From a virus (lineage: Duplodnaviria > Caudoviricetes), in the IMG/VR virus record IMGVR_UViG_3300010043_000010, positions 1 to 30,195 of that record: 30,195 nt of DNA, one strand, 5' to 3'. The notes beneath the pieces are model-generated. The model saw nothing but the letters and a program-made list of their open reading frames with translations, did no database searches and was not told where the DNA came from. Of the stretch, positions 1 to 30,195 are shown in pieces (position 1 is the stretch's first letter; each line of letters begins with the position of its first letter). The translations under genes and the position numbers were made by a program.

Positions 1-3000
1 GACAAGTACGGTGGCACGGGCGGCGACTACGATGCCGTAGGCCTGCTTCGCTCGACACTTGCGCCGCAGGACGTCGCCGCCACAGCCAGCCGGGCGCCGG
101 CGACCAGAACGACCGCCGAGCTCAGTGGGGGCGGGGCGCAGGGCACCCTCGGTGATCGAGCCCTCAACATCTTGGGTGGGGCCGCGGATGCCGCGCGGGC
201 GTTCGGTGATGACGCAGTCAAAGCGGTGCAGGCGGTGCTCGTGACCGAAGGCGGCCTCAACAATGCGCGCGGCGACAACGCCAAATCCGCAGGCCCACTG
301 CAATTCTTCGGCGAAGAGGGTGGCCGCGCGGGCCAACTGAACAACCTGGCCACCTTCCTGGGCACCAGCCTCGCTGGGGCCCGCGACTGGGTCGAGCAGC
401 ATCCGGTGGCGGCGGTGCAGTGGGCCCTCGGCACGCCAGACAACCCCGGCTACCTGGGCAAGGCAATCCTCGCCGGTCAACGCGCCGGCAAAGCAGGCGC
501 AGATCTGGCGACCTTCATCCAGGCCAACGGCCAGGTCAGCGTGAGTCCCGAACGCGCCGGTCAGAACTTTCGGAACCTGTTCGGCCAGGGCCAGGCCGCG
601 GTCACCTCGGCGGTCACGGGCGCCGGCGAGACGGTGAGCAGAACGGCCGGCGATGTCGCCTCGCGGGCACAGCAACTGGCCGACGACAGCCAGCGTCTGG
701 CCCGTGACAGTGCGGATCGCGCCCAGGCTGCGCTGGATCTGCTGAACCAGACGCGCCAGCGCATCAGTGCCGAGAACGAACGCTACAGCGCCGCGCGGCG
801 CGCGGACATCAATCGCACGCTGGCCGACATCATGCAACCGCGGCAGGTCCCGTTCGGCCTGCCGGCCGAGAGCCGCTCAGTGCTGGGGGAAGGGCCGTTC
901 GGGGCATTCCGCGCGCCCAGCCTCGAGATGCCGGGTGGGGTGCAGCAAACCATCGAACGGGCCGACGCGCTCTTACGTCAGCATCCCGAGCTGGGCGGCC
1001 CGTCCGTTGACTGGACCAGGCCCCTGGGCCCGCAGCTCGGCGTCGATCCGCTCGGGCAATTGCAGAGCGGCATCCCGGATATCGTTGAAGGCGTGCGCTC
1101 CGGCGACGCCGGCCGCGTCGCGACCGGCCTGCTGCAGGTCGCGGGTGCCGTCGGCTCAGCCCTGCCGGGCGGCGGCGGCCCAGGAGGACAGGCGGCTGCC
1201 CGCGCCACAACCGCCGCGCGCGCGGCACCAGCGGTGGCCGAAGCGGTTGCTCCCGCTGCGGCCGAGACGGGCCGGGCACTCGAGTTGGCTCCTCGGCTGG
1301 CCGAACCCGGCGGCTTCGTCGCGCCGACGGTCGAACCGGTCACTACTCCTACCACGCGCATGTACCACGGCACGGGTGCCGAATTCGAACGGCCGGCAGG
1401 TGCCCACTTCAACGAAGAGGGATTGTTTGGACCTGGGTACTACCTGACGAATGACGCGCGGATCGCCAGCAACTACGCGACCACGCGCGCCCCAGTCCAG
1501 GCACAAGCCTTCGACCAGCTCCAGGGCTGGCTGGCAGACGCTCGGGCACGCGGCAATCCTGAAGAAATCGCGTATCGCCAGAGTCAGATAGACAACCTTC
1601 TCGCCGCTGGGGAACCGGGCGCGAACGTACGCGCCCTTGATGTGCCGCAGAATCTGCGACTGCTGGACATGGAAGCACCGATCACGGCTACTGACATCAG
1701 GCGGATCGGTAACGCGATGGGCGATGCGGACGGGCGCTATTTCATCGACGAACTGACTCAGCGTCCGTTCGGCGAAACCGGCGAGGACGTGTACTCCTGG
1801 CTGACCGAGTGGGGTTGGCCGAAGAGCAGAATCAATCAGGTGCTTGCCGATGCCGGCTATGACGGCATCCAGTACGCCGGCGGCAAGCGCATTCCGATGT
1901 TGGGCGCGACGGGCCAGCCCATTGAGCACACGGCGGTAGTCGTGTTCCCAGCGTCGCTGAACAAGGTACGCAACGCGATCAGCGGCACGCAGGGTGGCCA
2001 GGCGAGCGCCGCCTACGCGATGCGCCTGGGCAGCACCGGGCTGGGTGCCGCCACCGGCTACGCCACTGCGCCTGAGGACGCCACGCAGGAGGAGCGGCTG
2101 AAGCGAGCGGCGATCGGGGGTGCCGCTGGCCTCGCCGCCCCGTCTGTTGTCAGCCTGGCCGCGCGCGATCCGCGTTTCGCGCTGCGCCTCAGCGGCGCAG
2201 CTGGTGGCCTCGTCAGCCAGGAAGCGACGATGACCGAGGAGGAGAAACGCAATCCGTTCGTGCGCGTGAGTCGTGACCTGAGCGGCCTGTTGCTTGGCAG
2301 CGCTGCACCGGCGCTGGCCGAGTCCGGCATCCGCGGTGTCGCCGCTACTGTGCGCGGTCGGGTGCCGGACCTGAACGACCTGGCCCAGATCCGACAGACG
2401 CTGGGTGCGCGTCAGATGAATCTACCGGGGACCGCAGGTCAGCCGATGACGCCCGGTGAGCTGATCAGCGCAGTCGGCAAGCAGAACCTGCTGGCCGGCA
2501 TCAAGCAACATGTGACGAACATCGGCAGCCAGATGGTCGAACTCGCGCGCACGCCCGTGCGCGCAGCCCTGGCTGGTCAGGGCGATCAGGCGTTGCTGGC
2601 GATGCGTGCAGGGATCAACGGCATCCCGGATGCGTTGAACGAATTCGCCCGCACCTGGACCAGCGGCATCAGCTCGACCGCCCAACCCGGCCAGCGCACC
2701 CAGGCCTGGCTGCCCGTGTTCCGCTTCCTGGGCGCGACCGATGATTTCTTCCGCGTGCTCGGCGCGCACATGGGCATGGCCACCGAAGCCCAGCGGCTGG
2801 TCAACGAGGCGGGCGCGAAGACGCCGCAGGCGATCCGCCAGGTCCTTGCCCAGAACGAGCAGCGCATCTTTCAGGCTGGCCAGCGTGAAGGGGCCGCGAG
2901 CGTGTTCCAGACCATGGGCATGCAGGGCGCGCAGGACACCATGACCCGTTTCGGTCGCTGGAAGAACGAGTGGCTCGGTGCCGTAGCGCAGAGCCCGGCT

Positions 3001-4185
3001 TGGCAAGACCGATTGTCGGCATATGGCAAACAGGGACTGGCTTTGCTCGTCGACGCGCTCGTGCCGTTTGCGGGCATGCCCGGCCGATTGTTCGATATCG
3101 GCATTGGGCGACTGCCGGTCATCGGTGAGACGCGCCGTTTTGCGGAACTCGCCATGGCCGCCAAACGTGGCGATAGCGCCGCAGCCCAGCGAGCGCTTGG
3201 CGAATTGGGTATGCAGAGCGTGCTCTCCTCAGTCATCCTGACCCAGACCCTGGCCGGCAATATCCGTGGTCCAGACGATCCCGACCATCCGAACAGCGCA
3301 CTTATTGGCGGGAACTGGGTCGACTATTCGGGCTGGGGCGCCTTTCAGTTGCCGTTGGCGATGCCAGCCGCAGCGATGGAAGAGTGGCGCAAGACCGGCA
3401 ATCGCCTGGGAGCCGGCGATCGCGAGTATCTGGGCGCGGTGATGAACGCTTGGGGCAAGACGCTGGTCAACTCGTACTACCTCAACGGCCTGTTCGATTT
3501 TCTCACGGCCGTCGGCGAGGGCCGACTCAGTGATGCGGTCGCCAAGACACTCACGAGCTACACCGACCGCAGCATCCCGTCAGGCTTCAACCAGGTCGAG
3601 CAGATGATCGACCAGAACGTGCGCGAGGTGAGCAAGCAGTTTCCGCAGTCGATCGTGGACCGCTGGAAGTCGCGCGTGCCGTACCTCGCCCAGACGTTGC
3701 CGGCGCAGGTCGAACCGACGACGGGTGCCGAACGTGCACGCGAGCGGCAAGGTCCGCTCGGCACGCTGTTGGGCGTCGAAACGTACCAGCAATCGCCGAT
3801 CGAGCAGGAGATCTACCGCTTGAATCGGCTGGGCTACGCGTTGCGCCCGCCGCGCGACTATCCACAGACTCTGAGTGTCGGGGGGGCGCAGATTCGACTG
3901 AGCCCCCAGGAGCAACATGCGCTGGCGCAGGGGCGCGGCGAATACATCGATCGCGTGCTCGGTGCGCGGATGCAATCGTCTTACTGGCGGACGTTGACCG
4001 ACGATCAGCGGGCACGGTTGATCGCGCGTGCATTGGACCAGGCATCGGCGCACAATGTGGTCACCTGGCGACGGATGACTCCGGTGAACGAGCAACGGGA
4101 TCGCATTGCCCGCGGGGAACGGGTCGTTGGCCGATTAGAAGAGCAGGGTGCGTTCGGGGGATTTACCGCGCCCGGCGCGGCTTGA
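1..4185 (+). CDS. Large internal virion/ejection 'polyvalent' protein (5'-truncated): lytic transglycosylase-like region, ADP-ribosyltransferase-like domain, hydrophobic hairpins
   Basis: Frame 1 is open from base 1 (DKYGGTGGDY...), so the start is upstream of the window. Motifs: AVLVTEGG...GDNAKSAGPLQF (SLT-like); MYHGT...GLFGPGYYLT...ASNYA...GYDGIQY...VVVF (ART-like, ~1360-1975); Gly/Ala-rich hydrophobic repeats at ~2010-2330. Confidence 0.75.
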   Translation, partial: DKYGGTGGDYDAVGLLRSTLAPQDVAATASRAPATRTTAELSGGGAQGTLGDRALNILGGAADAARAFGDDAVKAVQAVLVTEGGLNNARGDNAKSAGPLQFFGEEGGRAGQLNNLATFLGTSLAGARDWVEQHPVAAVQWALGTPDNPGYLGKAILAGQRAGKAGADLATFIQANGQVSVSPERAGQNFRNLFGQGQAAVTSAVTGAGETVSRTAGDVASRAQQLADDSQRLARDSADRAQAALDLLNQTRQRISAENERYSAARRADINRTLADIMQPRQVPFGLPAESRSVLGEGPFGAFRAPSLEMPGGVQQTIERADALLRQHPELGGPSVDWTRPLGPQLGVDPLGQLQSGIPDIVEGVRSGDAGRVATGLLQVAGAVGSALPGGGGPGGQAAARATTAARAAPAVAEAVAPAAAETGRALELAPRLAEPGGFVAPTVEPVTTPTTRMYHGTGAEFERPAGAHFNEEGLFGPGYYLTNDARIASNYATTRAPVQAQAFDQLQGWLADARARGNPEEIAYRQSQIDNLLAAGEPGANVRALDVPQNLRLLDMEAPITATDIRRIGNAMGDADGRYFIDELTQRPFGETGEDVYSWLTEWGWPKSRINQVLADAGYDGIQYAGGKRIPMLGATGQPIEHTAVVVFPASLNKVRNAISGTQGGQASAAYAMRLGSTGLGAATGYATAPEDATQEERLKRAAIGGAAGLAAPSVVSLAARDPRFALRLSGAAGGLVSQEATMTEEEKRNPFVRVSRDLSGLLLGSAAPALAESGIRGVAATVRGRVPDLNDLAQIRQTLGARQMNLPGTAGQPMTPGELISAVGKQNLLAGIKQHVTNIGSQMVELARTPVRAALAGQGDQALLAMRAGINGIPDALNEFARTWTSGISSTAQPGQRTQAWLPVFRFLGATDDFFRVLGAHMGMATEAQRLVNEAGAKTPQAIRQVLAQNEQRIFQAGQREGAASVFQTMGMQGAQDTMTRFGRWKNEWLGAVAQSPAWQDRLSAYGKQGLALLVDALVPFAGMPGRLFDIGIGRLPVIGETRRFAELAMAAKRGDSAAAQRALGELGMQSVLSSVILTQTLAGNIRGPDDPDHPNSALIGGNWVDYSGWGAFQLPLAMPAAAMEEWRKTGNRLGAGDREYLGAVMNAWGKTLVNSYYLNGLFDFLTAVGEGRLSDAVAKTLTSYTDRSIPSGFNQVEQMIDQNVREVSKQFPQSIVDRWKSRVPYLAQTLPAQVEPTTGAERARERQGPLGTLLGVETYQQSPIEQEIYRLNRLGYALRPPRDYPQTLSVGGAQIRLSPQEQHALAQGRGEYIDRVLGARMQSSYWRTLTDDQRARLIARALDQASAHNVVTWRRMTPVNEQRDRIARGERVVGRLEEQGAFGGFTAPGAA

Positions 4186-4190
4186 GCTAG

Positions 4191-5711
4191 ATGGCCACCT
4201 TAGACGAGCTTGAGAAACAACAGGGCACCGGCTGGACGGCCGGCACGCCCGTCCCCAAGCTCGACAGTCAGGGGCAGCCCGTTGCGGGCGTCTACACGGT
4301 CGTCCTGACCGGGCCGGAGGGCGCCTCGCGCGTCGCCACGATCTATGCGCCGGCACCGCCCGGCCCGACCCAGCTCACCAATCTGATCGAGACCGATCCG
4401 CGTAAAGCGACGTTCGACACGATGGCGGTCGAGGACACGATCAAACCGCCAACGAGGACGCCAGCCGAAACCAATGCGAACATCGCGCAAGCGGAGGCTG
4501 CAGCTGAGACCTCGAGAGCCCAGGCCGAGGTCGCCAGAGCGAACCTCGAGAAACTCAAGCAGGACCAGAAGCAACGCGAAGCGAACGATGCTGCGAATAA
4601 GGGCTACTTCACCAACGCAGAACTGGCCGACTTTGATCAGAAGGCCAAAGACCAGGGGCTGACGCAGCAGCAGATCGATATCCAGCGCACGATCGCCTCG
4701 AACAACAACAAGAACACCGAGATCTCGAACCAGATCGCGGCCCAGAACGCGGCGGTCGCGGCCCAGAACGCGGCCATCAATGACAAAGCCGTCAGTGCGC
4801 GCATCAAGTACGAAGAGGCGCAGGTCGATGACGCTGCACGGCAGCGCTTACTCGACGAGGCAAAGTTTGCGCGCGACAACGCCGACAAGGACATCGCCAA
4901 TAACCTCGCGCAAAGCAAGCTCGAGCTGGAGCAACTGACCCAGAAACAGGCCAACGAGAACGCGCGCCAGCAGAACGTACTGCGCGGCCAGGAACTGGCA
5001 CAACGCCAGGCCGAGGCGCAGCAGACCGCCCAGACCGCGGCGCAAACTGCGGCCACCACCGCAGCGGCGAGTGTGTATGGCACCGAGCGCCAGGCCCAGG
5101 GCCAGGCCGCTCAGACGGGGCAGAGTCTGCTCGCCAACCGCATGACCGCGGCCAACAATCTGCTCAACACCATCACCGGCAACGCCGCCGCCCTGGCGCA
5201 GGGCTCCGCCGGCCGCTTCGGCATGCTGGGCGGTGGGCTGCGCGCGGTGCCGCCAGGCCTCGGGCCAGGATTGATCTCGGGTGTCATGGGCACCACTGCC
5301 GAGGCCTACGGTGGCCAGGACACGCTCAATGCCGCCGCGCGCATGGTGCAGCAGGCGGGCGCCGACCTGACCACGCCGATGGCCCAGGCCGCGGTCGGCG
5401 TGCTGCAGCAGGTCTTCGAACGCCAGCACCAGCTCACCGGCCAGCCGGCGGCGCCCGTCGTGGCCCAGACCGCGGCACGGCAGACCCAGCAGAACAACGG
5501 ATTCACCTCGCCGGCGATGGTCTCGCCGCAGGACCTCGCGACACGCGCTGCCGCCGCACAGGAGGCCGCCGCTCGAGGGGCAGTCGCCCAGGCGATGTCG
5601 CCGCCGGCGTACGGGCCGGCGTCACCGATCGGCAACGTGCCGGGCCCGTGGCCGCAGTTCGCCGCCCCGACTACCGCGCCAGCGCCGACTACGGTCAACA
5701 TCAACGTCTGA
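4191..5711 (+). CDS. Putative DNA ejection/pilot protein, Gln/Ala-rich coiled coil
   Basis: 506 aa with long Q/A/N heptad stretches, including a 21-nt tandem repeat (AAQNAAV/AAQNAAI); adjacent to the large ejection protein. Confidence 0.6.
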   Translation: MATLDELEKQQGTGWTAGTPVPKLDSQGQPVAGVYTVVLTGPEGASRVATIYAPAPPGPTQLTNLIETDPRKATFDTMAVEDTIKPPTRTPAETNANIAQAEAAAETSRAQAEVARANLEKLKQDQKQREANDAANKGYFTNAELADFDQKAKDQGLTQQQIDIQRTIASNNNKNTEISNQIAAQNAAVAAQNAAINDKAVSARIKYEEAQVDDAARQRLLDEAKFARDNADKDIANNLAQSKLELEQLTQKQANENARQQNVLRGQELAQRQAEAQQTAQTAAQTAATTAAASVYGTERQAQGQAAQTGQSLLANRMTAANNLLNTITGNAAALAQGSAGRFGMLGGGLRAVPPGLGPGLISGVMGTTAEAYGGQDTLNAAARMVQQAGADLTTPMAQAAVGVLQQVFERQHQLTGQPAAPVVAQTAARQTQQNNGFTSPAMVSPQDLATRAAAAQEAAARGAVAQAMSPPAYGPASPIGNVPGPWPQFAAPTTAPAPTTVNINV

Positions 5712-6805
5712 TGCCGCAGTACACCATCCCACTCCAGGGCGGCGGGGCGATGACCGTCAACGCCTCGTCCTACGCCGCCGCGCAAGACAACGTCCGCGCG
5801 AGCGGCAATACCCCGGCCCCCGGTGGCCCAAGTACCACGACGCTAGCGGGCGGGTTCGATCCGCAAGGATCCACTGCGGCGATGAACGCGGCCGGCTTTC
5901 GGGACGATCCTGCCGGCCGCGCGGCCTACGCGGCCTATCTCGCCGGTCAGCGGGGGGCCGGACCTGGTGGACCTGGTGCGTCGTCGAGCCAGAACCAGCA
6001 GCAGGCACAGCAGCTCGGTGACTGGTATCAGAAGTTTCTCGAGGCGATCGCCGCCGGCAACGAAGAGGCGTTCCGCGAGTCGATCCGTCAGTTCGACCTG
6101 AGCTTCGGCCTGGACCGCGACAAGTTCAACGAGGCGATCCGCCAGTTCAACGTCAACCTGGGCATCTCCGAAGCGGGCCTCACGGGCATGTACCAGACGC
6201 CGCAGACCATCGCGGCGTACGCCGCGCGCAATCCGCAAGCGGCCGCGCTGGCGGCCCAGAACCCGTCACTGCTCAATCCGGCCTACCAGCAGGAGCTGTT
6301 GCGGACGCGCGGCTACATCTTCGAACCAGGCGAGCAGCTCGGCCAGCAGACGCTCGCGGCGCAGCAGCAGGCGTACGCCCAGCAGCTCGGTGCCATCCAG
6401 ACCGCGGCGCAGCTCCAGGCCAACCCGTTCCGCCAGGCGCAGGTCATCGGTCAGCTCGGGCCGCTGCTGCGCGGCCAGGGCGTGGCCGGCTTCCAGGCCC
6501 CTGGCGCGGCGCAGGGGCAAACCGACTTCAGCGGCATGGGCAACCTGCAGCGGCTCATCGACGACATCCGCGGTGGGCCGGGCGCGGTCAATTCGCAGTC
6601 GACCCAGAGCGTGCTTGACGCGATCCCCACGCCCGCCAAGATCAACAGCCCTCAGTTTCTCCGCGCGAGCCCACTCACCCAGAACCTGGTGCTGCAGGGG
6701 ATGCAGGAAAAGTACGGCCTGAATCCGGAGGACGCGCTTGCGCAGATCCGAAACACGCTCCCACAATTCCAGGCACCGACGACCTTCGGGGGCGTGAGAC
6801 GCTGA
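5711..6805 (+). CDS. Putative DNA transfer/ejection protein
   Basis: ATG at 5711 overlaps the upstream stop (TGATG); 364 aa, Q/A/G-rich, with repeated ESIRQFD/EAIRQFN motifs of the kind seen in podoviral injection proteins. Confidence 0.55.
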   Translation: MPQYTIPLQGGGAMTVNASSYAAAQDNVRASGNTPAPGGPSTTTLAGGFDPQGSTAAMNAAGFRDDPAGRAAYAAYLAGQRGAGPGGPGASSSQNQQQAQQLGDWYQKFLEAIAAGNEEAFRESIRQFDLSFGLDRDKFNEAIRQFNVNLGISEAGLTGMYQTPQTIAAYAARNPQAAALAAQNPSLLNPAYQQELLRTRGYIFEPGEQLGQQTLAAQQQAYAQQLGAIQTAAQLQANPFRQAQVIGQLGPLLRGQGVAGFQAPGAAQGQTDFSGMGNLQRLIDDIRGGPGAVNSQSTQSVLDAIPTPAKINSPQFLRASPLTQNLVLQGMQEKYGLNPEDALAQIRNTLPQFQAPTTFGGVRR

Positions 6806-6942
6806 TGCCACTCAAGAAGGGCAAGAGCCAGAAGACCATCAGCAGCAACATCCGCGAGATGGTCAAGGCCGGCCATCCGCAGGATCAGGCGGTCGCCGCG
6901 GCCATGCGCATGGCTGGCAAGCCGAAGCCGAAGAAGCGATGA
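6805..6942 (+). CDS. Small basic phage protein (45 aa, MPLKKGKSQKTISSNIREMVKAGHPQDQAVAAAM...)
   Basis: Not in the ORF track. Coupled at both ends (TGATG, ATGA); resembles a recurrent small phage protein family (MPLKKG.S.KTIS.NIRE). Confidence 0.8.
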   Translation: MPLKKGKSQKTISSNIREMVKAGHPQDQAVAAAMRMAGKPKPKKR

Positions 6943-7862
6943 CGATGTCCGATCGGGGCGTGCACCCGGACCTGATCGACGACGAGCCCGAACCGCCTGC
7001 GCGTGAGACGCCATCTCCTCGCCGCGGGCGGGCCGCTCCCCGTGCGGCTCCGCAGCCGGTGCCCGGACCTCCCTCCACGGCTGAGGTTGCGGAGCCGCCA
7101 GAGCAGCCGGCACCGGTCGAGGTGGAGGCCGAGGCGCAGACGTCGTCGCCGCCCGAGGAGCCCGACTGGTGGAAGCAGGCGAAAGAAGCGCCCGATCCAA
7201 AGACGGCACTCGCCCTGCTCGCGAAGAACATGCCGAAGCAAGACATGGAGCAGGATCCGACGCTCCAGGGTTGGATCGGCGACATGGGTGCGCGACGTGC
7301 GCGCGCCATGCTCGAGCGCTCCGAGCAGGACCGGGTCGACCAGCAGAAGCAGGAAGCGCTTGCCAATGGCGACTTCTACGGGCTCGGCCAACTGACCGCG
7401 CCCGAGCTGCGCGCGCATGCCGAGCAGCTCGCTGTGTCCCAGCAGGGTGCCCCGTTTATGGACGGCGTGACCCACTTCCAAGGCACGCTGCCGGTCGAGG
7501 TCCAGCAAGTCGTCCAGGGCAAGACCTACGGTGCTGGCAAGAGCTACGCCGAGGGCGTGTCCGAATATCTGGCAACAATCACTGAGGCCGCGGTCAGCCA
7601 CCGACTGAACGCGGCCGTCGAACAGGAGCTGAAGCGCCGCGAGCCTGCGCTGCGGAAAGCCTGGCTCAGCGAAAGCAACGGCAACCAGCCCGTACCCGAG
7701 CTGGAGGGCGGTCAGGCCACGCGCGTCCGCGAGATCACGGGCGAGCAGGTCGAGCGCATGACCCCGCAGGAGTACGAGACCTACTTCGATTCGAATGGGC
7801 GCCCGAAGCCGGGCGTGCGCTATCGGGTGACCGAGCGCGATATTCCGGTTCGCCAGCGCTGA
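6939..7862 (+). CDS. Capsid scaffolding protein
   Basis: Acidic, Pro-rich N-terminus, helical core and C-terminal 'VERMTPQEYE'; directly upstream of the major capsid gene. Confidence 0.7.
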   Translation: MTMSDRGVHPDLIDDEPEPPARETPSPRRGRAAPRAAPQPVPGPPSTAEVAEPPEQPAPVEVEAEAQTSSPPEEPDWWKQAKEAPDPKTALALLAKNMPKQDMEQDPTLQGWIGDMGARRARAMLERSEQDRVDQQKQEALANGDFYGLGQLTAPELRAHAEQLAVSQQGAPFMDGVTHFQGTLPVEVQQVVQGKTYGAGKSYAEGVSEYLATITEAAVSHRLNAAVEQELKRREPALRKAWLSESNGNQPVPELEGGQATRVREITGEQVERMTPQEYETYFDSNGRPKPGVRYRVTERDIPVRQR

Positions 7863-7906
7863 TCTCCGCCGGCTCAGGCCGGTGGCGCTGAAAGGAAGAG
7901 AAGCCA

Positions 7907-8761
7907 GTGGCCACTGGTGCAACGGAGTTTGTCGACAAGACCATTGCCGACGGCATATTCAGCCCCGACATCTGGTCGAAGCAGGTGCTGCGCGCGACCG
8001 AGAGCAACCTGGTGATCGCGCGTTCCGTCAACCGTGGCTTCGAGGATGACGCCTCGGTGGGCAAGACCGTCAAGGTAGCCAGCATCGGCAACCTGGCCGC
8101 GCGGGCAAAGGCGGAGAACACCGCCATCGTGTACGAGACTGTCGCCGAGACGGCCACCACCATCACACTGAATCTGTGGAGCTACGCGGCGGTCGGCATC
8201 GAGGACATCGTCAAAGTCCAGTCGATTGTGGACGTGCAGAACGAGTACCAGCGCAAGCTCGGCTACGCGATCGCGCGCGACATCGACACGGCGCTGGCGA
8301 CCGACTTCGCCGGCTTCTCGACGGTCATCGGGACGCTCGGCACCGCGGTGACCGACGCCAACGTGCTCGCCGCGGTCGCCGCCCTCGATAACGCCGACGC
8401 GCCGCAGGACGATCGATTCTTCATCATGTCCCCGGCCGAGAAGGTCGCCAAGCTCGCGCTGGATCGGTGGTCGAATGCGTTGTACATCGGCACCGGCGAT
8501 CAGCCCGTTCGGAACGGCATGCTCGGCGACATGTACGGGCTCAACCTGGCCGTCACCACCAACCTGGTCAAGCCGGCTGCGGGCCAGGCGCGCAATGCCA
8601 TCTTTCATCGCGACGCGCTCGCGTTGGTGGTGCAGAGGAGCCCGAAGACCCATTTGTTCTATGACATCGACTTCTTCACCTGGAAGCTGGCATCCGAGGT
8701 GATCTACGGCCATCAGGAGATGCGCGACCTGTTTGGCGTCCTGCTCAACGGTGCCAGCTAG
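7907..8761 (+). CDS. Major capsid protein (HK97 fold, P22 coat-like)
   Basis: Motifs PDIWSKQVL, GKTVKV, GYAIARDID, LDNADAPQDDRFFIMSP, AIFHRDALALVVQ, IYG; purine-rich RBS (aaaggaag) upstream. Confidence 0.88.
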   Translation: MATGATEFVDKTIADGIFSPDIWSKQVLRATESNLVIARSVNRGFEDDASVGKTVKVASIGNLAARAKAENTAIVYETVAETATTITLNLWSYAAVGIEDIVKVQSIVDVQNEYQRKLGYAIARDIDTALATDFAGFSTVIGTLGTAVTDANVLAAVAALDNADAPQDDRFFIMSPAEKVAKLALDRWSNALYIGTGDQPVRNGMLGDMYGLNLAVTTNLVKPAAGQARNAIFHRDALALVVQRSPKTHLFYDIDFFTWKLASEVIYGHQEMRDLFGVLLNGAS

Positions 8762-9312
8762 TGACAAGCGGCAACGCCTTTCTCGACAAGATGCTCGAGC
8801 AGGCCCCGCCGTCGGCGAGCCAACCGCGGCGCGGCCAGAACTACAACTTCCCCCACCGCCTGTACCTGAAGCCAGACGGGGAGGTGGTGGCGTTGCAGGG
8901 CGATCCGGTGAATCGGGCGTACTACCAGGACAAGGGCTACCACCTACTGAGCGACGCGCCGGGCCGCAGCGGCGACCTGAGCGAGTCCGAGCAGTACCAA
9001 CGGGCGGAGTACCCGAAGATCCTCGAGCGGCAGATCGAGAAGGCGTCGATCATCAACGCGATCCGGCGCGCGATGCAGCACGACCGCAACATGAGCGTGC
9101 CCGAAGACGGATGGGAGGAGCTGACGCTCGAGGAGATGCGCGACGTGCTCGAGCAGGTGCGGGACGAGACGAAGAAAAACATCCGGGTGATTCGCCCGCG
9201 CGCGAGCAAGACGACGCCGGACCACATGCTGGCCGGCGTCGAAACGACGGAGAGCAGTTCGATCGAAGCCGCCGCGGCGCGCCGGCGCAGGAGCACGGAG
9301 GCGAAAGAATGA
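8761..9312 (+). CDS. Hypothetical phage protein (KPDG...KGY motif)
   Basis: GTG overlaps the capsid stop (TAGTG); 183 aa with phage-like codon usage. Confidence 0.7.
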   Translation: MTSGNAFLDKMLEQAPPSASQPRRGQNYNFPHRLYLKPDGEVVALQGDPVNRAYYQDKGYHLLSDAPGRSGDLSESEQYQRAEYPKILERQIEKASIINAIRRAMQHDRNMSVPEDGWEELTLEEMRDVLEQVRDETKKNIRVIRPRASKTTPDHMLAGVETTESSSIEAAAARRRRSTEAKE

Positions 9313-9617
9313 CCACCCAGGAAGAGCTGCGGGAGGCGCTGACGCACATACCGCCGGTGCCTGCCTCACCCGACGACGTGCTCGCGCTCGAGCCGCACCG
9401 TATGGTCGACGCGCAGAGCGGGCCCCACCCCCAGATTTCGGCCACCACCTACGTCGAGTGGACCAAGCCCGACGGCGACACGTTCATCGCTCCGCTGGCC
9501 AACGCCGAAACGTACGAGCGCAAGGGCTTCACCCGCGGCGCGGACGTGGAGGTTCCAGACCTGGTCGCGCATTGGGCGGAAGCATCCAAACAGGAGGCGA
9601 CTTCCGGTGGCACCTAA
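9309..9617 (+). CDS. Hypothetical phage protein (102 aa, KPDG...KGF motif)
   Basis: ATGA overlap at 9309; corresponds to the C-terminal part of track ORF 8733..9617. Confidence 0.7.
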   Translation: MTTQEELREALTHIPPVPASPDDVLALEPHRMVDAQSGPHPQISATTYVEWTKPDGDTFIAPLANAETYERKGFTRGADVEVPDLVAHWAEASKQEATSGGT

Positions 9618-9810
9618 AGGCTTGCCGTGGGTCGGCGCGAGCGGCAAATCGCCGAAGGCGGCCGACAACTTCACTCCGCCCGGCGGACATCCGGGCCCGA
9701 ACGCGGCCATGGTCGCCGGCAACGAGTCCGTCAACCAGTTCGTCCACGAGTCGCTCCAGGGCGAGCAGAAACCAGACAAGGGGCCGATCGGCAAGCGGAC
9801 GTACGGATGA
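9607..9810 (+). CDS. Hypothetical small protein (67 aa)
   Basis: Strong RBS caggagg before the GTG; stop overlaps the next ATG. Confidence 0.65.
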   Translation: MAPKGLPWVGASGKSPKAADNFTPPGGHPGPNAAMVAGNESVNQFVHESLQGEQKPDKGPIGKRTYG

Positions 9811-10268
9811 ACTCCGAAGATATCCAGGCCCAGGTTGGCGCGGCGCAGGGGCTGTGGACGCACACGCCGGTCGATTACGCCACCAACGAGACGGGGGTCG
9901 GCTTCCCCGCCGGCGCACCCGCCAACGCGTCGCAGGGCTACCTGGGGATGATCACGCGACCTGGTGGAGCGGTCACGCAGAGCGGCCCCGCGGGCGCGCC
10001 GGTCATCAGCGGCGTCCAACTCTACGGGACTATCACCACGACGACCTGCGACATCATCTTCATCCTGAACGTGGTGCCAACGAGCTGCCGTATCAACTAC
10101 GGCACCACCCAGGCTGTGACCTCGAACAAGGCCGGGGCCAACTCGTCCGGCTCGCAGATGGTCCAACTGACCGCCCTGACACCCGCGACCAAGTACTACG
10201 CCAGCATCCAGGCGACCAACGCCAGCGGCACGACCGTGACCGTGCTGTACACGTTCACCACCAAGTAG
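9807..10268 (+). CDS. Virion decoration protein with C-terminal fibronectin type III-like domain
   Basis: ATGA overlap at 9807; Fn3 pattern 'CRINYGTT...VQLTALTPATKYYASIQATNASG'. Confidence 0.7.
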   Translation: MNSEDIQAQVGAAQGLWTHTPVDYATNETGVGFPAGAPANASQGYLGMITRPGGAVTQSGPAGAPVISGVQLYGTITTTTCDIIFILNVVPTSCRINYGTTQAVTSNKAGANSSGSQMVQLTALTPATKYYASIQATNASGTTVTVLYTFTTK

Positions 10269-10277
10269 GAGCAGCGC

Positions 10278-10361
10278 ATGCCAGATCCCGAGCCCGAACC
10301 CGAGCCGGCACCAGACGATCCAGACGAGCCTGAAGACGAGGACCAGCCGGAGGCCCCATGA
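10278..10361 (+). CDS. 27-aa acidic Pro/Asp/Glu micro-protein (MPDPEPEPEPAPDDPDEPEDEDQPEAP)
   Basis: aggag RBS at 10267-10271; its stop overlaps the next ATG (ATGA). Fills the gap between neighbours. Confidence 0.55.
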   Translation: MPDPEPEPEPAPDDPDEPEDEDQPEAP

Positions 10362-10582
10362 GCGACGCGAAGACGCCCGATGTGGTGGATGGCGAGGCGT
10401 TCCTGGGCATGCGCCGCGACGAGGCCAAGCGCGCGCTCGGCATCACCTCCGACGAGGTGTACGAACGCGCCTATCGCGACGTCGAGGCCGTAGTCTCGAA
10501 GCGCAACAACCGCGCGAGCCAGGGTGGCGTGCGCGCGTCGATCGTCATCAAACGCCGCGGCGCGCCGGTGAGGGACGTCTGA
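10358..10582 (+). CDS. Hypothetical protein (74 aa)
   Basis: ggagg RBS; coupled to both neighbours. Confidence 0.65.
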   Translation: MSDAKTPDVVDGEAFLGMRRDEAKRALGITSDEVYERAYRDVEAVVSKRNNRASQGGVRASIVIKRRGAPVRDV

Positions 10583-10698
10583 TGCCGACGGTCGGGATCA
10601 GGAAGTTCAGCTACACCCCGAAGGGTGAAAAGCAGGCCGCCGCGTACGCCAAGAAGACCGGCCAGAAGATGACCAGAAAGCCGCCGAAGGAAAAGTGA
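10582..10698 (+). CDS. Small Lys-rich protein (38 aa, MPTVGIRKFSYTPKGEKQAAAYAKKTGQKM...)
   Basis: Not in the ORF track. TGATG coupling at both ends; resembles a recurrent phage basic mini-protein family. Confidence 0.75.
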   Translation: MPTVGIRKFSYTPKGEKQAAAYAKKTGQKMTRKPPKEK

Positions 10699-10871
10699 TG
10701 GCCGAGAAGTGGATCGCCGGCGCGATCAAGAAGCCGGGCGCGCTGCGCAAGAGCCTGGGCGTGAAAGAGGGCGAGAAGATCCCCGCCAAGAAGCTCGCCG
10801 CGGCGGCGGCCAAGGGCGGCAAACTCGGCCAGCGCGCGCGCCTGGCGCAGACCCTCAAGAAGATGGGCTGA
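10698..10871 (+). CDS. Small Lys-rich protein (57 aa, MAEKWIAGAIKKPGALRKSLGVKEGEKIPAKKL...RARLAQTLKKMG)
   Basis: Not in the ORF track. TGATG coupling; resembles a recurrent phage basic mini-protein family. Confidence 0.8.
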   Translation: MAEKWIAGAIKKPGALRKSLGVKEGEKIPAKKLAAAAAKGGKLGQRARLAQTLKKMG

Positions 10872-10872
10872 A

Positions 10873-11274
10873 ATGGTCCTGGCGGACATGTCACTCGGCG
10901 TCATCCCAGCGCGGCTCGCGGCGACTTCGCGGCACATTCAGGGGTTCATCACCGGGGGGACGACCGCCAACCCGACCGCCAACCAGGTACTGGCGTACCA
11001 CTGCGTGTGCGTCCCTGGCGTTATCAGAATCGTGATTGCTGCGGCAGTGTCCACGGCAGCGGCAACGCCGACGATCATGGACGTGCGAAAGAACGGTACG
11101 AGCGTGTGGACCGACCCTGCGCGACGCCCCACGCTGCCGACCGGACAGAGCGGCGTGTTCACAAGCTATCCGCCCGATAACGGCAGTCTCGTACCTGGCG
11201 ACCTGGTGACGCTGGTCGTCGTCCAGGCCGGCAACGTGGACGTTGCTATGACCGTGGCCATAGAGGAGCCCTGA
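10873..11274 (+). CDS. Putative beta-rich virion structural protein
   Basis: 133 aa, T/V/A-rich, in the structural operon. Confidence 0.6.
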   Translation: MVLADMSLGVIPARLAATSRHIQGFITGGTTANPTANQVLAYHCVCVPGVIRIVIAAAVSTAAATPTIMDVRKNGTSVWTDPARRPTLPTGQSGVFTSYPPDNGSLVPGDLVTLVVVQAGNVDVAMTVAIEEP

Positions 11275-11697
11275 ATGGCAAACGCGATGTTCAATCCGGG
11301 CCGAGAGGGATTCCTGCTCGGCGAGATCGACTGGGACACGGCGGTGATGAAGGTCGCCCTGGTGCGCAGCTACACCTACAACGCTGCGCACAAGTTCGTC
11401 TCGGACGTGACCGGCGCGGGTGGCGTGCTGCACGCGACTTCGGCCGCGCTCGCCTCGAAAACAGGCACGAGCGGCACCGCTGACGCGGCCGACTTCACCT
11501 TCACCACGCCCGCGGCCAATGCCTCGGGCCACAGTCTGGTGTACTTCCAATCCAGCGCGGTCGGCGGTGGCGCGGACGTGGCGGCCACCGCTCAGCGGCT
11601 CATCGCCTGGGTCGATACCGGGACGGGCCTGCCCGTGACGCCGAATGGGGCGGACATCAACGTGGTCTTCAACGCCTCCGGACTCTTCACGCTCTAG
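11275..11697 (+). CDS. Conserved phage tail-associated protein
   Basis: Pattern 'GREGFLLGEIDWDTAVMKVALV...ADAADFTF...LIAWVDTGTGLPVTPNGADINV' recalls minor tail proteins of high-GC phages. Confidence 0.65.
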   Translation: MANAMFNPGREGFLLGEIDWDTAVMKVALVRSYTYNAAHKFVSDVTGAGGVLHATSAALASKTGTSGTADAADFTFTTPAANASGHSLVYFQSSAVGGGADVAATAQRLIAWVDTGTGLPVTPNGADINVVFNASGLFTL

Positions 11698-11705
11698 AGC
11701 CAGCA

Positions 11706-12914
11706 GTGGCTGAGGTCCTGCCCGGCAACGGGCTCATCAGCTCGCTCAACGGGGCCATTACCAGCGGCGCGACGACGCTCAGCATCCAGTCTGGCGATGC
11801 GTCGAAGTGGCCGGCGCTCGGCGAGTATCGGGCGGTCATCTACACCGATCCAACGAGCGGACCGTGGGAGCTGGTGCGCGTCACCGGCGGCCAGGGCACC
11901 GCGACGCTCACCATCACGCGCGCCGTCGAGCCCTACAACGGGGCCCAGACCGCGCAGGCCTGGTCGTCCGGGACGCCGATCGCGGCCGTCGTCACGCGCG
12001 ATGGGCTGGGCCTGGCAAGTCCGGCCGAGAACATGCTGGTCAATGGCGGCTTCGAGATCTGGCAGCGCGGCAACGGCGCGTTCAGCGGGGGCGCGTCGTG
12101 GGGACCAGATGGCTGGAGCAATTCGTTCAACGGGACCGACACGCTGAGCGTCACTCGCGAGACGACGACCGTTGATGTTGGGTCCGGCTCCTCAGCGTTG
12201 CTGTCCTACACCAAGGGCACGGGGACCTTCACCGAGCATCTGCGCTCGCTGTTGCTGAAAACCACCGAGTTTCCGCAACTGAAAGGCCGCACGGTCACGT
12301 TTTCGGCGCGCATCAATTGTGGCACCGCCAACATCATCCGGCTCTCCCTGAACAACTTCTACAGTGGCACCGATCACATCACCACCAGCAGCAACAATGT
12401 GGCTTCAGGCAGTTGGCAGACGCTGTCGGTCACCGCCACCATCGATGCGACCGCGACCTTTGTCATCCCGAGCTTCTCGTTCCTGGCCACCGGCAATGCC
12501 TTCGTCGACAACGCCATGCTGGTGGTCGGCCCGGTGGCGGCCGAGTACGTCCCGCTTACCCCTGCCGATGACCTGACCCGCTGCCTGCGCTACTACGAGG
12601 CCAAGGTCTATGCCTCGAACCAGTACATCGCGACCGGCCAGGCGTACACGACGGGCGGCGTCATCGGCGTGGTGCCATACCTGGTTCGTAAGTGTGTGAC
12701 CCCGACAATCACCTTTAGCGCTGGCAGCACGTTTGCGGTCACCACGTCCGCATTCGGAGTCTCGGCTGCCACGACCGTCGGTATGGCGGCGGCGACCGTC
12801 GATGCGATGGGCTTACAACTGACAGGTGCCAGCGGGCTCGTAGCCGGCAATGCCAGCATTATGATCGCCAACACGGGCAGCACCGCCAGCATCTTCATCG
12901 AGGCCAACCCCTGA
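11706..12914 (+). CDS. Tail fibre/receptor-binding protein with carbohydrate-binding (galactose-binding-like) module
   Basis: N-terminal adaptor (LNGAIT...ELVRVT...LTITRA), 'NMLVNGGFEIWQRG' CBM-like start and 'DDLTRCLRYYE' fibre motif. Confidence 0.75.
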   Translation: MAEVLPGNGLISSLNGAITSGATTLSIQSGDASKWPALGEYRAVIYTDPTSGPWELVRVTGGQGTATLTITRAVEPYNGAQTAQAWSSGTPIAAVVTRDGLGLASPAENMLVNGGFEIWQRGNGAFSGGASWGPDGWSNSFNGTDTLSVTRETTTVDVGSGSSALLSYTKGTGTFTEHLRSLLLKTTEFPQLKGRTVTFSARINCGTANIIRLSLNNFYSGTDHITTSSNNVASGSWQTLSVTATIDATATFVIPSFSFLATGNAFVDNAMLVVGPVAAEYVPLTPADDLTRCLRYYEAKVYASNQYIATGQAYTTGGVIGVVPYLVRKCVTPTITFSAGSTFAVTTSAFGVSAATTVGMAAATVDAMGLQLTGASGLVAGNASIMIANTGSTASIFIEANP

Positions 12915-12931
12915 GCTAGCCCCTTCCGATC

Positions 12932-14350
12932 GTGGCAAGCATCCTCTCGGACGGCATGCTCGGCACGGCCTTCAGCCAGCCGGGCCGTCTTGTTCTCGGC
13001 AGCCCGCTGGCACCTGTTCCGCAGACGGTCAACCCGAACACGATCGCGACCGCGGAACAGGTCTATCAGCCGAACGTCCAGCGCTCGGTTGCCCCTGCGG
13101 CGATCGGCACCGCCGAGCAGGTCTTCGCTCCGACCGTCAAGCTCCAGGTGCAGCCGAACGCCATCGCGACGGCCGAACAGGTCTATCAGCCGAACGTCCA
13201 GCGGTCCGTTGCGCCGGCGACGATCACGACGGCGGAGCAGGTGTTCGCCCCGACGGTCACCCTCCAGGTTCGCCCGAACGCGATCGGGACCGCCGAGCAG
13301 GTCTTCCAACCGACGGTCCGGCTCCAGGTCCAACCCAACACCATCGCCACCGCCGAGCAGGTGTATCCGCCGGTCGTCACTGCGGCCGGGGCACCCCAGA
13401 CGGTCACGCCCAACACCATCGCGACGGCCGAGCAGGTCTTCGCTCCGACCGTCAAGCTCCAGGTCCAGCCGAATGGCATCGGTACCGCGGAGCAGGTCTT
13501 CGCGCCGACGCTCACCCTCCAGGTTCAGCCGAACGCCATCGCGACCGCCGTCCAGCTCTTTGCGCCGACGGTCATGCTGCAGGTCAACCCGAATGCGATA
13601 GCCAGCGGCGAGCAGGTCTTCGGGCCTATCTTCGGCCAGCAGATCCGGCCGGACACGATCGCGAGCGGCGTGATCGTGCGCGACCTGACGCTGGTCCCGA
13701 CGTGCTGGGACGAGCTGCCGTACAGCCAGCTCGAGAACTACACCTACAGCGGGCTGGAGGCCTTCGCCTACACCGCCCTGGAGATCGTCGCCTGCCTGGC
13801 CGTGCTGCCCGACCCGATCCCCTCGGCCGCGGTGGTCTTCGCGCCGACTCTGAGCGGGCCCGGTGCGCAGACGATCACGCCGAATGCGATCGGGACGGCG
13901 CTGCAGCTCTTTGCGCCCACGGTCACCCAGGCTGCGGTCCAGACCGTCCAACCGAACACGATCGCGACCGCGCAGCAGGTCTATCCGCCGACGGTCCAGA
14001 TCGTCGTTGCCCAGACGGTCAGCCCTGGCACGATCGCGAGCGCCGCGCAGGTTTACCCGCCGCAGAGCCTCGGCCTGAGCGTCTATCCCGATGCCATCGC
14101 GTCGCGTGCGCGCGTCTACGAGCCGGCGCTCAGCGCCACCCCGCGCCCGCCGCTGCCGCCGCTCGAGCCGCTCGTGCCGACGGCCCCCGAGCTGCCGCCG
14201 CTGGTGGGTGCCGGCCATGACGTGATGCCGCCGCTCCTGGTCGCCGCGCATGCCACGCTGCCCGAGTTGGTCGCCGTTCAGCGCAGTCCCCGGCCGCCTC
14301 TGGCTCCCGGCTCCCGTTCTGGTTTGCCGCCCCTGGTGCCAGTACCGTAA
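12932..14350 (+). CDS. Repetitive fibre-like virion protein (~16 copies of a 20-aa repeat, Pro-rich C-terminus)
   Basis: Repeat consensus xxxVxPNxIxTAEQVFAPTV. Confidence 0.75.
   Translation: MASILSDGMLGTAFSQPGRLVLGSPLAPVPQTVNPNTIATAEQVYQPNVQRSVAPAAIGTAEQVFAPTVKLQVQPNAIATAEQVYQPNVQRSVAPATITTAEQVFAPTVTLQVRPNAIGTAEQVFQPTVRLQVQPNTIATAEQVYPPVVTAAGAPQTVTPNTIATAEQVFAPTVKLQVQPNGIGTAEQVFAPTLTLQVQPNAIATAVQLFAPTVMLQVNPNAIASGEQVFGPIFGQQIRPDTIASGVIVRDLTLVPTCWDELPYSQLENYTYSGLEAFAYTALEIVACLAVLPDPIPSAAVVFAPTLSGPGAQTITPNAIGTALQLFAPTVTQAAVQTVQPNTIATAQQVYPPTVQIVVAQTVSPGTIASAAQVYPPQSLGLSVYPDAIASRARVYEPALSATPRPPLPPLEPLVPTAPELPPLVGAGHDVMPPLLVAAHATLPELVAVQRSPRPPLAPGSRSGLPPLVPVP
13019..14130 (+). repeat. Coding tandem repeat, 60-nt unit (~16 degenerate copies, one interruption)
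   Basis: For example, gaacaggtctatcagccgaacgtccagcg recurs exactly 120 nt later, and gagcaggtcttc recurs through the array. Confidence 0.85.
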
Positions 14351-14364
14351 AGGACGTTCGCCCT

Positions 14365-15390
14365 ATGCCTTCGCTCGCCGAATACCGCGCCAACCTGGCC
14401 GTTGAGAGTGGACCGTTTATCGGGCCCGAGCTCTATGACGTGCGAGCCACCGGTGGCTCCGACATCACCAAACTCGTCTGCGACATCCACCCGATCACGT
14501 CCGGCATCAACCAGACGGACCTGCTGGTCGATCGGCCGTTGTATCGCCCGAATGCGGTGCTGCCGACCGACAAGCACCGCATCGTAATGGTGTACGACCC
14601 ACCCACCGGGACCATCACGCCCGACCTGCCGTGGGTGCTCGCGCCCATCAGTACGGTTGGTGCCACGACCTACGAGCAACTCGAGGCGCATACCTATGGC
14701 GACTTCGAGGACCAGTTCCTGACCTACGAAAACATGGAAGGCACCGGCGTCGTCGGGGGCATCGGCGAACGCTTCGAGATCCTGGGGCTGTGGGACGCGC
14801 CGACGATGCATCAGCTCATCAACGACGGCCTCAAGCAGTGCTGGATGGTCGTCGACGTGGTCTGCACGGCCCAGGAAGGCGTCTCGCGCCACGACCTGCG
14901 CCTGGTCACGCCCTGGCTGCAGGACCCGAATCATGTGCGCCAGGCCGGCGTGCTCGCCGAGGGCGACGACCCGTCCCGGACCGACCCGTTCGAAAACATC
15001 ATCTACGGCACGGTGGAGCGCGACGGCGCGACGTTCGTGTTCAACACCGGCTCGAGGACGTTCAACGTGGGCGACCAGATCTACCTGCGCTGCTACAAGC
15101 GCGGCTTCGACCACTGCCGTCCCGCAGGCGGCGACTACGGCGACCAGGTCGGCTTGACGCTGGAGACCGATGAGGCGCCCATCGAGCGCGACTGGTTGGT
15201 CTCGGCGGCCCTGGTCGTCGGCTGGCGGCGCTTCGGACATCTGCTCGAGCCGGCCGCGAACCAGCGCTTGATTCGCGATGCCATGGCTGCGGCGGCCTGG
15301 TTCGCCGATCGCACACACGAGCACTTCACCGCGGTCCAGCCGCAGCTCACGCTGCGCCGCGCGCGCCGCTTCGGGCCGGCCTTCCGATGA
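14365..15390 (+). CDS. Putative head-tail adaptor protein
   Basis: N-terminal helix 'SLAEYRANLA' and 'HQLINDGLKQCW'; sits directly upstream of the nozzle-like gene. Confidence 0.5.
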   Translation: MPSLAEYRANLAVESGPFIGPELYDVRATGGSDITKLVCDIHPITSGINQTDLLVDRPLYRPNAVLPTDKHRIVMVYDPPTGTITPDLPWVLAPISTVGATTYEQLEAHTYGDFEDQFLTYENMEGTGVVGGIGERFEILGLWDAPTMHQLINDGLKQCWMVVDVVCTAQEGVSRHDLRLVTPWLQDPNHVRQAGVLAEGDDPSRTDPFENIIYGTVERDGATFVFNTGSRTFNVGDQIYLRCYKRGFDHCRPAGGDYGDQVGLTLETDEAPIERDWLVSAALVVGWRRFGHLLEPAANQRLIRDAMAAAAWFADRTHEHFTAVQPQLTLRRARRFGPAFR

Positions 15391-17312
15391 GCATCATTGC
15401 CGCGCGGAGGTCGCCTTACCCGTACCACTTCAAGATCGGCAATGTCGGGCTGATGCTGGGCGCGACGCGGCCTGGTCAGGGCGCGACGCTGGTGTCATCG
15501 AAGACTGGCGATATCGCCCAGGTTGCCCCGCCCGACTTCGGCTACGCCGGCACCTCGCCCATCACCGACCGCGAGGAGCCGTACGAAAGCCTGGTGCTGG
15601 GCATGGGGATGAAGGTCCAGGAGAAGTGGCAGGACGGGCGCTACTACGCGGCCCAGGGCGTCGACTGCAGCGTCTGGCCATGGTGCAAGGGCCCTGAGAT
15701 CACGCTGCTCACGCCGTCTACGCATGACGCGGTCGCGGGCGTGCGGACCTTCTTCGAGCTGGGCAACACGCTCTATTGCGCTCAAGGGCGCTACATCCTG
15801 CGCCGCGATTCTGACACGACCTGGGCCATGGTGCGCGACTTCGGCGTGGGCGTGAGCGTGCTCAATGCGACCGTGTTCACCTCGAACTTCGACGGCATCC
15901 AGCGCGTGTTCGTGGCACTGTCGACGGGCGTCGCGCAGTACTCGAGCAACGGCACGACCTGGACGGGCATGGCGACGTTCACCGCACTCGCGTTCGCCGT
16001 GACCGGGCGCGAGTTCTGGTGGGCGGACGACATCAACCGCCTCCGAAAGTGCGACACCAACACCGACCCGACCAACGAAGCTAACTACACCAGCCTGAAC
16101 TTCCGGGCGGGCGATAAGTCCTCGGCGATCAACGGTCTGGCGGTCAGCGCCGCGGGCACGCTGCTCATCCTGAAGACCGACGGCGTCTATACCCTGGACG
16201 GGGCCGGCGAGGACCACCAGCTCTTCCCGTTCCTGAAGTTCGCGCCGCTGGCCAGCAATGGCAAGTTCTGGGGCCAGTTCGAGAACTCGCTCTACGTCAG
16301 CTACGGCCAGCAGTTCCTGCGCATCAGCCCCGACTTGGTGCTCGAGGAGATCGGGCCCGAGAAGCTCGTCAACAACGACAGCCCGGTGCGCGGCCAGATC
16401 ACCGCTTTCGCGGCGGTGGGGACCATGTTCGCCTACGCCGCGATCCTGAATCCCGACTCGCTCAACGGCTACCTGATGAAGTTCGGCAGCTGGGTCTCGC
16501 AGGGGCTGGAGGCGACGCAGCTCACGCCGGTGCACGTCGATGCCTGGCACGGCAGCCTGTCGGATCCGTTCACCTCGCGCGCGATCCAGAGCCTGTTCGT
16601 CTCGGCCATCGGCGCACCCACCGGTCACACGCGCACCTACCTCGGGCTGAGTGACGGCACTGTCGGCTGGATGGTCAACCCCTGCGTGCCCAACCCGGCG
16701 GCCTGCTCGGCCTATCGCTTTGTGGTCGGCGACGGCTTCGTCGACCTGCCGCTGTGGCACGCCGGCTTCCATGCCTCGCGCAAGAGTGTGCGCCACGCCG
16801 CGGTCACCGGCACGCTCGACGCGACTAACTACGTGACCGTCGACTACAAGTTGGACCCAGCGGCGGCGAGCTTCACCGCGTTGACTGGCCAGTTCAACCA
16901 ACCGGTGTACCAGCAGCGCAGTTTCCCGACGAATGCGGCGACGGTGCTCGCGGCCTTCCGCGTGCACCTGCACAACACGGCCAACACGCGCTCGCCGCTG
17001 GTCTCGGCCTTTTCGCTCGGGCATGCGTTGCGGCCGTTGCGCTACATGACGCTGCAGATCCAGATCCTGTGCGCCGACGGCCTCGTGCGGCGTGATGGGG
17101 TGCCGTTACGTATCGGCCGCGACGCGATCGAAGAGCTGATCATGCAGTCCGTCGATGCGCCTGGCGCAGTCACCTGTACGTTGCCGACCGAAGACGTGCA
17201 GGACCTGAGCTTTATCGACTTCACGCAGACGCAGAGCTTCGACGAGGTCGGGCGAAAGTGGCAGTGCTCGATGACGGTCAAGGCCGTGCAGTGGATCTCT
17301 GACGCGGCCTGA
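15387..17312 (+). CDS. Putative tail nozzle/hub protein (beta-propeller, P22 gp10/T7 gp12-like)
   Basis: 641 aa with beta-propeller-like blades (NTLYCAQG, GTLLILKTDGVYTL, NSLYVSYG); position fits a podoviral tail. Confidence 0.6.
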   Translation: MSIIAARRSPYPYHFKIGNVGLMLGATRPGQGATLVSSKTGDIAQVAPPDFGYAGTSPITDREEPYESLVLGMGMKVQEKWQDGRYYAAQGVDCSVWPWCKGPEITLLTPSTHDAVAGVRTFFELGNTLYCAQGRYILRRDSDTTWAMVRDFGVGVSVLNATVFTSNFDGIQRVFVALSTGVAQYSSNGTTWTGMATFTALAFAVTGREFWWADDINRLRKCDTNTDPTNEANYTSLNFRAGDKSSAINGLAVSAAGTLLILKTDGVYTLDGAGEDHQLFPFLKFAPLASNGKFWGQFENSLYVSYGQQFLRISPDLVLEEIGPEKLVNNDSPVRGQITAFAAVGTMFAYAAILNPDSLNGYLMKFGSWVSQGLEATQLTPVHVDAWHGSLSDPFTSRAIQSLFVSAIGAPTGHTRTYLGLSDGTVGWMVNPCVPNPAACSAYRFVVGDGFVDLPLWHAGFHASRKSVRHAAVTGTLDATNYVTVDYKLDPAAASFTALTGQFNQPVYQQRSFPTNAATVLAAFRVHLHNTANTRSPLVSAFSLGHALRPLRYMTLQIQILCADGLVRRDGVPLRIGRDAIEELIMQSVDAPGAVTCTLPTEDVQDLSFIDFTQTQSFDEVGRKWQCSMTVKAVQWISDAA

Positions 17313-17332
17313 ATGGAAGGAGCTGACTCCCA

Positions 17333-18034
17333 ATGGCGCGAACAACCGCGACGAACTTCAGCGGCGGATTGCAGTTCCCGTACGCCACCGCGGCGACGGA
17401 CCTGTTCAAGAAGGAGGACGTGCAGACGCTCGCGCTGGCGGTCGATCAGCACGATCACACCGGGGGCAAGGGACTGGTACTGTCGGCCAGCTCACTGCCT
17501 GACGGCTCGATCACCGGAGCCAAGATCGCCACCAACACGGTCACCTCGGCCAACATCACCGACGGCACGATTCAGGCGGTCGACCTGGCGTCGGGCGCGG
17601 CCGCGGCCAATGTCGGGGCCCTCGGCGGCGAGCTGGGTGGCACGCTGCCCAACCCGATCCTCAAGCACGTCACCAGTTCTGTCAGCGGCCTGGGCGCCAC
17701 CGCGGTCTCGGTGGCCGCGAGCTGGACGGTATGGGGCCAGGCGACCTCAGTCGTCCTGACAGGAGGTGTCTATCTGATCATCGCCGCGGGCACGTACCAA
17801 ACAACACCCAGCACCGGCTTGCGGACGAGCGTGCTGCTGGGCTTTGGCTCCAGCGTGGCAGGGACGGTGCTGGTGTCTGACACCAATACTGTCACGATCG
17901 ACAACGCCATCTGGCGTGTCAGGCTGGTCGCCATCGTCTCGGTGCCGGCCAGCTACTCGCCCTGGCTGCAGGTGTTCGCGGGGGCAGTGGGCACCATCTC
18001 CGACGGCAAGTGCGATGTGGTGAAGCTTGCCTAG
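17333..18034 (+). CDS. Tail fibre-like protein
   Basis: gaaggag RBS; HDHTGG motif, 10-aa repeats (DGSITGAKIA/TNTVTSANIT/DGTIQAVDLA) and a beta-rich C-terminal domain. Confidence 0.7.
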   Translation: MARTTATNFSGGLQFPYATAATDLFKKEDVQTLALAVDQHDHTGGKGLVLSASSLPDGSITGAKIATNTVTSANITDGTIQAVDLASGAAAANVGALGGELGGTLPNPILKHVTSSVSGLGATAVSVAASWTVWGQATSVVLTGGVYLIIAAGTYQTTPSTGLRTSVLLGFGSSVAGTVLVSDTNTVTIDNAIWRVRLVAIVSVPASYSPWLQVFAGAVGTISDGKCDVVKLA

Positions 18035-18180
18035 GCTGAGGCCAGCAGCGCGCGCAGGCGGCGCACCTCGGCCACCAGCCGCGGGACATCCTCTTCGTAC
18101 CAGTCGTCGGGGTAGCGCATGCGTCCATCACGATGCCAGGCAATGCGTCGTTCGATCAGTTCCAGCTCCGCCTCATCCAT
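18031..18180 (-). CDS. Small antisense hypothetical protein (49 aa, ...DVPRLVAEVRRLR...)
   Basis: Fills the gap between the tail gene and the lysin. 'DVPxLVAEVRRLR' is a common phage accessory motif. No RBS seen. Confidence 0.45.
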   Translation of the reverse strand: MDEAELELIERRIAWHRDGRMRYPDDWYEEDVPRLVAEVRRLRALLASA

Positions 18181-18195
18181 GATCCAGGAGGCTAC

Positions 18196-18378
18196 ATGAC
18201 CTTCAGTGTGGGCCCAGGCGTGGCCCAGGCGATCGCCGACGCAAACGACGAGGCACGCTCCGATGAGGTGTACATCGTCAACGTCGAGGGCCGAAAAATT
18301 TCGGAAACGTATGCCAGAGACGCTCTCTATGTGTGGATCGAGGAGGACAACCGGACCAACCGGATCCCTTTCGAGTAA
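18196..18378 (+). CDS. 60-aa protein, probable N-terminal module of a frameshifted endolysin
   Basis: AGGAGG at 18186-18191 and ATG at 18196; ends in ATC CCT TTC GAG TAA. Confidence 0.75.
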   Translation: MTFSVGPGVAQAIADANDEARSDEVYIVNVEGRKISETYARDALYVWIEEDNRTNRIPFE

Positions 18379-18920
18379 AGGCACCCGAGCCGCCGCCGGC
18401 CCCGGAGATTGTCTGGTACGGCAGCCCGAACTTCTGGCATGGGCGGCCGAACGGCCCACCGATCGCGCTGGTGATCCACACGATGGGCGGCACGCTCGCG
18501 GGCTGTGACTCCTGGTTTGGCCAGTCGATGTCGCAGGTCAGTGCACACTATGGTGTCGGGTTGGGCGGCGCCATCCACCAGTACGTCCAGCTTGGCGATC
18601 GGGCCTGGGCCAACGGAGTGCTCGAGACTGGCAACCTCTGGCCTGGGCCCGACCACGTCAACCCGAACGACCTGACCGTGAGCGTCGAGACCGAGGACCT
18701 GGGCAATGGCAGCCAGCCGGTGACCGACGAGGAGTACGAGAGCACGCTCTACGCGTGCCAGCAGGCGATGAGTGCCTACCCCGAGACCATCGAGTGGCTG
18801 CTGAGCCACGACGACATCAGCCCGAGCTCGCGGCCCAATTGTTGCGGAGACAGGTGGAAGGAATCGGGGCGGTTCGTGAATCTCGCGCTTGCCCTGGGAT
18901 TGGGGACCGTTTCTTCGTGA
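18333..18920 (+). CDS. Endolysin, N-acetylmuramoyl-L-alanine amidase (Amidase_2 type); probably reached by -1 frameshift from the 18196 ORF
   Basis: SPNF...LVIHT, VSAHY, AWANG, SVETE, LSHDDI...NCCG Zn-amidase motifs. The GTG at 18333 has no RBS. Confidence 0.88.
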   Translation: MDRGGQPDQPDPFRVKAPEPPPAPEIVWYGSPNFWHGRPNGPPIALVIHTMGGTLAGCDSWFGQSMSQVSAHYGVGLGGAIHQYVQLGDRAWANGVLETGNLWPGPDHVNPNDLTVSVETEDLGNGSQPVTDEEYESTLYACQQAMSAYPETIEWLLSHDDISPSSRPNCCGDRWKESGRFVNLALALGLGTVSS

Positions 18921-19063
18921 ACCTGGCGTTACCGTCGATCACCGTGGGCTGGATCCTGGCTCTGCTGGTGCTGATCCTGTGTGTCGTGTTCATGGCCATC
19001 GGCCGCATCGACATCGTGCCCGGCGGGCTCATCGCGGGCGTCGCGCTCGCGCGGCTGCTCTGA
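18917..19063 (+). CDS. Putative holin (48 aa, two hydrophobic segments)
   Basis: GTGA overlap with the lysin stop; hydrophobic stretches ITVGWILALLVLILCVVFMAI and GGLIAGVALARLL. Confidence 0.6.
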   Translation: MNLALPSITVGWILALLVLILCVVFMAIGRIDIVPGGLIAGVALARLL

Positions 19064-19068
19064 CAACG

Positions 19069-19103
19069 AAAAACCCCGCCACCGAAGGGAATCGATGGCG
19101 GGG
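19069..19103 (-). terminator. Intrinsic terminator of the leftward operon (possibly bidirectional)
   Basis: Stem CCCCGCCA/TGGCGGGG with AAAAA on its left, giving a U-tract on the minus strand; lies between convergent genes. Confidence 0.75.
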
Positions 19104-19125
19104 CTGTGCGGGGGGAAAAGAACGG

Positions 19126-19446
19126 CTACGGGTATCCGTATCTGTTGACCGTGTAGGGCGTGTAACTCGGTGAGGAGTAGGTGTAATAGGTGTAGTTGCC
19201 GATGGTGTTCGAGGAGGCGTAGCTGGTGCCGCCATATGGCGACGTGTACGTGTAGTAGGTGTAGCTGCCGATGCGCTGGGCATAGCCAGAGCTGCCGTCC
19301 GAGCACGAGGCATAGGCGTAGCTGCTGCCGATGCTGGTGCTGTAGCAACTGTAGGCCGAGGCCGTTACAGGTGCGACAAGGCTGGCGACCAGCGCCCCGA
19401 GAACTAACGCGAAAGCGACTGAACGACGGTAGAGTCGAAGATGCAT
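19126..19446 (-). CDS. Secreted Tyr/Ser-rich protein (106 aa, Sec signal peptide)
   Basis: aagggag RBS; basic n-region, hydrophobic h-region and ASA cleavage motif; repeats IGSSYAY/IGSYTYYTY/IGNYTYYTY. Confidence 0.8.
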   Translation of the reverse strand: MHLRLYRRSVAFALVLGALVASLVAPVTASAYSCYSTSIGSSYAYASCSDGSSGYAQRIGSYTYYTYTSPYGGTSYASSNTIGNYTYYTYSSPSYTPYTVNRYGYP

Positions 19447-19571
19447 GACGAAGTCTCCCTTCGTTGTGCCAGGGGCGGGCCGTTTGGCGCGGTGCCGCCC
19501 CAAGAGTGGGGATGAGTCAGTTTACGGGAACGGGCTGCGTCTGAGCGTTCCGGTTCAGTAACAGCTCGCTA

Positions 19572-19603
19572 CCAATCGCGCTAACACGATTTAGGTCTAT
19601 CAA
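19572..19603 (+). repeat. dif-like 13-6-13 site A
   Basis: CCAATCGCGCTAA-cacgat-TTAGGTCTATCAA; overlaps the stop codon of the 19600 gene. Confidence 0.7.
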
Positions 19604-19986
19604 GCCGACTGGTACGACTCGCTGAAAGCGTCGGCTAATGCCTGCAATCGGCGGTCCCATTCGGCGTGCCACTCGTCCAATTGGCCGTATGTCATCGGAT
19701 AGAGCGTGTCGGGTGTACCCGGCTGGCCGCGCTCATGCCAGCGCAGAAACTCTCGGGCTGTATCGAGAACCGCCCGCAGTCGCCCGATCTCGGCCTGGAG
19801 ATTCTCAATTTCGATCTGCCAGATCTTGCCGCGAGTGACTGACCAATCGTAACCCTTGGTGAGCCGCTCGTTCTCGGCGCGGAGTTCGGTGAGTTCTGTC
19901 CGCTGGTCTTTACCATCCTCACGTTCTCGTTCGAGCGCGAACTCTAGCGCCTGATTCTCGGCACGGAGCCGTTCGTTGTCAGTCAT
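19600..19986 (-). CDS. Cassette gene 1: coiled-coil hypothetical protein (128 aa)
   Basis: ATG at 19986 (alternative TTG at 20007); LRAENQAL/LRAENERL repeats. Confidence 0.75.
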   Translation of the reverse strand: MTDNERLRAENQALEFALEREREDGKDQRTELTELRAENERLTKGYDWSVTRGKIWQIEIENLQAEIGRLRAVLDTAREFLRWHERGQPGTPDTLYPMTYGQLDEWHAEWDRRLQALADAFSESYQSA

Positions 19987-20007
19987 ATCGGCACTTAGGT
20001 CTATCAA
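19976..20007 (+). repeat. dif-like 13-6-13 site B
   Basis: TTGTCAGTCATAT-cggcac-TTAGGTCTATCAA. Confidence 0.75.
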
Positions 20008-20016
20008 ACGTAGCTG

Positions 20017-20262
20017 TCACTGGCGCCAGCCCAACATGCGACGGGTACGTATGACGGCTTCCTGAAGCTGTTCAATTTCCTGTTCCACGTTCAGCGGCTG
20101 TTCGACCCCATCGACCCGCACCGTCGCACCCCCCGCCGGGCCACCTAACGCGGCGCGCATACGCTGTAGCGCAACAAATGCCGTTGCAGCACTCGTCAGG
20201 CGTTCTAGATCCTCGCGCGGGATCTCCACTTTGTCAGACCTAACCACAATTAGCTCACTCAA
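20017..20262 (-). CDS. Cassette gene 2: hypothetical protein (~81 aa)
   Basis: ORF between sites B and C; the start (TTG 20262 or GTG 20247) lies inside site C. Confidence 0.65.
   Translation of the reverse strand: MSELIVVRSDKVEIPREDLERLTSAATAFVALQRMRAALGGPAGGATVRVDGVEQPLNVEQEIEQLQEAVIRTRRMLGWRQ
20231..20262 (+). repeat. dif-like 13-6-13 site C
   Basis: TTGTCAGACCTAA-ccacaa-TTAGCTCACTCAA. Confidence 0.75.
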
Positions 20263-20546
20263 GCGATCCAGCCGCGCTTGCGCATCTCAGCGAACCCAGA
20301 TCTTAGATAGGCCGCTTCGAACGGTGTGACATCGCCGCATCGTTGGCAGCGACAGCCGATGATCGCGTCCTTCGGCATCGTGGCCAGGACGCTTTCGTGA
20401 AGGTGGTCGATATTCCCGCAGCCCGAACATTGGATGTCAAGCATGTGGCTACCGTCGTGGCATGCGGGCGTCAGTGGCGTCGGAGTCTTGCCCGCATAGT
20501 TCGGGTTTTCCACGAAGCGGTGATGCTTGTTTGATCTAACTGCCAT
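20259..20546 (-). CDS. Cassette gene 3: Zn-ribbon-like hypothetical protein (95 aa)
   Basis: ATG at 20546 overlaps the upstream TAA, with a ggaggg RBS; CSGC...CQRC motifs. Confidence 0.75.
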   Translation of the reverse strand: MAVRSNKHHRFVENPNYAGKTPTPLTPACHDGSHMLDIQCSGCGNIDHLHESVLATMPKDAIIGCRCQRCGDVTPFEAAYLRSGFAEMRKRGWIA

Positions 20547-20558
20547 TAGTTTCCCTCC
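20527..20558 (+). repeat. dif-like 13-6-13 site D
   Basis: TTGTTTGATCTAA-ctgcca-TTAGTTTCCCTCC. Confidence 0.65.
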
Positions 20559-20911
20559 ACCCAGGCGAGCCACTTGTCGGCGAGCATGAGCACGTGCTCG
20601 GAGCGTACGTCCTGATGGGTCTGGCTCATGGCACCCAGGAAGGAAGCTGCGGCGCTGAGCACGGCCAGTCGCGTCGCCCGCTCGTCGAGCTGCGCTGACG
20701 CCACCTGAACGCTCGAGCTCGCAGATCCGCTGTCGACATGCACCAGGTCGCGGATAAAGCCCTTGGCATCGATCTCTACCCGCACGTGCGCGCCCGGCGG
20801 CGGTAGGGCCACCGGGCGGAACTTGCTGACGTTGAACCATTCGCCGTTCAGGCGCAGGCCGGTCGGGTTGGTCTGCTCGACCGTGCCCTCGACGGTGCTC
20901 GACGGGGTCAT
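20546..20911 (-). CDS. Hypothetical protein, possible OB-fold ssDNA-binding protein (121 aa)
   Basis: ATGA overlap; beta-rich N-domain (GLRLNGEWFNVSK...GAHVRVEID.KGFI) plus a helical C-domain. Function is inferred. Confidence 0.55.
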   Translation of the reverse strand: MTPSSTVEGTVEQTNPTGLRLNGEWFNVSKFRPVALPPPGAHVRVEIDAKGFIRDLVHVDSGSASSSVQVASAQLDERATRLAVLSAAASFLGAMSQTHQDVRSEHVLMLADKWLAWVEGN

Positions 20912-21114
20912 GGTCGACTGGGCTCCCAGCACTTCATGTGGATGAAGCTGCCGTCCTGTTCGCGGTAGAAACGCTGCTCGTAACCGATCTTGTCCGCGCA
21001 ACCCGCGCAGTTGCGATCAGCCATGGCGCGCGTGGCGGCACAGTCAGTGTGCTCGCACGTGTCTTTGCAGGGTCCGTACTCCGTGCCTGGGCGAGGGAGA
21101 CTCGAGGCGGCCAT
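20908..21114 (-). CDS. Cys/His-rich Zn-finger-like protein (68 aa)
   Basis: TGATG coupling; CKDTCEHTDC...CAGC...HMKC. Confidence 0.7.
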   Translation of the reverse strand: MAASSLPRPGTEYGPCKDTCEHTDCAATRAMADRNCAGCADKIGYEQRFYREQDGSFIHMKCWEPSRP

Positions 21115-21461
21115 CAGAGCGCGGCCTCGACGATGACCTGCGGGCCAATCTTGCCTTCGCCGGGGAAGCGCACGGGCTCGACGCCCATCAGCTTGTCGCG
21201 GCAACGGTCGCACAGCGTCTCGTAGTTGCGCGGCGTGAGTCGGTCGCACAGCGGCGTCTTGCACAGACGGATGCTGCCCTCGAGCAGGGCATGGACCGTC
21301 TCCATCGGGTCGCGCGAGGTGATCGCGTGCACGTCCGAGAAGTTGATTTCCGAGCCGCCCCACATGGTGGGCTCGATGTTGCGCACCAGCGCGGGATTGA
21401 CGGTCACCACATGGCCCGCCGCGCGACCGCGGATGCGCCTGAACAACGGTACGCTAATCAT
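21114..21461 (-). CDS. FlbD-like N-domain plus C-terminal Zn finger (115 aa)
   Basis: gaggtg RBS before the ATG at 21461; 'VTVNPALVRNIE...INFSD...DPMETVHALL' and CKTPLC...CDRC. An earlier start at GTG 21545 is possible. Confidence 0.6.
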   Translation of the reverse strand: MISVPLFRRIRGRAAGHVVTVNPALVRNIEPTMWGGSEINFSDVHAITSRDPMETVHALLEGSIRLCKTPLCDRLTPRNYETLCDRCRDKLMGVEPVRFPGEGKIGPQVIVEAAL

Positions 21462-21498
21462 TGGGGTCTTCACCTCTTGTACAGGTGTTGGCTTCCAA

Positions 21499-21538
21499 GG
21501 CCCGTCCGCGTTGCTGCGCGGGCGGGTCTGTTTGTTCT
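21499..21538 (+). terminator. Putative rightward intrinsic terminator just left of attP
   Basis: 12-bp stem GGCCCGTCCGCG/CGCGGGCGGGTC (two G-U pairs) followed by tgtttgttct. Confidence 0.5.
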
Positions 21539-21552
21539 CAGCCACGTACACT

Positions 21553-21561
21553 AGTATAGCA
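21553..21561 (-). promoter_or_regulatory. Extended -10 promoter for the leftward accessory operon
   Basis: The minus strand reads TGcTATACT (TGnTAnnnT) in an AT-rich intergenic patch. Confidence 0.55.
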
Positions 21562-21567
21562 TCCCTG

Positions 21568-21618
21568 TATAGCGAATTAGTACCCATTGATTGCTCGGTG
21601 GTGTACTATTCGCACTAT
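21568..21618. other. Candidate attP for the serine integrase
   Basis: Imperfect dyad about TG at 21592-21593; arms read outward aTCaaTGGgtactaATTCGC / cTCggTGGtgtactATTCGC. Directly upstream of int. Confidence 0.6.
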
Positions 21619-21619
21619 T

Positions 21620-22996
21620 GTGACACAGTCCGCATTGAGCACCGAGGCCCTCCGGCCTGCGATCGGCATCGTTCGCGTCTCGCGCGTGGGCGATCGCGAA
21701 GCCGACCACTTCTTTTCGCCTCAGGACCAGAAGGCGCGCATGACCGCTGCCGCTCTGCCGAACGGCCTGAACGTTATCGAGTGGATCGAGGAGCTGGATG
21801 TCTCGGCTGGCTTGCCGCTGCGGCGACGCCGCGGCTTGCGACGAGGACTCGAGTTGATCGAGCTCGGCACGGCCCAGGTGCTGCTGGTGGCCTATTTCGA
21901 TCGCCTCGTGCGCAATCTGGGCGTCCAATACGAATTGTTCGAGCGCGTCCAGAAAGCGGGCGGCGCGGTCTATACGGCCGACGTGGGAGAGATGCGTATC
22001 GATACGCCGGCGGCCTGGCTTTCGTCCACCGTGCTGGGCACATTCGCCGAGTATTACCGACGTATGGCGGCTGAGCGGACCAGCGCACCGAAGAAACTCG
22101 CCGTGGAACGCGGCGTGCCGCCGTTCCCGAAGATCCCGCCGGGCTATCGTCGAGCGGCTGATGGGCGGCTTGAGGTCCACGAGGCTGAGGCAGCGGTGGT
22201 GCATAAAGCGTTCGAGATGCGCGCGCGCGGCGAACCCCTGCTGACCATTCGCGACTATCTGGCCAGTAAGGGCATCAAGCGGACCTACCGCGGGACGCAG
22301 GATCTGCTCGAGTCGAGGATCGTGCTCGGCGAACTGCACTTCGGTAAGCTGGCCAATCTCACAGCGCACACTCCGATCGTTGAGCTCAGCCTGTGGAAGC
22401 AGGCAGAACGCGCGCGCGCAACCGCCGGACGACGGACGACGACGCCGCGATTGCTGGCCCGACTGGGCGTGCTGCGCTGCGGAGGTTGTGGGTCGGCGCT
22501 GACCTGCACGCTGATCGCCAATGGGCAGGGCAAACGCTTCCCCTTCTATCGGTGCGGCATGCCAGCCGATTGCACGGGACGTGTATCGATCTCGGCCCCA
22601 CTCGCCGAAGAGCGCGTCGTCGCGCGGGTGCGCCAAGAGTTGCGGGACTCGTACGGGTCGGCATCCACTGATGCGCGCCTGGCTGAGGCCGAGCGGCACC
22701 TTGAGCACTGCGAAGCCGAACTCGATGCAGCCATCGACGTGCTGGCGCCCGTCAAGGATCGGCCATCCGCGCGGCGCCGGCTCGAGGACCTCCAGACGGC
22801 CGTCACGTCCGCGCAGGACGCCGTCGCGCGGTTACGCCCTGCGGCGACGGTGGCGCGGCGGTACAGTGCCGTCGGAGACTGGGATCGACTCAGCTTCGAG
22901 GCTCGGCGGGCGTTGGTTCGCGCGGTGCTTCGGGCGGCGATCGTGCGCAAGGGACGGGGCGCTGATCGCATCAGCTTCGAGGTCTTCGAGCAGTAG
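21620..22996 (+). CDS. int: Large serine recombinase (integrase)
   Basis: Resolvase domain IVRVS and DRLVR, recombinase domain (PPGYR), Zn ribbon CGGCG...YRC...C, coiled coil. Start uncertain (21587, 21620 or 21635). Confidence 0.93.
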   Translation: MTQSALSTEALRPAIGIVRVSRVGDREADHFFSPQDQKARMTAAALPNGLNVIEWIEELDVSAGLPLRRRRGLRRGLELIELGTAQVLLVAYFDRLVRNLGVQYELFERVQKAGGAVYTADVGEMRIDTPAAWLSSTVLGTFAEYYRRMAAERTSAPKKLAVERGVPPFPKIPPGYRRAADGRLEVHEAEAAVVHKAFEMRARGEPLLTIRDYLASKGIKRTYRGTQDLLESRIVLGELHFGKLANLTAHTPIVELSLWKQAERARATAGRRTTTPRLLARLGVLRCGGCGSALTCTLIANGQGKRFPFYRCGMPADCTGRVSISAPLAEERVVARVRQELRDSYGSASTDARLAEAERHLEHCEAELDAAIDVLAPVKDRPSARRRLEDLQTAVTSAQDAVARLRPAATVARRYSAVGDWDRLSFEARRALVRAVLRAAIVRKGRGADRISFEVFEQ

Positions 22997-23059
22997 CCGC
23001 TGAGCTTCGCGATCCAGGATGTGCTGGACTTCGCGTTGCACCCGTTCGGGCAGAGACAT
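22832..23059 (-). CDS. Small protein overlapping the int 3' end (candidate directionality factor)
   Basis: Amphipathic N-terminal helix MSLPERVQREVQHILDREAQRLLL; last gene of the leftward repressor operon. Confidence 0.45.
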   Translation of the reverse strand: MSLPERVQREVQHILDREAQRLLLEDLEADAISAPSLAHDRRPKHRANQRPPSLEAESIPVSDGTVPPRHRRRRA

Positions 23060-23103
23060 CGCCCACCAGTCTCGGCCGCGCGCCGTGCGGCTAAACAGCC
23101 TAA

Positions 23104-23940
23104 TCAGGGGTCAAATGGTGGGTCAAAGAGTCCGGGCTGGTTCCGCCGCCGCTCGAGCCACTCGAGCAGGTCCTCGCGGGTGTTCAGATGCACCAGACGC
23201 GAGGCGCCGTCGCGCACCGGGACCATGATCCAGCGCACGCCGGGCTGGACGTTCAGCACGTCAGGGTCCTGGCCTGGCGGCGCGCGCAGCTCGCCCAGCG
23301 GCTCGATGACGGTGTAGAACGTGTCGCTTTCGGGGCCGTAGCGGCAGTGAGCGTGGGCGGGCAGCCGGCGGCCGTCGCTCGCCTCATAGTGCGTATCGCG
23401 CAGGTCGACGGCTTCGACGCAGCCGCGGCGCAGTTGCTGGAGCAGCTCGCTGCGCTCGGGGTTGAGCGGTGCTGAGGGCCGCAGGGCCAGCATCCACGCC
23501 TTGTCGAGCAGGTCCTCGGGCGCATAGAGCAGGGCCGAGCAGAGCGAGGCCGAGACCCACAGCAGCTCGCACGGCGGCTCGGCCTCGCTGAGCACCACCA
23601 GGCGACCAGGGGGAATCAGCGGCCAGCCGAAGCCGTAGGCCTCCAGGTAGGCCTTCAGCGTGGGTTTGGTGCGGCCGATCGCGGCGCAGAACGACTCCTT
23701 CGTAGCCGGGCGCCTGGTGGTGCGATGGTGCACGGCTGCGTGGCGCTCGAAAGCAGCAAGGAGTTGCTGCGGGCTGAGGGTCCTCCCCGATCGGCCCCCC
23801 TTCCCATCCCGCGGCGTCTCCGAATGGATCGGATCCACTGGGGTAGTTGCCTGGGAAAACTTTGCGAAGGATAACGGAAGCTCTTGCCTCAAGGAAAGGT
23901 AAAGACTTCGCGCACGTTTGCCGGCATGCCGGCGCGCCAC
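23104..23940 (-). CDS. HTH plus PAS-domain regulatory protein
   Basis: HTH-like KESFCAAIGRTKPTLKAYLEAYG; PAS-like LLWVSASLCSALLYAPEDLLDK...DGRRLP. Start uncertain. Confidence 0.65.
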   Translation of the reverse strand: MARRHAGKRARSLYLSLRQELPLSFAKFSQATTPVDPIHSETPRDGKGGRSGRTLSPQQLLAAFERHAAVHHRTTRRPATKESFCAAIGRTKPTLKAYLEAYGFGWPLIPPGRLVVLSEAEPPCELLWVSASLCSALLYAPEDLLDKAWMLALRPSAPLNPERSELLQQLRRGCVEAVDLRDTHYEASDGRRLPAHAHCRYGPESDTFYTVIEPLGELRAPPGQDPDVLNVQPGVRWIMVPVRDGASRLVHLNTREDLLEWLERRRNQPGLFDPPFDP

Positions 23941-23973
23941 TGTGGTATGGCTATCGTACGGTAGCCGGCCGTC

Positions 23974-24195
23974 TCACGATGGCGGGCGCTGCAGATCGGC
24001 GGGCGTGCACTTGAGCGCTTTGGCCAGCTTGCGCACGCTCAGGCGGCGGATGTTCAGGCCGCGTTCGCCGCGGGCGACGGTGGCGCGCCCGACCCCGGCC
24101 AGCTCGGCGAGATCATCTTGAGACAGTGCGACCTCATCACGTTTCGCTTTGAGGCCAGGCACCAACACGTCCCTAGATGTTGGGTACTGAGCCAT
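23974..24195 (-). CDS. XRE-family HTH repressor
   Basis: LKAKRDEVALSQDDLAELAGVGRATVARGERG...KLAKALK; ATG at 24195 (alternative GTG at 24234). Confidence 0.88.
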   Translation of the reverse strand: MAQYPTSRDVLVPGLKAKRDEVALSQDDLAELAGVGRATVARGERGLNIRRLSVRKLAKALKCTPADLQRPPS

Positions 24196-24358
24196 TAGAT
24201 GAACAGGACTTCTAGCGCTTGTCTGAAGTGTCACTACGGACCAACAAGTGTACTACTCGTGTCAATCGGCCGGGCCGGCGGCGCGCGCCATTTGGCCCCA
24301 CATTTGGCCCCGGATTTCACTGTTTAGCCACACGTCGGCGGGTCCACACTGCCGAGCT
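24196..24358. promoter_or_regulatory. Divergent immunity control region with direct repeats
   Basis: AAGTGT(C)ACTAC twice (24226, 24246) and tandem CATTTGGCCCC twice (24289, 24301), between divergent regulators. Confidence 0.55.
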
Positions 24359-24550
24359 ATGTCTCGGGAAGCCGTTACGGACGCCGACGAGGAGCTGTTC
24401 CGCTTCCAGGTGGTGATCCGCCTCAGCAAGTGGCACAAGATCCAGGACATCGCGCAGAAGCGGCGGCGCGCCCCGCGCGACGAGGCCGCGATCCTGCTCG
24501 AGGCTGCCGCGGACGCCGAGGCGGCCAAGCCTGTCGGTCGAGTGGCCTAG
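24359..24550 (+). CDS. Ribbon-helix-helix (Arc/CopG-like) regulator, positional Cro analogue
   Basis: RFQVVIR strand followed by two helices; first gene of the rightward early operon. Confidence 0.6.
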   Translation: MSREAVTDADEELFRFQVVIRLSKWHKIQDIAQKRRRAPRDEAAILLEAAADAEAAKPVGRVA

Positions 24551-24553
24551 GCC

Positions 24554-24853
24554 ATGCCGCCAAACGGACCTGGCGCAAGCATGCCCCGCGCACTGCCGCC
24601 GTTTCAGATGCGGCCCGAGGTGCAGCTCGCCTACGACCGCTTCGCCCAGGCGCACCACGGGGAGATCGACGTGGGCCTGCTCTCAGAGACTATGTACAAC
24701 GCCGGCGCTCGCGCCATCACGCGCGAGCTGACCAGATTCGGCGACATCCTGCCGCTCGCGAACCGCATCGACGGCCGACTGCACCAGATCCTGGGGTTGC
24801 TCGAAGGCATGGTCGGGTACAGCGAGGAGGAGGAGCCGTGGCCACCGTTCTGA
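24554..24853 (+). CDS. Hypothetical protein
   Basis: 99-aa ORF in the early operon. Confidence 0.6.
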   Translation: MPPNGPGASMPRALPPFQMRPEVQLAYDRFAQAHHGEIDVGLLSETMYNAGARAITRELTRFGDILPLANRIDGRLHQILGLLEGMVGYSEEEEPWPPF

Positions 24854-24866
24854 GGATCGGCCAGTC

Positions 24867-25238
24867 ATGGACAACGTGAGCGTGCTCTTCCGCGCGCACG
24901 GTCTGCGCATCCCGCGGCGGACCAGGGGGATCCGACTGCGCGCGCCGATCCGGCCGATGACCGAGAAGCGCTGGCAGGCACAGGTCATTCGACTCGCCCG
25001 CTTCATGGGCTGGCATGTCCAGTACCTGACCGATGCACGCGGTTCGGGCTGGCTTGGTTGGCCGGACCTCTTCCTGGTTCGCCGCGGGCGGGCGATCGCC
25101 GCCGAATTGAAGCTCGACCACGAGGAGCCGCGACCGGAGCAGTGGGAATGTCTGGCCCAGCTCGCCGCCGTGCCGGGCATCACCGCCGTCTGCTGGCGGC
25201 CACGCGACCTCGACCAGGTCATCAAGGTGCTCGCGTGA
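24867..25238 (+). CDS. VRR-NUC domain nuclease
   Basis: TEKRWQAQV...GWPDL...AELK...Q.ECL PD-(D/E)xK motif. Confidence 0.85.
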   Translation: MDNVSVLFRAHGLRIPRRTRGIRLRAPIRPMTEKRWQAQVIRLARFMGWHVQYLTDARGSGWLGWPDLFLVRRGRAIAAELKLDHEEPRPEQWECLAQLAAVPGITAVCWRPRDLDQVIKVLA

Positions 25239-25393
25239 GCGACATCGACTGGGGCGAACGCATCACCACGAGCGCACGTGAGCTGACCGAACAGCTCGAG
25301 CTACTCAAGGGAACGCCGCTGACATGCGAGCAGCGGCGCGTGATTCGGCAGCTCTACGACGACCTGGTCAACCTGCTGCTGGTGCTCAAGTGA
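25235..25393 (+). CDS. Hypothetical protein (52 aa)
   Basis: GTGA coupling at both ends. Confidence 0.6.
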   Translation: MSDIDWGERITTSARELTEQLELLKGTPLTCEQRRVIRQLYDDLVNLLLVLK

Positions 25394-25509
25394 GCCAGCG
25401 GCCGGGCGTGCAGTGGACGTGGAGCGTGGCGGTCGCGGTCGTCTTCGGCGCGGCGTGCTGGGGACTACTGCTGCTCGGGCTTGTGTGGCTCCTGGGAGGT
25501 CGTTGGTGA
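25390..25509 (+). CDS. Small membrane protein (39 aa)
   Basis: GTGA coupling; one long hydrophobic segment. Confidence 0.6.
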   Translation: MSQRPGVQWTWSVAVAVVFGAACWGLLLLGLVWLLGGRW

Positions 25510-25919
25510 GGCTCGCGTTCGTGGTCGTGCTGTTGTGGCTGGCGTTCGCCACGAACCTCATCTGCACACGCGCGGCGCACGCGCAGGCACTCTACACATC
25601 CGACGAGGTCCTGGCGTGGATCGACTACTACGCCGCGCGCTACGCCTCCGAGAGCTACCCGTACGCGCGTCTGGTGCGTGATTCGGTCCGTATCGCGCGC
25701 TGCGAGTCCGGCAACTTCAGCATTGCCGTCATCAACAACGGGCGGCGCGGCGCGCTCGGCGAAGTCGGTGTCTTTCAGTTCAGACCGGGCCCGAGCTCGA
25801 TCTTCTGGCTCACGCCGACGGCCGCCGCCGGCTGGGACTACTGGGACCCCGAAGCGAACACTGCTGCCGCAGTCTGGCTGCTTTCTCAAGGCTACGCACG
25901 ACATTGGAGCTGTCGGTAG
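25506..25919 (+). CDS. Secreted lytic transglycosylase (SLT/Rpf-like, 137 aa)
   Basis: Signal peptide ending AHA; IARCESG, GVFQF, DPEAN, HWSC motifs. Confidence 0.8.
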   Translation: MRLAFVVVLLWLAFATNLICTRAAHAQALYTSDEVLAWIDYYAARYASESYPYARLVRDSVRIARCESGNFSIAVINNGRRGALGEVGVFQFRPGPSSIFWLTPTAAAGWDYWDPEANTAAAVWLLSQGYARHWSCR

Positions 25920-26750
25920 GTGCTGGTGTTGTCGCTGTTTCCTGGCATTGGCCTGCTCGATCGCGCCTTTGAAGAAGAAGGCTTCTGCGTCGTGCGCGGG
26001 CCCGATGTGCTCTGGGGCGGCGATGTTCGACGATTCCATCCGCCCGCCGGGGTCTTCGACGGCGTGATCGGTGGGCCGCCGTGCCAGGCCTTCAGCCGTC
26101 TGGCGATCATGGTCCGCCACAACGGCTACGAGCCGAAGTTCGGCAACCTGATCCCCGAGTTCGAGCGCTGCGTCGCCGAGGCTGCACCACGGTGGCTCCT
26201 GATGGAAAACGTGCCGGCCGCGCCCGAGCCGGTCGTTGCTGGCTATCAGGTGCGGCACCAGGTGGTGAACAACCGCTGGTTTGTCGATGACGGTGTGCTC
26301 GGTGCCGAGCAGCACCGCACACGGCGCATCTCGTTCGGCACATCCGACGGGCGCGCGCTGGTCTGGGACGTGGCGCTTTTTGAGCATTCCGCCACAGCGA
26401 CCGGGGTCACCAGTAGCGACGGCGGCGGAGTGATGCGCGGGCGAAGTGCACGTCATGCCGTCCTGGCGTCCACTTCGCCTGTCCCGATCAAACTCGTTCG
26501 GGACGGTAATGGCGGATTCAGAGCCAAGCCATTGGTGGCCGGCACTCACAGTGCCGGCCACGGCGGCGAGACCAGCAAGCAGTACGTGTACTCGCTCGAG
26601 GACGCCTGCGAGTTGCAGGGGTTACCACGCGATTTCACCGAGCACATGCCATTCCGCAAAGACGCCAAGCTCAAGGCGGTTGCCAATGGCGTGCCCTTGC
26701 CGCTCGGGCGCGCCATCGCGCGCGCTCTCAAACGCAGCATGGAGGCCTGA
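25920..26750 (+). CDS. C5 cytosine DNA methyltransferase (orphan)
   Basis: Motifs I (LFPGIG), IV (GPPCQ), VI (ENV), VIII (QHRTR), IX (LQGLP) and X (ANGVP). Confidence 0.92.
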   Translation: MLVLSLFPGIGLLDRAFEEEGFCVVRGPDVLWGGDVRRFHPPAGVFDGVIGGPPCQAFSRLAIMVRHNGYEPKFGNLIPEFERCVAEAAPRWLLMENVPAAPEPVVAGYQVRHQVVNNRWFVDDGVLGAEQHRTRRISFGTSDGRALVWDVALFEHSATATGVTSSDGGGVMRGRSARHAVLASTSPVPIKLVRDGNGGFRAKPLVAGTHSAGHGGETSKQYVYSLEDACELQGLPRDFTEHMPFRKDAKLKAVANGVPLPLGRAIARALKRSMEA

Positions 26751-27142
26751 TGGGTCTGTTTTCTCGATCCAAAGAGCCGCCGCTCGAGGAGGAGATCTCG
26801 AGCGTGCTGGACGTGCGCGAGGCCGCGCCGCGGCCCCAGCCCGAGCCGGTGCCGCCTGCCGTGCTCGAGCCGCCGCGGCGCCCGCGCCACGACGTGCCCA
26901 TCTTCGTGCCGTGGACCGGCCAGCCCCCACATCAGGCGGGCTTGTACTGGTGGCGCGGGCCCATGAGCCAGGGCCGGCCGCTGCTCGCGGTCGTGCTCGA
27001 GTTCGGCGGGCGCCTGTCGGTCCGCGCGCGCCGCGGCGACGCCTGCCTGTGGACGGGCGTCTCGGTGCTCCAGCGCCAGTGGGCGGGCCCTTTGCCGCTC
27101 GCCGAGGACATGCTGCTCGAAGACCTGGAGGTCGCGCCGTGA
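26750..27142 (+). CDS. Hypothetical protein
   Basis: TGATG coupling and ggagg RBS; 'PPHQAGLYWWR' motif. Confidence 0.65.
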   Translation: MGLFSRSKEPPLEEEISSVLDVREAAPRPQPEPVPPAVLEPPRRPRHDVPIFVPWTGQPPHQAGLYWWRGPMSQGRPLLAVVLEFGGRLSVRARRGDACLWTGVSVLQRQWAGPLPLAEDMLLEDLEVAP

Positions 27143-27360
27143 CGGTGCTCTGCGACGGCTGCCATTACCTGATCGACCAGTGCGCGTGCGACGAGCGTGA
27201 GGCCGAACGCCAGGAGTTGTACGGGCCGATCTGCCCGGCCTGTGGTGGCGCCGATGACGACGGCTACGAGCAGTGCGAGTTCGCCGGCTCCGACGTGTAC
27301 GAGCCAGGGCCCGGCTCCGAAGACAGCCACGGTTGCCCGCGCCTGACGGGCACATTCTGA
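27139..27360 (+). CDS. Cys-rich acidic small protein (73 aa)
   Basis: GTGA coupling and ggagg RBS; CDGC, CAC, CPAC. Confidence 0.6.
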   Translation: MTVLCDGCHYLIDQCACDEREAERQELYGPICPACGGADDDGYEQCEFAGSDVYEPGPGSEDSHGCPRLTGTF

Positions 27361-27379
27361 CCCAACGGGAGGCGCGCGT

Positions 27380-28180
27380 ATGACCCAAGCCTTGATTCCG
27401 GCCCCGGCCGTCGAGATGGCCGCCTACCAGGCGCTCATCGAGAAGGGCGATATCAGCAAACTCACGCCGCAAGAGCGCGTGAAGTACTACGGCGCGGTCT
27501 GCGCGTCGCTCGGGCTGAATCCACTCACGCAGCCGTTCGAGTACCTCGAACTGAGCGGCAAGACCGTGCTGTACGCCACGCGCAAGGCGGGCGACCAACT
27601 CCGAAAAGTCAACGGTGTTTCGATCACAAGTATCGAGAAGGTCGTTCAGGGCGATATCTACCTGGTGACGGCCAACGCCGTCGACAAGACCGGTCGCACC
27701 GACTCATCGACCGGCGCGGTCTACATCAAGGGACTGGGCGGCCAGGAACTCGCCAATGCGCTGATGAAAGCCGAAACGAAGGCCAAACGCCGGGTGACCT
27801 TGTCGCTGTGCGGGCTCGGCTTCCTGGACGAAAGCGAGATCGAGACGATCGCGGGTGCCAAGCGCATTGAAATTGACCTCGATACGGGCGAGGTGCTTGA
27901 GCCCGAGCCCGAGCCCGAGTTCGTGCCCGTACGCGAACGCGAGGTCAATGATCGCGAGAACGCGAAGCCCAGTCGCCAGGAACGCTTGCTGCGCGAGTAC
28001 CGCACGCTGCTCGCCGAGGCGCGCTCGGCCCAGGTCGTCACCTCCAACTCGTGGGTGCTGCGCAGCGATGCCTCTGAAGCCGAGATCATCAGCCGCGGCC
28101 GCGACCTGCGCGCGCTGGTCAACAAGCACACCATGAGCCGCGCCAAGAGTGAACGCGATGAGCCCGAGCGAGACGACTGA
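27380..28180 (+). CDS. RecT/Red-beta-like ssDNA-annealing recombinase
   Basis: C..LGLNPL and NALMKAETKAKRRVTLSLCGLG motifs; gggagg RBS. Confidence 0.75.
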   Translation: MTQALIPAPAVEMAAYQALIEKGDISKLTPQERVKYYGAVCASLGLNPLTQPFEYLELSGKTVLYATRKAGDQLRKVNGVSITSIEKVVQGDIYLVTANAVDKTGRTDSSTGAVYIKGLGGQELANALMKAETKAKRRVTLSLCGLGFLDESEIETIAGAKRIEIDLDTGEVLEPEPEPEFVPVREREVNDRENAKPSRQERLLREYRTLLAEARSAQVVTSNSWVLRSDASEAEIISRGRDLRALVNKHTMSRAKSERDEPERDD

Positions 28181-28328
28181 GCATCGCGCGGTGCCAGGCC
28201 CGCGCGCGGGCGTGCTCATCTGCGAGCTCTGCGGCGTGCGCTGGCCGTGTCTGGGCGCGCATCTGCAGGCGCTCGAGGACTTGCCGCCATCCGCGGGGCG
28301 CGCGCGGGTGCGACTCGGGCTGGTCTGA
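28158..28328 (+). CDS. Small Zn-finger-like protein (56 aa, H...CELCGVRWPC)
   Basis: Not in the ORF track; stop overlaps the next ATG. Confidence 0.55.
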   Translation: MSPSETTEHRAVPGPRAGVLICELCGVRWPCLGAHLQALEDLPPSAGRARVRLGLV

Positions 28329-28600
28329 TGGTGGCCGCGGTGGACGTCCGGAGCCAGGCCAATCTCGAGAAAGGAGCCCTGCCTCTGCACCACACGAGAG
28401 CAGCGCACCAGGGCCGGGCTCCGGACGTCCGCCGCAGTCCCCGACCATCAGACTTGTTGTGCCCGGTGCATGGGCGCGAGCGCTTCCGTTGCGGCCGCGG
28501 GTGCGAGTCTCGACGCGAAGAGTTCGACTACTGGGGCGAGGCGCTCGAGGACTACCTGAACGCGCGTTATCCCAAGGTGATGCAGGAAGAGCTGTTGTGA
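28328..28600 (+). CDS. Hypothetical protein (90 aa, CPVH...CGRGC)
   Basis: TGATG and GTGA coupling. Confidence 0.55.
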   Translation: MVAAVDVRSQANLEKGALPLHHTRAAHQGRAPDVRRSPRPSDLLCPVHGRERFRCGRGCESRREEFDYWGEALEDYLNARYPKVMQEELL

Positions 28601-28806
28601 ACGAGCAAGCCCCGCGCGTGCTGCTGGTGGTGCTCGAGCGGGATATCGAGCCGGCGCAAGCGCGCGGAAACATGCGCGCGTTTCGCACCTATCCGGGCGT
28701 CGAGGATGTCCTGCCCGCCCAGCCCGGCGACGGTGACGAGGTCGCCGCGATCATGGATCTGATCGCGCATTGCGACTCATATTGGAAGGTTCGACCGATC
28801 CGTTGA
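28597..28806 (+). CDS. Hypothetical protein (69 aa)
   Basis: GTGA and TGATG coupling. Confidence 0.6.
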   Translation: MNEQAPRVLLVVLERDIEPAQARGNMRAFRTYPGVEDVLPAQPGDGDEVAAIMDLIAHCDSYWKVRPIR

Positions 28807-29438
28807 TGGCGTGGATCGAGTCGCACCAGGCACTCGGCCAGCATCCCAAAACGCTGCGGCTGGCGGCCGAGTTGGGGTGCTCGGTGCCGACCGCGGTGGG
28901 CTACTTGATGTTCCTGTGGTGGTGGAGCGTGGACTACGCGCCTGACGGCTTGCTGCGTCCAGGCAGCGAGGGGATCGTGGCGCGCGCGTGCCACTATGGT
29001 GGCAAGCCCGAGCGGTTCTGGTCGGCGTTGGTCCGTGCGGGCTTTGTGGACGAGCTGCCGGACGGCGGGCATATCCATGACTGGCGGCAGTACACCGGCC
29101 GCCTGATCGAATGGCGGCGGGCTGACGCCGCCCGCAAGCGTGCCTGGCGCCTGGCGGGGTCAAACCGCTCGAGTCAACTGTCCGGTGGACATCCAGAAGA
29201 CGGCGCAACGACGGCGTCGTTACCGTACCAACCGTACCAACCGTACCAACCGGACCTTAACCGGACCAACACATCCCCCCCTACCCCCCCTTCGGACCCG
29301 CCGAAGGGGGGAGACGGGTCAACCAATGGGATCGGGCATCCGACGTCGGCACGGATCTGTCCGGGCTGCGGGCGGGTGATCCCGAAGGGGTTCCCGACCG
29401 ACCAGCCGTACTGCCATGAGCCGGGGGCGCAGGCGTGA
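28806..29438 (+). CDS. Phage replication initiator (replisome organiser-like)
   Basis: MAWIESH...HPKT...LWWW...IHDWRQY N-domain followed by an internal repeat tract. Confidence 0.75.
   Translation: MAWIESHQALGQHPKTLRLAAELGCSVPTAVGYLMFLWWWSVDYAPDGLLRPGSEGIVARACHYGGKPERFWSALVRAGFVDELPDGGHIHDWRQYTGRLIEWRRADAARKRAWRLAGSNRSSQLSGGHPEDGATTASLPYQPYQPYQPDLNRTNTSPPTPPSDPPKGGDGSTNGIGHPTSARICPGCGRVIPKGFPTDQPYCHEPGAQA
29222..29311. repeat. Candidate replication origin: five ACCG(T/G)ACC iterons and an 11-bp hairpin
   Basis: accgtacca x3, accggacct, accggacca; then CCCCCCTTCGG-acccg-CCGAAGGGGGG at 29285-29311, all inside the initiator gene. Confidence 0.6.
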
Positions 29439-29442
29439 CCCC

Positions 29443-29817
29443 ATGAAGGCTCCCGACCCCATGCGTTGCAAGGCGAATAACCGAAACGGAGTTCGGTGCT
29501 ATGGCTGGTCGATGCACGGCCAGAGCGTCTGTCGCATGCACGGCGGCAGCTCGCCTCAGGCTCTGAAGAAGGCTGAGGATCGGCTGCGCGCGCTTGAGCA
29601 TCCGGCCATTAGTGCCATGGAGCAGCTCATCGAGCGCGGCGAAAGCGAGGCGATCCGCTTCGCGGTGGCGCGCTGGGTGCTCGAGGTGCTCGGTCATAAG
29701 GCAACCGTTCAGGTCTCAACCGAGCAGGAAGTGGTGATCACGATCCGCCACGAAGAGCAGCCCATCATCGTTGAGCAGGTCTATCACGGTGCCATCGACG
29801 GTCGAAGCCACGATTAG
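29443..29817 (+). CDS. Putative terminase small subunit (HGGxSTG-domain protein)
   Basis: RCKANNRNGVRC...CRMHGGSS; directly upstream of and overlapping terL. Confidence 0.7.
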   Translation: MKAPDPMRCKANNRNGVRCYGWSMHGQSVCRMHGGSSPQALKKAEDRLRALEHPAISAMEQLIERGESEAIRFAVARWVLEVLGHKATVQVSTEQEVVITIRHEEQPIIVEQVYHGAIDGRSHD

Positions 29818-30195
29818 GCTCGCGCGGCTGCACCCAGCGCAGGCGCAGATCAAGGCTGAGCGACGGCGCTTCAACGTGGCCGCCCTCGGCCGGCGCGCCG
29901 GGAAGAGCAAACTCGCCCAGGAGTTGCTCGTCGAGTGTGCTCTCGACCGACGGCCGGCAGCCTATTTTGCCCCCACCTACAAACTTCTGGAGGAGTGCTG
30001 GCGTGAGCTGAAGGCCATCCTGGCCGAGGTCATCACCGACAAGAGCGAGCAGGAGCATCGGCTGCAGGTCTACGGCGGCGGCGTGATCGAATGCTGGTCG
30101 ACCGACACCGGCGATCCCGCCCGCGGTCGACGCTACGCGACCGTGGTGATCGACGAGGCGGCGATGATCCCGCGGCTGGCCGACGTGTGGGGCCA
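29789..30195 (+). CDS. terL: Terminase large subunit (3'-truncated)
   Basis: LHPAQ, Walker A GRRAGKS, YFAPTY, RG...VVIDEAA (Walker B); runs off the window end. Confidence 0.92.
   Translation, partial: MPSTVEATIRLARLHPAQAQIKAERRRFNVAALGRRAGKSKLAQELLVECALDRRPAAYFAPTYKLLEECWRELKAILAEVITDKSEQEHRLQVYGGGVIECWSTDTGDPARGRRYATVVIDEAAMIPRLADVWG

Follow-up and report, generated by a model that had tools for sequence, protein, structure and literature searches.

A conserved, ordered frame of two-armed sites that mark differences of whole gene blocks between related phages

A family of soil phages carries a conserved, ordered frame of mirror-armed joints, and related phages differ at these joints by whole gene blocks. 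Each joint is a 32-bp site with a 6-bp spacer, and the spacers fall into classes that follow a fixed order common to the phages, which is the main feature that the initial annotation of this DNA had missed. The feature is real and widespread, and the site architecture together with the pattern of junctions points, at the level of sequence, to an addressed exchange of gene cassettes. The sites are likely to be crossover points of one tyrosine recombinase that most of the array-bearing phages do not encode. No description of such phage arrays was found in the literature searched, in which coverage of subscription journals was thin and bioRxiv supplements lay outside.

The window, that is the whole stretch of DNA analyzed, is a 30,195-base phage record that is ~75% complete and includes capsid, tail, amidase and serine integrase genes. 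The four 32-bp sites proposed previously were verified in position and letter by letter (Table 1). The motif CTAA-N6-TTAG occurs three times in the window, always within the cluster, compared to an expectation of 0.03, and at least three occurrences arose in 0 of 100 shuffles; in site B one inner arm is a variant. Scanning of the 30,195 bases with a weight matrix retrieved exactly these four sites and 0–1 in each of 10 shuffles. A possible fifth site at the end of the holin-like gene (about 19050-19080) has no score with this matrix and may be a relic. The dif- or loxP-like form that had been suggested matches the architecture of tyrosine recombinase sites, with 13-bp arms and a 6-bp center. 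The arm symmetry of 11 in 13 positions that had been reported holds for the consensus, but not for single sites in which 7, 8, 9 and 5 of 13 positions pair. Read on the minus strand, the array runs from D (TGGCAG) through C (TTGTGG) and B (GTGCCG) to A (ATCGTG).

Table 1. Sites of the array in the window and the genes in and around it.
Feature	Position	Strand	Remarks
Site D	20527..20558	-	Spacer TGGCAG, class I; first of array; left arm degenerate
Site C	20231..20262	-	Spacer TTGTGG, class II
Site B	19976..20007	-	Spacer GTGCCG, class IV, the commonest class (31 loci)
Site A	19572..19603	-	Spacer ATCGTG, class Vb; last of array; spacer also in L002 and L066
Slot I-II (D-C) gene	20259..20540	-	93 aa; two CxxC motifs; putative Zn-binding
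Slot II-IV gene	20017..20262	-	76-81 aa; without Pfam, PHROG or PADLOC family
Slot IV-Vb gene	19600..19986	-	128 aa; by eye resembles a coiled coil; without family; ATG inside right arm of site B
~520-bp block past site A	19066..19584	-	Absent from relative L002
121-aa conserved gene, upstream of array	20546..20911	-	In array-bearing and array-free relatives
Amidase endolysin and small membrane (holin-like) gene	18333..19063	+	Convergent on array
Large serine integrase	21587..22996	+	Not a candidate enzyme for these sites

Each interval between sites holds one short open reading frame, as the initial annotation had it, and all three frames are on the minus strand. The cassettes are richer in AT as was also proposed, with 60.8, 62.3 and 60.6% GC compared to 66.4% for the window, but the difference of 4–6 points is modest and 8 of 100 300-bp windows of the record likewise fall below 62% GC. 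Site D includes the upstream gene's stop codon together with the ATG at which the following gene starts. The D-C protein has 10 relatives with 70–77% identity; its first residues are encoded by site D and are missing from the relatives, one of which starts with residues that a right arm would encode. PADLOC gave no convincing match, and an amidase search brought up no more than one distant protein besides the relative already known. In the relative L002 the ATCGTG spacer abuts the end of the holin-like gene directly, whereas the window has a ~520-bp block that starts at that spacer and comprises a 106-aa Tyr/Ser-rich gene (19126-19446) and a terminator-like hairpin (19072-19105). Elsewhere on the plus strand of the window, positions 21461-21532 match a PtaRNA1-like antisense RNA in Rfam with 39.5 bits (gathering score 47; E 1.2e-5), which has a terminator hairpin and is located across from the leader of the operon that runs on the minus strand and finishes in the array. 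Positions 12932-14350 (+) encode a 472-aa protein with about 15 imperfect 20-residue repeats, and positions 172-4185 (+) a 1337-aa protein, putatively internal to the virion, that weakly matches an ADP-ribosyltransferase (ART-PolyVal) below the cut-off.

Further loci were gathered by pattern scans of viral and metagenome contigs, by a search with a neighboring recombinase and by a capsid search. A GC filter removed AT-rich pattern matches and loci that lacked a second arm, both of which were regarded as chance matches, the near-identical twins L044, L049, L053, L058 and L092 were dropped before every count, and L080, which is the window's own DNA, was left out. Of the 49 site-bearing loci that remained, 38 have at least two strong sites, a count that includes L079, a 97% twin of L075 that was kept in the spacer-order count and omitted from the flank, repeat-group, slot-homology and alignment-end analyses. 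The arrays have in common the arm consensus TTGTCAGACCTAA, which holds for either side. Where whole records are available, the sites lie in a single cluster of 0.5–3.2 kb per genome. The capsid search identified 146 viral records that encode this capsid type; a spacer-blind sample from the best 80 of these 146 matches comprised 27 records longer than 21 kb that were new to the set. Matches were present in 17 of the 27, and at least one site, in some cases a single one, was present in 11 of the 16 that are near-complete. The other five near-complete relatives of these 16 had no array. In the array-free G032 a homologue of the window's D-C gene (L266, about 7500-8600) has relic arms at its start and end. 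The arms of the arrays accompany at least two capsid types that are unrelated. In annotated plasmids and phages, matches were at chance level only, and three matches in genome contigs had no second arm or array where these were examined.

Matches in G026 and G027 (L005, L006, L020, L021, L023) were excluded, those in G026 being read as TTGACA-18-hexamer promoters. This unrelated phage has five promoter-like elements of the form TTGACA-18 nt-TAnnnT upstream of genes (L149:12817, L150:3448/6728/7642, L151:11283), with a CTAAC...GTTAG palindrome in the promoter spacer that resembles one arm of the sites. The G001 record ends (L100:101 and L102:1465) each lie exactly 100 bases beyond a site and probably belong to one slot gene broken in assembly. 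By eye, a perfect left arm plus GTGCCG stands directly before a look-alike of a tRNA 3'-half in L050:115-133 and L074:5001-5019; ARAGORN finds no tRNA in this stretch, and the resemblance may be due to chance.

The spacers differ within one array and recur between arrays. They were sorted into class I (TGGTGC and variants), class II (TTGTTG, TTGTGG), class III (AGATGG), class IV (GTGCCG), class V (CTGCCC and variants, or ATCGTG, or GGAGTG) and class VI (GAAATA, GAACTA). When exact spacers of strong sites were compared, 29 spacer pairs yielded 117 observations of which 0 were reversed, in contrast to a mean of 36.5 reversed and a minimum of 22 in 2000 permutations. In L248 a single weak site departs from the order of L257. 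The GTGCCG spacer is exact in 8 of 15 capsid-selected regions, and its arms share just 9.2 and 7.3 of 13 bases. As the order can be inherited by descent and the loci are related and non-independent, the order demonstrates a conserved frame and not exchange. L025, L026, L027, L255 and L256 have these arms around a second spacer set (GGCCAA, AGCGAG, ATCCCG, GAGCAC), which possibly is a separate exchange group.

The left arms and the reverse-complemented right arms fit one consensus, the right arm merely being more degenerate. The arms of 126 unique sites do not covary (942 pairs compared to 941 after shuffling) and thus are not attC hairpins. An RNA or single-strand hairpin was rejected on the same lack of covariation and on folding, as none of eight folds clearly beat shuffles (z -1.7 to +1.4), and Rfam gave no match at the sites of the window. 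The arms behave like two independent protein half-sites. An attP function for the phage's own integrase also was rejected, as the arrays are accompanied variously by a serine integrase, a tyrosine integrase or none that was detected, and P0001 relatives lack a site after the recombinase gene. The description of the array as integron-like could not be upheld, since the sites are not interchangeable, their order is invariant and there is no attC-like folding.

The initial annotation had envisaged single-gene cassettes, resembling those of integrons or dif modules, that host XerC/D excises and inserts between neighboring sites. The 6-bp center and the TAA/TTA inner ends suit such a process, two junctions (L025/L256 and L027/L256) resemble the loss of a slot between unlike neighbors, and same-spacer duplicates suggest occasional insertion. 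Nevertheless, this explanation is considered very improbable: neighboring spacers differ, and xrs sites without closely related centers did not recombine in the Acinetobacter study (PMC11705084); furthermore, the order is never shuffled, and there are neither distinct C and D arms nor hairpins. The attribution to host XerC/D specifically was not supported: both arms fit one consensus, and the two predicted Dehalococcoides dif rows that were compared, out of three (PMC3025954), are unlike the arms.

Independent half-sites also would suit operators, so that the arms might bind a phage or host repressor that silences an accessory operon, with gene swaps incidental. The position at gene junctions in one orientation is that of stoperators (PMC3029335), and a similar arm is found within the sigma-70-like promoters of the unrelated phage G026. 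However, promoter calls over 2.9 kb produced a single weak promoter, starting in site B and at chance level (1 found compared to 0.6 expected), and none at the other three sites. The confinement of the sites to one 0.5–3.2 kb cluster per genome speaks against operators, as do the HTH_3 proteins, whose recognition regions differ, which are found in array-free phages too and which are unmatched in the array-bearing G003 and G004. Moreover, an operator has no need of exact, ordered spacers. Repressor binding is judged a very improbable basis for the sites.

The content of the arrays turns over within this frame. The 93 inter-site segments have a median length of 394 bp and mostly unrelated contents. 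Homologous pairs in the same slot numbered 1 of 91 in III-IV, 0 of 21 in II-IV, 1 of 45 in IV-V, 3 of 55 in II-III and 8 of 66 in I-II. Where segments are homologous, they are in overlapping slots in 29 of 37 pairs compared to 39% expected, and in disjoint slots in 8 of 37. Pfam matches were absent from 106 of 117 slot ORFs, and the other 11 include four DNA methyltransferases and two SLOG proteins.

Among all cross-phage pairs with full flanks, 10 pairs of sites have a homologous 50-bp flank and every one of these shares a single flank. The arm on the shared side matches at 11–13 of 13 positions, and the other arm at 5–12. Five of the ten pairs have the same spacer, one has variants of the same class and four have unlike spacers; two of the latter four (L025/L256, L027/L256) look like the loss of one slot with either spacer kept. 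The L091 and L093 loci are 99% identical over 504 bp and diverge four bases past the AGATGG spacer, and L037 and L088 have DNA in common from within site I as far as site II. Alignment through whole sites was confined to the close pair L042/L246. High-identity alignments in the arrays have 35 ends, of which nine lie inside a site in both partners and in the same register (positions 10-26 of 32). Ends within a site of at least one partner numbered 14 of 35 compared to 5.9 expected, a comparison in which the ends are non-independent and site-less junctions provide no control. In support of the initial annotation, related phages differ by gene blocks that start or end at a spacer, but 21 of the 35 ends are outside sites. 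Many slots hold several genes whose junctions lack sites, gene junctions in accessory regions serve as breakpoints in any case, and recombination of other kinds clearly takes place in the array regions as well. Among sequencing runs, one of DNA, possibly the source, and none of RNA was listed for this sequence; contigs of the DNA run contained no joints and were uninformative. In L042 a 393-bp gene is duplicated (81%) in two slots, at 3969-4361 and 5073-5465, and L246 is without the DNA between these copies; the sites played no part in this deletion. The slot genes at the L102 end and in L155, L158, L140, L075 and L036 have in common a 24-base stretch that encodes a short coiled-coil motif and possibly is a point of within-gene shuffling.

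Of 127 strong sites, 103 contain the stop codon of the ORF upstream, and a start for the ORF downstream is present in 78 of 123; these counts have no null and concern arms that are stop-rich. Spacers of classes I and III provide start codons, and this could keep them conserved even if no recombination took place. The sites might be conserved boundary sequences that package stop and start codons and that recombine through short homology or annealing with no site-specific enzyme. Recombination at boundary sequences is a standing proposal (PMC3029335), and some junctions join unlike spacers or are located outside sites. Still, linkers of this type would leave unexplained that both arms follow one inverted consensus, that exact spacers stand beside variable arms, and that the spacer is kept at the terminal sites of classes V and VI, which have no downstream gene. 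They also would not account for the behavior of repeated spacers. Same-spacer repeats were noted in 14 arrays as 16 groups, 12 of which rest on weak or relaxed calls and four on the strict scan. Two copies that both reach at least 20 bits were found in 0 of 16 groups, compared to at least 20 bits in 77% of 115 single-copy sites. The absence of two intact same-spacer copies is predicted by a recombinase that deletes between intact matching sites. Overall, passive boundary sequences are considered an unlikely, albeit not negligible, explanation.

The reading which is preferred, and regarded as rather probable, is spacer-addressed recombination between phage genomes by a single tyrosine recombinase, and not an integron. 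In the mechanism that we infer, a single enzyme would bind the two 13-bp arms, and strand exchange within the 6-bp spacer would be efficient only when spacers match. Unlike spacers in one genome would block deletion of the intervening genes, and matching spacers in a co-infecting phage or resident prophage would permit an in-register crossover. Two crossovers would replace one slot and one crossover would swap genome arms. As the site carries an upstream stop and often a downstream start, a gene that arrives would be coupled in translation from the outset. Insertion at a matching spacer would now and then duplicate that spacer, and duplicates would persist only with one copy damaged. A more far-reaching proposition is that soil phages with unlike capsids, integrases and repressors share a natural multi-address cassette-exchange standard in which a trans-acting recombinase, five to six orthogonal ordered spacers and sites that supply stops and starts would allow slot-by-slot trading by any member; the chances for and against this proposition appear evenly matched.

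The claim that a serine integrase is the only integrase in the window agreed with the searches, which detected that integrase and no PF00589 match in this ~75% complete record. In a set of 15 near-complete records, eight are without PF00589 and all eight carry arrays. Among the 16 capsid-selected near-complete records PF00589 is present in three, one of which is array-free, and most capsid-selected records without PF00589 carry a serine recombinase. Crude ORF calls of 28 records were clustered in the search for a universal phage-encoded binder, and no ORF family common to all array-bearing phages emerged. Given the array phages that are free of PF00589, the lack of a common ORF family, the unlike capsids and the variable HTH_3 proteins, the binder is likely to be supplied in trans. 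The source of the recombinase is likely the host, probably a member of the Chloroflexota, or another prophage. An enzyme encoded by the host is more likely, and the other candidate is the 308-aa Xer-like P0001 family acting in trans. All six records with this P0001 family carry sites, which is not above the base rate of the phage family, and a site directly follows the recombinase gene in G002 only and not in five relatives with 76–82% identical enzymes. The sole clue to the host is a protein 70% identical to P0001 that NCBI labels Chloroflexota; assignment by atlas taxa was ambiguous.

Phage mosaicism usually is ascribed to illegitimate or short-homology recombination, a view that derives from the lack of conserved boundaries at most junctions (PMC3029335). 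Here boundaries exist, have the form of recombinase sites and bear an address, so that a site-specific route to mosaicism is open to direct testing. If the cassette-exchange standard is true, mosaicism in phages would have a site-specific engine, and orthogonal sites for recombination would be at hand as a ready-made set. The natural spacers would also be a candidate multiplex tool, provided that the enzyme is found.

Integrons are arrays of cassettes that depend on IntI, attI and attC, with core sites RYYYAAC/GTTRRRY. The phage arrays resemble these in being tandem small genes, mostly of unknown function, bounded by a recurring site whose inner ends are similar to the integron cores. Unlike integrons, they have no IntI (no PF00589 in the window or in the eight near-complete array records) and no attC hairpin, and their sites are of a fixed 32 bp, are not interchangeable and are invariant in order. 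The Cre/loxP spacer is 8 bp, and Cre/lox sites with heterospecific spacers are used in engineered cassette exchange. The phage sites share with loxP the 13-bp inverted arms and an asymmetric, directional spacer, and share with engineered exchange the use of unlike spacers in one molecule that match between molecules. They differ in that the spacer is 6 bp, the system is natural with five to six ordered classes and no cognate recombinase adjoins most arrays.

Like stoperators and boundary sequences, the sites are short repeats at gene junctions, oriented with transcription and proposed as points of mosaic exchange. Stoperators of mycobacteriophages (PMC3029335) are asymmetric 13-mers that are distributed genome-wide and are specific to each immunity group, whereas the phage sites are two-armed, clustered and common to unlike phages. 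Moreover, the sequence of a stoperator follows the phage's own repressor, but here the same arms accompany different or unmatched HTH_3 proteins. The closest tested precedent is the matched-center exchange of the Acinetobacter xrs/pdif sites. XerC/XerD act on these sites in cointegration and resolution between matched central regions, inter-plasmid recombination took place only with closely related centers, and cassettes were not deleted (PMC11705084). As with pdif/xrs, several sites per replicon flank accessory genes, the center is 6 bp and the enzyme is not encoded by the element; in the proposed model exchange likewise would occur between replicons where centers match, although the phage junctions comprise five with the same spacer, one with the same class and four with unlike spacers. 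In contrast to the plasmid sites as described there, which have separate XerC and XerD arms and often are paired in opposed orientation, the sites reported here form arrays in phages, have one 13-bp consensus for both arms, are all in direct orientation, carry stop and start codons and present their spacer classes in one order.
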